DNA of 64,000 bases, taken from contig CP009479.1 of NCBI GenBank assembly GCA_000965745.1, forward strand, positions 1,056,001-1,120,000, in the 5' to 3' direction. This document shows, piece after piece, positions 1-64,000 of the stretch; position 1 is the first letter of the stretch, and the number at the start of each line of letters is the position of its first letter. This DNA comes from an uncultured archaeon (GTDB taxonomy: Archaea; Thermoplasmatota; Thermoplasmata; Thermoplasmatales; Thermoplasmataceae). The notes under the pieces are model-generated. The model was not told the DNA's origin. It ran no database searches and was given only the letters and a program-made list of their open reading frames with translations. The position numbers were made by a program, and so were the translations under genes.

Positions 1-101
1 TCTCCGCCCCTTCTGTCATAAACGGGCAACATCTCTTTCCTGAGTTTACCATCAAGTCCGGACCTTGTTCCAAGGCCTGCTGCGGTTATGACTGCTTTCA
101 T
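1..101 (-). CDS. Sugar-phosphate nucleotidyltransferase (GalU/RmlA-like), N-terminus only; runs off the window
   Basis: Manual minus-strand translation from ATG at 101: MKAVITAAGLGTRSGLDGKLRKEMLPVYDR, matching the AAGxGTR...KEMLP NTP-transferase signature. Confidence 0.8.
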   Translation of the reverse strand, partial: MKAVITAAGLGTRSGLDGKLRKEMLPVYDRRGG

Positions 102-297
102 TTTAACGTTGGAATATCGCCTGACGTGGTTAATACTTTATGGGCTCACTTTTAAAGTGTTCCAGGGTAAGCCTACCATCAGGGCCGGGAAAATAATGCT
201 TATTCTGCGGGGGAGTATCCGGAAGATTTTGGCTCACAGCGAAAAGACACTTGCTCCGGGGCGAAACCAATAATATACTCGTGCACAATTACTGAGC

Positions 298-1560
298 ATG
301 CCCGAAGCCCATCCGGACTTTTTCACCATGGACGACTTTGATCTCGAGGGTAAGACCGTTTTTGTACGCATAGATGTAAACTCCCCCATACACCCGGAAA
401 CAAAGGAAGTACTCGGCAACAGCAGGTTTAAATCACATCTCGAGACAATAAACGCCCTCAGAAACTCTAAGGTCGTGCTTATAACACACCAAAGCAGGCC
501 GGGAACATATGACTTTACAACAACGAGGCAGCACGCAGCCGTATTGAGGCGCCTCACTGGAAGGGATGTGAAGTATGTGGACGCCCTCTTCGGAAAAAAT
601 GTTGAAGAAGAGGTAAGGGGGATGAGCAAGGGCGACATCATAATGCTTGAAAACAGCAGATTCTACTCCGAGGAGACCGCGATCGATCCTTCTGACCTGG
701 ACGCAATGATGACAAGCAACATTGTCGAGAAGCTGTCCCCCCTCATGGATTATTACATCATAGACGCCTTTCCGGCGATACACAGGTCCCAGACCACTCT
801 GGTGGGGTTCTGCAAAGCCGTCCCGAACATCGCAGGCAAGCTTATAGAGAAGGAAATCTCCATGCTGGAGAAATTCAGGTCCGGAACTGACCACCCCAAA
901 ATTGCAATTCTCGGTGGATCAAAGATTGAAGACTCGATTACAGTCTCCAAGAGCTTTCTTGAGAAAGGCATAGTTGACACAATCATCACAGGCGGAGTGG
1001 TGGGAAACGCCTTTCTATGGGCCAGCGGCATCGACATTGGAAAGAAGAACCGGGACTTCATTCTCAAGAACAACAAGAATCATGAGAAGCTGCTTGATAC
1101 CGCCAAATTCCTGGTGAGTAAGTACAGGGACAGGATATTGGTGCCACAGGATGTGGTCCTGAACCCCTCTGGAAAAAGGGTCAAGATAGGTGAAAACGGA
1201 GTTGACGGGGAGATCATGGCCGATATAGGGCTCGACACAGTTGTAGTGTATTCGGAGGCCATAATGAACTCCAAAGCCATTTTCATGAACGGCCCGATGG
1301 GTATGTACGAACTGGACAGGTATTCGGTCGGCACCAGGGAGATAATGAGCTTTGTGGCCAGGACCAACGCACTCAAGATAGTGGGCGGAGGGCATACCCT
1401 CGGTGCCCTGGAAAAGCTTGACATGCTTCACAAGATCGACCATGCATCATCCGGGGGAGGTTCCCTGATAAGCTATTTATCGGGCGAACCAATGCCAGTG
1501 ATAGAAGCTCTGAAGAGGAGCAAATCACACTTCAAGGGGAATTTAGATGGCAGAAGATGA
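298..1560 (+). CDS. pgk: Phosphoglycerate kinase
   Basis: RIDVNSP, HQSRPG, LENSRF, DAFPAIHR, LGGSK, NGPMG, GGGHT and SSGGG motifs. Confidence 0.96.
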   Translation: MPEAHPDFFTMDDFDLEGKTVFVRIDVNSPIHPETKEVLGNSRFKSHLETINALRNSKVVLITHQSRPGTYDFTTTRQHAAVLRRLTGRDVKYVDALFGKNVEEEVRGMSKGDIIMLENSRFYSEETAIDPSDLDAMMTSNIVEKLSPLMDYYIIDAFPAIHRSQTTLVGFCKAVPNIAGKLIEKEISMLEKFRSGTDHPKIAILGGSKIEDSITVSKSFLEKGIVDTIITGGVVGNAFLWASGIDIGKKNRDFILKNNKNHEKLLDTAKFLVSKYRDRILVPQDVVLNPSGKRVKIGENGVDGEIMADIGLDTVVVYSEAIMNSKAIFMNGPMGMYELDRYSVGTREIMSFVARTNALKIVGGGHTLGALEKLDMLHKIDHASSGGGSLISYLSGEPMPVIEALKRSKSHFKGNLDGRR

Positions 1561-1969
1561 ACAACAGCAATATGATCCAATGTATGAGATAAACTATATG
1601 CGCTCCCTGCTCGAATCCATCGACAACCAGATGAACACTCTTAGCAGGGGTCTGGAAGAATTGAAGAGGGCATTCTACGTCCTGAAGGACCAGAATATTG
1701 AAACATCCCCGGAAACACGCGTTTCCATAGGTGCAGGAATATTTGCCAATGCGAAGGTCGAGACTGAAAAGGACCTTCTTGTGCCGATAGGCTCCAGCAT
1801 TTATGTTGAGGAAAACAAGGACAAGACCATAGAAAGGCTCGACAACAACATAAAAGAGGTTGAAAACTCACTTACAGGCATGGGCAACCAGAGGGCTGAG
1901 ATTTCAAATAGGTACCAGACCCTTCTGTCCCTGGTTCAGCAGCAGGGTTCAGGGGAAGATCAGGAATAG
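1547..1969 (+). CDS. pfdA: Prefoldin alpha subunit
   Basis: Coiled coils flanking two beta hairpins (VSIGAGIF, LVPIGSSIYVE); pfdA-ftsY gene order is conserved in archaea. Confidence 0.9.
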   Translation: MAEDEQQQYDPMYEINYMRSLLESIDNQMNTLSRGLEELKRAFYVLKDQNIETSPETRVSIGAGIFANAKVETEKDLLVPIGSSIYVEENKDKTIERLDNNIKEVENSLTGMGNQRAEISNRYQTLLSLVQQQGSGEDQE

Positions 1970-1976
1970 TCTCAAT

Positions 1977-2852
1977 ATGTTTGACCGCTTCAAGAAGAGG
2001 GTAAAAGAATCATTTCCAGAGGATGAAACGCCTTCGGTTATCAGAAAGGATGAACTTGAGGACAAGGTAAGAAACATACTTCTTGAAGCGGACGTGTCAT
2101 ACGACTCGGCCGGGAAAATTGTTGAAATGTTCAGAGATCGGCTGGGAAAAGTAAAGAAGAAGATAGATTACCAGCTAGTGCTTGAAGAGCTGAAGGAAAC
2201 AATAAGGGAGGTTCTTTCAGCTCAGGACTCGGACCTGGACTTTCTTTCCCCCGGAAAATCACCCTATGTCGTACTGTTCCTGGGAATAAACGGCACGGGA
2301 AAAACAACCACTGTGGCCAAGCTTGCCACCTACGTGAAGAAGAACGGCAAGAGGGTGGTGCTCGCAGCCTCAGATACATTCCGTGCGGGTGCGATTGAAC
2401 AGCTTACCCAGCTGGGGGAGAACATCGGCGTAAACGTCATAAAACACGTGGCAAAGAGCGACCCTTCTTCTGTGGCATACGACGCAATAGAACACGCCAG
2501 GGCAAGGAACCTGGACTATGTGCTGATAGACTCTGCGGGCAGAATGCAGACCAACAGGAACCTGATAGATGAGATGAAGAAGATCAAAAGGGTGTCGAAA
2601 CCCGATCTCACAGTTCTTGTTCTGGACTCGATGATCGGGCAGGATGCGGTGCATCAGGCAGAGACATTCATGAAGGAGACTCCATTTGACGGGATAATTC
2701 TCACAAAACTTGACACAGACGCCAGGGGAGGGGCAATCATCACCATAGCACTGGAACTGGAGAAACCGATCTATTTTGTAGGCATTGGCCAGAAAATGGA
2801 CGACATAATTCCCTTCGACGTTGAATGGTATCTGGATAAAATAATTCCCTGA
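1977..2852 (+). CDS. ftsY: SRP receptor FtsY (NG domain)
   Basis: GINGTGKTT, DTFRAGA, DSAGR, TKLD and GIGQ motifs; start taken at ATG 1977 (MFDRFKK). Confidence 0.95.
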   Translation: MFDRFKKRVKESFPEDETPSVIRKDELEDKVRNILLEADVSYDSAGKIVEMFRDRLGKVKKKIDYQLVLEELKETIREVLSAQDSDLDFLSPGKSPYVVLFLGINGTGKTTTVAKLATYVKKNGKRVVLAASDTFRAGAIEQLTQLGENIGVNVIKHVAKSDPSSVAYDAIEHARARNLDYVLIDSAGRMQTNRNLIDEMKKIKRVSKPDLTVLVLDSMIGQDAVHQAETFMKETPFDGIILTKLDTDARGGAIITIALELEKPIYFVGIGQKMDDIIPFDVEWYLDKIIP

Positions 2853-3527
2853 TCACTTCAGGGAAGACATCACTTCAATTATTTTCTTCACGTTCAGGTC
2901 AGTATTTATCAGGGGTATGTTCTCAATGTTTGCAAGCTTGACTGCGAGGTCATCCACCCTGTCAGGCTGTATGTAAACCACCGCCGCGGGCTTTAGTGGA
3001 TGCACTCTTATGGCTATCATCGGGCTTCGTCCAAGCTTAACTTCAGTGAAGAATATGATTCTCTGGCTCGACCAGCCATATAGAATGTTGTATTCAGAGT
3101 ATGAGAATGAGAGTATTCCCTTGATTCCATCGACAATGGTGTAACCTCTCACAGAACGGTTCAGGCCGGACGAGGAAACATTGGTTCCGCTGATCAGCCT
3201 TACGACACGCTCCAGGGGCACATCGTGATCGTAGTCTGTAATGTCTATAATAGCGTCAGATGGCATTCCGCTGTTGTACCTTCTAAGGATCTGGCCTCCC
3301 CTTGAACGGTCAATTTCAACAAACGATTCAACAATCCTCTTTACTGAACTGACACCAGGAGACTTCCTCCTTCCAGATTCATAGTCACTTATAACAGATG
3401 GCGATATTCCCAGGTGCTTGGAAAGCTCAAGCTGTGATATCTTGAATTCCTCCCTCCATTTCCTCAGGGTTTCTCCGGGGCTATCGGAAATGGTAATCTC
3501 TCCAGCGATCTTTTCTTCAATTTCCAT
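2853..3527 (-). CDS. Conserved archaeal XRE-type HTH transcriptional regulator with a C-terminal DRTGG-like domain
   Basis: LRKWREEFKISQLELSKHLGISPSVISDYESGRRKSPG HTH; GRSPMIAIRV motif. Confidence 0.85.
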   Translation of the reverse strand: MEIEEKIAGEITISDSPGETLRKWREEFKISQLELSKHLGISPSVISDYESGRRKSPGVSSVKRIVESFVEIDRSRGGQILRRYNSGMPSDAIIDITDYDHDVPLERVVRLISGTNVSSSGLNRSVRGYTIVDGIKGILSFSYSEYNILYGWSSQRIIFFTEVKLGRSPMIAIRVHPLKPAAVVYIQPDRVDDLAVKLANIENIPLINTDLNVKKIIEVMSSLK

Positions 3528-3594
3528 CTAACCCGATAACTGATAGGTTAGTATAAATCTGTCGAAGTGCATATCGCTGAAAGTCGTATTTATC

Positions 3595-5226
3595 CTATAT
3601 CTTTATCTCCCTCTTCAGGCCCATTATTCTTTTGGAGAATATCCTGCGGTCCATCTCCTTGAGGTCATTGGATATCTTTGGCCTGAAATCCATCCTCCCT
3701 GTTATGTCTCTGTCTATATCAACGCCCGGTGCATATTCAACAAGCTCTATGCCGTTGTAAACGAGCTTGAAAACTGCCCTTTCGGTTACGTAAAGTACTT
3801 CTTTGTTATTTTTCATGGCCTGGGTGCCGCTGAACAGGACTTTATATACCCCACTGACAAACTTGGTAATTTCACCATCCTCACTGATCACAAGCTTCCC
3901 GTTTCTTACTTTAATGTTACTCTTCCCCGCGGTAAAACCTCCGGAGAAGAATATTCTGGGGGCACCAGCACAAATTGCCGGGAAGCCCCCGGGCCCGGGC
4001 ATCCTGTCTGCAAGTATTGAGGGATTGACATCACCATCGGTGTCGATCTCCATGAACCCCAGAGCTGCCATGTCATTTATTCCACCTTCATAGATGATGA
4101 ACTGGTCAGGCATGGGGATTGCCGCAAATGGCCCAATCGACGCGCCGAAATTCTCATCCGCAAGGGGTATTCCCCCCCACAGTCCAGACTCGATGGTAGA
4201 GTACGTAAGCTCAGACAGGCCTTCCTGGTGAAGTATGCCCGGCATTGCCGAGGGTATACCGACTCCGAGGCTCATTACAATGGGCCTTCCCATCTTGTTT
4301 ATGAGTTTCACTATTTCCAGTGCAAGCCTCCTTTCAATCACATTCCTGTATGTGACCTCCCCCTTGACTCCACCTTCCTGCGACTCCGGCGGGATCACTG
4401 CTCCCGAAATTCTCGGATCGTACTCCTTGGCGGCGGTCTGCCACTCAAAACTTTCAGGGGATACAACCGCATAATCAAGAATAGGCCCCGGTATCTCCAC
4501 ATTCTTTGCATTGAGAGAACCGAACCTTGCAACACGCTTCACCTGGGCAAATGATATTCCGGGGTTTGGATATGCCTTGGCCGACTGGGTCATGTTAAGA
4601 ACAGTGCCGAAGATGCTTTCATTTTCCATGGTTATGTTTCCAATCTCATCAGCGGTAGTTCCCCTCACAAGTGAGACATCGGGCTTTGGGGCCCGGTAAA
4701 GGAGAAATTCCTCGCCATTGACTGTTACCAGCTGAGAATAACATCTGGATGCCTTCCTTGCCTTGTCGTTCATGGCGCCCTTGTCCTCTCTTGGGTCCAG
4801 GTATGTTCCAAGGCCGGTCTTCGTCATGATTCCGGGTCTTCCTGCAGCTACTTCTCTGAACCATCCCACAACTGTACCTATGCTGAAGCTGTATGTTTCC
4901 AACCTGTCCTCAACACACAGTCTCTGGAGCCATGGCGCGAAACCCATGTACGGAATGAGTATCCCTTTCATGAAATCGCTGTCATCTTCCCTGTAGAGTT
5001 TTTCAGAAACATAATCTATGGCCCTGCCGGGGACTCCGGGGAGGCTGTCTGCGATCACAAACAGGTCCTTCGGGTGCCCGGTTTTTTTATAGTGCTCATA
5101 GAGCTTTATAATGAGATATTCGGGCGTGGTTGCCATGTTGAATCCCGAAATGGCAATGTTGGACCCATCCTTTATCTGGTCAAACGAGTCAAAAACCTCT
5201 TTTTCCGAGTAAAGTAGTCTGGCCAT
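3595..5226 (-). CDS. Acyl-CoA:acetate CoA-transferase (YdiF/Pct-like, fused alpha-beta)
   Basis: GLGTYLDPR, RGTTADEIGNITME, LGVGIP, ESG catalytic Glu, GPGGF, YVTERAVF. Confidence 0.9.
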   Translation of the reverse strand: MARLLYSEKEVFDSFDQIKDGSNIAISGFNMATTPEYLIIKLYEHYKKTGHPKDLFVIADSLPGVPGRAIDYVSEKLYREDDSDFMKGILIPYMGFAPWLQRLCVEDRLETYSFSIGTVVGWFREVAAGRPGIMTKTGLGTYLDPREDKGAMNDKARKASRCYSQLVTVNGEEFLLYRAPKPDVSLVRGTTADEIGNITMENESIFGTVLNMTQSAKAYPNPGISFAQVKRVARFGSLNAKNVEIPGPILDYAVVSPESFEWQTAAKEYDPRISGAVIPPESQEGGVKGEVTYRNVIERRLALEIVKLINKMGRPIVMSLGVGIPSAMPGILHQEGLSELTYSTIESGLWGGIPLADENFGASIGPFAAIPMPDQFIIYEGGINDMAALGFMEIDTDGDVNPSILADRMPGPGGFPAICAGAPRIFFSGGFTAGKSNIKVRNGKLVISEDGEITKFVSGVYKVLFSGTQAMKNNKEVLYVTERAVFKLVYNGIELVEYAPGVDIDRDITGRMDFRPKISNDLKEMDRRIFSKRIMGLKREIKI

Positions 5227-5504
5227 ACCATATGTAATCAGCAGTTTACTTATAAATACCATTCCACACCTGTAATAAGCCGTATACTCATGAGCACGTG
5301 TAATACAGTGTCAAGACACTATTTAAGGGCCTTATGGAATGGAAGACTATATATATCTGGACTGGATGTATAGATGTCCTCAAAGTGGACATGTGATATT
5401 TTGGGAAAGAAGCCAGACAGTGGTTTATTTTGAAGAAAAGACAGATATAAAGGCTGTAGCTACGAAAAACAAGTCGAAAGGGGCTCTCGGTTCTTTCAAG
5501 AACG

Positions 5505-6032
5505 GTGGTCTATTTTAGGGCAAAGAAAGCCCTGACAAGTCACGGCCAGTCTTGCCTGAGTGAAAGCCTCCTCTCCTATCTTGTCCTGCCTGATGGGGTC
5601 AGATTCATCTCGTCGGATGATATGGGCAAGGAATTCAAAACTGGGGAAGACCTGATGGATCGTTATGATCTCTCATACTATTACAGGAGATCTCTTGAAC
5701 CCGGAACAATCGTGATGGTCCTGGAGCATAATCAGGAGGTCGCTGGGCTTAGCCTGCTGGTCGTCGATGACAATACATTGACCATCGAGATGCTCGCCAA
5801 GAACATGAATGTCAAGAGATCGGGTGTTGGCGCAGAAATACTTGGGTGCATTGAGGAAACCATAGCTGACCAGCTAATGGTAAATGAGATCCGGCTGGAA
5901 TCACTGAACAGAAAGAAACTCCTGAACTTCTACAACCGGATGGGGTTCATCAGTTACGGGCCGCCATCTCTTGATCGTGAATGGGGGATAATCTTTCCAA
6001 TGAGAAAGAGAATAGTTTCCCTTGAGAACTGA
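5505..6032 (+). CDS. GNAT-family N-acetyltransferase (start uncertain, possibly ATG 5622)
   Basis: RSGVGAEIL acetyl-CoA motif A; LLNFYNRMGF motif B. Confidence 0.7.
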   Translation: MVYFRAKKALTSHGQSCLSESLLSYLVLPDGVRFISSDDMGKEFKTGEDLMDRYDLSYYYRRSLEPGTIVMVLEHNQEVAGLSLLVVDDNTLTIEMLAKNMNVKRSGVGAEILGCIEETIADQLMVNEIRLESLNRKKLLNFYNRMGFISYGPPSLDREWGIIFPMRKRIVSLEN

Positions 6033-6224
6033 AAGCGGCTCAATTTTTTTTCACTTCGCTTTTTAAAATCATTTGAAAAACCAGGAAAAATTCTGTTACT
6101 TATATCCAGAGATAACTATTTCACTATAGCTTACATTACCCGTTACTCTGGCGGAACACATCTTAGAGAAGACATGACCTGCCTCCTCCCGTCTCTGTCA
6201 CTGTAATATGCAAGTGTGATACAG

Positions 6225-7670
6225 ATGGATTACAAGTGGGTTGCACTGAGCAACACTACTCTCGGGGTATTGATGGCCTCTCTGGACATCAACATCGTTC
6301 TTATAGCACTCCCCAGCATCGGTGCTGATCTTAAGGGAATGAATGCTTTCAACGTCCTGTGGGTGATTCTCGGGTATCAGCTCGTGATCGCTTCTGTACT
6401 TGTGAATTTCGGCCGCCTTTCCGATATGTTCGGAAGGGTGAAATTATACACTCTCGGTTTTGCACTTTTCACCATAGGTTCCGGTTTATGCAGCATCTCG
6501 ACCACCGCAGACCAGTTGATTGCTTTCAGGGTGGTCCAGGCAACAGGATCGGCATTTCTCTTTTCAAACAGCGCAGCAATAATAACAGATGCGTTCCCGA
6601 CCCAGGAAAGGGGAAGGGCACTTGGAATCAATCAGGTGTCGATCGTTGCCGGATCTGTTGCTGGACTCGTCCTCGGAGGGGCACTTACAACAATCATAGG
6701 GTGGCGGGCAATATTCTGGGTTAACCTTCCAATTGGAATTTTTGCCACACTATGGTCACACTTCAAGCTCAAGGAACTGGCCAAGATACCCACGGAACAC
6801 AAGCTCGACATAGGCGGCAATCTGACTTTCGCATTTGGCCTCCTGACGCTTCTTCTGGCAGTCACCCTGAATGCGATTCTTGGCCTCGGCACATTTCTTA
6901 CTGTTATTTTCCTTCTGGTATCACTGGCCTTCTTCATGACCTTCATAAGAATTGAAAGGAGGGTAAAGAGCCCGATGTTTGACCTGGACCTGTTCAAGAA
7001 CAGGGTATTCACTTCCGGAAACGAGACAATATTCCTCAACGCATTGGCACGGGGCTCATTCTCACTGGTAATGGTATTCTATCTTCAGGGGCCCCTCATG
7101 CGCCTGTCTCCGCTCGCAGCCGGCCTTTTTCTTATCCCGCTTTCTGTGTCACTGTCCGTGATGGGTCCCATAAGCGGCGCACTTTCAGACAGGTACGGCT
7201 TCAGGCCGCTGGTCCTCATAGGCCTCGCCATGTCTGCAGTAGGCTTCATTATCATGACCGGGATCGGGGAGTCCGTGACTCAGCGGGAGATCCTGCTTCC
7301 TCTGATACTAATAGGCGGTGGCATCGGGATTTTCGCATCGCCAAACAGGTCCTCAATCATGAATTCGGTTCCATGGTACAGGAGGGGTGTGGCTTCAGGA
7401 ATAAGCACAACACTAATAAATGCAGGAAACACGATGAGTATAGGCCTGGCCTTTCTGTTCATGAGCCTTGTTACCCCGAAATACATTCTTGATCTGATAT
7501 TCTCAGGGATGCCGGTTTCCCAGACCTCATTTTCACCTGCAAATTTCCTGATATCAGTTCACATAGTATTCTACGCTTCCGCTGCAATGCTGTTTCTAGC
7601 CATCCTGATATACGCCATAGGGCCAAAGCACGCCTCTCCAAAAGATACGGCAAAGGCCAAAATCTCTTGA
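6225..7670 (+). CDS. MFS transporter, DHA2/EmrB-like 14-TM
   Basis: MASLDINIVLIALP, GRLSDMFGR, ERGRALG, GWRAIFWVNLPIG motifs. Confidence 0.9.
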   Translation: MDYKWVALSNTTLGVLMASLDINIVLIALPSIGADLKGMNAFNVLWVILGYQLVIASVLVNFGRLSDMFGRVKLYTLGFALFTIGSGLCSISTTADQLIAFRVVQATGSAFLFSNSAAIITDAFPTQERGRALGINQVSIVAGSVAGLVLGGALTTIIGWRAIFWVNLPIGIFATLWSHFKLKELAKIPTEHKLDIGGNLTFAFGLLTLLLAVTLNAILGLGTFLTVIFLLVSLAFFMTFIRIERRVKSPMFDLDLFKNRVFTSGNETIFLNALARGSFSLVMVFYLQGPLMRLSPLAAGLFLIPLSVSLSVMGPISGALSDRYGFRPLVLIGLAMSAVGFIIMTGIGESVTQREILLPLILIGGGIGIFASPNRSSIMNSVPWYRRGVASGISTTLINAGNTMSIGLAFLFMSLVTPKYILDLIFSGMPVSQTSFSPANFLISVHIVFYASAAMLFLAILIYAIGPKHASPKDTAKAKIS

Positions 7671-7860
7671 AATATGAGTGGTAGTCAACGGGGCGGGGTC
7701 TCTCCTGCAAAATTAGCTGGAAACTCTCAAAAAATTTATAAGTAATATATCTCCATGATCTGATGAGTGCGCCTGGCATTATATCCGATGTGGGCAGAAG
7801 GCTAGCATTAAAATGGAAAGTGTGCCATAGCGCGGAGCAGTTCTGCCTTTAAATAGTTAT

Positions 7861-8427
7861 ATGGTGATTAAAATGAACAACAGGAAGAAAGTTGCCATAT
7901 TCATGGCACTCGCGATCGTTGCCGGTTTTTCGTCCTTTGAATTCTACACTTCACCTTCTGTCACAGGGGAAGTATGGAAACAGAACCTTGAAAATTATGA
8001 CTTGCTTTCAGCAACCAACACCTCCACGGAAGTGAACCTGACCCAATCAAACCAGGAGATCACGGCCGGATTTTACGTTGATGCAAAGAAGGCCCCATGG
8101 AATGAGAACGACTCGTTCTATATGACAATCTACGTGGTCAAGTTCAACCAGAGCGTTTCATTTCCATATACTGACGCAACAGCTGTGGTTGGCAATGTAA
8201 GTGTGCAGGCAAACGGCACGGTTGAAAAAGTACATGACGCGGGAGTCGGAATCAGGCAGGTCCGGAATTCTTCAGTTATTGCACATTATTTTCTGGTCGA
8301 ACCTCAAAAAACGACTGGCCCGGCGGGCGTTACAGTCTCCTTTGACATACACAGCGTCTTATTCTCTGGCATTTATTATTTCCCAGGTCCGGCAAAACAT
8401 GTCAGCGAGAGTTTCCACCTTTCATGA
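7861..8427 (+). CDS. Hypothetical membrane-anchored or secreted protein
   Basis: Basic N-terminus plus hydrophobic helix; beta-rich with many N-x-S/T sequons. Confidence 0.7.
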   Translation: MVIKMNNRKKVAIFMALAIVAGFSSFEFYTSPSVTGEVWKQNLENYDLLSATNTSTEVNLTQSNQEITAGFYVDAKKAPWNENDSFYMTIYVVKFNQSVSFPYTDATAVVGNVSVQANGTVEKVHDAGVGIRQVRNSSVIAHYFLVEPQKTTGPAGVTVSFDIHSVLFSGIYYFPGPAKHVSESFHLS

Positions 8428-8484
8428 AACAGGCTCTTAGGAGCATAAAATATTAACTAACCCGGTCTATGCTACAACAGGGGT

Positions 8485-9381
8485 ATGAAACCTTTAATAA
8501 AGTGGGCCGGAGGCAAAAGGCAGATTCTGCCGAAAATTGTGGATTTACTTCCTGAACAGTGGAACCGTTATTTCGAGCCATTTGCAGGAGGCCTTGCTCT
8601 TCTGGTTGAACTTCACAATACCGGGAAGCTAGGAAGCGCTGTAATATCCGAAACCAACCCGGAGCTCTACAATCTATACATGACCGTGAAGGAGAACCCG
8701 CTCGGCCTTTCAGAAACTATCGAAAGACTTGATTTCAGGAACGACGAGCATTTTTACTACAGCACAAGAGTAATGTTCAACAGACTAATCGGTTCTGAAG
8801 ATCATACTTTGGAGAGAGCTGCACTCTTCCTCTATTTCAACAGGCACGGGTATAACGGCCTCTGGAGGGTTAACAGGAAAGGAAAATTCAATGTGCCTTT
8901 CGGAAGATATTCGAGTCCCAAGATTCCAGTATCGCATGATATTCAGGAATTCAGTAAACTGCTGAAAAATGTCAGGATTCTCAGGGAAGACTTTCAATCA
9001 GCCATAGAGGATGTCGAGGTTGACGATATGGTTTATTTTGATCCTCCATATTTTCCTGTATCACGGACCTCAAACTTCACTGACTACACTGAATCCGGAT
9101 TTGGGCTTTCCGACCAGATTAGGCTTCTTAAGACCTGTCAAGCATTGGAACGGGAAGGAAAAAGATTCCTGTTGAGCAATTCTTGTTCTGATAAGATTGT
9201 CGAACTATTCGGAGAATTCAATATCATGAAGATCAGGGCCAGAAGGAGCATAAATAGCAACTCCCTCAGGAGAAGCGGACACTTCGAACTCATCATCTCT
9301 AATTTAAACCTGGAAAATAAAGCACAAGAGCCGGCTATGACAAACACAGCAGTAGAAAAGACACGCAACTCAACAGCCTGA
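8485..9381 (+). CDS. dam: Dam-family DNA adenine methyltransferase (D12 class)
   Basis: KWAGGK, YFEPFAGG, FNVPFGRY, YFDPPY and LSNS motifs. Confidence 0.9.
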   Translation: MKPLIKWAGGKRQILPKIVDLLPEQWNRYFEPFAGGLALLVELHNTGKLGSAVISETNPELYNLYMTVKENPLGLSETIERLDFRNDEHFYYSTRVMFNRLIGSEDHTLERAALFLYFNRHGYNGLWRVNRKGKFNVPFGRYSSPKIPVSHDIQEFSKLLKNVRILREDFQSAIEDVEVDDMVYFDPPYFPVSRTSNFTDYTESGFGLSDQIRLLKTCQALEREGKRFLLSNSCSDKIVELFGEFNIMKIRARRSINSNSLRRSGHFELIISNLNLENKAQEPAMTNTAVEKTRNSTA

Positions 9382-9430
9382 GGGACAAACAGGAAGTGTG
9401 CCCGGTGATTTTGAGGCGCTTCTTCATTGC

Positions 9431-9574
9431 CTACTCCCGTCCAGGATCTGATAGGAGGAAAAACTTTCTATACTTCTTCAGGAGATCCAGACTCTTCCAG
9501 AAGTTACCAGTGAGAATCTCCCTGCAGTCATTCGTCCTGCATATGCATCTGAATTCCCATGGTTCATGGCCATT
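9431..9574 (-). pseudogene. Start-less remnant resembling the post-SET C-terminus of a SET-domain protein
   Basis: Manual translation NGHEPWEFRCICRTNDCREILTGNFWKSLDLLKKYRKFF with CxCx4C-R; in-frame TGA upstream and no start codon. Confidence 0.45.
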
Positions 9575-9979
9575 CTGATTAAGATATATCTTAGTATTGT
9601 AATGAGTCGGTCATGTGCAAAATCACTGTAAGGTTATAATGGTAAAAATATTGGTACACTGGTGAACAGGCCAAACTATGGTGATGTGATCATTCGATAT
9701 AGGGAAAAGAGGCACAAGGTTGAGTACTAAAACGATCACTGGATGATGATAGGCGGAATGAATGTAGGATCACACTGCAACATTGATATGGGAGAAGGAG
9801 TCAAAAAGAAGAAATTTATGTTGACACATAGGTAAAAAGCGACCTTGTAGCCTTCTGCCGGATCTTCTGATCCTTTGCCGAACCGTCTCAAGCAACCGAG
9901 GAGCGATGAGATTTCACGATTTTTCAGGAAACTTTGAGATAGGTAAATGAAAATAGCCCAAATTTGCACAATCAAGTAA

Positions 9980-10059
9980 CGCCGGGGGAGAGATTCGAAC
10001 TCCCGATCCACAAGGGAACCAGATCTCAAGTCTGGCGCGTACCACTGGGCCACCCCGGC
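9980..10059 (-). tRNA. tRNA-Ser(TGA)
   Basis: GCCGGGG/CCCCGGC acceptor stem, CCAGA-CT-TGA-GA-TCTGG anticodon arm, long variable arm, GGGAG-TTCGAAT-CTCTC T arm, discriminator G. Confidence 0.93.
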
Positions 10060-10080
10060 ACCAAAAAAATTGGAAAGAGA

Positions 10081-10677
10081 TTACCTTCTCAGTCTTCCGT
10101 TAGCTCTGATTGAAGGCCTGCTCTTCGAGCTTCCGGTTCTACCAGTCCCGAGGCCTCTTCCCTTGTATCCTGCAGAGGTCAGGCCTCTGTAGACTCTTCC
10201 GGTGTTTTGTGGTTCAGCGATCCAGGATATGTGCCTGTCTTTGTAGATAGTCGGCTGGTTCTTATCAACAAGGATAACCTCGTAATATTTGTAGCCACCA
10301 TCCTCGCCCACATAGTATGAATTCAAAACTTCCATGTTAGGGTATTTGTCTGCAACCCTTTCCTCAGCAATCCGCTGAATGCTCTTTTTGGGAGTAAGTT
10401 TGTTGTAAGCCATTCTTCTGGGCCTTCTTCCACCCATGATCTTTTGCCTGTTCCGGCCTCCTCTCCTAACTCTTGCCCTTACTATAGCGTATCCCACCTT
10501 TCTCTTGTAGCCAAGGGATCTCGCCCTGTCCACTCTGGTTGGATACTCAACTCTCTCAGTAGCAGAACCTTTTCTCCATTCGATCATTCTCTGTTTCTGG
10601 ATGTTGTAAGATTCGGCCTTCTTTAATTTCTTCCAGGCATCCCGAACTAAACTGTAAGTACTTGAAACTTCAGACAT
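10081..10677 (-). CDS. rpl15e: 50S ribosomal protein L15e
   Basis: [46 protein letters not shown] motifs. Confidence 0.97.
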
Positions 10678-10862
10678 TATTATCCGCCTTCAATAGTGAC
10701 AATTAAGGTGTAGCCCACCTAAATATAAATACCTTCTTAGATGGGGAATTCCTATTTCAGCTTATAGTTTGCATGCCGTTAAATTTCCCTCAATCTGAAC
10801 CATGACTGGAATGTCATATTATGCGATAGATAAATAAAATAGGACTGGTTAAAGGTGACACC

Positions 10863-11156
10863 TTGAAATCGTCCTCCTACAGGAAGAGATACATTCTGGT
10901 GTATTCTGACAACCTCCAATCCAGGATCAAGCACATAGATTCAGATCTATACAGGGTATTCAGGGCCAGAAGGAAATATATCAGGGGGAACTATGCCATT
11001 TTCAGGACTAACCAGTATTACAGGGATCAGTTCATAGAGTATGTGAAAAATGAGATGCCAGGCGTTGAAACGATAACAACGAGCGGTTCTATGAAAAAGT
11101 GCAAGGAAGCAATAGCAGCGAGGAAGGATACACAGATTATTGGAGCCAATCTCTGA
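10863..11156 (+). CDS. Divergent RNase P protein Pop5/Rpp14-like
   Basis: N-terminal RKRYILV and C-terminal TTSGSMKK match the Pop5 terminal motifs; adjacent to rpl15e. Confidence 0.6.
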   Translation: MKSSSYRKRYILVYSDNLQSRIKHIDSDLYRVFRARRKYIRGNYAIFRTNQYYRDQFIEYVKNEMPGVETITTSGSMKKCKEAIAARKDTQIIGANL

Positions 11157-11157
11157 C

Positions 11158-12450
11158 TCATTTCCCGGATTTTTTCAGCCTTGCAACCTCTTTATCTGAA
11201 AGCTGCAGCATTTTCTCGATACCCTCGAGGAACTTCTTGTCCCTGGTGGCGAGATAGGAGTAGAACCAGAAATAATCCCTTGTCTTTCTCTTGCTGGTAT
11301 GGGCGGCAACGCTAAGTTTCATCAGAAGCTGTTCCCTGCTTCTTCTAGCCTCCCGCATTCTTGACATGGATTTGATTATCTCTGGAAATTTGTATTTCAC
11401 ATAATGCTCGTTTTTCTCTTTGATCATTACAGAGACCCCTGCAGACATCTCTTCTGCATACATCTTGAACGCGTAATGCTGTTTCTTAAACACTCTGCCG
11501 ACAAGCCGATCGGCCCTGGACAGAACCTCGTACGCATCCATGAGGTCTTTTGGTTCCTGCGCCTCATCCGGTAGGTTCTGGTCAATCCACATCATGTAGT
11601 CCTCAGTTGTGAAATCCTTGTCGTAAAGGGTTCTAAGCACCTTGTTGTAGTCCTGTGACTTGAACGTGGTTGATATGGCTTTGTAAATATTCTGTGCAGA
11701 GTCTCTGTATCCGACATCTGCCTGGGATGAAGCCCCGCCCTGGCCATAGTCCCTAATTGACTCTATGTCATTCAGGATACCCCTTATGTCGTTCTCATTC
11801 CGTTCAACAATATCCATTATCTGGCTCTGGCCAATTTTAATGCCTTCTTCCCGCAGTATCTGGTTTATTCGGGCGAGAAGTTTCATCCTGAACTGTTTGT
11901 AATCTGTGTCGTTTCTTCTCTTGTACTGCAGGAATTCAATGTTCAGCGCTTCGTTTATGATCTCTGATGCACTTGATTTCCTCCTGAACTCGTAGTACTC
12001 GTTCATGGTCAGGACTATTGGGTTCCTGGTGGACTTTATGATCTTCGCAAGTTCACTTATTCCGCCGGTATCACCCCCGGATTGCCTGCTTCTTCCCTCA
12101 AAGATGTTGTCTGCCTCATCAATCAGAACAATCTTGTTTGGCCCTGACCTATTTTCGCCAATCGTGGTAAGATCGCCGTAAATGGAAGCCATTAGTGCAA
12201 TCCTCTTCATGCTGTCCCTGTTTCTCAGGTCGGACGCATTCATTTCCACGACGGGCCATCCGAGCTCGTTCGCAATTACATGCACGGTGGTTGTCTTTCC
12301 AACACCCGGTGGCCCATAAAGTATCATGGCCTTTTTCACAGGTGTGCCCTCTTTCCAGAGATCGATCCATTTGCTAATCTGGTCAAGTATGCTATCCGAA
12401 ACAATAAGATCCGCAATCTTCTTTGGCCTGTACTTCTCTACCCATACCAT
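11158..12450 (-). CDS. rfcL: Replication factor C large subunit
   Basis: WVEKYRP, GPPGVGKT, EMNASDLR, LIDEAD, DIRGILND motifs. Confidence 0.94.
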   Translation of the reverse strand: MVWVEKYRPKKIADLIVSDSILDQISKWIDLWKEGTPVKKAMILYGPPGVGKTTTVHVIANELGWPVVEMNASDLRNRDSMKRIALMASIYGDLTTIGENRSGPNKIVLIDEADNIFEGRSRQSGGDTGGISELAKIIKSTRNPIVLTMNEYYEFRRKSSASEIINEALNIEFLQYKRRNDTDYKQFRMKLLARINQILREEGIKIGQSQIMDIVERNENDIRGILNDIESIRDYGQGGASSQADVGYRDSAQNIYKAISTTFKSQDYNKVLRTLYDKDFTTEDYMMWIDQNLPDEAQEPKDLMDAYEVLSRADRLVGRVFKKQHYAFKMYAEEMSAGVSVMIKEKNEHYVKYKFPEIIKSMSRMREARRSREQLLMKLSVAAHTSKRKTRDYFWFYSYLATRDKKFLEGIEKMLQLSDKEVARLKKSGK

Positions 12451-12456
12451 ATTAAT

Positions 12457-12786
12457 TCAGGAAATCCTCATTCCGGCTGGAGATTCTCTATCGGTTGTTA
12501 CAAGTGTGAGAAAATCATCCCTCTCTGCCGCTAGAAGCATACCTTCACTTTCAAGGCCCATGATTTTGGCTTTCTTCAGATTGGCAACTACAATCAGAGT
12601 TTTGCCTATTAGTTCATCCGGGTCGTAATAATCGGATATGCTTGATATAATCTGTCTCCTTTCATCGCCTGTGTCAACAACTATTCTCAGCAGTCTCCTT
12701 GACTTTTCAACCTTTTCGCATTCAATGACCTTTGCAGTCTTGAGTTCTATTTTACCGAAATCATCGATTGTTATCTCGTCGACCAT
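12457..12786 (-). CDS. Standalone tRNA-binding OB domain (MetRS C-terminal/Trbp111/CsaA-like)
   Basis: ITIDDFGKIELKTAKV, RRQIISSI, VANLKKAKIMGLESEGMLL; start at ATG 12786. Confidence 0.88.
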   Translation of the reverse strand: MVDEITIDDFGKIELKTAKVIECEKVEKSRRLLRIVVDTGDERRQIISSISDYYDPDELIGKTLIVVANLKKAKIMGLESEGMLLAAERDDFLTLVTTDRESPAGMRIS

Positions 12787-13179
12787 TGGCACCAGTTTTG
12801 TGCATATGTGGTGATGGATATTATAATTTTCATTTTGTGGATTCTTGATGCACAGGCCAACCGACCGAACAATCTCGAACATGCCAAAACTCCGGCTGGT
12901 TCCGAGAGGCAAGTTAAATCGGTGTTCGCTGAATCGGAGGGATGAGTATTTTAAATCCTCAATATTAAGGAAACAGAGAAAGAGACGCAGGCGAATTGTC
13001 GCCTCTTCTGCCTGCTCTTATCACGGGTCAGAAAATATTTCTTCAGCCAGGGCTGAAACTAACTTACTCCACAGATTCAGATCAACAGCCGACTCAGGCA
13101 GAAACTGTTTGGAGCATTAAGTTCAGATGCTGTATTAAGTACCATAATATTTATCCTACTTGACTATCATTCGGTAACA

Positions 13180-14706
13180 TTGTTCGCACAGAAATCTCCT
13201 CTAATAGTTACTCAGAACGTGATCAACACTGTAGTCGGATACATCGGCCTGTTCTTCATTACTAGATTTCTGTCACCGGACGTTTTTGGTTTTCTCGCAT
13301 TTGTGATGGGCTTCGGCGGTGTGTTTTCATTCATAGCCGATATGGGCTTTTCAGCAGCCCATCAGAAGCATTTGTCCGAAGGGAAGGACATAGGAATATG
13401 CAACGGGACATATCTTGCTGTCAAGATCGTCCTCGGATTCGTCTACGTGGGAGTAGTCTTCGGGGCGCTATTTGTGTGGACCTCAGTCCTTCACAACGGA
13501 TTTGAGAATCCCGTGGAATTCTGGATGATTATTGCAATTACCCCGTACTATTTCTTCCAGAGCCTTCTAGGGTTTGCACAGGCATATTTCACCGCAAAAC
13601 TCTCGCCAGCAAGAATGGCGATTCCATCCATTGCCGAAGCGATCATACGAAACTCTATCTTCATAGGCCTTGGCCTGATATTCTATCTTCACCTTTCCTA
13701 CGGCAATGAGATACATGCTGCAATTCTGCTGGCCGCTACCTACAGTTTCTCCTATTCAATCTACTTCGTTCTTGGAGTGGTTCTTGGTCGGCCATGGGTC
13801 ATCTCGAGGCCCACACGAAGAATGTTCAACCTTTACGCAGCTATTGCGATTCCGCTGGCGGTCTCGGGAAGCCTGGGTGTAATCAATGGGAATGTTGACA
13901 AAGTAATCATACAGTATTACTGGCACGCAGTCGCGACAGGTGCCTTCTATCTGGACCAGAAGATAGTCCAGAGCATGACCGCGCTAGCAGCGGCCATCAC
14001 GGTATTCTTCCTCCCTCTGCTCTCAAGGATAACAAAAGCTGAACAGGCGGAGGAGTTCACCAGTTCCATCAGCCAGTTCGAGAGGATGACATCGCTCTTC
14101 GTTTTGCCATTCATAGTGATATTTATCGCGCTGAACAGATTCATTGTAAACCTGTTTAACGCTGCGTATGTTGAGTATTCCGTGATCCTGTCTGTTCTTG
14201 CTTTGAACGTGTACTTCAACGTGACGCTCATGCCTTATGCATCTGCACTCACTGCCAGGGGAAGAACGAGAATAATAGCGGCAGTTTCAGGCATACGGGT
14301 GTCTCTCAACATAGCCCTTAACCTGATTCTGGTACCTCCCATCATATTTGGCATAACTTTCCTGTCTCTGGGCGTAGTTGGCGCAGCTGTCAGCTCACTC
14401 ACTGCGACCATTGTAAACAATATTTTCTTCAGGTATATCCTCCTGAAAGGCGAGGGCGCGAAAGCGAGCGCAGGAATTCTGAAACACCTGATACCAGTGG
14501 GGGCACAATTCCTGTCGATCTACATAATGCTGATGTTCTTCACGCCATATCCAATATTCGTTCTTGCACCATTCGCCGTGGTTTCCCTGCTTGTCTACCT
14601 TGGAGTAGCGATCGCAATTAAGGAAATATCATTCAGCCAGGTCTGGACATTTGCCATGTCCCTGAACCCGCTGGTGATGCTGAAACAACTGAGGGAAGAA
14701 AGATAG
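13180..14706 (+). CDS. Oligosaccharide flippase (Wzx/MOP family)
   Basis: About 14 TM helices; ADMGFSAA, NVDKVIIQY, SLNIALNLILVP...LGVVGAAVSS motifs. Confidence 0.82.
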   Translation: MFAQKSPLIVTQNVINTVVGYIGLFFITRFLSPDVFGFLAFVMGFGGVFSFIADMGFSAAHQKHLSEGKDIGICNGTYLAVKIVLGFVYVGVVFGALFVWTSVLHNGFENPVEFWMIIAITPYYFFQSLLGFAQAYFTAKLSPARMAIPSIAEAIIRNSIFIGLGLIFYLHLSYGNEIHAAILLAATYSFSYSIYFVLGVVLGRPWVISRPTRRMFNLYAAIAIPLAVSGSLGVINGNVDKVIIQYYWHAVATGAFYLDQKIVQSMTALAAAITVFFLPLLSRITKAEQAEEFTSSISQFERMTSLFVLPFIVIFIALNRFIVNLFNAAYVEYSVILSVLALNVYFNVTLMPYASALTARGRTRIIAAVSGIRVSLNIALNLILVPPIIFGITFLSLGVVGAAVSSLTATIVNNIFFRYILLKGEGAKASAGILKHLIPVGAQFLSIYIMLMFFTPYPIFVLAPFAVVSLLVYLGVAIAIKEISFSQVWTFAMSLNPLVMLKQLREER

Positions 14707-15903
14707 TTACTGCTTCAGGAAATCTTTGCCAAGCGTTTCACGGGCGATTATGTGCTTCATTATCTCCCTGGAACCCTCTGCTAGATAGAAAGATCTTATG
14801 CCCCTGAGAGCCCATTCCTCCGGGCAGTCCTTTGAGTACCCGAAGGCACCCTGCCACTGAAGTGCATCATTTATTGCCTCAAAGGCCCAGGTTGTTGAAA
14901 GAAGCTTAGCCTCTGCCATTTTCTTGCTGACCTCGAATCTGGTAAATCTTCCATGTTTCTGTTCCTGATCATAGGTCCACAGGGCCTGATACCCAAGGCC
15001 TCTCGCAGCATCTATCTTAGCCACGTTGTCAGCAAGCTGGAACTGGAGGCCCTGGTTTTTACCAATGGGCTGCCCGAATGCCTTTCTTGTCTTCATGTAA
15101 TTGACTCCGTTCTCGATAGACTTGGCAGCCGCACCAGCTGCTATGACGGAGATGAGACCCCTAGCCAGCTCAAAACCTTCGTGAACAAGCTTGAACCCTT
15201 TATTCTCTTCCCCGAGCATGTACTTCTTTTCAAGCTCTATGTCGTGAAACCGGAATGCTCCCCATGAAGAACCTTCTCTTCCCATTTCCTCGAGATAGGT
15301 TATGTCGAATTTGCCCTCAATATACGGCATATAGAAAAGAGAAACACCGGATGTCCCCCTGTTCATATCAGTTTTTGCGACTGTTACGTAACCCCCGCTC
15401 CTTTCCTTTATGTCCCTCACAAGGCTGACAAAGGATTTTTCTCCGTGAAGGACGTATTTATCGCCATTCCTGTCAGCCCTGCTTGTCATTGAGCCTATAT
15501 CGGAACCAAAATTGGGCTCTGTCGAGGCGATCCCCATCAGCGACTCTCCCTTTGCGACCTTTGGGAGGACCTCTTCCTTGAGCTCTTCTGAACCGTACTT
15601 GCTCACAAGGTATGACCATGCGTTATCAACAAGAAACAGTACTGGTATGGACACTGTCGGATCAGCCATTGCAATCTCTTCTGCAACTATTCCGGTGGTC
15701 ACGGCATCCGCACCCATTCCGCCATACTCCTCAGGAACAGTCATTCCAAGCAGATTCATTCTGGAAAGGCCCTTAAAGACGGAATCAGGGATCTTTCTTA
15801 TCTTGAACATTTCTTTGATTACTGGTGATATCTCCTTCTGGGCGAATTCTTTGACTGAACTTCTTAAAATATCCTGCTCCTCTGTGAAGGTATAATCGAG
15901 CAT
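14707..15903 (-). CDS. Acyl-CoA dehydrogenase
   Basis: VPEEYGGMG, STEPNFGSD, GEKSFV, RKAFGQPI, GAFGYS, EGSREIMK motifs. Confidence 0.94.
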   Translation of the reverse strand: MLDYTFTEEQDILRSSVKEFAQKEISPVIKEMFKIRKIPDSVFKGLSRMNLLGMTVPEEYGGMGADAVTTGIVAEEIAMADPTVSIPVLFLVDNAWSYLVSKYGSEELKEEVLPKVAKGESLMGIASTEPNFGSDIGSMTSRADRNGDKYVLHGEKSFVSLVRDIKERSGGYVTVAKTDMNRGTSGVSLFYMPYIEGKFDITYLEEMGREGSSWGAFRFHDIELEKKYMLGEENKGFKLVHEGFELARGLISVIAAGAAAKSIENGVNYMKTRKAFGQPIGKNQGLQFQLADNVAKIDAARGLGYQALWTYDQEQKHGRFTRFEVSKKMAEAKLLSTTWAFEAINDALQWQGAFGYSKDCPEEWALRGIRSFYLAEGSREIMKHIIARETLGKDFLKQ

Positions 15904-16006
15904 GAAATCATGAGGCTTTGGAAATTTAATATTGTTTACATCTGGACAAAATTATGCACATTGCCATCCCCTGTAATATTTTTATACTTCTCAGTGTTGA
16001 TTTTCT

Positions 16007-16870
16007 ATGGGCCGGCGAATGCTCATTGCGATAGTAATTGCAGTTGCCTTCATCATGGTGGTGAGCATCAGCCCAATTAGATACGTCATACATGAAGACA
16101 AGTATTTTTTGGATAAACTGCCTGTACAGAATCTCAGCGACTACAATTTTCCTGCAGGTTCCCGCAATTTGTCATGGTACGAACCTCCGAATCTGACCCT
16201 TAGGGGGGCTGATCAGGTGGTCAGTGCTATGTTGAACCTTTCTCCTTCTGAATCAGGGGGCAGTATAAAGGTAACAACAGGGTACTGGGCGTTCTACAAT
16301 AAGAGTACAAATCTTGTGATCAACGTTGTCGAAGAGACAATGAGCACCAAAGGAGGAATCTATGTTGCTTCTGGTATTATGCCGGGCCTGGTACCAGATT
16401 ATAGGCCCCAATACAAATACAGCTCAAAAATATCCATAGCACTTCCAGGCAACAGTTCAGAAACCAGCGTGTATTACAACCCGGATAATACGATCACTGG
16501 AAGTGTCCCATCACACTGGTACTTTGGGTATGGGAACACAAGCAGGCTGCCTTTCGGGTACCCTGAATATGGGGAGGGAAATTCTTCCTCTGGGCAGATG
16601 CTGTCAACGGGAATGAATATGTCTTATTTCACCTTGAATACCGTGAGTGAAACTGTTCTGAAAGGGACGTGGGAATTCTATGATATGAACTATCAGCACT
16701 CTCTGGAAATGCACTCTGTTTCCTATATAGTCTCAACCGCGTTTACACCTGTTAAGGGAGTGAACTATGTTGGCCTGAACGTTTCCAACTTGTTTGCGCA
16801 GTCACAGGGATTCGTTCATCACTATTATGTCGTGCAGGAGTCCTATTCTATCCCAGTCTATCTGAGTTGA
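16007..16870 (+). CDS. Hypothetical secreted or surface protein
   Basis: N-terminal signal/anchor helix; S/T/Y/N-rich with glycosylation sequons. Confidence 0.7.
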   Translation: MGRRMLIAIVIAVAFIMVVSISPIRYVIHEDKYFLDKLPVQNLSDYNFPAGSRNLSWYEPPNLTLRGADQVVSAMLNLSPSESGGSIKVTTGYWAFYNKSTNLVINVVEETMSTKGGIYVASGIMPGLVPDYRPQYKYSSKISIALPGNSSETSVYYNPDNTITGSVPSHWYFGYGNTSRLPFGYPEYGEGNSSSGQMLSTGMNMSYFTLNTVSETVLKGTWEFYDMNYQHSLEMHSVSYIVSTAFTPVKGVNYVGLNVSNLFAQSQGFVHHYYVVQESYSIPVYLS

Positions 16871-16895
16871 CAGAAAAAAAATTTGCAGAAATCAG

Positions 16896-17852
16896 TCAGT
16901 TTATTCCTTCCGGAACAATCTGGCTGAAGTCTATCTTGGCCTTCGACGGGTCCTTTGAGATAAGCGTGACTCTGCTGTCCCTCCTTTCTGCTGTAAAATC
17001 ATAGCCAAGATTGCTTGCAAGCTGTTTCGAGAAATCAACAACGCTGTCATGAGAAGGCATGTTGTCGATAGAAAGCCTGTATATAGACTGCCCAACGTGA
17101 ACGTAGCCCTTGGATTCAATGAAGTCAGGCTGCGAAACACTGTCCATCTTTGTGTATTCGTCCAGGTATGGCATGTTTATGTCCTTGACGAGTGTGTGCC
17201 TTATGACAGTCCTTGTGTCAAGCGAAGGGAGGAGCTCTAGCGTCTTCCAGAAATTCTCCCACGCGTTCCCGATGGCAGGGTTCAGCAGTTCGTTGAAAAT
17301 CTCTTTGTTCGGGCCTGCAGTGGTCACATATAGCTGTGTCGGAAGCGGGTCAAGTTTTTCCAGAACCATCGGCAGTGTGCCATTTGTCACAAGGAAGGTG
17401 GACATCCCCCTCTTCCTCGCCAGTTCTATGAATTCTCCGAGCCTGGTGTAAAGAGTCGGCTCTCCAGTAAGTGAGATGGCTATGTGCTTGGGGTTGTAGG
17501 CCTCATCCCACATCTCCTTTGACATATTCTGGTTTCCCTTGAAGCCGGAAATTAACTTTCTGTGAGCCTTAATGGATTCCTCGAGGATGAATTCCGGATC
17601 GTCCTCGTCTGAAATGTGCATGCTGTCGAACCCCTGGAACCTCCAGCAGAATGAGCAGTTTTCAGTGCATGAGGTGAGTGCGGGGGTCATCTGTACGCAT
17701 TGGTGTGAACCTATACCGTAAAAAGTCCCTTTGTAACAGCCTTCGCCACCTCTCAGCTTGTCCTTTGTCCAGTGGCAGACCTTGACTCCTGAGTGTTTTC
17801 CTACAAGGCCATAATGCTGTTTTTTGTAAATCTGGACGTAGTTATTTTCCAC
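16896..17852 (-). CDS. taw1: 4-demethylwyosine synthase (radical SAM, Taw1/TYW1)
   Basis: HSGVKVCHW, CYKGTFYGI, CTENCSFCWR, AISLTGEP, FLVTNG motifs. Confidence 0.94.
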   Translation of the reverse strand: MENNYVQIYKKQHYGLVGKHSGVKVCHWTKDKLRGGEGCYKGTFYGIGSHQCVQMTPALTSCTENCSFCWRFQGFDSMHISDEDDPEFILEESIKAHRKLISGFKGNQNMSKEMWDEAYNPKHIAISLTGEPTLYTRLGEFIELARKRGMSTFLVTNGTLPMVLEKLDPLPTQLYVTTAGPNKEIFNELLNPAIGNAWENFWKTLELLPSLDTRTVIRHTLVKDINMPYLDEYTKMDSVSQPDFIESKGYVHVGQSIYRLSIDNMPSHDSVVDFSKQLASNLGYDFTAERRDSRVTLISKDPSKAKIDFSQIVPEGIN

Positions 17853-17944
17853 AGTTCAAGAAAGTTAGCGATTATATAACCTTAGTGTTAGGATATTCAG
17901 TAAGAATAAAAAAAATTGGAGGTTGGTGTGAGGGTGTGGATGGA

Positions 17945-19603
17945 TTACTCCATTCCACCCATGCCGCCCATACCTGGGGGCATTCCGCCGCCTGGAGGCA
18001 TGCCTGGTGGGGCTCCGCCCTGTCCACCGGATGATTTTGTAGCTATTACATCATCAATCCTGAGAATCATGACGCTTGCCTCTGTGGCAGAATCAATGAC
18101 CTGCTTTCCGACTCTGATAGGCTCAATAACGCCTGCCTTCTCCATGTCCTCGACCTGGCCGGTGTAGACGTTCACGCCCATGTTCTTCTTTCCATTGGCG
18201 TGTTCCTGCCTCATCTTTATCAGTATGTCGATCGGATCAAGTCCTGCATTCTCTGCAAGAGCCCTCGGGATTTCCTCGAGTGCGTTTGCGAATCTCTCGA
18301 TTGCGAGCTGCTGCCTGCCGCCGACCTTTGAAGCGTACTCCCTCATCTTGTAGGCGATCTCGGCTGCAGCTGCTCCACCGCCGAGTGTGTATGCTCCATC
18401 CTCGAGTGCTGTTGCAACCACATGAAGTGAGTCTGTAAGGGATCTGTCTATCTCATCGACAACGTGCTCTGTTCCGCCTCTGACCAGGACGCTTACAGCC
18501 TTGGGGTTCTTGCAGCCTGTTACGAATGTCATATAGTCGTCTCCGACCTTGACCTGCTCAACTCTCTCGGCATATCCGAGATCGTTTTCCCCTATTTCGT
18601 CCATGGAAGCCGCTATTGAAGCTCCCGTTGCCTTGGCGAGTTTTTCAATATCGCTTTTCTTCACCCTTCTTACAGCGTATATGCCTTCCTTTGAAAGGTA
18701 GTGCTGTGCCATGTCGTCTATCCCTTTCTGAGTTATCAGGACTGTGGCTCCAGTTGCCTTGACTTTCTGCACCATTTCCTTGAGGAGGTCCTCTTCCTGT
18801 GAAAGGAATTTCTGTATCATTGAGGGGTCGTCGATCCTTATGTTTGTGTCAAACTCAGGCTTCTTGATTTCAAGTGCTGCGTTGAGCAGGGCTATCTTGG
18901 CGTCTTTAACAAGCCCGGGCATTCCGGGGTGTACCTTCTCCTTGTCCACAATGATCCCGTTGATCATTTCAGTGGCGTCTATGTCGGCTCCCTGCTTCTT
19001 TACGACCTGTATGTTGTCGAAATCAACAGTGTACTTTCCCTCGTTCTGCTCAGCTACGGCCTTTACAAGCTCGTATGAGATCTCAGCCAGTTTTTCCTTT
19101 GCTCCGGAAGCGCTCTTGCTGCTAAGTGAAGTCTGCGCCATCTTCATGAGAAGTTCCTTGTCGTCAGGCTTTACCTTCTTTGAAACATCATCAAGAATCT
19201 TCTTGGCATGAAGAGCGGCGGTCCTGTACCCGTTTGCTATAACGGTCGGATGCACGTTCTGTGCAATCAGATTTTCAGCTTCCTGAAGCAGTGCGCCAGC
19301 AACAATGACTGCTGTTGTAGTACCGTCTCCAACGTATGAATCCTGGGTCTTTGAGACCTCCACCATCATCTTGGCAGCCGGATGCTCCACATCCATTTCT
19401 TTGAGAATGGTGACTCCGTCGTTGGTGATAACAATGTCTCCCAAGGAGTCTACCAGCATTTTATCCATGCCTCTCGGTCCAAGGCTGGACCTTACTGCCT
19501 GGGCGATACCTTTCGCAGCTTCGATGTTGTTTTTCATCGCGTCCCTTCCGGACTCTCTCTTTGTTCCTTCTTTAAGTATGAATATTGGTTGTCCACCCAT
19601 CAT
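17945..19603 (-). CDS. thsB: Thermosome (group II chaperonin), beta-type subunit
   Basis: [29 protein letters not shown]; N-terminus [16 protein letters not shown] resembles the Thermoplasma beta subunit as I recall it. Confidence 0.92.
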
Positions 19604-19738
19604 ATCTATCCAATTGCGTAAAAATAAACTTCTATATAAGTATTTCTAATTTCATCTGGACTGTGTAATGCATTGTTTTTGCATTGAATTTTTGGATGTG
19701 GAATGAATTGTTGATAATTTTTTTAACCTGAACTATAT

Positions 19739-20035
19739 ATGTCATGCATGATAGAGTTCAATACCTTTGAGAGAGGAGACAAAACATACACTTACCTGAA
19801 AGTTGAAATGGGAAAGGCTCCGTTTCTTCTTGTCAAAGGGCAGAAAGGGTATATTATGTGCGGATACATGAACCTGGAGGCTGCAACAAAGCTTGGAGAT
19901 CTGGGTGTCAGGGTCTCAGGAGTAAGCGACCTCAACACGGTTCTTGAAAGCAAGGTTGCTGGATGCACCCCAGCCGCGAAGGAAGCTGGAATCGAGGAAG
20001 GAGACAGGGTATCGGACATCATCCACCTGATATAA
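19739..20035 (+). CDS. YunC/DUF1805 family protein
   Basis: KGYIMCGYMNL, RVSGV...L, TPAAKEAGIEEG pattern. Confidence 0.85.
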   Translation: MSCMIEFNTFERGDKTYTYLKVEMGKAPFLLVKGQKGYIMCGYMNLEAATKLGDLGVRVSGVSDLNTVLESKVAGCTPAAKEAGIEEGDRVSDIIHLI

Positions 20036-20060
20036 ACCGGGAAAACAGAAAAGGAAAGAA

Positions 20061-20546
20061 ATGAGCAAAGGAAAAGGCGAAGCTGCTGTCGGGCTTCTGA
20101 CAAACGGGGAAAATATTCTGCTTATCAAAAGGGCGAAAAGGGATGGAGACCCATGGTCCGGGCACATCGCCCTACCCGGAGGGTTTGTCAAGGATGGGGA
20201 ATCCAGGGAGAAAGCAGTTCTGAGAGAGATATTGGAGGAGACATCCATTGATCTTGGGGAGAATTCAATAGTAAGAAGGATGCCTGCCCAGCATCCAATG
20301 AACAGGAGATATGTAACAGTCTACCCGTTCGTCCTGTCCGTCCAGGGATATGAAGGTGCTATTCCTGGACCTGAGGTGGAAGACATAAGGGTGGTAAGGC
20401 TCAAGGACCTTGTGCATAAAGAACATTACTTCTATGGGAGGGACGCCTATCTGGCAGACGACTGGATTATCTGGGGCCTCACCTATAAGATACTTGCCGA
20501 TTACTTTAACGGTGGACCCTACGGGCGCAGCTCGGTGACCACCTGA
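20061..20546 (+). CDS. Nudix hydrolase (CoA pyrophosphatase-like)
   Basis: DPWSGHIALPGG...AVLREILEETSI Nudix box; IWGLT motif. Confidence 0.88.
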   Translation: MSKGKGEAAVGLLTNGENILLIKRAKRDGDPWSGHIALPGGFVKDGESREKAVLREILEETSIDLGENSIVRRMPAQHPMNRRYVTVYPFVLSVQGYEGAIPGPEVEDIRVVRLKDLVHKEHYFYGRDAYLADDWIIWGLTYKILADYFNGGPYGRSSVTT

Positions 20547-20551
20547 TCTGC

Positions 20552-21559
20552 CTAAAAGCGGCTGATTATCCTCGTTCCCGCCGGATCGAACTTTATTCTT
20601 ATCACAAACTTTGACCACTGCAGCATTTTCTTCTGAAGTTCGGAAATCATCTCTTCCTTTGAAACAATAAGAAGAAACCCCTGCGAGCCCCCGCCCATAA
20701 GCTTCGCCCCCTGGGCGCCATTATCAAGGGCATTCCTGATGATCCGGTCTATCTTGTTGTTAGTTACATTGGTCCCCAGTTTTTTCTTTATATCCCAACC
20801 TTCATTTATGTCTTCAATGAATTTATCCATATCCTCGTTTATCACAGACTTGCGCATGTTCTCTGCAAGGTCCCTGAGAACCACAAGGTTCGACAGAACG
20901 TCCTGATCATTCCTGCTTGCCTTCTGAACCTGCTCCATCAGGACATCGGAACTCTCCCTGGTCTCTCCCGTGTATACAAGAAGTATGCGTGATTCCAGGT
21001 TCCTGACAAATGAATCCTGGTTCCTGATCGAGTAGTTGTCAACCCCGTCCTTCCTGAACTTCATGAACTTGAAGCCGCCGAGGGAAATGGCGTATGGGTC
21101 CTGTTTTCCCAGTGTAACACCAAACTTGTTTTTCTCCGTCTCAAAGGCCTCTGAAGCAATCTCCATTTCACTCCTATCCTTGCCTCTCAGCTCATAGATC
21201 AGTTTCAGGACAGCGGTAGTCAGTGCGCTTGATGAACCGAGGCCTGATCCGGGAGGCACATCGCTGTTGATGATCACCCTTCCCGTTCTGATTTCATTCG
21301 TGTCAAAGAGGTCCATAAGTTTTTCGAGCACATTGCCAGGCTTCCGGCCTGAGGAGAGTATGTAACTGCTAACAAAATCCCTGGATGAAATCTCCAGAGG
21401 ATACCGATCCTCTTTGTAGGTAACTGTGACGCCTCTGTCAATCGTTGTGTTTATGACTGCGCCTCCGTGGGTCTCCGGAAAAGGTGAGATGTCAGTCCCG
21501 CCTCCTCCAAAACTTATTCTCAAAGGGCTGTAAGATACTACCGGCTTAATTCCAACCAT
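20552..21559 (-). CDS. GHMP sugar kinase (HddA heptose-7-phosphate kinase-like)
   Basis: PLRISFGGGGTD, PPGSGLGSS, GKQD, GAKLMGGG; ATG 21559 directly follows GGGAG. Confidence 0.88.
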   Translation of the reverse strand: MVGIKPVVSYSPLRISFGGGGTDISPFPETHGGAVINTTIDRGVTVTYKEDRYPLEISSRDFVSSYILSSGRKPGNVLEKLMDLFDTNEIRTGRVIINSDVPPGSGLGSSSALTTAVLKLIYELRGKDRSEMEIASEAFETEKNKFGVTLGKQDPYAISLGGFKFMKFRKDGVDNYSIRNQDSFVRNLESRILLVYTGETRESSDVLMEQVQKASRNDQDVLSNLVVLRDLAENMRKSVINEDMDKFIEDINEGWDIKKKLGTNVTNNKIDRIIRNALDNGAQGAKLMGGGSQGFLLIVSKEEMISELQKKMLQWSKFVIRIKFDPAGTRIISRF

Positions 21560-21561
21560 CT

Positions 21562-21652
21562 CCCGACGGACAGTACACCGTGGCTGTTTCTGCATAGCGT
21601 TTGGCCACGGATCTAATCCCGTTCGCCCACGGGTTAAACCTCGCCGTCTCAT
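21562..21652 (-). ncRNA. Candidate structured RNA or 5' leader (three-way junction); strand not certain
   Basis: Nested stems GACGG/CCGTC, CCGTGGC/GCCACGG and CCCGT/ACGGG; GC-rich; TATA-like TTTAATAAA at 21679-21671 on the minus strand. Confidence 0.45.
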
Positions 21653-21762
21653 AACTTAATCTTTAACTTATTTATTAAACACTGCGATTGGCCGGCCGCT
21701 GTTTTAATCAGATGTTGCGGTGGCCTACTAACGCATTTATACTATCTGAATATTAAAGATAA

Positions 21763-22305
21763 ATGACAGGTGAAGGAAGTTTCTGGCATTCTGTCCCAAC
21801 GGGCCCAAACCCACCTGAGGAACTTTATGTGGTTATTGAGACACCGAAGGGAAGCAAGAACAAGTATGAGATATCAAAGGATTTTCCGGGAATGATGCTT
21901 GACAGGGTCCTGCATTCGTCAGTAATGTACCCCATAGACTACGGACTTATCCCTAGGACATACTATCTTGACGGAGACCCTCTGGACGCCATGGTTCTCG
22001 TATCGCAGAAGACCTATCCCGGAATCGTGATTGAAGCCAGGCCCATCGCGATGATGGAAATGATCGACCAGGGCGATCTGGACAACAAGATTCTTACAGT
22101 GGCAAAGGGAGACCCTATGTTCAGGGATATAGAATCCATGGATCAGCTTCCAAAACACCTTCTAAACGAGATTTCCAACTTCTTCGAGACCTATAAGATA
22201 CTTGAAAAGAAGAAGACGGAAGTGAACGGCTGGAAAGGAAAGAATGAAGCCGTGGATGAGATTAAAAAATCTATAGGGCTATACAACGACAAGTTCAAGA
22301 AATGA
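21763..22305 (+). CDS. ppa: Inorganic pyrophosphatase (family I)
   Basis: [36 protein letters not shown] motifs. Confidence 0.96.
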
Positions 22306-22320
22306 TCCTCTGGTGATGCC

Positions 22321-22656
22321 ATGTCAGAAGTCGTCATACCCGTCGGCAAGGGCAGGGTGCGGATAAAAAAGAATGTTTCAAAGGAAGCGGTGAAAGGAAA
22401 ATACGTGGTTATGAGAAGCACTGCAAGAACCGGCCCCTGCAACGACGACCTCTGCCAGATCATCAGGGGAGTGAAAATATCTCTGGAAGTTCCAGGTGAG
22501 GACGAAGACGAACTCTCCATTTTTGCCGGTGAAGGCCTGTTCCTGGCAATCGACAAATCGATTGTGAATTCCATAGACAAGGGGAGGCAGGATATCACTG
22601 TGGGGTTGGGCCTCACAGGGAGACCCTACATCAAAGGATTAAATTACGCAGATTGA
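22321..22656 (+). CDS. Hypothetical protein
   Basis: GGTGA Shine-Dalgarno before the ATG; host-like codon usage; cotranscribed with ppa. Confidence 0.7.
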   Translation: MSEVVIPVGKGRVRIKKNVSKEAVKGKYVVMRSTARTGPCNDDLCQIIRGVKISLEVPGEDEDELSIFAGEGLFLAIDKSIVNSIDKGRQDITVGLGLTGRPYIKGLNYAD

Positions 22657-22714
22657 ATTCACCTTTCCTGATCGAGGTCAAGAGGTTGGTGTCTTAATAC
22701 GCTTCATAATTCCA

Positions 22715-23949
22715 ATGGATCGCCCATTTTCGGAAACAGGATATTCTGGACGGTATCCGTAGCATCCTCTATAAGGTCAATCGGTTTCGGGGCAACCTGG
22801 CCCTACATGGCCATATATTTCAAGCAGGAGCTTGGACTTCCTACCATTGAGGTTGGAATAATATTCACCCTTCTCTCAGGGACATCAGTTCTTTTCAGCA
22901 TAGTAGGAGGGGCACTGGCGGATTATATCGGCAGAAGAAAAACCCTTCTTGTTGGAAGCCTCGGGGGATTTTTCGTCTACGCAGGTATAGTTGCGTTCAT
23001 CTCTTTTCATAAGCCTGATCTCTGGATTATAGCCGCATTCATTTTCTCATCATTTTCAGGCTCCCTTGTTTTCCCTTCTGCGTCCGCACTCGTTTCCGAT
23101 GTCACTTCTGAGAGCGAAAGGTTCACTGCATTCAGCATTTACAGGATTCTCAGCAATGTGGGATGGGCTATTGGCCCACTCATAGGCGCATACATATACG
23201 GCACAGGAGTTGAATTCGTATTCCTCTTCGTGGCGATATCAAGCGTGGTGCAGTTCGTGATCGTCCTTGTACTGGTTAGTGAAAAAGCGATCCCCAACAG
23301 GTGGACTGAGCAGAACAAGGGCAAGAAATTCAACATCCTGTCCTTTGACAGGTACCTTATATTCTTCGGGGCAGGGACCTTCCTGATAACAGTGGTTGCT
23401 TCGCAGTTCTCCGTGACACTTCCCACCTACTCGGTTATCCATGTGGGGTTGAGTGCATCAGATCTCGGTTATATCTACGCTGTGAATGGTGCAGTTGTAG
23501 TTCTTGGGCAGTACCCCATGACCACTTTCATGCGGCGCTTTTCAGACATAACAACAATGGCACTTGGAGCAGTCCTTTATAGCATCGGGTATTTTCTTGT
23601 GGGTTTCTCGAACTCGCTTCCCCTCCTGATGCTGGACATGGTCATAATCACTGCAGGGGAGAATCTGACGTCTCCGGGGATAAACACAATAGTCTCTAAG
23701 ATTGCGCCAAGGGACAGAACTGCAAGGTACATGGGGTTCATAGGAATGCTGAATTCCACTGGCAGGGCACTTGGGCCATCCGTGGGAACAATCTTCCTTT
23801 CGATATACCTGTTCGAGGGGGTAAAAACCTGGGCCTCAATATCTATGTTCGGAGCTGCAGCGGTGTTCATACTGCTGATATTCGGAAGGGTCCCCTATAT
23901 AAGGGCCAAAATAGGGGCACAGAAAAAGGCACTGCCTTCTAGAAGTTGA
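22715..23949 (+). CDS. MFS transporter; 5' end apparently frameshifted (intact ORF from ATG 22807)
   Basis: GGALADYIGRR motif A and 12-TM pattern; TM1 lies in frame upstream of 22807, and ATG 22715 is one base out of frame. Confidence 0.8.
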
Positions 23950-24790
23950 GCGAAAGAACAATTGAGGCAAGAAAAATTATTCCGATGAATGAGTTCGCCC
24001 CAAGGAAGGACATTCTGATTGTCCGGGGGTCATCGGGGTTTATGATGTAATGCTGGTAGATTATCAGTGCCAGTATTATGGCCAGCGCGACGGCATAGTA
24101 TATCGTGCTGAAGTAGAATATGAGAAGGGCGAGTGCCGCGAACGTTACCACGTGTGTTGCGACAGAAATCCTGAGGCCCGTTTTTACGGGATATTCAGTC
24201 ATGACGGTCTTCAGGTTGTTTTTCCTGTCGAATTCAATATCCGGAATCACGTATATCATGTCAAAACCCGCGATCCAGAGTGAAGACGCGATAAATATCA
24301 GGTATATCTGGGGGTCGGTCGGGAAAACAGGTGTCACTGCCAGGTAACCTGCCAGTACGCCCACACCTATGGTCGTACCCATGTAGATGTGCCTCCATCT
24401 CGTGACCTTTTTCATGAAAGGGTCAGTAACGAAGAGGAAGAGTACGACGGGGGAGAGCATAAGAACCAGAGTATTCAGAAGATACGCCGAGACTTCAAAA
24501 ATTACCACGAAAACCGCTGTCAGCAAGAGGGCAGTGCTGGTTGACATCGATCCCCTTACCAGGCTCCACTCCCTTTTCCTCGGGTTGGTAACGTCATACT
24601 TTTTTCCCTCAATCCTGTTTATGGACATCGCAGCGGCCCGTGCTGTGGTGGTCGCCACAAGTATCATGAGAAACTTGAACCAGTCATAGTGTGTCCCTGA
24701 TGCTATAACTGCCCCGCTGAATACGAACGGAAGATCGAATACCGTGTGCTCGAGCTTAATGTAGTCAACTATCTCTCTGAAAGTTACCAT
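23939..24790 (-). CDS. UbiA-family prenyltransferase (MqnP-like)
   Basis: IKLEHTVFDLPF, NRIEGKKYDVTNPR, GFDMIYVIPDIEFD motifs. Confidence 0.88.
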   Translation of the reverse strand: MVTFREIVDYIKLEHTVFDLPFVFSGAVIASGTHYDWFKFLMILVATTTARAAAMSINRIEGKKYDVTNPRKREWSLVRGSMSTSTALLLTAVFVVIFEVSAYLLNTLVLMLSPVVLFLFVTDPFMKKVTRWRHIYMGTTIGVGVLAGYLAVTPVFPTDPQIYLIFIASSLWIAGFDMIYVIPDIEFDRKNNLKTVMTEYPVKTGLRISVATHVVTFAALALLIFYFSTIYYAVALAIILALIIYQHYIINPDDPRTIRMSFLGANSFIGIIFLASIVLSLNF

Positions 24791-26226
24791 AGTCCCAGTT
24801 TTTTCCCTTTGTCTGCAACAGTCTTCCGCACTTCATCGTCCATCTCGAGTACGTCTGGCCATTTCCGGTTGTACCCTTCACTCTCACCCTTCCTTGTCGC
24901 GTCAATGCCCAGTTTGGAACCGTAGTTGAATAGCATTGATGGATGATCCAGGCTATCTGTTACGGTTCCCGGGACGACGAAAACATCCCTCTGTGGATCT
25001 ATCCTTGTTGAGAGTGCCCAGATAACCTGCTTCCTGTCATGAATGTCGATGTTGTCATCCACAACAACAATGATCTTTGAAAACATCAGCTGTCCCAGCC
25101 CCCAGAGGGCAAACATGACCTTCTTTGCCTGCCCGGGGTATCTCTTTTTTATGGATACCACAACCATGTTGTGGAACACAGATTCCTCCATGGTGTTTAT
25201 GTCAACAACCTCCGGGATCTGAAGCTGGATAAGCGGCAGGAATATCCTTTCAATCGCTTTGCCCATTACTACATCTTCATGCCACAGCTTGCCAACAATT
25301 GTTGTCGGGTAAATCGGATTCTTCTTCTCAATGATCTTCCTGATATGGAAAACAGGAAACTCCTCTTCAAGTGAATAGTATCCTGTGTGATCCCCGAACG
25401 GCCCCTCCATCCTTGTTTCCTGCGGGTCCACATAGCCTTCCAGGACAATCTCTGAGTTTTTGGGGTATTCTAGATCCACCGTGTCGCCCCTGACAAGATC
25501 GAACCTCTTCTTCGCCAGCAGGCCCCTGAAGGAAAATTCGTCTATCCCGTCAGGCAGGGGTGCAACTGATGAGAAGATGCTCAAAGGGTCACTACCGAGC
25601 ACGACTGCAACGTCCATGGGCTCCTTCCTCCCCCTGCTTTCAGCCGCATGGCCTGCACCTCCTTTATGAATCTGCCAGTGCATTCCAGTAGTCTCAGAGT
25701 CCAGAACCTGCATTCTGTACATCCCCATATTCTTCTGTCCGGTAACAGGGTCTCTAGTTATGACCAGAGGCATTGTAATGTACCTGCCAGCGTCCATTGG
25801 CCACGTTCTGGGTATCGGGTACCTGTCCAGATCGACCTTTTCCAGGGTGTGGTGCGAACTGCCAAAGCTTCCTGACACTTTTGGCCTTATTCCACCAAGT
25901 TCCTTGAGCATCTCCATTCCCCTGGAGATCATGGACTCAGTGTTGTCTGGAACCCTCACCAGGTTCTTCATTCTTCTTCCTACCTCAATTGCGTCTCCGC
26001 CAAGGACGGCGTTCATTTTCTCTCCTGTTGAAAAGAGGTTACCCACACAGGGTATTTCTGATCCTTCTACATTCTGGAAGAGAAGAGCCCTGCCCTTTCC
26101 AACCCTCTCCTCTTCACTGAGAAGGTAAGTCAACTCAAGATCGGGGTCCACAGAATCCTCTATCCTGACGAGATCTTTGTTTTTACCGAGAAAATCCAGA
26201 TATTCGTGAAGGTCCTCAAAGACCAT
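24784..26226 (-). CDS. UbiD-family (de)carboxylase (menaquinone pathway, MqnL-like)
   Basis: NMGMYRMQ, EGPFGDHTGYY, KIIVVVDD, GSKLGIDAT; overlaps the UbiA-like gene. Confidence 0.92.
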   Translation of the reverse strand: MVFEDLHEYLDFLGKNKDLVRIEDSVDPDLELTYLLSEEERVGKGRALLFQNVEGSEIPCVGNLFSTGEKMNAVLGGDAIEVGRRMKNLVRVPDNTESMISRGMEMLKELGGIRPKVSGSFGSSHHTLEKVDLDRYPIPRTWPMDAGRYITMPLVITRDPVTGQKNMGMYRMQVLDSETTGMHWQIHKGGAGHAAESRGRKEPMDVAVVLGSDPLSIFSSVAPLPDGIDEFSFRGLLAKKRFDLVRGDTVDLEYPKNSEIVLEGYVDPQETRMEGPFGDHTGYYSLEEEFPVFHIRKIIEKKNPIYPTTIVGKLWHEDVVMGKAIERIFLPLIQLQIPEVVDINTMEESVFHNMVVVSIKKRYPGQAKKVMFALWGLGQLMFSKIIVVVDDNIDIHDRKQVIWALSTRIDPQRDVFVVPGTVTDSLDHPSMLFNYGSKLGIDATRKGESEGYNRKWPDVLEMDDEVRKTVADKGKKLGLW

Positions 26227-26363
26227 GGGAATCACACATCTCTTTATCGGATATCATAGTTTTGTGCACAACGCCAGCTTCAATGCCCGACAACATCACA
26301 ATAATGGGACTAATTAAAATAAAATATTTATAAAACACTCCTAATTTCTTATACGCCTTTTAG

Positions 26364-29045
26364 TCAGTCCTGAAGCTCCTTTTCAGGAATTATCGCAGCC
26401 CTTGCTGCTGCAAGCCTTGCGACAGGTATTCTGAACGGTGATGCTGAAACGTAGTCCAGGCCTATTTCATGGCAGAACTCGATGGTTTCAGGATCTCCTC
26501 CCTGCTCACCGCATATGCCTATCTCAAGCTTCCTGTTTGTCTTCCTTCCCTTCTGGACTGCCATCTTCATGAGCTCTCCCACACCATTCCTGTCAACAGT
26601 AGTGAAAGGATCATTCTGCAGCACTCCCTCTTCAAGGTATTTGGCCATGAATTTCCCTTCTGCATCGTCCCTGCTGTACCCGAACGTCATCTGGGTAAGA
26701 TCGTTCGTTCCGAAGGAGAAGAAGTCTGCTGTCTCCGCAATCTGGTCTGCAGTGACACAGGCACGTGGTATCTCGATCATGGTGCCGAACTTGTACTCTA
26801 TTTCCTGCTCATCAAGTGCCTTTTCGGCCACAGTCTCAAGTCTCTCCCTGAGTTTGCTGAGCTCGTTCTTGTGGCCTACGAGCGGGATCATGATTTCCGG
26901 GTATATCTTCTTTCCTTCCCTTATCACCCTGCTGGCGGCCTTGATGATTGCTGTAACCTGCATCTCGTAAATTTCCGGGTAGCTCAGGCCCAGCCTGCAT
27001 CCCCTGAAACCAAGCATTGGGTTGAATTCTTCAAGGTTCTTTATCGTCCTCAGCATCTTGTTGAGCTCTTCAAGCCTGTTTACAAGCCTGTCCAGCTCCC
27101 TCACTTCCTTTGCTGCTGAAAGCTTGAATTTTATGTCGAATATTTCTCTCATGACCTCTTCCTTGTCCGGAAGGAATTCGTGAAGAGGGGGATCGAGGAG
27201 CCTGATGATAACAGGGTATCCTTCCATAGTCCTGAAGAACTCGGTGAAATCAGAGATCTGCATTGGCAGAAGCTGGTTCAGGTAGAACCTTCTCTCAGAT
27301 TCTGTAAGGCTCATGATCATGGCCCTCATAATAGGAATCCTGTCTGTGCCGAGGAACATCCTTTCAGTCCTTGCCAGGCCGATCCCCTCAGCTCCATTTT
27401 CCCTTGCGAGCTTCGCCTCTTCGGGAGTGTTGGCGTTTGCCCTTACCCCGAGCTTCCTGACCTCATCTGCCCATTCCAGAAGCTCATTCGTCTGCTGCTC
27501 TATCCCCGGGACTTCGACTTCCATCTTTTTCAGGTAAAAGTTTCCAGAGGTCCCATCCACAGTTATAATGTCTCCCTCACGAAGTACTTCATCGCCTATT
27601 GTTACACACTCTTCCCTGATGTCAACCGTTATGGCCTCAGCCCCCACCACGGCGGGCTTGCCCATGGCTCTTGCAACCACTGCAGCATGGGATGTCATGC
27701 CACCTTTCTGAGTTAGAAACCCTTCAGAGACAGCCATTCCCCTGACATCATCGGCTGTCGTTTCAGGCCTTACGAGAATTATCCTCTTTCCCTGTTTCGT
27801 AAGCTCAACAGCCTTTTCTGACGTGAAAACTATGGATCCGACCGCTGCTCCCGGTGAAGCTGCAAGGCCTGTTCCGGCCGGGACTTCATCATCTTTCCTC
27901 TTTATCTGTGGATGCAGGAGCAGGTCGAGCGTCTGTGGAGTGATTCGTGTAAGCGCCTCCTCCCTGCTGATCAGCTTCTCCTTGACCATGTCCACAGCGA
28001 CCTTGACAGCCGCTCTGGCAGTCCTCTTTCCTGATCTCGTCTGGAGAAGGTAGAACACGCCTTTCTCGATGGTGAACTCTATGTCCTGCATGTCCTTGTA
28101 ATGCTTTTCAAGGACCTCTGCAGACTTGATCAGATCGCTGTAGGCGTCGGGCAGGCTTTTCTTCATGTCGTCAATGTGCTTTGGAGTCCTTATCCCTGCA
28201 ACCACATCCTCGCCCTGTGCATTTGGAAGGTACTCAGCGAAAAGCATCTTGTTGCCGGTGTTCGGGTCCCTGGTGAATGCCACACCGGTGGCCGAGTCGT
28301 TTCCCATGTTCCCGAATATCATCGAGACCACACTTACTGCTGTCCCGAGGTCCTCCGGTATCTTATGAATTTCCCTGTAGGTTTTTGCCCTTTCAGAGTT
28401 CCATGAATCAAATACAGCCTTGACCGAAAGCCTGAGCTGCTCTATGGGCTCCTGTGGAAATTTTTGCTTGTTCTTGCGGTACACGAGCTTGTATTCTTCA
28501 ATAACCTCACGCATCTCATCTGCTGTAAGATCAACATCTTCACGCTTCCTGTGCTTCTTCTTGATCTGGGTCATCGCACTGTCGAAGTCTGAGTACGGGA
28601 TACCAAGGACAACGACACCGAACATCTGGATAAGCCTCCTGTAAGAATCGTATGCAAATCTCTCATTGTCAGTGGATTCCCATAGCCCCTTCACTGTCTC
28701 ATCGTTGAGGCCGACATTCAGTATTGTATCCATCATCCCCGGCATGCTGATGGCAGCCCCCGACCTTACTGAAACCAGCAGCGGGTTCTTCTTGTCCCCA
28801 AATTTCTTTCCCGTCTCTTCCTCGATCTTGTTCAAATGTTCAATAGCCTGCTCCCACATCCCTTCCGGGAAGTCACGGTTGTCAAGAAAATCAATGCAGG
28901 CAGCTGTACTTATGGTGAATCCCGGAGGCACATTAAGGCCAAGGTTCTTCATTTCCGCAAGGCCGGCACCCTTGCCTCCCAGGAGATCACGCATGTCCTT
29001 GCTTCCTTCTTCAAAGAGATAAACGTATTTTACAGCGCTTTTCAC
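26364..29045 (-). CDS. ppdK: Pyruvate, phosphate dikinase
   Basis: LGGKGAGL, VSVRSGAAISMPGMMDT, GGMTSHAAVVAR, GTMIEIPRA, FSFGTNDLTQ, GICGE motifs. Confidence 0.97.
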   Translation of the reverse strand: MKSAVKYVYLFEEGSKDMRDLLGGKGAGLAEMKNLGLNVPPGFTISTAACIDFLDNRDFPEGMWEQAIEHLNKIEEETGKKFGDKKNPLLVSVRSGAAISMPGMMDTILNVGLNDETVKGLWESTDNERFAYDSYRRLIQMFGVVVLGIPYSDFDSAMTQIKKKHRKREDVDLTADEMREVIEEYKLVYRKNKQKFPQEPIEQLRLSVKAVFDSWNSERAKTYREIHKIPEDLGTAVSVVSMIFGNMGNDSATGVAFTRDPNTGNKMLFAEYLPNAQGEDVVAGIRTPKHIDDMKKSLPDAYSDLIKSAEVLEKHYKDMQDIEFTIEKGVFYLLQTRSGKRTARAAVKVAVDMVKEKLISREEALTRITPQTLDLLLHPQIKRKDDEVPAGTGLAASPGAAVGSIVFTSEKAVELTKQGKRIILVRPETTADDVRGMAVSEGFLTQKGGMTSHAAVVARAMGKPAVVGAEAITVDIREECVTIGDEVLREGDIITVDGTSGNFYLKKMEVEVPGIEQQTNELLEWADEVRKLGVRANANTPEEAKLARENGAEGIGLARTERMFLGTDRIPIMRAMIMSLTESERRFYLNQLLPMQISDFTEFFRTMEGYPVIIRLLDPPLHEFLPDKEEVMREIFDIKFKLSAAKEVRELDRLVNRLEELNKMLRTIKNLEEFNPMLGFRGCRLGLSYPEIYEMQVTAIIKAASRVIREGKKIYPEIMIPLVGHKNELSKLRERLETVAEKALDEQEIEYKFGTMIEIPRACVTADQIAETADFFSFGTNDLTQMTFGYSRDDAEGKFMAKYLEEGVLQNDPFTTVDRNGVGELMKMAVQKGRKTNRKLEIGICGEQGGDPETIEFCHEIGLDYVSASPFRIPVARLAAARAAIIPEKELQD

Positions 29046-29185
29046 ACACAATTATTGGTTCATGTTAAAAACTTTTTTCCTGAGTTTTCTCATATATTTT
29101 CGAAAATCTGGAAAAATACCACTAGCAGGTATGAAATTATGTTGAAATGATAATTTTTTGAACAAGAATTGAATAAAGTATTAAT

Positions 29186-29902
29186 ATGGAGAGAACATTC
29201 AGGCGAACTTCCTTTGGCGACATTTCATATCTGCACAGGCCCGGCAAAACAAATCTGATATTTCTGCATGGCCTGGGTGGGTCATCAAACAACTGGATGA
29301 AGCTTCCGGAAAGCCTTGACAGCAGTTTTTCGCTATACTTCGTGGATCTGCTTGGTCACGGCCGGACTGATGCAGGAAACTGGGACTATTCCATTAAAGA
29401 TCAGTGCAGGATGCTTTCAGAATTCATCGGGAACCTTGGAATAGAAAATTATGGCCTTGTCGGAAATTCCTACGGCGGGTGGGTTTCAGCAACTTATGCA
29501 TCCAGGTTTGGAAACCCGGGATACCTTATCCTTGAGGACAGTGCGGGAATCAACCCCACAGTAGGGGAGTGGGAGAGGAGCAAGATCGAGGAGTTCATTG
29601 ACCGCCTTCAGTCTTTCGGGAGGGTCAATGACAGGGAGGTAATGGAGAAAATAATACTGAACAATTCAACCGGAAGGGAAAAGCTGTCCGAAGGCGACTT
29701 GAGGGCCATAAGATCAAAGACACTTGTCATATGGGGCGAGAAGGATAGGATGATCCCTGTCTCTTACGGCAGAAAAATGAGTGAACTCATCCCGGGAAGC
29801 AGCTTCGAATCGATCAGCACTGCGGGGCATATCCCGCACTACACACACTCAGAAGAGGTATCCCGCTTAATAAACAGATTCATCCTCGGCAAGGTAGTAT
29901 GA
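29186..29902 (+). CDS. Alpha/beta hydrolase
   Basis: FLHGLGG, DLLGHG, GNSYGG nucleophile elbow, WGEKD, AGH. Confidence 0.9.
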   Translation: MERTFRRTSFGDISYLHRPGKTNLIFLHGLGGSSNNWMKLPESLDSSFSLYFVDLLGHGRTDAGNWDYSIKDQCRMLSEFIGNLGIENYGLVGNSYGGWVSATYASRFGNPGYLILEDSAGINPTVGEWERSKIEEFIDRLQSFGRVNDREVMEKIILNNSTGREKLSEGDLRAIRSKTLVIWGEKDRMIPVSYGRKMSELIPGSSFESISTAGHIPHYTHSEEVSRLINRFILGKVV

Positions 29903-30652
29903 TCCAGGATCTTCGCCAAGGCGTTCCTCCCTCATGTCTCTGAGCCCGTCAATGTTGAGGGTCTCTGTTATCACATGTGCGTCTCCGTAGCTCTTTGTCT
30001 TCAACTTGGCCCCGAACATATACTTTCGGGGGACAGCAATCAAGGAATTTCCCAGGAATGGATCGGAAAGGGAATTTATGGAAACGAATGGAAGCCTGTT
30101 TTCAAGGGACCTTGCCTCAATGTATATTTTCCACATATCGTGGAAATCCTTGTGTATCAGGGCCGGATTCAGCATGAGCTCAGACCCTCTCATTGCTGCA
30201 AGCCTGGCGTAGTATGGAAAATCTGAATCATAGCATATCGCAACGCTGAATTTCAGATCTAAGTTTTCAAAAATCATGGCCCTGGTTCCTGAAGCATATG
30301 TTTCTTTCTCCCTGCTGAAAAGTGAGATCTTGTCCTGCCAGCCCAGCAGCTTCCCCTCTGAAATAACCGGGGAACTGTTGAAAAGACCATCTTCCCTCTT
30401 CACGGAAAAGCTCCCGGGAATTATTGTTGACCCTGTCTTTTCCGAGAATTCCCTGAAAAACAGCAAGATCTTGCCGAGCTCTTCCGAATCTGCATCAAGA
30501 GTGTCCGTTATCCATTTTTCCGGCATCACCACGAAATCTGGATCCTTACCAGTAAGATCCTCTGTAAACTCGTTAACAAGATACATCATGGCGTCATTCA
30601 GGCTTTTCCTCCTGGTCTGCAGGCCCACGATGCTAAGTGTGTCAGTCATCAT
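29867..30652 (-). CDS. Carbon-nitrogen hydrolase (nitrilase superfamily)
   Basis: Glu-Lys-Cys triad contexts VMPE, QDK and AICYD; RSLEN motif. Confidence 0.85.
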   Translation of the reverse strand: MMTDTLSIVGLQTRRKSLNDAMMYLVNEFTEDLTGKDPDFVVMPEKWITDTLDADSEELGKILLFFREFSEKTGSTIIPGSFSVKREDGLFNSSPVISEGKLLGWQDKISLFSREKETYASGTRAMIFENLDLKFSVAICYDSDFPYYARLAAMRGSELMLNPALIHKDFHDMWKIYIEARSLENRLPFVSINSLSDPFLGNSLIAVPRKYMFGAKLKTKSYGDAHVITETLNIDGLRDMREERLGEDPGSYYLAEDESVY

Positions 30653-30659
30653 TCCACTC

Positions 30660-31865
30660 TCATTCGCCAATAATTTCAGCTGCAGTTCTCAATACCTGAA
30701 GAGTCATTTCGGGTTTAGAAACATTATTGAGTTTCTCAACTGAATCTTCCTTTATGATTTCATAGTCATTGAACGTTTCCCCGAAGGGATCTCTCTTTGC
30801 AAAGCTGTTGGACACTATCATTTCAGGGCCAGATTTCTTGAATTTCTCGCGGATAAGTTCGAGGTCCTTTTCCTCCGTCAGGTTGAAGGGAATAAGGAGG
30901 CCTTTGTGTTTTTCCCTCACCCTGTCGATAATCTTTCCTCTGGGTTCCAGCTTAATCTGATGTGATGATGAGCTTGATATCTTTTCCTTAAATTCCCCGC
31001 TGATCCTGAAATCAGATATTGCTGCCGGTGACAGGACAATATCATAGCCTCTTTCTACCTCTTTCAGGGCTTCCGCCTCGATCTCAGAACTGGTCTCCGC
31101 CTCTATGTAGTTAGTGTAGGACGGAAGATCCTCTGTGCAGTTCCCGACATATGTTATCCGCGAAGCACCGAGCCTGAACGCCGACCTTGCAAACCAGTAT
31201 GCAGTGAACCCTGTGCCATGGTTGGAGAGTGACCTGACAGGGTCTATTGGCTCTTCCGTGTGGCCCCCAATAACTATCACCTTCTTCCCTGAAAGCGTAT
31301 GTGAATAGAATGCCCTGCATATGTGGTCAATAATTTCCGCGTTGGCTGAAAGCTTAGCCTTCTCCTCCGAGATTTCAGGAGGCACTATATCAACACCGAT
31401 TGATGTCAGGAAGTCAGCATTTCTCCTGTTTGAAGGATTCCTGTACATCCCTTCATGCATTGCTGGCGAAAGCACAACTTTGTTCCCGTTTCCCGCGGCA
31501 AAGGAATAGAAGGATGAGGGGACATCATCGGAAATGCCGTTTGCAATTTTTCCCAGAGTGTTGTGGGTGCAGGGCGTGATCGAAAGAACAGTATCACCAG
31601 GCTGGCCTTCGAAGAGGGTGATATGTTCAATTTCGCCTGTCAGCTCCGTGGTGACTTCGTTGCCGGATGCCCATCTCATGATTTTTGGAGAAATGAGGCT
31701 GGCAGCTTCTTCACTCATTCCAACAAACACTTGCGCACCTTCTCTTCTCAAGTCCCTTATCAGATCAGGCACTCTGTAAAGCGAAATACTCGCCGTTACA
31801 GCCACCACCACTCTCTTTCCTTTCAGCATACCTGAAAATCTGTTTCTGTCTGCATTGTCAAGCAT
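30660..31865 (-). CDS. coaBC: Bifunctional PPC decarboxylase/PPC synthetase
   Basis: VTASISLY, PCTHNTLGKIANGISD, PAMHEGMY, TEEPIDPVRSLSN, AAISDF motifs. Confidence 0.93.
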   Translation of the reverse strand: MLDNADRNRFSGMLKGKRVVVAVTASISLYRVPDLIRDLRREGAQVFVGMSEEAASLISPKIMRWASGNEVTTELTGEIEHITLFEGQPGDTVLSITPCTHNTLGKIANGISDDVPSSFYSFAAGNGNKVVLSPAMHEGMYRNPSNRRNADFLTSIGVDIVPPEISEEKAKLSANAEIIDHICRAFYSHTLSGKKVIVIGGHTEEPIDPVRSLSNHGTGFTAYWFARSAFRLGASRITYVGNCTEDLPSYTNYIEAETSSEIEAEALKEVERGYDIVLSPAAISDFRISGEFKEKISSSSSHQIKLEPRGKIIDRVREKHKGLLIPFNLTEEKDLELIREKFKKSGPEMIVSNSFAKRDPFGETFNDYEIIKEDSVEKLNNVSKPEMTLQVLRTAAEIIGE

Positions 31866-31886
31866 ATATGCAATCTCCTGCCTATT

Positions 31887-32285
31887 CTATCTGAACAGAT
31901 AATATGTCCCATATGATTCAGCACATAGCACTCCCTTCCCATCCCTTACCTCCACATGGCAATAGGCAAGCGTCTTCCCTCCTTTTCTGAGTGTTGCCCT
32001 GAAATTTGCCGGGCCTTCTTTTATGGGAATATAGAAACTTGTGCTGAGACTGGAACTCACCTCATTTACGACGTCCTCGATGGTCATTGCACAAAACGCT
32101 GCAGCAGCATCTGAAAATGCCATTATGGCTGCTCCGCTCATGATGCCGCCCAGTCTCTCCACGTTTTCCCACATGGGAACACTGATCTCGACGTCACCCT
32201 GCTCTAGCCTTATTATCTCAACAGTGTGGTTCCTGAAGAAGCCATCCGTTTCCAGGATTTGCCTGGCAAGGTTCACGTCTATCAT
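31887..32285 (-). CDS. PaaI-family thioesterase
   Basis: GIMSGAAIMAFSDAAA hotdog helix; GKTLAYCHVEV. Confidence 0.85.
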   Translation of the reverse strand: MIDVNLARQILETDGFFRNHTVEIIRLEQGDVEISVPMWENVERLGGIMSGAAIMAFSDAAAAFCAMTIEDVVNEVSSSLSTSFYIPIKEGPANFRATLRKGGKTLAYCHVEVRDGKGVLCAESYGTYYLFR

Positions 32286-32505
32286 CAGTAATTTTATATG
32301 CTCTCTGTATTTATTTTCTTGCGATCAGGTCTCGAATCGATAACTCGTGCAAACTGAGTTAACTTTTAGATAATTTCTAGCTATTTTGTTCAGATTCGTG
32401 TAAAAGATTCACTAGAATTTGTCACTTTGAGTTGACCTTCGTATCCCGTCTAGATGGTGGTCAGTGAAAAGAAAAAGAATTTAAACAACTTGTTTATATG
32501 TAGCT

Positions 32506-33201
32506 ATGGATGCGAATCCTGAGCAATTGGAGAGAATTCATGGGATGCTGAAATTACTTGGTCTTTCATCATACGAAGCACAGGGGTTTGCAGCTTTGGT
32601 CTATTACGGTGTGGCAAGCGCAGATACTATAGCAGACGCGGCTAAAATCCCAAGAACATCTGCATACAAGGTGATGGAATCTCTAGTGCAGAAGGGATTC
32701 GCCAAGGAAACTCAGGGACGGCCCAGAATGTTCAAGCCTGAGGACATGAACCAGATCAGGAATGATATGGAGGAGAAGTTCCAGACATTGTTCCGGGACC
32801 TGAAGGAGCTGCAGGACCTCCTTCCGTCCAAGGGCGAGCCGCAGCTTGTCTACACAATCTATGGAAGCCAGAAGGTCATGGAAAAAATTGAGGAGATGCT
32901 GAACCTTACAGAGAATGATATATACATCTGCACCCCAAAGGTCAGGGAAATCAGGACAGCCCTGAAAAAGAGCATAGACAACGCAATAAAACGTGGGGTA
33001 AAGGTGGTCTTTGTGACGCCGCCAAACAAGCGGGTCCCTCCAAACACTGAAGTTTACAGAAAGGAAGGCCTCACGGTTACAGATGTAGTGAGCGACCAGA
33101 CGCGTGCCATGCTTGCAGGACCTGAAATGGATGCTTGCGGATATACAGACAATCCGGCACTTGCGATGCAGGTATTCTTATTCATCAGTACCATGATATG
33201 A
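32506..33201 (+). CDS. TrmB-family transcriptional regulator
   Basis: LGLSSYEAQ...IPRTSAYKVMESLVQKGF...GRP winged HTH followed by an effector domain. Confidence 0.9.
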   Translation: MDANPEQLERIHGMLKLLGLSSYEAQGFAALVYYGVASADTIADAAKIPRTSAYKVMESLVQKGFAKETQGRPRMFKPEDMNQIRNDMEEKFQTLFRDLKELQDLLPSKGEPQLVYTIYGSQKVMEKIEEMLNLTENDIYICTPKVREIRTALKKSIDNAIKRGVKVVFVTPPNKRVPPNTEVYRKEGLTVTDVVSDQTRAMLAGPEMDACGYTDNPALAMQVFLFISTMI

Positions 33202-33270
33202 AAATCAGCACAAGATCGGACTCAGTAATTATGTGCCGGTTCAGACATTTCATTTATTAACCAAATAGCA

Positions 33271-34143
33271 ATGAAAAGCGCGATGTCATTAAGCAGCACC
33301 ATCACGATCGGAGGGCACGTATCCGCCGCAGGAGGCCCTTCAAATGCTCCTGGTAGAGCAAGCGTGTTTTCGTTCAACACATTCCAGATTTTCTCAAAGA
33401 ACCAGATGCAGTGGAAAAGCAAACCTCTGCCTGAGGAAGAGATAAAGAGGTTCGCTGATGAAGTTAAATCACATTCCATGAGAAACACCATGGTTCACGC
33501 CTCTTATCTTCTAAATCTGGGGACTTCGGACCCCTCGCTGAAGGAAAAGGCGCTGAACGGAATGAAGGTCGAACTGGAGAGAATTGAACTTCTTGGGATG
33601 GACCTGCTCACTTTTCACCCGGGCTCAAGCAAGGGTATTACAGAAAAGGAATCTCTCAAAAACATAGCAGAGGCACTCAATCAAGTTCTCTTCAAAGAGC
33701 AGAAATCAAAAATCCTCCTTGAAACTGCCGCTGGACAGGGCTCGAACGTAGGCTACAACTTCGAGCAGCTTGCAGAAATAATAGATCAGATCAGCCTCAA
33801 GGACAAAGTTGGGATTTGTTTTGATACCTGCCATGTCTGGGCATCCGGTTACGATATCAAATCGCCGGAAGGCTACGCTGAAACAATGGACTCATTCGAT
33901 TCAACCTTAGGACTCGACAGGCTGAATGGATTCCATCTCAACGATTCTAAGAAAGGAACTGGAAGCAGGGTTGACAGGCATGAACAAATCGGCCAGGGAA
34001 CACTCGGTATGGACGGGATATCAAATTTTGTGAACGACAGGAGGTTCAGGAACGTTCCCATGATTCTTGAAACTCCCAGGGGCGAAGAAGGCTATGACGA
34101 GGACCTCAAGGTCATACGTGGTGTGTTTCAAGAGGAAAGGTAG
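33271..34143 (+). CDS. nfo: Endonuclease IV
   Basis: GGHVSAAGG, HASYLLNL, FHPG, LETAAGQG, DTCH, HLNDSK, DRHE, ETP motifs. Confidence 0.96.
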   Translation: MKSAMSLSSTITIGGHVSAAGGPSNAPGRASVFSFNTFQIFSKNQMQWKSKPLPEEEIKRFADEVKSHSMRNTMVHASYLLNLGTSDPSLKEKALNGMKVELERIELLGMDLLTFHPGSSKGITEKESLKNIAEALNQVLFKEQKSKILLETAAGQGSNVGYNFEQLAEIIDQISLKDKVGICFDTCHVWASGYDIKSPEGYAETMDSFDSTLGLDRLNGFHLNDSKKGTGSRVDRHEQIGQGTLGMDGISNFVNDRRFRNVPMILETPRGEEGYDEDLKVIRGVFQEER

Positions 34144-34145
34144 AG

Positions 34146-35345
34146 TTGAACATACGCCCCTTCAGACCGTGCATTTACAGTGAAAATCTAAAGGATGTAA
34201 CCGCACCTCCATTTGATGGCATTACTCCCAATCAGGAATCTGAACTGAAAAAACATCCTTACAACATTACACACCTGACGTTACCCCGCGGCGCGGACGG
34301 AGTAGAGAATGCCAGGAAGAAAATCCTGCAGTGGATACAGGAAGGAATAATCGTGGAGATGGACAGGGATACTCTATTCATACTTGTCCAGGAATTCAGG
34401 CTAAACTCTGAGAATATTGAACGAATCGGTGTTATAGGGGTGACCGATGTTTATCCCGATAATGGAATGGTCAAGCCGCATGAAAACACTTTTCCAGGAC
34501 CGGTAAGGGAGAGGGCAGCATTAATGAAGGGTCTGGAGGCACAACTTGAGCCGCTGTTCCTCACCATACTGAACAATAATTTCGAAAGAGTGTTAAGACG
34601 CATTATTTCGGGGAAGAGGCCCGACAGGGTTTTTGAAGAGCCATACGGGGTAACGAATTCTCTTTATTTTGTGTCTGAAATGGAAAAAATCGAGAAGATT
34701 TCAGATGCCATATCCCGGGACAATGCCATAGTCGCTGACGGTCATCACAGGCTGAAGGCGGCCCAGACGATCGCTGAATCTGCCGAAGCGGAAGAAGGGA
34801 ATTTCTGGAGCGAGAGTATGGTGTATGTTTCCTCAATCTATGACAGGGGGCTGCTCATATCCGGTGTGCACAGGATTGTGAATGACAGTTTTTCTTTCAG
34901 GCAGAATCTGGACAGGATTGCTTCATATTTCCAGATAAGGGAGCGCGAAACACTTGATACAATTGACAATCTGGTCATTTACGACGGAACATTCAAGTAC
35001 CTTATACCAAGACAGGGGGCACTTGAATCCCTTTTCGGTAAAGAATACTCTTCAGAGGATATAGTGGGGTCAAAGGTAATCAACGAGATACTCTTCAAGA
35101 AGGTGTTGGGAATGGAGGCAAAGGATCTAGAGTCTTCTGTTCAATACACACACGACCTTTCTCTTGCGGTTGGTTACGTAGACAGTGGAAAAGCTAATTT
35201 CGCAGTGATCATGCCTGCATGGAACAAGGACGCGTTCATCAAACAGTCAATGAGCGGACATGTGCTGCCTCAGAAATCAACATATTTTTACCCGAAAATT
35301 CCATCCGGGATAGCCATAAGGAAACTGGACAGGAAAAGTTGTTGA
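34146..35345 (+). CDS. DUF1015 family protein
   Basis: APPFD, PHENT, IVADGHHR, LPQKSTYFYPK motifs. Confidence 0.9.
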   Translation: MNIRPFRPCIYSENLKDVTAPPFDGITPNQESELKKHPYNITHLTLPRGADGVENARKKILQWIQEGIIVEMDRDTLFILVQEFRLNSENIERIGVIGVTDVYPDNGMVKPHENTFPGPVRERAALMKGLEAQLEPLFLTILNNNFERVLRRIISGKRPDRVFEEPYGVTNSLYFVSEMEKIEKISDAISRDNAIVADGHHRLKAAQTIAESAEAEEGNFWSESMVYVSSIYDRGLLISGVHRIVNDSFSFRQNLDRIASYFQIRERETLDTIDNLVIYDGTFKYLIPRQGALESLFGKEYSSEDIVGSKVINEILFKKVLGMEAKDLESSVQYTHDLSLAVGYVDSGKANFAVIMPAWNKDAFIKQSMSGHVLPQKSTYFYPKIPSGIAIRKLDRKSC

Positions 35346-35349
35346 AATT

Positions 35350-35422
35350 GCCACTGTGGCTTAGCTGGTAGAGCAGCTGATTCGTAATCAGCAGGTCGGG
35401 GGTTCAAATCCCTCCAGTGGCT
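35350..35422 (+). tRNA. tRNA-Thr(CGT)
   Basis: GCCACTG/CAGTGGC acceptor stem, GCTGA-TT-CGT-AA-TCAGC anticodon arm, GGGGG-TTCAAAT-CCCTC T arm. Confidence 0.97.
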
Positions 35423-35832
35423 TATATTACAGAATAAGTGGGTTTCTAACAGAATTAATTCGGTTACTTTTGAAGCACTTTCAGATTTCACTTTCCTGTA
35501 AGTAAAAACGAGTGATACCATGCATTTCTTTGCTATTTTCAGGTAAATTTCATGATACCACCACTATGATTTTTCTTTACCTAATTCTACTGAATCTTAC
35601 CTAAAGCAGTTCAAACAAGACTTGATGAAATACGGGGCATTAAGAGGACAACCAAATTATTACATGTCAACAAATTATATATATAGGTGACGTCAAAGAA
35701 ATAATCATTGAACATCTTTGTTTAAACCAGAAAAATCACAGTAGCTTGCTTGCAGGTGAAGGGATATAGATTGTCAAAATTAAATTTACCCCTCATGGGT
35801 AATTATGTATATATCTATTGATTGAACTAAGT

Positions 35833-37623
35833 ATGAACAGGACATCCAAAATAGTTGTTGCCATAATGGGTGTGGTCTTGTTAATTACGCCATTAAGTTA
35901 TTTTGAATATGCAAATAGACAATCCACTGAACCCGCACCAGTCTCACTTGTCCTGGGTCCTGAACTGAAAATAAGTTCCAACTCTCCTTTGACCAACAAT
36001 ACGACCATAACGCTTCAAGTCACAGCGATTGACCCCGGTGTGCTGGAGCACAAAGGGTATTTTATGCACACCTACCCTTCTGCTGAAAATGCCAGTGTGC
36101 TTCTTCTGAACACCACACTCATCAACCAAACCTCCTCCTTATTCCTCCCAGCTGAATTCTACCACATTGTGAAGCAGTGGAAGGCACTTTATGCCGGACA
36201 GCCACACGTCAATTTGCCATCACTGCAGATCAACGCTTTCAAGACTGTCAATGACAACGGTGTGCTGAGAGTATACAGCTATTACAACAATATCCCTTAC
36301 AATCCTTACAATATGGCGGAAAAACAGACCAGCAATCTAACAGTCATGAGGGGTCTGACCAATGGTACCGATGTCAATGTCACAGGTGTCAATAATGTGA
36401 CATTCTCGAACCTGAACCTTTCCACCGGCATATACTTCTCCGACAGGCCTGTTCAGGAAATGGCTGTGCAATCCCCTAAATATGATCTTCAGGCTTTGCC
36501 AGAATCTTACACTTATTACTATTACAACACCACATCCTACAAGACGTACGATTCCACACAATATGTGAATACAATATATAGCTCCCTTCCCTTAATGGCG
36601 GTACACATGTCAAATGCTGTGGCCAACGGAAAGTCACAGATAGCCTTCGGAGCATTCATCGCGTTTCAGAGTGACTCGGTAAACATGAATTCCGTGAACG
36701 CATATAATGCAACAAGCGGTCAAATTTCTACAAAAATGAGCACTTCACCATCGTACGTCCACGAGGCTAACCTTAGCGAAACATCGTATTCATCTGAGTA
36801 CAACGCAATTCCATTAAATCTTTTTTCAGGTCAGGAAAACCTCATCCTTAGAGAAAATCAGACCACTTCATATGTGGGAATCGGCAATGTCACATACACC
36901 TTCACTCATTATAATCAGTATACAGACAAGTACCAGAACGAGTACGAAAGAATCTGCCAGATCTATCCTGACGGTACTCAGAACTGCCATACAGTGTTCA
37001 TCAAGTCAACATTAGTTTCAAGGACATATGATGGAAACGGCACTATAGGCGCTATGAGTGCTGTGAACACTACTAACGGCCAACTGGTTATGTCAGCCGG
37101 ATTTTTGCCAATGTATGCAGGCAACGTACTTCAGAAGCTCATAGGCACCAGCAACGGAACAGTTTATCTCTCAACATCCACGCCGGGGAATGTAGTACAG
37201 GCATCAACTGTCTGGGCAGATACATATGGATACACCAATGCCAAAAATATCATAGGCACTGCATCAGATGCGCTGGATACCTTTTCAAGTGCGATCAGCC
37301 TCGGATTGGCCATAGCCGATATGCTATCAGCAGAAGGGATCATAGGGGAACCGGGAGAGATTGCGGACACCATAGGGCTCATTGGAGATACACTGGGAAT
37401 GACAGGTACAATTCTGGGTTTGTTCTCAAGCATAAGTTTCATAAGTGGGTCAAACTCAGCCACAATGTCATACAGTGCTACTGACTCTATTGAAATCGAG
37501 CCAGGTTCAAACTACACTGCCACATTTTACGAGAGCTACTCTCCTGTGACGTTCAATGAGAACGGCAACACATATTCATTCTACGCACCATTGAATTACC
37601 TCAACGTCACAGGGATGTCTTAA
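35833..37623 (+). CDS. Large hypothetical secreted or membrane-anchored protein
   Basis: N-terminal anchor IVVAIMGVVLLITPL; N/T/S/Y-rich with many sequons; T-rich tract after the stop. Confidence 0.8.
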   Translation: MNRTSKIVVAIMGVVLLITPLSYFEYANRQSTEPAPVSLVLGPELKISSNSPLTNNTTITLQVTAIDPGVLEHKGYFMHTYPSAENASVLLLNTTLINQTSSLFLPAEFYHIVKQWKALYAGQPHVNLPSLQINAFKTVNDNGVLRVYSYYNNIPYNPYNMAEKQTSNLTVMRGLTNGTDVNVTGVNNVTFSNLNLSTGIYFSDRPVQEMAVQSPKYDLQALPESYTYYYYNTTSYKTYDSTQYVNTIYSSLPLMAVHMSNAVANGKSQIAFGAFIAFQSDSVNMNSVNAYNATSGQISTKMSTSPSYVHEANLSETSYSSEYNAIPLNLFSGQENLILRENQTTSYVGIGNVTYTFTHYNQYTDKYQNEYERICQIYPDGTQNCHTVFIKSTLVSRTYDGNGTIGAMSAVNTTNGQLVMSAGFLPMYAGNVLQKLIGTSNGTVYLSTSTPGNVVQASTVWADTYGYTNAKNIIGTASDALDTFSSAISLGLAIADMLSAEGIIGEPGEIADTIGLIGDTLGMTGTILGLFSSISFISGSNSATMSYSATDSIEIEPGSNYTATFYESYSPVTFNENGNTYSFYAPLNYLNVTGMS

Positions 37624-37900
37624 TTACATTTTGGATACACAATTTTTCATTTTTTAAAGATTTTGAATGTTTCGCCACATTATTTGTTATGACCCTTTTC
37701 TTTGGACTTGTCCTTGAGTTCTTCTTCAAGTTATAGTCTCACAATTGAAACATAAGATCCTTGCAGGAATAATGTCTTATGGATTTCACAGAAGTATGGT
37801 CGTACGGTCATGATTAAATGAGCGCTCTATTTAAATTCACATCTGGAAAGTGATTATTTTTAACCAATCGTTTTTCTTGGTCTAGACAAGAACTTAAGCG

Positions 37901-37945
37901 TGATTCGTAATCAGCAGGTCGGGGGTTCAAATCCCTCCAGTGGCT
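37901..37945 (+). repeat. att-like direct repeat 1: perfect copy of the tRNA-Thr 3' 45 nt
   Basis: Identical to 35378-35422. Confidence 0.95.
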
Positions 37946-38008
37946 CCCTATATGGTTGTAATCAGCAGGTCGGGGGTTCAAATCCCTCCAGTGGCTCCCT
38001 ATATGGTT
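37907..38008 (+). repeat. Perfect 2 x 51-bp tandem repeat containing a second tRNA-Thr 3' copy (37958-37996)
   Basis: Unit GTAATCAGCAGGTCGGGGGTTCAAATCCCTCCAGTGGCTCCCTATATGGTT at 37907 and 37958. Confidence 0.95.
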
Positions 38009-38340
38009 GATATGCTAACTCTGGGTCCATCACAGGCCAATGAGAAGAAGATTGCAATATCTTTTGAAGGCTCAAGCAGGTATCCGGTATTGTTCCACTC
38101 CACAATTCGCATTATTTCCATTCCTGCAACCCGTTCTTCAGGCTTGGGATCATATTGGACGTGGGCAACCAGAAATATGGCCTCATTGTTATCTATTAAG
38201 TCTTTATATGACAAAGAAGATTCCCAGTACTGGTGAACTATGTCCTCAGCCTAATTCAGATCACGTGCAGTTGCTGGCATCACCATTACATTCAATTTTT
38301 CCTCTCTACCATTGTAGGGTATGGTAATTAACCTATCATT
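37999..38340 (-). pseudogene. Probable degraded hypothetical gene
   Basis: One frame IPYNGREEKLNVMVMPATARDLN*AEDIVHQYWESS...VSISTI broken by a single TAG and ending at the att repeat. Confidence 0.3.
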
Positions 38341-38399
38341 CCCTCTGTTGGAGATGGAAGCTTTAGACCGAACTGCCTCAATCGGAAAATCCGGCCTTC

Positions 38400-38765
38400 C
38401 TAAGATCCCTTTTCAGAGAGATTGATCTGCTTGAGGCCAATCTTTCTGTATACCTTGTCAGAACTGATTATCTTCTCGTTAGCGTGGATAGCATGGAAGG
38501 AGTCGAAAACTCCCACTCCCTGTTCTATCAGTTCGGCAGCAGCCTGATACATTCCGTTTTCCTCATTACATATCGCCATCACATCGATTGCTAATCTGAC
38601 AGGATCAAGATCATACCGCTTAGCCAGAAGCATCAATTCTATGTATGTTACCTCGGAAGTTGAAATGTCACCATCCTCTTCTTCCATCATTTTCCTTGCA
38701 TTCTCCTTCAACCAGTCTGATGGTTTTAACAACGCAAGAAAGAAATCAGTATCAGCGTACGTCAT
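38400..38765 (-). CDS. vapC: VapC-like PIN-domain toxin
   Basis: YADTDFFLAL, SEVTYIEL, FDSFHA and IISSDK acidic PIN residues. Confidence 0.9.
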   Translation of the reverse strand: MTYADTDFFLALLKPSDWLKENARKMMEEEDGDISTSEVTYIELMLLAKRYDLDPVRLAIDVMAICNEENGMYQAAAELIEQGVGVFDSFHAIHANEKIISSDKVYRKIGLKQINLSEKGS

Positions 38766-38988
38766 TGTAAGTTTCTTCGAGAATCTCTTTTCTCAATTCC
38801 TTTAGTGTTTTTTCCGGGATATTCTTGCCAATTTCTTCTAGGTCCTTAATTGGGTCTTCCGGCACGCTTGTCAATATGATTTTATCACCCACCCTTTTAA
38901 TGGTAAATCTGGGCCCCAGATCATCCTTGAGTGACGTTGGAATGTGGATTCTACCATTCTTGTCCATTTTGACAATTATTTTGGGCAT
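38752..38988 (-). CDS. vapB: AbrB/MazE-type antitoxin
   Basis: VKMDKNGRIHIPTSLK AbrB motif; overlaps the PIN gene. Confidence 0.88.
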   Translation of the reverse strand: MPKIIVKMDKNGRIHIPTSLKDDLGPRFTIKRVGDKIILTSVPEDPIKDLEEIGKNIPEKTLKELRKEILEETYNDVR

Positions 38989-39407
38989 TATGTGCACCAC
39001 TGTAATGTATATTTAATAATTCCCATTTTACACAAATAATGGTATTAACCACGATCATTTCCAAAAACAGATAGTAAGAAAGGACTGTGATTTAAATTGG
39101 TGGTTCCATACCTTCTGGCAGAGACCCTCTAGTGGCTCTTTATCGGGATATCGGGTCTTTCGTGTATTCTTCCTACTTAAGTTTGAACCATTATCTAATT
39201 CCTGTAAGTTTGTAAATTCAAGAATTATATATTTTCCTCTATTGGTGGGCCTTTCTGACAAATGCCAATCCGGCGGTTTTACCTTTACTAATTTGAAAAT
39301 GATTTTATGTTGAATTAACCAAATAATTCTTGTTTTCCGAATGTTGGGGATTGAATTTTTTCAATTTGCAATGATTATAAGTTTTACCAAAACATTTATC
39401 AGTTTTT

Positions 39408-39986
39408 ATGCTCATCGCATTAACGGTGAATAATCAACGCAGTTCAGGAATCCTGATATTTATCGGGATCTTCATTTTTTCTATGGCCTTACTTATTGGC
39501 GAGGCATTGAGACCTGCCTACTCTCTCAACATGTATTCCATAAGCAGTCTAGGCATAGGTACACATGGAGAAATTTTTTATTACTCCATTCTGTTAATGG
39601 GGGCCTTAATTGTAATTGCAGGAATCATTTTGTTGTCAGGAGAGAAAAAAGAAGCGTGGCATTTCACTCTCATACTTGTTGGAATCGGTTCATTTGGGGT
39701 AGGAATATTTCCCTATATCGTCAATTACCCTCCATTGCATTCTGACTTTGCCTTCTTCGCATTCATATTCGGCGGCATTACTGCCTTGCTCTTTGCGACA
39801 CACAAGGGTACGCCATTCAGGATATTCTCTCCCATTGTAGGTATCACAGTTCTGGCCTCCATCTTTCTATATGCAAGTGGAAAGCTCTATGGGCTTGGCC
39901 CTGGGGGAATGGAGCGCATGATCGTATACCCGACTCTCTTCTGGGCACTTGCATTGTCCGGGCATCTCATGAACCAGAAGGAGTGA
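39408..39986 (+). CDS. DUF998-like membrane protein
   Basis: PAYS...ISSLG, GVGIFP...LH, GPGGMERMIVYP; about 6 TM helices. Confidence 0.8.
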   Translation: MLIALTVNNQRSSGILIFIGIFIFSMALLIGEALRPAYSLNMYSISSLGIGTHGEIFYYSILLMGALIVIAGIILLSGEKKEAWHFTLILVGIGSFGVGIFPYIVNYPPLHSDFAFFAFIFGGITALLFATHKGTPFRIFSPIVGITVLASIFLYASGKLYGLGPGGMERMIVYPTLFWALALSGHLMNQKE

Positions 39987-40391
39987 TGGCATGGCCGCTC
40001 CGAATATCAAACAATTCTCAATTGCTGACTTTCTTTTAATCCGGCGAACAAAATTTCGCACACCTGCTTCATAAGAACTTATCTTATCAATGGGGAGGCT
40101 GGCAAGATACCTGCGGTAAAAAGGAGCACATCATCGCGGAATATGAGGTGAGGACCATATCCAAGGACGGGTTGGCAGGGAGAAATAGAGGTTTCAAATG
40201 TGAGCACAACAAGAAGAATTTCTGGGAAACCAAGCTCCCCCATGGGCCTACACCCAACCGTATATACACAAAAAGAAGTTTACAAACACAATAATGAACA
40301 GTGTACTCTTCGCTTTCTAAATGGGTTTGAAGACTGAGTGAAACTCCACATTTCCGCATTAGCATTTTTTATCTATTGAAGCATCTGACTG

Positions 40392-40436
40392 TGACTCGTA
40401 ATCATCAGTTCGGGTGTTCAGATTCCTTCAGTAGCT
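40392..40436 (+). repeat. att-like direct repeat 3: decayed copy of the tRNA-Thr 3' 45 nt
   Basis: 37/45 ungapped identity to 35378-35422. Confidence 0.85.
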
Positions 40437-40670
40437 TCCAGTGACCATGAAAGTCTTCTGCGGAGTAACCAACTTGTAAGCATAACCTGACAAGCCGCTG
40501 GTGATATCATGAACATCACCTCGTCCAGTTTGCATGGTCATGGTCCCGTTCCCATTGCAATCAGATAATTGCTGAACTTCGTATTCTACAATCTTAATTG
40601 ATATACAAAGTGCATAAGGATTTCTAGAAAATGTAAAGTATCCCGAATCGCATATTTAGATCTATGAGTA

Positions 40671-41889
40671 CTAGATGAGCGTTCTCTTAATTTCTATGCT
40701 ATTACAGTTTCATCCATTTTGTAGGTCCACCTGAATATGACTGGTGACCTGTTCAGCTCATCGAAATACTGGTCTATGCGTTCTTTGAGCTCTTCAAATC
40801 TCTTCACTCTTATCTCTTTCAGGAGCGTCCTTGTAATCTTGCTGAACAGCGTTTCGACGATGTTGAGCCATGATCCATGTTTGGGGGTGAACACAAACAC
40901 GAACCTGTTCGGAACGGTTGCGAGATACTTCCTTGTCTTCTCTGATGTGTGAACCCTGAGGTTGTCCAGGATCAGCCTCAGGGTTATCTCTTTTGGATAT
41001 GAGGAATCAAGCTTCTTCAGGAATCTTATGAAGTCGTCGCTATTGTGTGTTCTGGAGGTAATCTCCGTAACCTTTCCACTGTGAAGATTCAATCCTGCAA
41101 GAAGTGATAACGTGCCCAGTCTCCTGTATTCATAATCCCTCGTTACAGATGGGTATTTTCCGGGAACAGGAGGAAGCTCCTCAGATTTCAGTGACAGTGC
41201 CTGTATTCCAGGCTTCTCGTCGAATGATATTGTTATGGTATCCTTCAGGTCATCCTCTGCAGATCCGGAGTTGATAATTTCGACCTCCTTGTAAACATGA
41301 AGAATGGTTGCCATCTTGTTCTCGAAATCCTCATCCCTGTTCTCTACGTAATACCGGATCTTGTGCGGCCTGATCGCTGCAAGTGTCAGTATATCGTGAA
41401 TTGTGGAACGGCTCACGTCTCTCAATGATGGCCTGCTCATCCTTGCATGGGATGTGAGCAGGGAATATGTCCAGAGTTCATTGGGATATCCATGTTCCGA
41501 TGGTTTTGTGCAGGCAAGATTCAGGATCCATGCCTTATCGTCGTCGGTGATCCTGCGTGGCTTTCCTGGCCTTGGAAGATCAGCAAGAGCAGAATCAACG
41601 CCGAATTCTCTTAACTTGGAGAGGGTGTTCTTTACGGTGTTCTTATTTACATGGTTCTTCCTTGCTATGACTTCGTCGCTGAGATCAGCGATGTAGTCAA
41701 GAATTATTCCTGCCCTGATTACACGCCTTCTTTCCTCGCTCCTTGAATTCCTTATCTTTCCAAGATCTGCAAGCTGTTCTTCAGTGAACTTCGGTTTCGG
41801 AAAATTCCTCCTGAACACCATTTATATCCATAAGATATGAAAAGATGGTATATAATAATAGACTAATTATTAAGCGAACGATAATCTAG
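40671..41889 (-). mobile_element. IS630-family insertion sequence at a CTAG target
   Basis: Inverted ends CTAGATGAGCGTTCTCTTAAT and CTAGATTATCGTTCGCTTAAT (18/21); CTAG on both sides, consistent with TA duplication. Confidence 0.9.
40694..41821 (-). CDS. IS630-family transposase
   Basis: DLPRPGKP, SFDEKP, LILDNLRVH, TPKHGSWLNIVE DDE motifs. Confidence 0.95.
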   Translation of the reverse strand: MVFRRNFPKPKFTEEQLADLGKIRNSRSEERRRVIRAGIILDYIADLSDEVIARKNHVNKNTVKNTLSKLREFGVDSALADLPRPGKPRRITDDDKAWILNLACTKPSEHGYPNELWTYSLLTSHARMSRPSLRDVSRSTIHDILTLAAIRPHKIRYYVENRDEDFENKMATILHVYKEVEIINSGSAEDDLKDTITISFDEKPGIQALSLKSEELPPVPGKYPSVTRDYEYRRLGTLSLLAGLNLHSGKVTEITSRTHNSDDFIRFLKKLDSSYPKEITLRLILDNLRVHTSEKTRKYLATVPNRFVFVFTPKHGSWLNIVETLFSKITRTLLKEIRVKRFEELKERIDQYFDELNRSPVIFRWTYKMDETVIA

Positions 41890-42586
41890 AATTCCTACCA
41901 GATTCTTCTTAAGGTACTGGATTCTTGGCACATTTGTACTCATCCTTTTCGTTCTTCTGATGCTTTCCAGCGAGGCTTACTTCTACGTTCCCCTCCTGGA
42001 CAGGGCCGGATTTCTTCTCTTCATGTCTTTCGCGATTTCTTTTCTAGTGTATGTTTATTTTGAGCTCACTAACATACGGGATGCGGCCGTATCCGAGTAT
42101 CCATACTACTACGATTATAATGGAATATACAGGGCAAACAACCTGATAGCTGACTGGACAGAAGTGAAAAAGGTGAGCTTCAAGAGGGTGGCTTTTACCG
42201 AAACAATAACAGCAGACTATACCGAATATCCCAGAAGCGGGTTGATGACCAGACAGCCCCTGAATAACGTGATGCATAACGTGAATGTCAGTGAGATAAA
42301 AGTCAGGAAGAGACTTTCAGTTGTTGAAATCCACAAATCTTCCGCCAGTAAATTCAGGCCGGATATAGTGATTGACATGTCCCCAAAGCGCTTCCTCATC
42401 AACAGGACCTGCATGAAAATGAAGAGGTATGTGGAGATGAGGGCAGCAAACGTTGAGTTTGATGTGGATATTGACATAGATGAGGGGGCTCATCAGAAGA
42501 CTCTGAGTCCTCAATGCAAACCACTGAATAATCCTCCTGAGGCAGATTCCGCAGAATCACTGAAAGTTGATCCTGCTGGTGGCTGA
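41890..42586 (+). pseudogene. Membrane protein gene separated from its start codon (ATG 40664) by IS630
   Basis: Removing the IS restores MSTRIPTRFFLRYWILGTFVLILFVLLMLSS in frame with ORF 41960-42586. Confidence 0.75.
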
Positions 42587-42822
42587 AAATTGCCGCTCCG
42601 TCTCTTCTGTTTGTAGAATGAAATCATGGTGCCTATTCAAGCGTTAAAAAATATTCCCATTAGAATCCTCCCTGATTATTATTGTTAACATCTTGCTGTA
42701 AAAAAGAGCCACTTTATTGAAAATCCAACCCTTAACACAACAAACACACAATATCGAGATAATCAAAGAACCCTAAATATTGATGGAGCCGTATTAAGTT
42801 AACAGAGAAGTTTCAGAAATAT

Positions 42823-43305
42823 ATGTATGCAGTCACCTTCATCAGAATGGTCGAGGATGAGTACACCGGCCTCCTCAATGATTGCAATGCCCTCAAACAG
42901 GCAAACGGATTGGACCTGTTCGAGAAACCAACATTTATATGTGAAAGAGTCCAGAAGTTCAGAAATTGGCTTACAATGGCAATAAGAAGTGCTGAAATTA
43001 CCGGGAATGGAGTCTCATTAAAAGCCGAGGACGTCCTCCTGGACGCTGCAATAACGAAAAAACAGTCTCCTCCGTATGAACCCCTCCACCCTCGAATAGG
43101 AAGTGTCCTTACATTGTATGAGAGGACAGATCTTGATGGAATACTTGGAGAGAAGAGAAGGCTTTCGCTCGAGCAGGGGATACAAAAAGAGATCAACGAA
43201 TGCAGGTTTAAAGTCTGCTACACTCACTGCCAGTTCATCAAATCCAATTTAAGGCGGTCATCACAGGACTTCAGCTCAGACAACGAGCCATCTCCTATTA
43301 CCTGA
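42823..43305 (+). CDS. Hypothetical protein
   Basis: 160-aa ORF filling the gap, with an AT-rich upstream region; no recognised motif. Confidence 0.55.
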   Translation: MYAVTFIRMVEDEYTGLLNDCNALKQANGLDLFEKPTFICERVQKFRNWLTMAIRSAEITGNGVSLKAEDVLLDAAITKKQSPPYEPLHPRIGSVLTLYERTDLDGILGEKRRLSLEQGIQKEINECRFKVCYTHCQFIKSNLRRSSQDFSSDNEPSPIT

Positions 43306-43350
43306 TATCTCCAAGATACCATGTTAAAGAGATATAGTCTGACATACAGG

Positions 43351-44493
43351 TCATTGAACTATTCTTGATCTTGCCTTCTTTGCATATTCATCCGATATAT
43401 CTATTCCAACGTACCTTCTGTTTAGATCATGGGCAACCTTCGTGGTTGTTCCTACACCATTGAATGGGTCAAGAACCAGGTCACCCTTAAAACTGAACAG
43501 CTTAATTACCCTCTCCGCAAGTTTCTCAGGGAACATGGCCGGGTGTCCGAAATCTCTCATCTTTCTCTCAGGGGCGATGTTCCATCTCGCGTTTACCCAG
43601 CTCTTGAATTCTGTGCCGGTTATGTCGGATTTGTCTCTGTCGCCACGATGCTTAAGGTCTCCCTTGGAAAAAACTTCAATGAACTCCCATGTGTATTTTA
43701 GATATGGGTTGCTGGGGCTTTTCCAGCTTCCCCAGGCAGTGTATTTGGCATTGTAGTTGTTCTTCTCCCACAAAATCTCGTTTCTCCAGATCATCTTTCT
43801 CCCGGTCAGGAAATTTGAGATAATGTGGTGTACAGGTATGTAATCAGAATAGAGTGGCTGAACGTTGATTGCGATTCTGCCTCCAAATTTCGTTACTCTC
43901 ACACATTCGCCCAGTATCGTGAAAAGCTTGCCAAAGTAACTGTTCCAGTTCACTCCGTCCTCGTGGTCCTCATACTCAAGGCCGAAATTGTACGGGGGTG
44001 AAGTCAGGACAAGATCAACTGAGTTATCGGGATAATCTTTCAGAATTTCCTCTGAATCACCACATACAATCCTGTCTGCCAGCTTTTCGGGAACTTCATT
44101 GTTGCTGTCAACAAAATTGCTGTCCCTGGCATAATAGTACATCCCCCTGTTTACTGCCTTCTGCTTTCTGCCTTTTACCTTCCTTTCCCTGTTATAGTCA
44201 ACAAATGAAAGCTTACCGGCCTTTACCCCGTAGCTTCCGATTGACTCAACCTTCAGGAGCAGTTCTGTGAAAATGTTATCATGCGGAAGGCCGGCTTTCT
44301 CCACTTCAACTCCTATTTTCGACCTGAACCTGCTGATGTCCATCCTGTTGAGGTGAAGTTCAATCCCTCCATTCTGCGGTGAGATGTAGAGATCATCCCT
44401 GGAGAAAACTCTGTTGATCGAATCGATAATCATTCTCTCGGCCTCGCTGATCTCCCGGCCGATTTCAACCTCTATCTTCAGGTATTCCGTCAT
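43351..44493 (-). CDS. Beta-class N4-C/N6-A DNA methyltransferase with an N-terminal extension
   Basis: LTSPPYN (motif IV) precedes HPAMFP and LDPFNGVGTT (motif I); start at ATG 44493. Confidence 0.9.
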   Translation of the reverse strand: MTEYLKIEVEIGREISEAERMIIDSINRVFSRDDLYISPQNGGIELHLNRMDISRFRSKIGVEVEKAGLPHDNIFTELLLKVESIGSYGVKAGKLSFVDYNRERKVKGRKQKAVNRGMYYYARDSNFVDSNNEVPEKLADRIVCGDSEEILKDYPDNSVDLVLTSPPYNFGLEYEDHEDGVNWNSYFGKLFTILGECVRVTKFGGRIAINVQPLYSDYIPVHHIISNFLTGRKMIWRNEILWEKNNYNAKYTAWGSWKSPSNPYLKYTWEFIEVFSKGDLKHRGDRDKSDITGTEFKSWVNARWNIAPERKMRDFGHPAMFPEKLAERVIKLFSFKGDLVLDPFNGVGTTTKVAHDLNRRYVGIDISDEYAKKARSRIVQ

Positions 44494-44641
44494 GTTTCTG
44501 TGGCCTGAATTCACAAGCCACCCTTGCCCCCTTATGCCACAATGAGAACGCACAATTATAATAATTGCTGCTGCAATGGATTTCTGGAGTACCTGGGCAG
44601 TTGTATGCCGACATTTAAGTGTGATGATCCCCTGATCAAAT

Positions 44642-44878
44642 ATGTCCGACGAAGAAACATTCACATCGGAGGATCTCAGGAAGGATGTTGAGACCATAGA
44701 TAAAATAACAAAGGACTGGAGGCAGAAGATGGAATATCTGCCTGCAGATCAGCAGTTCGCCATGTTCAGAAGGGCAGTCAGGCACATTGAGAAAGGCATG
44801 GACCTGGTAGAGAAAATAATGTCAAAATTCATCACGGATGACGAAAATGAAACCGGGGGCGAACCAGATCAGCCTTAA
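44642..44878 (+). CDS. Small helical hypothetical protein
   Basis: 78 aa with host-like codons; TTTAA box upstream. Confidence 0.6.
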   Translation: MSDEETFTSEDLRKDVETIDKITKDWRQKMEYLPADQQFAMFRRAVRHIEKGMDLVEKIMSKFITDDENETGGEPDQP

Positions 44879-45603
44879 TGTCCTGAAAACGCCGATATCA
44901 TGGAATCCCATGCTCTATCTGTGGGTTGATACCCGTCAAGAATAGGCACTTCCACCTCTGCCGCACCATTTTCAATCCCGAACCTGTTAAACCATACAGG
45001 CTTGATTCCAACGCCAATAGCCCCAAGAATATCACTGTCGAGTGAATCACCAACCATCAGGGACTTCTCGGGCAGCGTTCCAGTTTTCCTCATGGCAATT
45101 CTGAATATTTCGGGGTCAGGCTTCATGATTCCGTAGTCCTGGGAAATTGTCATGCTGTCTATGTAGCCATCCAAGCCACAGTGCTTAACTTTCCTGTACT
45201 GCATTTCTGCTATGTTGTTTGTTATTACTGACACTGTTACACCATGTTCCCTGGCTTTCTTGAGAATTTCAGCAGCACCGGGAATTGCCGAGGTGCCAGA
45301 AATATAAAGTTCCCCGTAATCTGAGACAAGCTTGCCGAGTTCATCCCCGCCGATACTGTGGCCAACTGTTTCGAACAGATTCCTGAATCTCGCCGCCCAG
45401 TTCTCCTGTATAGTAATCCTGTTAAGGATGAGGAGTTCCCAGTACTTCTGGAAATCCTTCTGCCATAGCATTTCCAGCTCATCAAGTTCAATTGCACCCA
45501 GTACTTCATACTCTTCCTGTAGCTTGGACAGGGCGGATCTTGCGGCGGTGCCATGGTCTATCAGGGTATCGTCGAGATCGAAGAATATTACGTCGGGCAG
45601 CAT
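44875..45603 (-). CDS. HAD-superfamily hydrolase (YjjG-like)
   Basis: FDLDDTL, ITN, KPDPEIF, VGDSLDSDILGA motifs; start at ATG 45603. Confidence 0.9.
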   Translation of the reverse strand: MLPDVIFFDLDDTLIDHGTAARSALSKLQEEYEVLGAIELDELEMLWQKDFQKYWELLILNRITIQENWAARFRNLFETVGHSIGGDELGKLVSDYGELYISGTSAIPGAAEILKKAREHGVTVSVITNNIAEMQYRKVKHCGLDGYIDSMTISQDYGIMKPDPEIFRIAMRKTGTLPEKSLMVGDSLDSDILGAIGVGIKPVWFNRFGIENGAAEVEVPILDGYQPTDRAWDSMISAFSGH

Positions 45604-45707
45604 CAGGATTGCTTTAATTGTAGCCTTGGATATAAAGTTGACAGTGGGCCCCTGCTTCCAGTATGATTTTATCAATACGGCGGTAATTACAGGGAGGGGA
45701 CATAGCA

Positions 45708-46925
45708 TTGAAACCGGGCAGGGGCATCGATGAAAGACAGGCAAAGGGAAAGCCGGGAAAATTACCTGTAGTCGTCCAGATGCTTCTTTTCATGACCCTG
45801 GGGAATTTCAGCAACTCTTCCTACTCCCCCCTTGCACCCTTCATAAAGAACAGTTTCCTTCTCACTTCTGCAGAGGTCGGGCTCATAACAAGCGTGATCT
45901 TCATGGGGGCTATCACGGTCTCTCTTTTTTCAGGGTTTCTTGTGGACCGCCTTGGTCCTTACACCGCCATAAAAATCTCGTTTGCCATAATTGCTTCAGG
46001 CGCAGTTATAATATTCCTCGGGCATACATACAGCGTTCTCATCGGGGGATATTACGCAATAGGATTCGGGTATGGGATCATAACGCCTGCTTCAAACAGC
46101 CTGATGATGAAGGAATATTACCCCGACCATGCAACAAGAATGGGTGTCAAGCAGTCCGGGGTTCCACTTGGTGCAGCATTTTCGGCAGCTATCCTGCCTA
46201 TTATTGCATTAAATTTCACACTTCGCGGCAGCTACCTCATCCTCATAATAATGGCATTGGCCATTGCAATCGTCCTGCCATGGGAGAGGAGAAAGGAGAG
46301 TGGTCAGAGAATTGGCAAGGGATATATCAAAGACCTGCTTTCGGCCGGAAGAAGCAGGCCCCTTCTCGCAGTGGCTGTAGCTGTAGTATTTCTTTCCTGG
46401 GGACAGCAGACTCTCCTCACTTTCTTTGTTCTGTTCGAGGAATCGAAGGGAATCCCGATCATTTTTGCAGAAGCTCTCCTGATTGTACTGCTGGCAGGGT
46501 CAGTGTTCGGAAGGATGTTCTGGGCTTACGTCAGCGACAGGGTGTTCAGGAAGAACAGAGTGCATACCCTCTCATTGATAATGGCAATTGCCGGATTAGT
46601 CTTCGTAATGTTCAACCTGAATGGGAGCAACTACGCTCTTGCTGTTGCCTTCTCATTTATCATAGGGATGAATGCAGTCGGATGGAACAGCACTTATGTT
46701 ACGGTCATATCAGAAATAGCCCCAAGGGCAAAAGTCGGCCTCTTCAGCGGAGTGAGCCTCATGCTCACCGGAATGGGCACGATCATAGGAACCCCGGTCT
46801 CTGGGGTTATCAGGGACATGTTCTCATTCATGGAGATGTGGACAGTACTTGGCAGCGCTCTCATGGTGATGTCCATGGTTTTCCTGTTTGTCGGAAGCAA
46901 ATATGTAAAAAGCAGTTATAGCTGA
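45708..46925 (+). CDS. MFS transporter
   Basis: GFLVDRLGP, GVKQSGVPLG, VSDRVF; 12 TM helices. Confidence 0.88.
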   Translation: MKPGRGIDERQAKGKPGKLPVVVQMLLFMTLGNFSNSSYSPLAPFIKNSFLLTSAEVGLITSVIFMGAITVSLFSGFLVDRLGPYTAIKISFAIIASGAVIIFLGHTYSVLIGGYYAIGFGYGIITPASNSLMMKEYYPDHATRMGVKQSGVPLGAAFSAAILPIIALNFTLRGSYLILIIMALAIAIVLPWERRKESGQRIGKGYIKDLLSAGRSRPLLAVAVAVVFLSWGQQTLLTFFVLFEESKGIPIIFAEALLIVLLAGSVFGRMFWAYVSDRVFRKNRVHTLSLIMAIAGLVFVMFNLNGSNYALAVAFSFIIGMNAVGWNSTYVTVISEIAPRAKVGLFSGVSLMLTGMGTIIGTPVSGVIRDMFSFMEMWTVLGSALMVMSMVFLFVGSKYVKSSYS

Positions 46926-46943
46926 ACTTCATATGCCAGTCCA

Positions 46944-48134
46944 TCAGAACAACGATATTTTTCCCTTTACAAGCAGCTCTGTTATGTGATCTATGTCCGA
47001 TAGGTGCTCGCTCACTATCCCCTTTATCCTTCTCTTCTCTTCCACGGAAGTACTCTCCCTCACAGATACTGAAGTGACCTGTGGAACCTCAATGGGCTCG
47101 CCTATCTTGCCCACAATCTTCACCGTTACCGGTTTGTCCAGTGCATCATATATATCGCTTGAAATGCGTTTTGCAAGAATATTGTATATTTTTCCAATGT
47201 GATTGACAGGATTCTTCCCGGCAACAGCCTCGAAGCTCATCGCCCTGTTTGGCGTAATGAGACCGTTCACCCTGTTTCCCCTCCCGACTGCACCATCATC
47301 CCCATGCTCTGCACTGGTCCCCGTTACTGTCAGATAGCAGCCGTCCCTGCCCTGCTCTCTGTCATCGAGCGCATTGAGTGAAACGCTGAATGTGAAATCA
47401 GAAGGGATCATGAAGCGAACACTTCCGACAAGCTCCTCAAGGAGCTTCGCCTTCTTGTCGTAATAGGAATCTATGGTTGGGAGGAACTTGTCAACAAAAG
47501 CATTGGCGATGGTGATATCAAGCCTCTTGCCCGTTCTCACAGCAAGAATCTTCACATCCTCCCCGGAGAACGAGAACTCGTTCTTGAACTCCCAACTGCT
47601 GATTACGTTCTCCATCTCCAGGACAATGTTCTCAGTGGGCGTAAGGGGTGCAAAGCCCGCACCATACGATGTGTCATTCGAGAAGACTCCGAGCCTCTGG
47701 TAAACATTTGAGAGGCTTGCGGACCCGGACTTGGTTTCGAAGAGGTATCTGACACTGTTGAGGTCAATGAATCTCATGTTCCTCTCAAGCCATTCCTCTG
47801 ATGAATTGGTGGCTATATCCATAATGGGCAGCCTCTGGTCCTCAATCGTTTCCGTGGCTCTCCCTGAAAAGAGGATCGATATAGGAGTTATGACCCGCCC
47901 TCCACCAAAGTCCGGAAAGGTCCTTCCTCCGATTATCTCAAGCTTGTCCACATTATGGTGGAGGATTTTTCCAAAATTGTCGAGGTAGTACCGGGAAAGA
48001 TTACGGGAAAACGTCTCAGCAATCGAATCGGCCATGTAGTCAGGATGCCCTAGACCTTTTCTCTCCACGATTTCAACCCTCTGCTTCTCAACTGGAGTGC
48101 CCCTGATTCTTTCAACAATAACCTTTCCATTCAT
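46944..48134 (-). CDS. mat: Archaeal-type methionine adenosyltransferase
   Basis: [59 protein letters not shown] motifs. Confidence 0.94.
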
Positions 48135-48318
48135 GCTGTGAGATCACCGGTCCATTTACATGCATTCAGCGAACTATAAACACTTCCTCATAATATTAAG
48201 GAAAAGTCGACGCGTGATTTTTCGGCAGTGGAATATGGAAACGTTTTAAACTCCCTGACTCTTCTATCAGTTGACGGTATCTGAGTGAAGCCGGAAATAT
48301 TGGAGTTGACACAATAAT

Positions 48319-49803
48319 ATGGATTTCAGGGTGGAAGAGGCATCGATAGAGCAGATTCATGCGGCATTCAAGTCAGGAGATCTGACCTCCAGAAAACTGG
48401 TTGAGCATTATCTCAGGCGGATTGAAGCCTTCGACCGGAATGGCCCGGGCATAAATTCAATCGTAACACTGAACAGGGAAGCTCTTTCCGAAGCCGACAG
48501 GCTTGACCGAATGCTCTCAGAGACATGGATACTGAAAGGCCCGCTGCATGGAATCCCTTTCCTGATCAAGGACCAGATTGAAACAAGGAGGATAAGGACA
48601 ACATTCGGATCAAAGGCCTTTGAAAACTACGTTCCTGATGCGGACGCAACCATAGTCAGGAGGATAAAAGAGTCGGGCGGCATAGTCCTTGGCAAGGCAA
48701 ACATGCCTGATTTTGGGGTAAGCTGGTATGGTGTATCCTCCGTTCTCGGTGACACACTGAACCCCTACGATACTTCGCGCGACCCTGGAGGCTCAAGCAG
48801 CGGGATAGGTGCGGGAATAGCAGCGAATTTTGCCACCGTTGGGATAGGAGAGGACACCGCAGGCTCAATCAGGGTCCCATCTTCATTCAACAACCTCTTC
48901 GGCATTAGGGTAACCACCGGCCTCATAAGCAGATCGGGGATGTGCCCAATCATAAATTTCCAGGATACTCCGGGCCCGATGGCAAGGAATGTGAAGGACC
49001 TTTCCACAGTCCTGGATGTTATCGCAGGATACGACAAGGAGGACTCTGCCACATCTATGTCAGTGTTTTCCGGATCACTCGGAAACTTCAGGTCCTCACT
49101 GATGGGCGGGGAACTCAGGGGATCGAGAATTGGGATTCTCAGGGATTCTTTTCCCGGGCACGATGAGGATGTGAGCCTCGTGATGGGGAGGGCAATCCAC
49201 ACAATGAGCTCAAACGGTGCGGATATTGTTGATCCTGTTGAAATCAGCGACCTTCCGGCGCGCATTAAAAATTCCGGCCTTTATGACATACAGACAAAAT
49301 ACGATCTCAATGGATTTATCCGGACCAGGAAGGGATCTCCGATGAAGTCCGTGGAGGATATAGTCTCCGCCGGGATGTATCACGAGCTTATCGACATACT
49401 GGAATACGTTTCCAGGGGCGAGTCTCTGCCAGAAGAGCATCCGGAATACTACAGGAGGAGGTTCGGCCAGAACGAGCTGAGGAAAGCCATAATCGAACTT
49501 ATCGTATCTTCCGGACTTGACGCAATAATGTATCCTTCCGCAAGAATACTTCCACCTGCAAAGGACGATATAAGGGGGAGGAAATGGGCTGGCCTGGGCT
49601 TTCCGGTTAACTCATTCATATCTTCACATTCAGGATGCCCATCGATAGCGGTCCCCGCAGGTTTCACCAGCGGCGGGATACCTGTGGGGTTCGAACTGCT
49701 CGCGAAACCGCTGGATGAACAGAAGCTACTTAACCTTGCATATTCGTATGAACTGGTTGCGAATCCAAGAAGGTCTCCTGAAACCACTCCCGACCTGGCA
49801 TAA
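48319..49803 (+). CDS. Amidase-signature family enzyme
   Basis: LHGIPFLIKD, PGGSSSG and GEDTAGSIRVPS give the Lys-Ser-Ser triad. Confidence 0.92.
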   Translation: MDFRVEEASIEQIHAAFKSGDLTSRKLVEHYLRRIEAFDRNGPGINSIVTLNREALSEADRLDRMLSETWILKGPLHGIPFLIKDQIETRRIRTTFGSKAFENYVPDADATIVRRIKESGGIVLGKANMPDFGVSWYGVSSVLGDTLNPYDTSRDPGGSSSGIGAGIAANFATVGIGEDTAGSIRVPSSFNNLFGIRVTTGLISRSGMCPIINFQDTPGPMARNVKDLSTVLDVIAGYDKEDSATSMSVFSGSLGNFRSSLMGGELRGSRIGILRDSFPGHDEDVSLVMGRAIHTMSSNGADIVDPVEISDLPARIKNSGLYDIQTKYDLNGFIRTRKGSPMKSVEDIVSAGMYHELIDILEYVSRGESLPEEHPEYYRRRFGQNELRKAIIELIVSSGLDAIMYPSARILPPAKDDIRGRKWAGLGFPVNSFISSHSGCPSIAVPAGFTSGGIPVGFELLAKPLDEQKLLNLAYSYELVANPRRSPETTPDLA

Positions 49804-49830
49804 GGGCTCTCAAATCTGACAACCCCATCC

Positions 49831-50307
49831 CTACGTGTTGATCCAGAGTATGGAAAAGTTCAGAAGTGTAGCAACAGTTCCCCAGGAAAGGTATGGAAAC
49901 AGGAGATATGCCGAAACTTTGCTTAAAGCCCTGAATTCTATGATCGTGGCCACGATGAAAAACCAGAGGAATACAATTTCCACAGCTCCAAAGAGTATTT
50001 CGTGAAGGCCGAAGAATATGAGGGACCAGATCACGTTAAGCGCAAGCTGAATGAAGAAAAGGACGTATGGCAGCACAAGTTCCTTTCTGTTCCTGCCACT
50101 GGTCCAGACAACGTAGAGCGCAATTCCCATGAGGAAGTAAAGAGTCAGCCACATTGGCGCAAAAAGCCAGTTTGGCGGTGTTATGGGGCTTTTGTTCAGG
50201 GCTGCATACCATGTGGGAATGGCTTCATAGGTGAAGATGGAACCCAACCCTCCTGCACCTTCTGTAATGATTATCGATATCACAAATTTCAGCCAGTTAA
50301 ATTGCAT
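49831..50307 (-). CDS. tspO: TspO/MBR tryptophan-rich sensory protein
   Basis: WYAALNKSPITPPNWLFAPMW, QLALNVIWSLIFFG, PYLSW motifs. Confidence 0.92.
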   Translation of the reverse strand: MQFNWLKFVISIIITEGAGGLGSIFTYEAIPTWYAALNKSPITPPNWLFAPMWLTLYFLMGIALYVVWTSGRNRKELVLPYVLFFIQLALNVIWSLIFFGLHEILFGAVEIVFLWFFIVATIIEFRALSKVSAYLLFPYLSWGTVATLLNFSILWINT

Positions 50308-50881
50308 TGAAGTCGCCTTATTATATAGGTATAAAATGAATGGCGTTTTAATTCTTAACTTGATATATGAGGGTATAATAAGAAGTGCAAAAGCAGATTC
50401 TTTGCGAGGCATTGACAGTTGCATAAACGGGAACTTCAACTTCTCCCAAAGGATGCCCCCTGCTTCAACTCCCCCGTTGTGCTCTCACGTTCTTCGCTTG
50501 TTGTGGAACACCTTGGCATATAATCTGTGGATTCCCTTATATGGCACATTGAGAAGGATCAGGACAGGCTCCACATATTGGTGAACGGCATTTTGGGTGG
50601 TGGCAGGTACGCTCAATGGGACAGGAAGCTGCTGAGGCATGATATCTCAGGCGGATTGAAGATGCTTCGTATGGGCATTGACACCCATCTGATAACAAGC
50701 GCCAGGGCGCTCCCTCAGATGATTAAAACAGGAAATGCGCCCCTAGTCAAGATGACAGACGTAATCAGACCTGATTCTGAAATCAACGACAAAGGTCTCT
50801 CCGCTGATGAGACGGGTTGCAGACACCCATGATTTTAATTAAACCATTTACTATTATAACCTTAACCGGAACGTGTTATGA

Positions 50882-52276
50882 ATGGTTTCAAGCAAAGTGG
50901 ATATTAATAAATTGAGGGAAAGTGAGAGAAAATTTGGAAAATCGCACCACAGATACTCAAAGGAAGAAGTCCCAAAATACCGTTTCCCTGAAAAGACAAT
51001 GGACTCAAGAACTGTATATCAACTTATTCATGATGAGCTGAATCTTGATGGTAACCCGGATCTGAACCTCGCAACCTTTGTCACAACTTGGATGGACCCG
51101 GAGGCAGACAAGCTGATTATTGAGAACCTCCACAAGAACTTCATTGATCATTTTGAGTATCCTCAGGTCAATAATATTGAGGAGAGGATAGTCAACATCC
51201 TGGCAAATCTTTTCAATGTGCCGGACAAAAGCGACTTCATCGGGACATCAACGATTGGATCATCAGAAGCAATTATGCTGGGGTTGCTTGCACACAAATG
51301 GAACTGGCGCCAGGAACGGATAAGAAAAGGGCTTCCCCACGACAAGCCCAACATCGTGTTTGGTGGCGATACACACGTTTCTTGGGACAAGTTTGCCAGG
51401 TATTTTGACGTGGAACCAAGAATAATCCCCATTGCAAAGGACCGTTTTACCATCAAGCCGGAGGACGTGCTGAAAGAGGTGGATGAAAATACCATTGCTG
51501 TGGGCGTTGTACTTGGCACAACTTTCACGGGTGAATTCGATCCTGTGCAGGAGATCAACGATCTGCTCTTGAAGCTCAAGCGTGAGAAAGGGCTGGATAT
51601 CCCCATACATGTGGATGCAGCAAGTGCCGGATTTATCACGCCGTTTTTTGAGCCCGGATTCGAGTGGGACTTCAGGCTTGAGCAGGTGAGTTCGATAAAC
51701 ACATCGGGCCATAAATTCGGGCTTGTATATCCCGGACTGGGCTGGCTCATATTCCGGCATCATAATCTCCTTCCGGAGGAGCTGAAGTTCTACGTAAATT
51801 ACCTTGGAGATGAAATGCCCACTTATACCCTGAATTTCTCGGAAGGAAGCTCAATGATCATAGCCCAGTACTTCAACATCATGCACCTGGGAAAGGAGGG
51901 TTATAGGCAGATAGTGGACAGGATGATGGAAAACGCATCACATCTCGCTGCCAGGCTGCAGGAAAGTAAGGAGTTTCACGTGATAAACGATGCAAAGCAT
52001 ATTCCTGTGGTTACATTCAGGTTCGCCAAGGATGAAGACTTTACCCTTTTCGATCTTTCGTACCGGGTCAGGGAAAGAGGATGGATCGTCCCGGCATACT
52101 CTTTACCGCCACATGCTGAGGAAGTAACAATAATGCGGGTTGTTGTGAGGGAGAATTTCACCAGAAACCTGGTTGACATCTTCGTGGATGACCTGCTGAA
52201 CGCAAAGAGGGCCCTGAAAACCGGCTCAATTAAGACGTCTCAGCGTTCTGCCAGGGAGGGGCATCCCGTCTCGTGA
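50882..52276 (+). CDS. gadB: Glutamate decarboxylase
   Basis: LNLATFVTTWM, STIGSSEA, HVDAASAGF, SINTSGHKFGLVYPG (PLP lysine). Confidence 0.95.
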   Translation: MVSSKVDINKLRESERKFGKSHHRYSKEEVPKYRFPEKTMDSRTVYQLIHDELNLDGNPDLNLATFVTTWMDPEADKLIIENLHKNFIDHFEYPQVNNIEERIVNILANLFNVPDKSDFIGTSTIGSSEAIMLGLLAHKWNWRQERIRKGLPHDKPNIVFGGDTHVSWDKFARYFDVEPRIIPIAKDRFTIKPEDVLKEVDENTIAVGVVLGTTFTGEFDPVQEINDLLLKLKREKGLDIPIHVDAASAGFITPFFEPGFEWDFRLEQVSSINTSGHKFGLVYPGLGWLIFRHHNLLPEELKFYVNYLGDEMPTYTLNFSEGSSMIIAQYFNIMHLGKEGYRQIVDRMMENASHLAARLQESKEFHVINDAKHIPVVTFRFAKDEDFTLFDLSYRVRERGWIVPAYSLPPHAEEVTIMRVVVRENFTRNLVDIFVDDLLNAKRALKTGSIKTSQRSAREGHPVS

Positions 52277-52685
52277 AGCTTCTTTTTCAAAGGTGACTAC
52301 CTTTAATGTGACAGTTACGGGAGGTTTTGGTCTTGTAACCTCTGAGCACCCAAGCTTTCTTGCTGCCATAGAGTCATTTGTGAAAGTCCGCATAAACGGA
52401 ACCTTCCATTTAACATACGCTCCACTGAGTGACAAACTTTACGGTCCTTGGGAGGTAATAGGGAACTTCACGCTCGAGCAAAATGATGTTGGAAACCTTA
52501 GAAATGTGAGTTCCATAACTCAGGGTCGGATGCATGCAACTATGTTATAACACCCGGCAATGAATTGGATGCACCTGTTTCCAACCCTTATGGTGTTTTA
52601 AGTTGGATCAAGAACTGCAGAACCAATGAAATCTTATGAAAATACACTTTTGTAACTGTTCTGGGAACTTGAATTGATTATATAA

Positions 52686-52706
52686 TGCTCCGGTCGAGCA
52701 CTCGAA
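52686..52706 (-). repeat. Possible att site resembling a tRNA 3' end (tRNA-Glu-like ...CTCGACCGGAGCA)
   Basis: Minus strand reads TTCGAGTGCTCGACCGGAGCA, about 55 bp upstream of the integrase. Confidence 0.35.
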
Positions 52707-52759
52707 TATAGGTCAAATACTCTAACAAAATTTAAAATACTTACACCAATTATTCTTTC

Positions 52760-54049
52760 ATGGGCTTCTACGGTTTCACTTTGGAAAAGGAGCTATTCAG
52801 ACTCGATAATTCAGCATTAGATGGTGAGGTAAAGAAGAAAATCAGAGAATTCATAGATGATATAAAGTTGAAAGACAACCTCTCTGAGAACAGACTTTAC
52901 TACTATGCAGTTAGAATAAGAAAAGTTGCAGAAATTCTGGGTGATAAATGTCTAACGGCAGAAGCTCCAGATCTAAAGAGAGCAATTTCCGAGATCTCGT
53001 CAAGAAAACACAAGAATGGAATAAAATATTCTGAGAATACCATAGAAGACTACAAGATAGCAGTAAAGAGATTTTACAGATGGCTGATAAGTAACGATGG
53101 CGAGGTTCCAGAAAATGTCAAGTGGATCAAGAAGAAGAGAGTAACTAATAGGCACGTGAAACCCGATGCTCTGATCACGGAAGCTGAGATGTCACTTATA
53201 GTCCAAAATTGCAAGAATGCAAGAGATAAGGCTCTGTTCTCTTTGTTATATGATTCTGGGTGTAGGATAGGGGAATTGATGACGCTCAAGAACAAGGATG
53301 TTGATTTTGATCAGTACGGGGCGGTCCTCTCTGTTACTGGCAAGACTGGTTACAGGAAAGTCAGAGTAGTGGGTAACTCTGTTCCGTATCTAAGAGAGTG
53401 GCAGAATTCACACCCCCACAGGAATGATGAGGAATTCCGGCTATTTTGCGGAATATCTGACAACACAAGAAATAAGGCTATGACCTATGACGACTTACAC
53501 TCAGCCTTGAAGAAGACGCTAAAGAGGGCAGGGATAAAGAGAAGGATTTATCCCCATCTCTTTAGACATACTAGGGCGACAATACTTGCATCCAAGGTAA
53601 CCGAGGCACCTCTTGAAGCACAAATGGGCTGGATCCACGGATCAAGAATGACGCAAACCTACGTTCATCTGTCAGGGAGAGATCAGGATAACGCCATTCT
53701 CAAAGCATACAGTATTGACGTCAAGGACGAGGGTCTAATACAATCAGAAAGACCCTCTGCTTGTCCAAGATGCAATGAGCCAAACGATAGGAATTCGAGG
53801 TTCTGTTGGAAATGTGGTATGATTCTTGACAAGACTCTCACGAATGAGAAGCTAAAAGAGGAGGCTGACAAGATAGAGGAGAGCGTTCTAGAGTCTGAAG
53901 CAGTGGATGATACAACGAAATCAATGATTAAGTCCTTCTCGCCCGAGTACAAGGACCTTATACTTGAAGTTGTATTGAGTGATGTTTTCAAGAATTCTTC
54001 TAAGCTGGAGAAAATAAGAGAAGAATTGGCGAGAAAAGGAATGACTTGA
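52760..54049 (+). CDS. Tyrosine recombinase/integrase with a C-terminal zinc ribbon
   Basis: YDSGCRIGEL, GKTG, HLFRHTR, GW...MTQTYVH catalytic residues; CPRC...CWKC. Confidence 0.93.
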   Translation: MGFYGFTLEKELFRLDNSALDGEVKKKIREFIDDIKLKDNLSENRLYYYAVRIRKVAEILGDKCLTAEAPDLKRAISEISSRKHKNGIKYSENTIEDYKIAVKRFYRWLISNDGEVPENVKWIKKKRVTNRHVKPDALITEAEMSLIVQNCKNARDKALFSLLYDSGCRIGELMTLKNKDVDFDQYGAVLSVTGKTGYRKVRVVGNSVPYLREWQNSHPHRNDEEFRLFCGISDNTRNKAMTYDDLHSALKKTLKRAGIKRRIYPHLFRHTRATILASKVTEAPLEAQMGWIHGSRMTQTYVHLSGRDQDNAILKAYSIDVKDEGLIQSERPSACPRCNEPNDRNSRFCWKCGMILDKTLTNEKLKEEADKIEESVLESEAVDDTTKSMIKSFSPEYKDLILEVVLSDVFKNSSKLEKIREELARKGMT

Positions 54050-54207
54050 CCCAACAAAAATTTGAAAAAAAATGCACAACTATTATTATTACAATACGGG
54101 TAGACCTTGAATATTTATCAGAGGCTGAAGTCTTAAAGTCAGGCGAAAGATTATTCAAAGGTGGTTTGGTCCCCTAATTGTGGACAGGATTGGCTTATGA
54201 GTCATGC

Positions 54208-55104
54208 TCATTCTTCTATTAGATTTTCTTTCCATCTTTCATAAACCTCCCTTGGTGCTTTATAGCCTATGGCTGAGTGTAGTCTCTCGTTGTTGTAGAA
54301 TGCAATGAACCTATCAATGGTGTCATCAGCATCCTGGAATGAAGAGAACTCGAACCTTCTGATCACTTCCTTCTCAAGGATGGAATTGAAGGATTCGATG
54401 AAACCGTCCTCCTTGGGCGTTGCAGGATGGATCCTCTCATGTTCGATATGGGATGAAGCGAGAAACAGCTCCACTATCCGTGATACGAATTGAGTCCCAT
54501 TATCACTGCGGATCCTGACACTGGATATTGCCTCTATTCCCCTGTCCATGAAGGCAAAATCCATTGCCATCTTCACATCTGAAGAGGTGCAGTGGTATCC
54601 CAGGTACTTTCCGACAACTTCTCTTGTATAACAGTCAATCATTGCAAACAGGTATGCTGTCCGATTCTCTCCCTGTATGTACACATACTTGATGTCCATC
54701 TCCCAGACTTTATTCGGGTTATGAACCCTGACAATGGATTCAACCACCCTCTTTGCAGGGCTGCGGTAGTTGTATGTGTGGTTGAGAAGATGGTTCTCTT
54801 TCATGATGCGGAAGACCTTCTTCCTGTTGATCCTGTAGCCAGTGCGCTGCAAATGTTTGGTGACCTTCCTGTATCCATAGCATACAAATTCCCTTGACAG
54901 CAACTCAATGATGTCGGCAAGGACCTGATCATCGGGAATCATTATGATATCCTGGCCAACAATGCGTTCAGTCATCGATGAAGGCTTCCTCCCTCTCTTG
55001 AGATGCAATGCAGGCGATGAATGATAGAATGTGCTCCGTGGTATCCTTAGAAGTTCCAGGATTCTGGTCGTTGAGAGCCCACGTCCAGCATACTCATTGA
55101 TCAA
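54208..55104 (-). CDS. IS3-family transposase OrfB
   Basis: YGYRKV, WEMDIKY, IDCYTRE, SDNGTQF, IESFNS, YNNERLHSAIGY motifs. Confidence 0.93.
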   Translation of the reverse strand: MINEYAGRGLSTTRILELLRIPRSTFYHSSPALHLKRGRKPSSMTERIVGQDIIMIPDDQVLADIIELLSREFVCYGYRKVTKHLQRTGYRINRKKVFRIMKENHLLNHTYNYRSPAKRVVESIVRVHNPNKVWEMDIKYVYIQGENRTAYLFAMIDCYTREVVGKYLGYHCTSSDVKMAMDFAFMDRGIEAISSVRIRSDNGTQFVSRIVELFLASSHIEHERIHPATPKEDGFIESFNSILEKEVIRRFEFSSFQDADDTIDRFIAFYNNERLHSAIGYKAPREVYERWKENLIEE

Positions 55105-55403
55105 CGCGGTTTCCTCCTCGTTTTTTTATATGCTTCCTGGAGCAGTGATACCTCCAGTTCCTTCTCTGCAAGCATCTTCTTCAATCTCTCGTTCTCCTTC
55201 TTCAGCTTTCTGAGGCCTGGTTCCAAGGACCTTGTACGGGATCTGAGCCCATCCATGCCTAGTGCATCGAAGGCCTGTTTCCAACGGTAGAACATGGATG
55301 GATCCACAGAATATTTTCTGCAGGTTTCAACGACATGTCCGCTTTCTTTGATCTCGTTGATGAGTGCCAGTTTCTCTTCCGCTTTCCAGTATCTGCGAGT
55401 CAT
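55101..55403 (-). CDS. IS3-family transposase OrfA
   Basis: HTH (CRKYSVDPSMFYRWK) plus leucine zipper (LKKENERLKKML); A7 run at 55121-55127 leads into the -1 OrfB frame. Confidence 0.9.
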   Translation of the reverse strand: MTRRYWKAEEKLALINEIKESGHVVETCRKYSVDPSMFYRWKQAFDALGMDGLRSRTRSLEPGLRKLKKENERLKKMLAEKELEVSLLQEAYKKTRRKPR

Positions 55404-55505
55404 TTCCCCCTAGAACCCCCCTATATATACTTTTCTATTACTATAAGCCAATGTTGTCCAATTATTTAAGGGGCCAGCACAAAGGCTTACCTAATTTTAC
55501 TCTTC

Positions 55506-56093
55506 ATGAACGTTGATCTTATCGCTGCAGATATTGCCCTTCTACTATCGAATCTTCAATTTTATGTTGCAGTTGGAACGATTTCGATGGCCATTACGAC
55601 AGCCTGGTCGGTTAGAAGACAAGGAAGACTTGACAGAATTAAGGATATAAGGGACAGGATACATTCCTTTTATTACCCAGTTATGAATTTGTTTACATTC
55701 CCTTGGCCCGATGATGACCGATTTCAAGCAGAATGGAATAGAATCAGACCTTTTGTAAGAAATGCATCAAACAAAACTCAGAACGCTCTATTTGGAAAAG
55801 GTATTTATGAAAAAATGCCACGGTTGCAATATGTGGAGGGAGATACGCAGTCAGAATTAGAGTACAATGCTTGGGATAACTTTTACAATAAGGCTTGGGA
55901 AGACCTGAGAAAATTAGATTCGATACTAATGAAACTGCAAAGAACAAAAGGTACAGAAACTCCCAAGGAGCCCTATCCACATAACTTCAACCTTGAACCC
56001 TTACCAATACCTAAGAAAGTGAAAGGAATGGAATGGCAGAAAGACTCAAAATCAACCGACGAAAATAAGGATGATCTGACTAATAAAAGATGA
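55506..56093 (+). CDS. Hypothetical protein with an N-terminal membrane helix
   Basis: 195-aa ORF, hydrophobic N-terminus followed by a basic patch; AT-rich codons. Confidence 0.65.
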   Translation: MNVDLIAADIALLLSNLQFYVAVGTISMAITTAWSVRRQGRLDRIKDIRDRIHSFYYPVMNLFTFPWPDDDRFQAEWNRIRPFVRNASNKTQNALFGKGIYEKMPRLQYVEGDTQSELEYNAWDNFYNKAWEDLRKLDSILMKLQRTKGTETPKEPYPHNFNLEPLPIPKKVKGMEWQKDSKSTDENKDDLTNKR

Positions 56094-56260
56094 TAAGTAA
56101 AGGTAGGGTTGTCAGATTGGGCCTTATCTTATGAAAAACATAGATCAGAAATATTTGGAAGTGAAGCCTGAGTAAAGTTAGTGTAAATGCCGGTTGATTT
56201 TTCACCAATAATGACGGAATAAAATTCCCCACCCATATTTATAATTTCACTCATTTTCTT

Positions 56261-57022
56261 TCACACCTTTTTGTATGGAGGAGGGTTGCCCTTCCTCCGG
56301 TCCTTAAGCCTGTATGAATCTCCTCTTATGTTCACCACGATGCTGTGGTGCAATACTCGATCGAGAACAGCGGATGCCATTACCTGATCACCGAGAACTT
56401 CACCCCACTCCGAGAAAGACTTGTTCGAGGTGAATATGGTGGAACATTTCTCATACCTGTACGATACCAGCTGGAACAGGAGATTTGATTCCTCCCTGTT
56501 CAACGGGAGGTATCCTATCTCATCAATGATCATGAGAGGATACCTTGCGTATTTCCTGAGCAGTGTGTTCAGGCTGTCTTTCATGAATTCCTTCCTCAGT
56601 GCCTGGACAAGCTTCACCGCTGACACATAGTACACAGAAATATCCGATTGCAGCGCGTGCATTCCTATTGCAACAGAGAGGTGGGTCTTCCCGACACCCG
56701 GAGGACCCAGGAAGACAAGGTTCTCCCTGTTGTGTATGAACCTCAGGGTCATCAGGTCATTGATCACTGATTTGTCTATGGACGGCTGAAAGGAGAGATC
56801 GAATTCATCCATGGTTTTTCTGAACGGGAATCCGGCGTACTTCAGCTTGGTATCATATCTCTTTGATCGCTTGCTCCTGACCTCTTCGGAAAGCAGGTGG
56901 TCAAGTACTTCCAGGACACTCTTATCATGCGCATTTTCCAGGTAGTTGTCAATGGTCTTTTCCATGACGTCAAGACCTAGGCTGGCAAGGTGCTCATGAA
57001 CTCTTTCGTATGAGTCCATCAT
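56261..57022 (-). CDS. istB: IS21 helper ATPase IstB
   Basis: GPPGVGKTHL, IIDEIGYL, TSNK, AVLDRVLHH, GDSYR motifs. Confidence 0.95.
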   Translation of the reverse strand: MMDSYERVHEHLASLGLDVMEKTIDNYLENAHDKSVLEVLDHLLSEEVRSKRSKRYDTKLKYAGFPFRKTMDEFDLSFQPSIDKSVINDLMTLRFIHNRENLVFLGPPGVGKTHLSVAIGMHALQSDISVYYVSAVKLVQALRKEFMKDSLNTLLRKYARYPLMIIDEIGYLPLNREESNLLFQLVSYRYEKCSTIFTSNKSFSEWGEVLGDQVMASAVLDRVLHHSIVVNIRGDSYRLKDRRKGNPPPYKKV

Positions 57023-58215
57023 GACACCTCCTCATACCTTGACAGATCGCGTTTCTCCACAAGCGTTTCGAAGGCTGTGAGGTTCTCAGACCTTATGGCC
57101 TTGAGAAGGCCTTCGAAGTGTTCCTTCTTTCTGGATATCCTTCCCGATCCAGGAAGGATGTCATGCTCCGCTATGACATGGGAATCAACCTGGATCCTCA
57201 GGGTCGATTCCTCCGTCACCAGTGCCTCCCTTCCTGCATAGATCCAGGGCACGCTGTATCGATTGCCGTTCCATGAGACATAGCAGTCCCTGGATACCTT
57301 GCGTGTTTCTTCTTTGCGGGTGAAGTATTCCGGTGCACGATCTACAGGGTTTAGCTTCTCCATTGCAAGGAGGTCCATTGGAATCTGGTGCGTTGTGCCA
57401 TGTATCTGGGAATTCACTCGTTTAAGCCACTGCAGGCACTGTGCATTCATGTCATCAAGGGATGTGAATGTTCTACCGGCCCAGAAATTGTATCTCAGAT
57501 ACTTGATCGTGTTTTCGATCTTTCCCTTGGTCTGGGCACGATAGGGGAAGCACAGCCGCACGATGAATCCATAGTATTCCGAGAAATCCCTGAACTTCAT
57601 GTTGAAGACGGATTCGGAGGCCTTTATCCTCCTCTCGAGGACCACTTGTTTCATGTTATCGAAGAGGATGGTGTCAGTGTATCCTCCAAAGAAGCGGAAG
57701 GCATTCATGTGCATTTTAATGACATTCTCCGTGGATATATCGGTGGTGAACTCGGCATAGCGCATCCTTGAGTATCCCAGGATGATGCTGAATGCGTACA
57801 GCTTCTTCCTCTTTGCATCGATCTCGATGTGCCCGAACTCTCCGAAGTCCACTTGTGATTGTTTTCCAGGATCTGTCTCGTAACGGTACACAGCCTGTAC
57901 CCTTCGATCCTTGCGGAGTGTGTAACAGTAATCTCCGAGGATTGTCCTTCCTCCGTCGTATCCCTGCTTGCGGATCTCCTCGAGTATCCTGACTGTGGAC
58001 AGGTTATATCTGTCCACCAGCTCCCTGATACTGTCCCTGTAAGGATCGAGCTTCGAACTTCTTCCAACGCGCGGCTTTGTGGTGGGAATACCGTCGCTCT
58101 TTGCATACTTCCTCACCGTCTTTCTGTCTATTCCCAGTTGCCTTGAGACCTCAGATATACTGAAGCCTTTGTCCAGCATGTTCCTTATCATTCTCCACCC
58201 CTCACTGCCGAGCAA
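57019..58215 (-). CDS. istA: IS21 transposase IstA
   Basis: N-terminal HTH, RYETDPGKQSQVDFG, LFDNMK, QTKGKIE, NRYSVP motifs. Confidence 0.95.
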   Translation of the reverse strand: MLGSEGWRMIRNMLDKGFSISEVSRQLGIDRKTVRKYAKSDGIPTTKPRVGRSSKLDPYRDSIRELVDRYNLSTVRILEEIRKQGYDGGRTILGDYCYTLRKDRRVQAVYRYETDPGKQSQVDFGEFGHIEIDAKRKKLYAFSIILGYSRMRYAEFTTDISTENVIKMHMNAFRFFGGYTDTILFDNMKQVVLERRIKASESVFNMKFRDFSEYYGFIVRLCFPYRAQTKGKIENTIKYLRYNFWAGRTFTSLDDMNAQCLQWLKRVNSQIHGTTHQIPMDLLAMEKLNPVDRAPEYFTRKEETRKVSRDCYVSWNGNRYSVPWIYAGREALVTEESTLRIQVDSHVIAEHDILPGSGRISRKKEHFEGLLKAIRSENLTAFETLVEKRDLSRYEEVS

Positions 58216-58407
58216 AATTCACCACGTTCTCTATCAAACACATGGGGAATTTTAAACCGGCGATCCTGGGGAATTCTAAACCGACAAAATTGAGGAATTA
58301 TGATCCGGCATTTACAGTTAGAAAGGACTAGCTGGATCTACTGCATTTCAACTTATAGTTGCAAGTAGGTATGTAATAAGTGCCCTATTGCATAACAAGC
58401 AAGTAAG

Positions 58408-59463
58408 CTAATCTACTTCCTCCTCTGGACTATCAGCCCGAACTAGTATGTCACTTAGCTGCTTGGTAATAAGACTCCTTCCAACCTTGTTGGATAGTGC
58501 GCTTATTGAGCCTGACCTCCAATCTAAAGAAATTGTCCCTCCACCAGGAAGCTGTATATGTGTTCCAACTAGTGTATCCATTTGATTTTTGAAGCTCTGA
58601 GCATTATACTTCATCCCCTCATTTAGATCGCACCTTCTGCAAACAGCTGCAAAGGTACCCATCATTACTTCAATTCCCATCGGTTTTGTGAGAAAATAAC
58701 TCTTGTTGTTCCCCCAGGCATCTGGCCACAATTCAGAAATGGCTTTGAAGTAGTCTATTATTATTCTTGCTTGGGCATCAGGGCTCTTACCTGATAATAT
58801 TCCACCAGTTCCCACATATGGAGTTGTTACACCTTTCATTTTTTTATTAGTTACCCAAGTGCCCACTTCATCATCTCTCATTTTTATCTTACCAGCCAAT
58901 GGAGAGTCTGAAATCGTGTTTAACTTAGAAACAACATCCATTGTAGTTGACTCTTCCTTAGGTAGTTCTTTAATCTGGTAATAAAGTGAAAGTGTCAGAA
59001 CATCACTCACTCTTTGCTGCAAGCTGTTAATATCTGCAAATATCTTGCCCCTGAGGTCTAGATCAGCATTGTAGAGGGCTACTACTGGCAGATCAAAAAC
59101 AATTCCATCACTGTGTTTAAACCCAGCAAGTCTATGCTGGCCGTCGAGTACATATGCAAATTTTCCAGATTCCTCAGGGAAAACCAAGGTCACATTCTTT
59201 CCGTTTGCTTGAGGATTTATTTTGACTTCGTCTGACAAGCTCACGACTATACCGTTTGGAAGAACGTTGTTTTCTTGCTTAATATACTTCCCAATCTCTC
59301 TAGCTCTTTTTTCGTTTAGGATTCTTTGAACTTCATCAGGATCGTCCTTGCTCCTCGGTGTTACATAACATATGCTGTTCAGAGTCTTTGAATCTAACGA
59401 GAACAGGTACATTTGAATTCCGTGCTGTCTCAGTACTTGAGCATCTATGCTAAATTTAGCCAT
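58408..59463 (-). CDS. DGQHR-domain protein (DndB/DpdB-like, ParB superfamily)
   Basis: VQRIL..KRAREIGKY, VLDGQHRLAG, IFADINSLQ; GGAGGTG Shine-Dalgarno. Confidence 0.9.
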   Translation of the reverse strand: MAKFSIDAQVLRQHGIQMYLFSLDSKTLNSICYVTPRSKDDPDEVQRILNEKRAREIGKYIKQENNVLPNGIVVSLSDEVKINPQANGKNVTLVFPEESGKFAYVLDGQHRLAGFKHSDGIVFDLPVVALYNADLDLRGKIFADINSLQQRVSDVLTLSLYYQIKELPKEESTTMDVVSKLNTISDSPLAGKIKMRDDEVGTWVTNKKMKGVTTPYVGTGGILSGKSPDAQARIIIDYFKAISELWPDAWGNNKSYFLTKPMGIEVMMGTFAAVCRRCDLNEGMKYNAQSFKNQMDTLVGTHIQLPGGGTISLDWRSGSISALSNKVGRSLITKQLSDILVRADSPEEEVD

Positions 59464-59948
59464 GGAACACCTCCCTCCACTTTGTCAGATTTTTTCAAGT
59501 TGCAATCAGAACACAGAAACTGTAAATTGTTTGCTCTAGACGAACCACCCATACTGATTGGAAAGATGTGATCTATATGAAGTTTCACTTCCGGAGGTCT
59601 TTTGCTGCATTTCTTACACACAGGCTCTGAAAACCACAACAATTTAAGGTAATCTCCAGTGTCAATGGACTCTCTATATTGTTTCCCCTGTGTTTTTTGC
59701 AGGCACGCCTCGTAGATCGTTTTAATTTGTTCATGACTCCATTTACGTCCAGTTAGCCCAGTCAAGATCTGGTCAAACTCTTTTAGTCTTTGCGGGCCTC
59801 TACGCTCCATTATCTCCTTGTAACCATCCTGCCGTATAATTTGTTTTACTAGCAACTCATTCAACGACCATTCAATGAAGTCGTAGAACGATTCATTGTC
59901 CACTCCCAAGGAATCTATAAGCAGCGAAAGACGATCCATTCTTTCCAT
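59445..59948 (-). CDS. HNH endonuclease (McrA-like) with an N-terminal helical domain
   Basis: CKKC...HIDHIFPISMGG...NLQFLCSDCNLKK. Confidence 0.9.
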   Translation of the reverse strand: MERMDRLSLLIDSLGVDNESFYDFIEWSLNELLVKQIIRQDGYKEIMERRGPQRLKEFDQILTGLTGRKWSHEQIKTIYEACLQKTQGKQYRESIDTGDYLKLLWFSEPVCKKCSKRPPEVKLHIDHIFPISMGGSSRANNLQFLCSDCNLKKSDKVEGGVPWLNLA

Positions 59949-59997
59949 TTTTCATTTAGTGAGACATTGTTAAAATATTTTGATCTGTTCTTTTAGC

Positions 59998-62655
59998 TCA
60001 CAGAGAGTTAAGCACACTCCCTATGCTCTTCAATTTATCGAATGAATACATAACATCGTTTCTAAACTCCACAGATCTATTTTTTCGATTTAGGCCATTA
60101 AAGAGGCTAAGTTCAAAGTTTTCAAGCACTCTTTTTTCATCGGCTAAGGAAACCCTGTGAATCAGCTTACAAAGTGAGGAAAGGGAGTTTACAGAGAAGT
60201 GTTTCCGTATTGCATTGTCCAATTTCTCCTTTTCTTCATTGGATAAATGACTCAAAACCCCCAATGTGTACCCATCTTTTTTCCCTTTTTGACACAGCAA
60301 GTCTATCAAGTTAATGCGATCAATGGCCCGTATTATAATTGTCTTTACCGAAAGTTGGCTGCTCTCTTGACCTGATAGGGATGCGAGTATGCTGATTTTC
60401 TCGGCAGATGGGAAGTTTTCTCCTTTAATCAGTTTTCCAATGACGTCTACAACAGAGCTGTCATCTCTGACTCCAACAATTCTGGTAAAGCTCCTTGAAG
60501 GGACAAATCTGTAAAGATTCAGCGTTGTTGTGTTGTAAATGTCTTCGTGCCCATCACGCAAGCATTCCTCCCTGTAGATTTTATCAAATCTCTCAGAGAA
60601 CTCCTCAAAAGTCTCTTCTCTTGGTATCATTCCAAACCTAGTGTGCTCTCCGCTTCCCTGCTCCATCATTATATTGTTTTCTCTTCCAATTTTGTCTACT
60701 AAGGGTATCACATTTCCTTTACTGTTTGCATCTTTCGTCAAAATAAATGCGCTAACCGTTCCATAGTCCAGTAGACTCTGTATATTAGATCCTAGAAGTC
60801 CATCTTCGAGTAACTCCTTGACGGACTGTTTAAAAATTTCCAGAGATGAAACATCACTTATCTTATGATTTATCGCTTTTACATCCCTTCTTATTGAATC
60901 CATCATATAGCTGTCAAGACTTGTAATACTTGTGTACAAAACCCCCACAGACATTTTCTCTTTAAACGGTAGGAAGTACCTGTCATTTCTTGCAGCTGAA
61001 TTGTCATATGTAGAAATTGCAGAAAATATTGTTTTATCAAGATCTTGCGATGAGACGCGTTCGGTATCTGATAGAACTGCGTACTCATAAAGAATTCCAA
61101 CAGTATCCTCGTGCGAAGAGAATTTCATGCATAGCGAATTGAGTATGGGACTTTGTATTCTGAATAGATGTAATATCAGAAGGCTTTCACTAATTATGTT
61201 TGCAAAATTTGGAAGTTCACTAAGATAGGCACTCTTCAAAATGTCATATTCCTGTGTTATCTCGACCGCCAGAGCGACAACTCGTTCCAAGTGATCTGTT
61301 ATCGAGTTGCACAGGTTGAAAATGTCATTGGTGTTTATCATTTCACTTTTTGGCACTGCTCCAATCCTCTTCAAGAATTTTTGATAGTCTTTCGCAAATG
61401 ACAAAACTTCTTCAAAGCTGGAAATCCTGACCTGAAATGTTTCAGGGGAGAAAGTGTGCACACCTTTTAGTATCTCAACCAGTTCTTGGGGACTTGAACT
61501 ACTACGTATCACTCCTTCTTTCAGCATAACTTCGCATAACCTTTGGAGAAAGTCTTCATTTTTCTTTAACTGATTCCACCTCGAATCTGTTACAGATAAA
61601 GGAATAAAAGAAAGTAGGAAGTATTCTACTACCCGTTCTTCTGTTCCACAAAGTTTAGAGAGACGTTTCACGTATTCCGACTTCAATTCCGAAATTCCGC
61701 GATATTGGATTCCCCCGTCTAAGCTCCCAATTTTCCTGTTTGGAAAATAAGTCTGGATCAAATTGTTGATTGAAGATTTCAGCTTTCTAATCTCGATATT
61801 CTCCTCAATTAGTGAAGAATGCAGTAACTCCAAATCAAAAGCTGTCATCCTAGACATTATTGCTTTTAGTACGCTTTTTTCGAAGGGGATATCATACTCA
61901 AGCTTTATTGTTCCAGTATCTACAAGCATTTTCTGTAGATCGAGAAACTTCTCTAGATCGCCCCTGATCTCTCCGTAAATTGTGTGGTTTTGCGGGAATG
62001 GATATTCCAAGTATATGAGCCTGAATATATCCTCAACTATCCCCATTGAGCTTAGTTTTTTGGCCATTTCTTCCATGAGGGCCAGCTCAATATCTGTTGG
62101 GCTCTCAAAAATATCAATTTGATGCTCGATGCCTGGAACTTCCAAGAGCCCATACCTTCTCAATACATGCTTAGTCTTGGATTTGAAGTCTTGGATGAGT
62201 AATTTGTGCTCACCTCTCCTCAGTGTCATGTCAACAAATTTGTCTAATTGCCTCAAGTTGTAGAGCATTGAATTTTTGAACTGTGACCAGCCGCTTCTAA
62301 GGGTGGGTACATCAAAATCTAGAAAGTTGGAATAGATTACTACAAATAATTCTAAAAACAAAGTGACAAGAGTTGCTGTAATTGCGCCTATTAAGTATTT
62401 TCGAAAGAAAAGATATGATACAGTTGTAGCCGCAAATAGAACAATCAATGTTGCTATGTAGAATATTAGGCGGTTTCTATACTCTGCTTTAGCAATATTC
62501 AATGATCTTCCTTTTCTTTCCAGCTCTTCAATAATAGAATCTCCTCTGGCCGAATATTGCTCAAGTTTCGATGGTAAGTCTAAAATTGACTCGTTCTGGT
62601 CGCCATCGGAGACGCCATTCGAACTATCTTCATTATTTCCACTTTCTTGAGTCAT
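59998..62655 (-). CDS. 885-aa hypothetical protein with two N-terminal TM helices
   Basis: Long ORF; hydrophobic segments at about aa 63-84 and 87-109; mainly helical remainder; no recognised catalytic motif. Confidence 0.8.
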   Translation of the reverse strand: MTQESGNNEDSSNGVSDGDQNESILDLPSKLEQYSARGDSIIEELERKGRSLNIAKAEYRNRLIFYIATLIVLFAATTVSYLFFRKYLIGAITATLVTLFLELFVVIYSNFLDFDVPTLRSGWSQFKNSMLYNLRQLDKFVDMTLRRGEHKLLIQDFKSKTKHVLRRYGLLEVPGIEHQIDIFESPTDIELALMEEMAKKLSSMGIVEDIFRLIYLEYPFPQNHTIYGEIRGDLEKFLDLQKMLVDTGTIKLEYDIPFEKSVLKAIMSRMTAFDLELLHSSLIEENIEIRKLKSSINNLIQTYFPNRKIGSLDGGIQYRGISELKSEYVKRLSKLCGTEERVVEYFLLSFIPLSVTDSRWNQLKKNEDFLQRLCEVMLKEGVIRSSSSPQELVEILKGVHTFSPETFQVRISSFEEVLSFAKDYQKFLKRIGAVPKSEMINTNDIFNLCNSITDHLERVVALAVEITQEYDILKSAYLSELPNFANIISESLLILHLFRIQSPILNSLCMKFSSHEDTVGILYEYAVLSDTERVSSQDLDKTIFSAISTYDNSAARNDRYFLPFKEKMSVGVLYTSITSLDSYMMDSIRRDVKAINHKISDVSSLEIFKQSVKELLEDGLLGSNIQSLLDYGTVSAFILTKDANSKGNVIPLVDKIGRENNIMMEQGSGEHTRFGMIPREETFEEFSERFDKIYREECLRDGHEDIYNTTTLNLYRFVPSRSFTRIVGVRDDSSVVDVIGKLIKGENFPSAEKISILASLSGQESSQLSVKTIIIRAIDRINLIDLLCQKGKKDGYTLGVLSHLSNEEKEKLDNAIRKHFSVNSLSSLCKLIHRVSLADEKRVLENFELSLFNGLNRKNRSVEFRNDVMYSFDKLKSIGSVLNSL

Positions 62656-62755
62656 TTTAGTAGATATTTCCTCTTTTCAGTGACAGATTCCTTAATACCA
62701 GGAAATTAGTCGTGAGTGTGAACATTAAGTCCTTCTTGGCTTCACAACATCTTGA

Positions 62756-64000
62756 TTAACTTGAAAGCAGACACCAGCAGACACGCTTAAGAGACAACTC
62801 CTTCCGAGATTCAGGCTCAGGTTTTTCAGACTGCGATAGGATAAGCTTTCTTGCCTTCTCTATGAAATTAGCATCATTTATTGCTTCGTATAATGATTTT
62901 ACTAGTGTTTCTTTGGATGCAACGGTTCTGAACATTAGGGCCAGTTCCTCATCACCTTCACTTATCTTTGTGTAGATTTCTTTCCCTTTCTTGGAAAGGT
63001 TTGGAACAGTTGATGTGGAAGACCTTTTGATTCTATCACTCTCCAAAGAATGATTAGTGTCCTCCTTCAATTTCTTTAGCCTATCAACCAGGTCCTTGTA
63101 TTCAATCTTCTTTCCCGATGAGTCTTTCTCTTTGTCTTTTAACAATATTCCAACGATCTGCCCAGGGTCAGTTATGATGTTTTTTTCGCCCTCGAATCTT
63201 AGTCTCCAATAGTAATTGGCACCATCAGTAAAAAGGCAAAAGAGACCGTCTTTACTGTATTGTTTGAAAGCACCAATTCCTCGAGGAATGGATTTGATTC
63301 TTTCCTCCCCTAGGTCGTCAATTATCTCCATAAGTTGGTCTTTAGGATCATTTGTGAATTGTTCTATTTCCTTTTCCAGTTCGTTTAGCACAGAACTTTT
63401 TCCTTCAGCAATTAGTTTTTGCAAGGTACCAAAATCTTTAGGCTCAGCATCCTCCCCTAGAATGGGTGCATCAATTCCAACAGTATTCTTTATTCCTGAG
63501 ATTTTCCCGTACAGCTTTCTCATTAGATTTATGAAATGCTGCAAAGAATTCGGATCTTCGGCATCATCATTCTCTTGCATGATGTTTATTAGATACACGA
63601 ATTTGTGAACTGACCCCATTCTGTCTATTCTTCCAACCCTCTGTATTAGGACCACTGGATTCCATGGAAAATCATAATTAGCCACATATTGCGCATTTTG
63701 TAGATTTTGTCCCTCACTTAGTACATCTGTACTTATCAGGAGGCCACCATGTTCCTGAAATTGCTCGACGATCTTTGTGGTATCGGAGATTCTCCCCCTG
63801 TGATCCCTGCATATAGTTCCAGACGTAAGATATGTAAGTGGATAAAGATCCTTCAATGAGTTATAGAGTAATTTTGCAGTTGCAGTGTACTGGGTGAATA
63901 TCACAACACCGTTGGGCTCCTTTATTCCTGGAATCAATTCCTTCATTCTTTCCTGAAATTTAATCAGCTTCGCGTCTGTCGGGGGTATTAATTTCAGGAT
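62756..64000 (-). CDS. SNF2-like superfamily 2 helicase, C-terminal part; 5' end lies beyond the window
   Basis: DAKL, VIFTQYTATA, STDVLSEGQNLQ, NYDFPWNPVVLIQRVGRIDRMG; frame stays open to base 64000. Confidence 0.92.
   Translation of the reverse strand: MLKLIPPTDAKLIKFQERMKELIPGIKEPNGVVIFTQYTATAKLLYNSLKDLYPLTYLTSGTICRDHRGRISDTTKIVEQFQEHGGLLISTDVLSEGQNLQNAQYVANYDFPWNPVVLIQRVGRIDRMGSVHKFVYLINIMQENDDAEDPNSLQHFINLMRKLYGKISGIKNTVGIDAPILGEDAEPKDFGTLQKLIAEGKSSVLNELEKEIEQFTNDPKDQLMEIIDDLGEERIKSIPRGIGAFKQYSKDGLFCLFTDGANYYWRLRFEGEKNIITDPGQIVGILLKDKEKDSSGKKIEYKDLVDRLKKLKEDTNHSLESDRIKRSSTSTVPNLSKKGKEIYTKISEGDEELALMFRTVASKETLVKSLYEAINDANFIEKARKLILSQSEKPEPESRKELSLKRVCWCLLSS

What the first reader, a model, noticed from the sequence alone, without database searches (positions are those of the whole stretch)
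35350..40436. Integron-like stack of ~2.5-kb integrase-free cassettes punctuated by tRNA-Thr 3' halves
Seen: the tRNA 3' end recurs at 37901 (45/45), 37958 (39/39) and 40392 (37/45), all in direct orientation, and decay increases with distance from the tRNA. The repeats delimit two modules of similar size (about 2.52 and 2.44 kb), neither with an integrase. Module 1 is a single secreted-protein gene; module 2 is VapBC plus a DUF998-like gene. Identity begins at the symmetric anticodon arm TGA-TTCGTAA-TCA. Known: tyrosine integrases often cross over in anticodon loops, tandem islands accrete at tRNAs, and TA pairs stabilise integron arrays. Inference: small non-autonomous gene cassettes are captured serially at the tRNA by an integrase acting in trans, newest first, forming a tRNA-based cassette array.
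Basis: partly seen in the sequence, partly recalled or inferred. Interest (0 to 1): 0.7.

Follow-up and report, generated by a model that had tools for sequence, protein, structure and literature searches.

The report
Integrase-less gene modules stacked behind tRNA-Thr
Behind a threonine tRNA gene of an uncultured Thermoplasmata archaeon sit small foreign gene modules with no recombinase gene, each closed by a copy of the tRNA's second half plus conserved docking arms. Relatives carry different modules at the same spot, so the site collects genes, but the enzyme that moves them was not found.

Summary
tRNA-Thr(CGT) lies at 35350-35422, and direct copies of its 3' half lie at 37901-37945 (45/45), 37958-37996 (39/39) and 40392-40436 (about 37/45).

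New here: the sites are more than tRNA halves. Profiles built only from relatives find a ~200-nt conserved non-coding arm ("X", 35423-35624) after the tRNA. They also find a ~65-nt arm ("R") before copies 1 and 3. The layout is that of attL, attR and attP-like junctions of a tyrosine-recombinase system.

The same architecture, with other cargo of 0.96-5.1 kb, stands at this tRNA in about 14 relatives from 7 genera. Cargo includes toxin-antitoxin pairs, methyltransferases, GNAT and type I R-M genes. No integrase was found in 57 loci examined.

Module 1 was exchanged after speciation: third-codon identity to a sister species is 0.835, against 0.44-0.55 for neighbouring genes. "Module 2" is old and probably two cassettes. 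The equal ~2.5-kb sizes are coincidence.

It is not an integron. The closest known kinds are CIME-like non-autonomous elements and tandem accretion at tRNA genes. An integrase acting in trans is inferred, not shown, and nothing ties the one at 52760 to this site.

This scan already noted the same kind of array at other tRNAs of this genome and in other Thermoplasmata.

The parts
35350..35422 (+). tRNA-Thr(CGT) gene. Positions 29-73 (35378-35422) form the recombination core (attL side).
   Evidence: ARAGORN; Rfam tRNA 70.9 bits
35423..35624 (+). Arm X: a ~200-nt conserved non-coding arm directly after the tRNA (P'-arm-like). Conserved blocks are ACTTTCCTGTAAG, ATTTTCA and ACCTAATT..AATCTTAC.
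   Evidence: The core+X profile built from relatives only matches 35378-35624 with E 1e-55. There is no ORF on either strand, no conserved fold and no Rfam match.
35818..37623 (+). Cargo of module 1: a 601-aa ORF (likely start ATG at 35833) that looks like a membrane-anchored or secreted glycoprotein.
   Evidence: Only 3 homologues outside its own cluster (62%, 35% and 28% identity) among 5.8 billion proteins. 91% nt identity to G002 at the same place, with third-codon identity 0.835.
37834..37900 (+). Arm R: a ~65-nt conserved arm before half copy 1 (P-arm-like). Motifs are ATCTGGAAAGT .. ATTTTT .. TTTTTCTTG.
   Evidence: The R+core profile from relatives matches 37834-37945 with E 5e-25.
37901..37945 (+). 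Half copy 1: a complete core (45/45) that keeps the dyad TGAT-TCGTA-ATCA.
37907..38008 (+). Perfect 51-nt tandem duplication (39 nt of core plus CCCTATATGGTT, twice). Half copy 2 (37958-37996) lacks the left dyad arm and has no R arm.
   Evidence: the repeat finder family D1; sequence; only the core part of the profile matches
38400..39000 (-). VapC (PIN, 38400-38765) and a small antitoxin-like gene (38752-39000): the toxin-antitoxin cassette.
   Evidence: Pfam PIN E 8e-7, MraZ/AbrB-like E 0.008. 77% aa identity to the pair in the first module of G019. 73% nt identity to the pair in metagenome contig L145, where an R+core site follows it.
39088..39235 (+). Possible worn core plus X between the TA pair and DUF998. 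It ends in CCCTCTAGTGGCT and has TTCCTGTAAG about 62 nt later. Not significant on its own.
   Evidence: Local alignment. nhmmer E 0.19 in a 9.7-kb search. G002 has a significant R plus truncated core at the matching place (L070 6834-6915, E 2.5e-8).
39408..39986 (+). DUF998 membrane-protein gene. It is an old cassette, shared with G002 at 74% nt identity, within the range of neighbouring chromosomal genes.
   Evidence: Pfam E 2e-13; BLAST
40340..40436 (+). Worn R arm plus half copy 3 (40392-40436, about 37/45): the distal attR-like end of the array.
   Evidence: The R+core profile matches 40340-40436 with E 4e-9 genome-wide.
40670..41886 (-). IS630-family insertion sequence (375-aa DDE_3 transposase). 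It is a later insertion just beyond the array, not part of the system.
   Evidence: Pfam. Two further 99.7% copies in the genome. Contigs of three other runs from two other studies join 40670 to 41886 without it.
52760..54049 (+). Tyrosine integrase with a C-terminal zinc ribbon. No link to the array was found.
   Evidence: Pfam. SAM synthetase, amidase, TspO and a PLP decarboxylase lie between it and the array, and an IS3 element follows it. Family survey.

Best explanation
The locus is a site-specific accretion array. Small non-autonomous integrative modules have been inserted one after another into the anticodon-loop-to-3'-end segment of tRNA-Thr(CGT).

Each module carries an attP-like site made of arm R (~65-75 nt), the 39-45-nt tRNA-derived core and arm X (~200 nt). 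After integration the tRNA is followed by X (attL). The module ends in R+core (attR, or an R-core-X junction where another module follows).

The modules hold one or a few cargo genes and no recombinase. A tyrosine-type recombinase encoded elsewhere (another element, a plasmid or virus, or the chromosome) is inferred to do the cutting and joining.

In this window, module 1 (a surface-glycoprotein-like gene) is the newest and was exchanged with a sister species after speciation. The distal part (VapBC, then DUF998) is older, worn and probably two cassettes. An IS630 element landed beyond the array later.

Shown: the repeats, the arms, the absence of integrases, the turnover between relatives, and the young age of module 1.
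Inferred: site-specific recombination, action in trans, and the order of events.
For: 1. Repeats and wear gradient.
2. Profiles built only from relatives find X after the tRNA (E 1e-55) and R before half copies 1 and 3 (E 5e-25 and 4e-9).
3. Every half copy with upstream sequence in 12 or more relatives has R. R-core-X junctions, as expected between tandem elements, occur in G019, G061, G079 and G056.
4. R and X show blocks of near-invariant bases between variable stretches. They have no ORF and no conserved fold, as protein-binding DNA would.
5. The core keeps the anticodon stem dyad around the 7-nt loop, the classical overlap region of tyrosine integrases (review PMC8371274).
6. No integrase was found by tblastn in 57 tRNA-Thr loci of relatives, and none, even as a remnant, in the window array.
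7. Turnover within genera. Genus g1 has three different first modules in four species. In genus g4, G006 has a 0.96-kb membrane-protein module and G073 a 5.1-kb type I R-M module before one shared distal flank, while G074 has a 1.08-kb GNAT module.
8. The same RHH-PIN cassette is first in G018, second in G079, and also present in G001 and G045.
9. The VapBC cassette of the window sits in other module backgrounds in G019, G079 and contig L145.
10. The module 1 ORF has third-codon identity 0.835 to G002, against 0.44-0.55 for three adjacent genes, one of which is 96% identical in protein.
Against: - No cognate recombinase was identified in the genome, in 103 family genomes, in viral contigs or in metagenome contigs.
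- No circle or empty-site junction was demonstrated. Only assembled contigs were available, and they break at the repeated cores.
- The identity profile of module 1 against G002 is high only across the ORF (about 0.9). It is 0.79 in the rest of the module and 0.63 in the first 100 nt of X. The exchanged piece is therefore not the whole att-to-att unit.
- Module 2 has no X arm, and half copy 2 lacks both R and the left dyad arm.
- In G079 a further junction consists of only 9 nt of core plus X. Not all junctions look like clean site-specific products.
Confidence: 0.55

Rival explanations
1. Accretion and decay. Each module is what remains of a larger element that brought its own integrase and later lost it by deletion. 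Nothing moves in trans, and the array is a graveyard.
For: Integrated archaeal elements without an integrase are known and are usually read as integrase loss. Tandem integration at one site is also known (review PMC8371274). The distal part of the window array is worn (copy 3 about 37/45) and has diverged like the chromosome (DUF998 74% nt to G002). tRNA-abutting integrases are common in this family at other tRNAs: 14 of 20 loci examined.
Against: No integrase or pseudogene was found in about 20 modules from about 14 genomes, or in 57 loci in all. Modules of only 0.96-1.2 kb keep both arms and an intact cargo gene. The same cassettes recur in other positions and genera. Module 1 is young yet integrase-free in both species that have it.
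Confidence: 0.15
2. Portable homology. The ~320-bp R-core-X unit, or the tRNA core alone, serves as a homology patch. Incoming DNA from relatives carrying such units is inserted, swapped or lost by the host's homologous recombination, with no dedicated site-specific recombinase.
For: The young segment shared with G002 starts near the ORF, not at the core. Modules are mosaics, for example G019 module 1 looks like the G074 module plus inserts plus VapBC. Some junctions are irregular. No recombinase was found.
Against: In the window, copies 1-3 share only 39-45 nt, and module 2 has no X. The left limit of identity always falls at tRNA positions 29-37, inside the anticodon stem-loop, in all genomes. 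R and X show discrete invariant blocks rather than even similarity. The R arm is also recognisable at tRNA-Lys-type sites that have a different core (E 5e-6), which fits a shared binding protein better than homology patches.
Confidence: 0.2
3. A true integron or integron-like platform with a resident integrase, with the integrase at 52760 serving this array.
For: Variable cassette content, toxin-antitoxin cargo and an integrase 12 kb away.
Against: There is no integrase at the head of the array in any relative. Genes point both ways. No attC-like site was seen: there is no Rfam match, and no conserved fold in X, the only arm folded. Housekeeping genes separate the 52760 integrase from the array. 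Its family has no tRNA within 1.5 kb in 27 of 30 loci, no R or X arms nearby, and was not found with this query in array-bearing G002, G016, G018 and G076.
Confidence: 0.03

Closest known systems
CIMEs (cis-mobilizable elements) and site-specific accretion at att sites, ICESt1/ICESt3 family of streptococci (reviewed in PMC5704250)
   Same: Elements bounded by attL/attR-type direct repeats at a tRNA or gene 3' end. They have no integrase or transfer genes of their own, are stacked in tandem, and depend on another element's recombinase.
   Different: Here no cognate integrase-bearing element was found at this site. The modules are much smaller, often one gene of about 1 kb. They are archaeal, carry long conserved arms on both sides of the core, and recur across at least 7 genera.
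Tandem tRNA-anchored islands of tycheposons in Prochlorococcus (bioRxiv 10.1101/2020.12.28.424599)
   Same: Cargo elements pile up at a tRNA gene, separated by partial tRNA copies, and newcomers push older ones outward. Islands contain worn remnants.
   Different: Tycheposons carry their own integrase and replication genes. The modules here carry neither.
Archaeal integrated elements of tyrosine integrases at tRNA genes: SSV-type 'suicidal' integrases with gene capture, and pNOB8-type (PMC7253208, PMC8371274)
   Same: The target is a tRNA gene, with identity from the anticodon loop to the 3' end. Elements become fixed in the chromosome. Integrase-less integrated elements and tandem integrations are on record.
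   Different: No split integrase halves border the modules, and no SSV-type integrase domain was detected in the genome (PF16795). Loss of the integrase would have to have happened in every one of about 20 modules.
Integrons, including those reported in Archaea (PMC9668308)
   Same: An array of small, variable, mostly single-gene cassettes, each with a recombination site. Toxin-antitoxin cassettes are frequent. The newest sits nearest the anchor.
   Different: There is no IntI next to an attI, and no folded attC. The anchor is a tRNA gene, the sites are about 320 bp of double-stranded-type att with arms, and the genes point both ways.
IMEX elements that borrow the host Xer recombinase at dif
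   Same: Integrative elements with no recombinase of their own, relying on an enzyme encoded elsewhere.
   Different: The core is not dif-like. It has 5-bp stems around a 7-nt loop, whereas dif has two 11-nt inverted repeats around a 6-nt spacer (PMC8371274).

Membership tests
Integron | Integron integrase (IntI) gene next to the primary site at the head of the array | tested here: not met
   There is no tyrosine recombinase within the array or upstream, where DUF1015 precedes the tRNA. None was found in 57 relatives' loci.
Integron | attC sites: imperfect inverted repeats that fold as single strands | tested here: inconclusive
   The X arm has no conserved fold (0 pairs), and Rfam matches only tRNA. 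The R arm was not folded on its own, and the core is simply a tRNA half.
Integron | Cassettes mostly promoterless and co-oriented behind one promoter | tested here: not met
   The 601-aa gene and DUF998 are on +, and VapBC is on -. Relatives also show mixed orientation.
CIME / accretion array | Bounded by direct att-type repeats derived from the target | tested here: met
CIME / accretion array | No recombination or transfer genes inside | tested here: met
CIME / accretion array | A related autonomous element with the cognate integrase uses the same att site | tested here: not met
   Not found in those searched: the own genome, 103 family genomes, viral contigs (the three hits are bacterial phages) and metagenome contigs.
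CIME / accretion array | Excision and mobilisation together with, or by, a helper element | not testable with these tools
   Only assembled contigs were available, and they break at the cores.
Tyrosine-integrase att site of the anticodon-loop class | Identity block from the anticodon stem-loop to the tRNA 3' end, with the tRNA restored after insertion | tested here: met
   Copies start at tRNA positions 29-37 and end at 73 in the window and relatives. The tRNA gene is intact.
Tyrosine-integrase att site of the anticodon-loop class | Dyad-symmetric core binding sites around a 6-8-nt overlap | tested here: met
   TGAT-TCGTA-ATCA is kept in copy 1, as TGAC-TCGTA-ATCA in copy 3, and as TAAT/TGAT variants in relatives. 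Copy 2 lacks the left arm.
Tyrosine-integrase att site of the anticodon-loop class | Conserved arms flanking the core on the element (attP arms) | tested here: met
   The R and X profiles built from relatives match the window. Binding by any protein was not tested.
SSV-type suicidal integrase / gene capture | Integrase split into N and C parts that border the integrated element | tested here: not met
   All three reverse frames through X and the tRNA are full of stops in 16 copies. The genome has no PF16795 match, and there is no integrase similarity in the array.
IMEX (Xer/dif hijackers) | dif-like core: two 11-nt inverted repeats with a 6-nt spacer | tested here: not met
   The core dyad has 5-bp arms and a 7-nt loop. 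The dif definition is taken from PMC8371274.
Tycheposon-type island | Elements carry an integrase plus replication hallmark genes | tested here: not met
   The cargo consists only of TA pairs, methyltransferases, GNAT, R-M, transporters, regulators and membrane or surface proteins.

The most novel reading that the evidence does not exclude
Thermoplasmata of this family run a tRNA-anchored gene-capture system that does the job of an integron with different parts. Single-gene cassettes each carry a ~320-bp R-core-X site, where the core mimics the tRNA's second half and the arms are shared between tRNA-Thr and tRNA-Lys sites. A dedicated recombinase encoded elsewhere, and not yet identified, inserts, excises and reshuffles them.
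Probability: 0.3. Interest if true: 0.85.

Novelty: new variant of a known kind. Interest (0 to 1): 0.58.

Why it matters
If a recombinase acting in trans really serves these sites, this would be an archaeal counterpart of cassette capture. It would be built on tRNA genes and long double-stranded att sites rather than on IntI and attC. It would explain how small defence, toxin-antitoxin and surface genes spread between genera of uncultured Thermoplasmata.

It also bears on annotation. About 1-kb foreign segments without any mobility gene would be recognisable by their R-core-X borders.

For this window alone the gain is modest. It is one partly worn example of a pattern the scan has met repeatedly.

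Tried and rejected
- **SSV-type split integrase.** No ORF runs through X and the tRNA, and the genome has no PF16795 match. Rejected.
- **X as an RNA gene.** No Rfam match and no consensus structure. Rejected.
- **X or the tRNA-Lys arm as a relic of an integrase 3' end.** No DNA or protein similarity. Rejected.
- **CCCTATATGGTT as an IS630 footprint.** The IS ends lie elsewhere, at 40670 and 41886. Rejected.
- **The 52760 zinc-ribbon integrase as the enzyme.** No link found.
- **Viral contigs with the core.** The three hits are GC-rich bacterial tailed phages whose attP copies a bacterial tRNA-Thr. They are irrelevant to this system.
- **Metagenome contig scans.** The first pattern found nothing. 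The second found two contigs, one of them another integrase-less array.
- **Sequencing runs.** No RNA holder was listed. The four runs that were laid are assembled contigs, and they break at the repeated cores. Circles or empty sites can be neither shown nor excluded. Three odd joints (35436>37900, 35607>37887, 38973>37894) have short sides of 28-56 nt. They may come from co-occurring relatives and were not used as evidence.
- **Worn site at 39088-39235.** E 0.19 only. Kept as 'possible'.

Full report
**1. What is there**

The window is G000:C1:1056001-1120000 of a 2.23-Mb single-contig genome. Titles of related records name uncultured Thermoplasmata. The genome has no mcrA.

ARAGORN finds tRNA-Thr(CGT) at 35350-35422 on the + strand. 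Direct copies of its 3' part lie at three places:
- 37901-37945, tRNA positions 29-73, 45/45;
- 37958-37996, positions 35-73, 39/39;
- 40392-40436, about 37/45.

The first two are the two units of a perfect 51-nt tandem duplication, 37907-38008 (39 nt of core plus CCCTATATGGTT). Against the whole genome, the worn third copy scores E 3e-4 for the core alone and 4e-9 with its upstream arm. The profiles used contained no sequence of this genome.

**2. Cargo**

- Module 1 (35423-37900) holds one ORF, 35818/35833-37623. It has an N-terminal hydrophobic segment and many N-x-S/T sequons, so it is a likely surface or secreted glycoprotein. It has no Pfam match. It has only three homologues outside its own cluster among 5.8 billion proteins.
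- Module 2 (37997-40391) holds a PIN toxin gene with a small antitoxin-like partner on the - strand, and a DUF998 gene on the + strand.
- Nothing in 35423-40700 resembles any of the seven tyrosine recombinases of this genome, even at E 10.
- An IS630-family element (40670-41886) lies just beyond the array. It has two further 99.7% copies in the genome. Contigs of three other runs from two other studies join across it, so it is missing there.

**3. The sites are more than tRNA halves**

In relatives, about 200 nt directly after the tRNA ("X") recur after many tRNA-Thr genes and after many half copies. About 65-75 nt ("R") recur before every half copy.

I built two profiles from relatives only and ran them over this genome:
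- core+X matches 35378-35624 over its full length (E 1e-55);
- R+core matches 37834-37945 (E 5e-25) and 40340-40436 (E 4e-9);
- half copy 2 matches by its core only.

X has no open frame on either strand in 16 copies, no consensus RNA fold and no Rfam match. Both arms show short near-invariant blocks between variable stretches:
- X: ACTTTCCTGTAAG, ATTTTCA, ACCTAATT..AATCTTAC;
- R: ATCTGGAAAGT, ATTTTC, TTTTTCCTG.

This is what protein-binding DNA looks like. GGAAAG in R is the reverse complement of CTTTCC in X. The two blocks would therefore face each other across the core in a circular form. That last point is my reading of the alignments.

The layout tRNA-X ... R-core is that of attL and attR. 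The R-core-X junctions in G019, G061, G079 and G056 are what tandem elements leave between them.

The core keeps the anticodon-stem dyad around the 7-nt loop. This is the classical overlap region for tyrosine integrases at tRNA genes (PMC8371274).

**4. Relatives**

A scan of 103 genomes of the family found the core in 79 of them, often more than once. I read 57 tRNA-Thr loci.

Arrays of the same build stand in about 14 genomes from 7 genera. Module sizes and cargo:

| Genome | Size | Cargo |
|---|---|---|
| G006 | 0.96 kb | membrane protein |
| G016 | 1.01 kb | SAM methyltransferase |
| G074 | 1.08 kb | GNAT |
| G061 | 1.16 kb | unknown |
| G018 | 1.21 kb | RHH-PIN pair |
| G079 | 1.6 and 2.0 kb | RHH-PIN pair; methyltransferase plus VapBC |
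| G019 | 2.2 and 3.1 kb | unknown ORF plus VapBC; VapB-PIN, ArsR-type regulator and unknowns |
| G047 | 4.6 kb | MFS, TrmB, MBL, PadR |
| G073 | 5.1 kb | type I R-M |

tblastn with all seven integrases of G000 found no integrase in any of these loci.

Turnover is fast:
- The four species of genus g1 have three different sequences right after the tRNA.
- In genus g4, G006 and G073 hold different modules before one shared distal flank, and G074 holds a third.
- The same RHH-PIN cassette is first in G018, second in G079, and present in G001 and G045.
- The window's VapBC pair sits in other backgrounds in G019, G079 and metagenome contig L145.

**5. Age of the window's modules**

Against sister species G002, the module 1 ORF is 91% identical in DNA. 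Its third-codon identity is 0.835. Three adjacent chromosomal genes show 0.44-0.55, and one of them is 96% identical in protein. Module 1 therefore shares a much younger ancestor than the chromosome around it.

The DUF998 gene is 74% identical in DNA, within the 66-82% range of neighbouring chromosomal genes. It is old.

In G002, a toxin-antitoxin pair and DUF998 are separated by a significant R plus truncated core (L070 6834-6915, E 2.5e-8). In L145, R+core sites separate VapBC, RHH-PIN and the stretch leading to DUF998. In the window, the matching gap (39088-39235) holds only a faint look-alike (E 0.19).

So 'module 2' is probably two cassettes whose dividing site has worn away. The two '~2.5-kb modules' are alike in size by accident.

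**6. What speaks against a clean cassette model**

The identity profile against G002 is high only over the ORF (about 0.9). It is 0.79 over the rest of the module and 0.63 over the first 100 nt of X. The young piece is therefore not the att-to-att unit.

Modules are mosaics. One junction in G079 has only 9 nt of core plus X. Homologous recombination between arms clearly takes part.

**7. Search for the enzyme**

The genome has XerA, two intact zinc-ribbon integrases (one at window 52760) and a truncated one. It also has a 332-aa integrase whose 3' end runs antisense into tRNA-Pro, a broken paralogue at tRNA-Met, and one more near a tRNA-Ala fragment. No SSV-type integrase domain (PF16795) was detected.

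The 52760 gene is cut off from the array by SAM synthetase, amidase, TspO and a PLP decarboxylase. Its family occurs in 42 of 103 genomes. It has no tRNA within 1.5 kb in 27 of 30 loci. Where one is adjacent (tRNA-Thr(GGT) in G005 and G063), no half-tRNA repeat was found in the 40 kb fetched. The family was not found with this query in array-bearing G002, G016, G018 and G076.

The tRNA-abutting family sits against a tRNA in 14 of 20 loci: Cys, Ala, Ser, Met, Lys(CTT), Ile. None is at Thr(CGT), and its 3' end shares nothing with the arms.

Viral contigs with the core are bacterial phages. No cognate enzyme is identified.

**8. Verdict**

The locus is a real, family-wide kind of gene-collecting site. 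It is best read as tandem accretion of small non-autonomous integrative modules with attP-like arms. It is nearest to CIMEs and to tycheposon-type tRNA islands, and it is not an integron.

Action of a recombinase in trans is the most economical reading, but it is unproven. Integrase loss in every module, or homology-driven exchange, remain open.

Earlier notes of this scan describe the same pattern at tRNA-Lys, tRNA-Thr(TGT) and tRNA-Ala of this genome and in other Thermoplasmata. I saw the Lys and Thr(TGT) sites myself.

My literature searches found no description of such arrays in Thermoplasmata.

Noticed in passing
window 40670-41886: An IS630-family element (375-aa DDE_3 transposase) with two other 99.7% copies in the genome. 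Contigs of three other runs from two other studies join 40670 to 41886 without it, so the insertion is recent or strain-specific.
   Followed up: yes
G000:C1:269147-273917 (L038): A second integrase-less island lies 4.7 kb behind tRNA-Thr(TGT). It is closed by an R arm plus a half copy that carries the CGT anticodon of the other tRNA-Thr, and it has a further worn R+core inside (270120-270224, E 2e-7). Cargo is GNAT, cupin and unknowns.
   Followed up: partly
G000:C1:312926, 328612, 331269, 1186719: Four 3'-half copies of tRNA-Lys(CTT) lie far from the tRNA-Lys gene at 78610. Each is followed by its own conserved ~165-nt arm, which also follows the real gene. The Thr R+core profile matches from its R-arm positions through the core before the copy at 331269 (E 5e-6). 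The Thr and Lys sites may therefore share a binding protein.
   Followed up: partly
G000:C1:2068864-2071346: tRNA-Leu(CAG) is followed by a 2.34-kb module closed by a perfect 52-nt copy of its 3' part. The module holds a 375-aa ORF, the same length as the IS630-family transposase (not annotated here). The flank begins CTATATGGGTT, close to the CCCTATATGGTT after half copies 1 and 2 of the window.
   Followed up: no
G000:C1:1599413-1599457 and 1183517-1183543: These are 5'-half copies of tRNA-Leu genes. The sequence after the first is the reverse complement of the arm that precedes the tRNA-Lys half copies at 328612 and 1186719. A repeated element end may therefore abut tRNA halves in both orientations.
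   Followed up: no
window 52760-55403: The zinc-ribbon tyrosine integrase is followed directly by an IS3-family element (OrfA 55101-55403, OrfB 54208-55104) in a low-GC patch. No att repeats were found around it.
   Followed up: partly
L150-L169 (relatives): A family of ~300-aa integrases (like G000 748467) lies immediately behind a tRNA gene on the opposite strand, with its 3' end abutting or overlapping the tRNA, in 14 of 20 loci. The tRNAs are Cys, Ala(GGC), Ser(TGA), Met, Lys(CTT) and Ile.
   Followed up: partly
L147-L149 (IMG/VR contigs): Three GC-rich tailed-phage contigs carry the same 30-nt stretch as the archaeal core, next to an integrase. It is the attP copy of a bacterial tRNA-Thr(CGT). 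This segment of the tRNA is thus nearly identical across domains and is used as an att site in both.
   Followed up: yes
L043 2779-2956 (G079): Inside the first module of G079 lies a junction made of only the last 9 nt of the core plus arm X. It splits that module into a methyltransferase part and a VapBC part.
   Followed up: no
window 43351-44697: An N6/N4 DNA methyltransferase gene has no recognised restriction partner nearby. It is conserved at 68% nt in G002 at the same place beyond the array.
   Followed up: no
window 35436/37900, 35607/37887, 38973/37894: Contigs in runs X6 and X1 join these places. They have short matching sides, and two of them are at about a quarter of the main depth. 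They could be co-occurring strains with another module order, or repeat artefacts.
   Followed up: no
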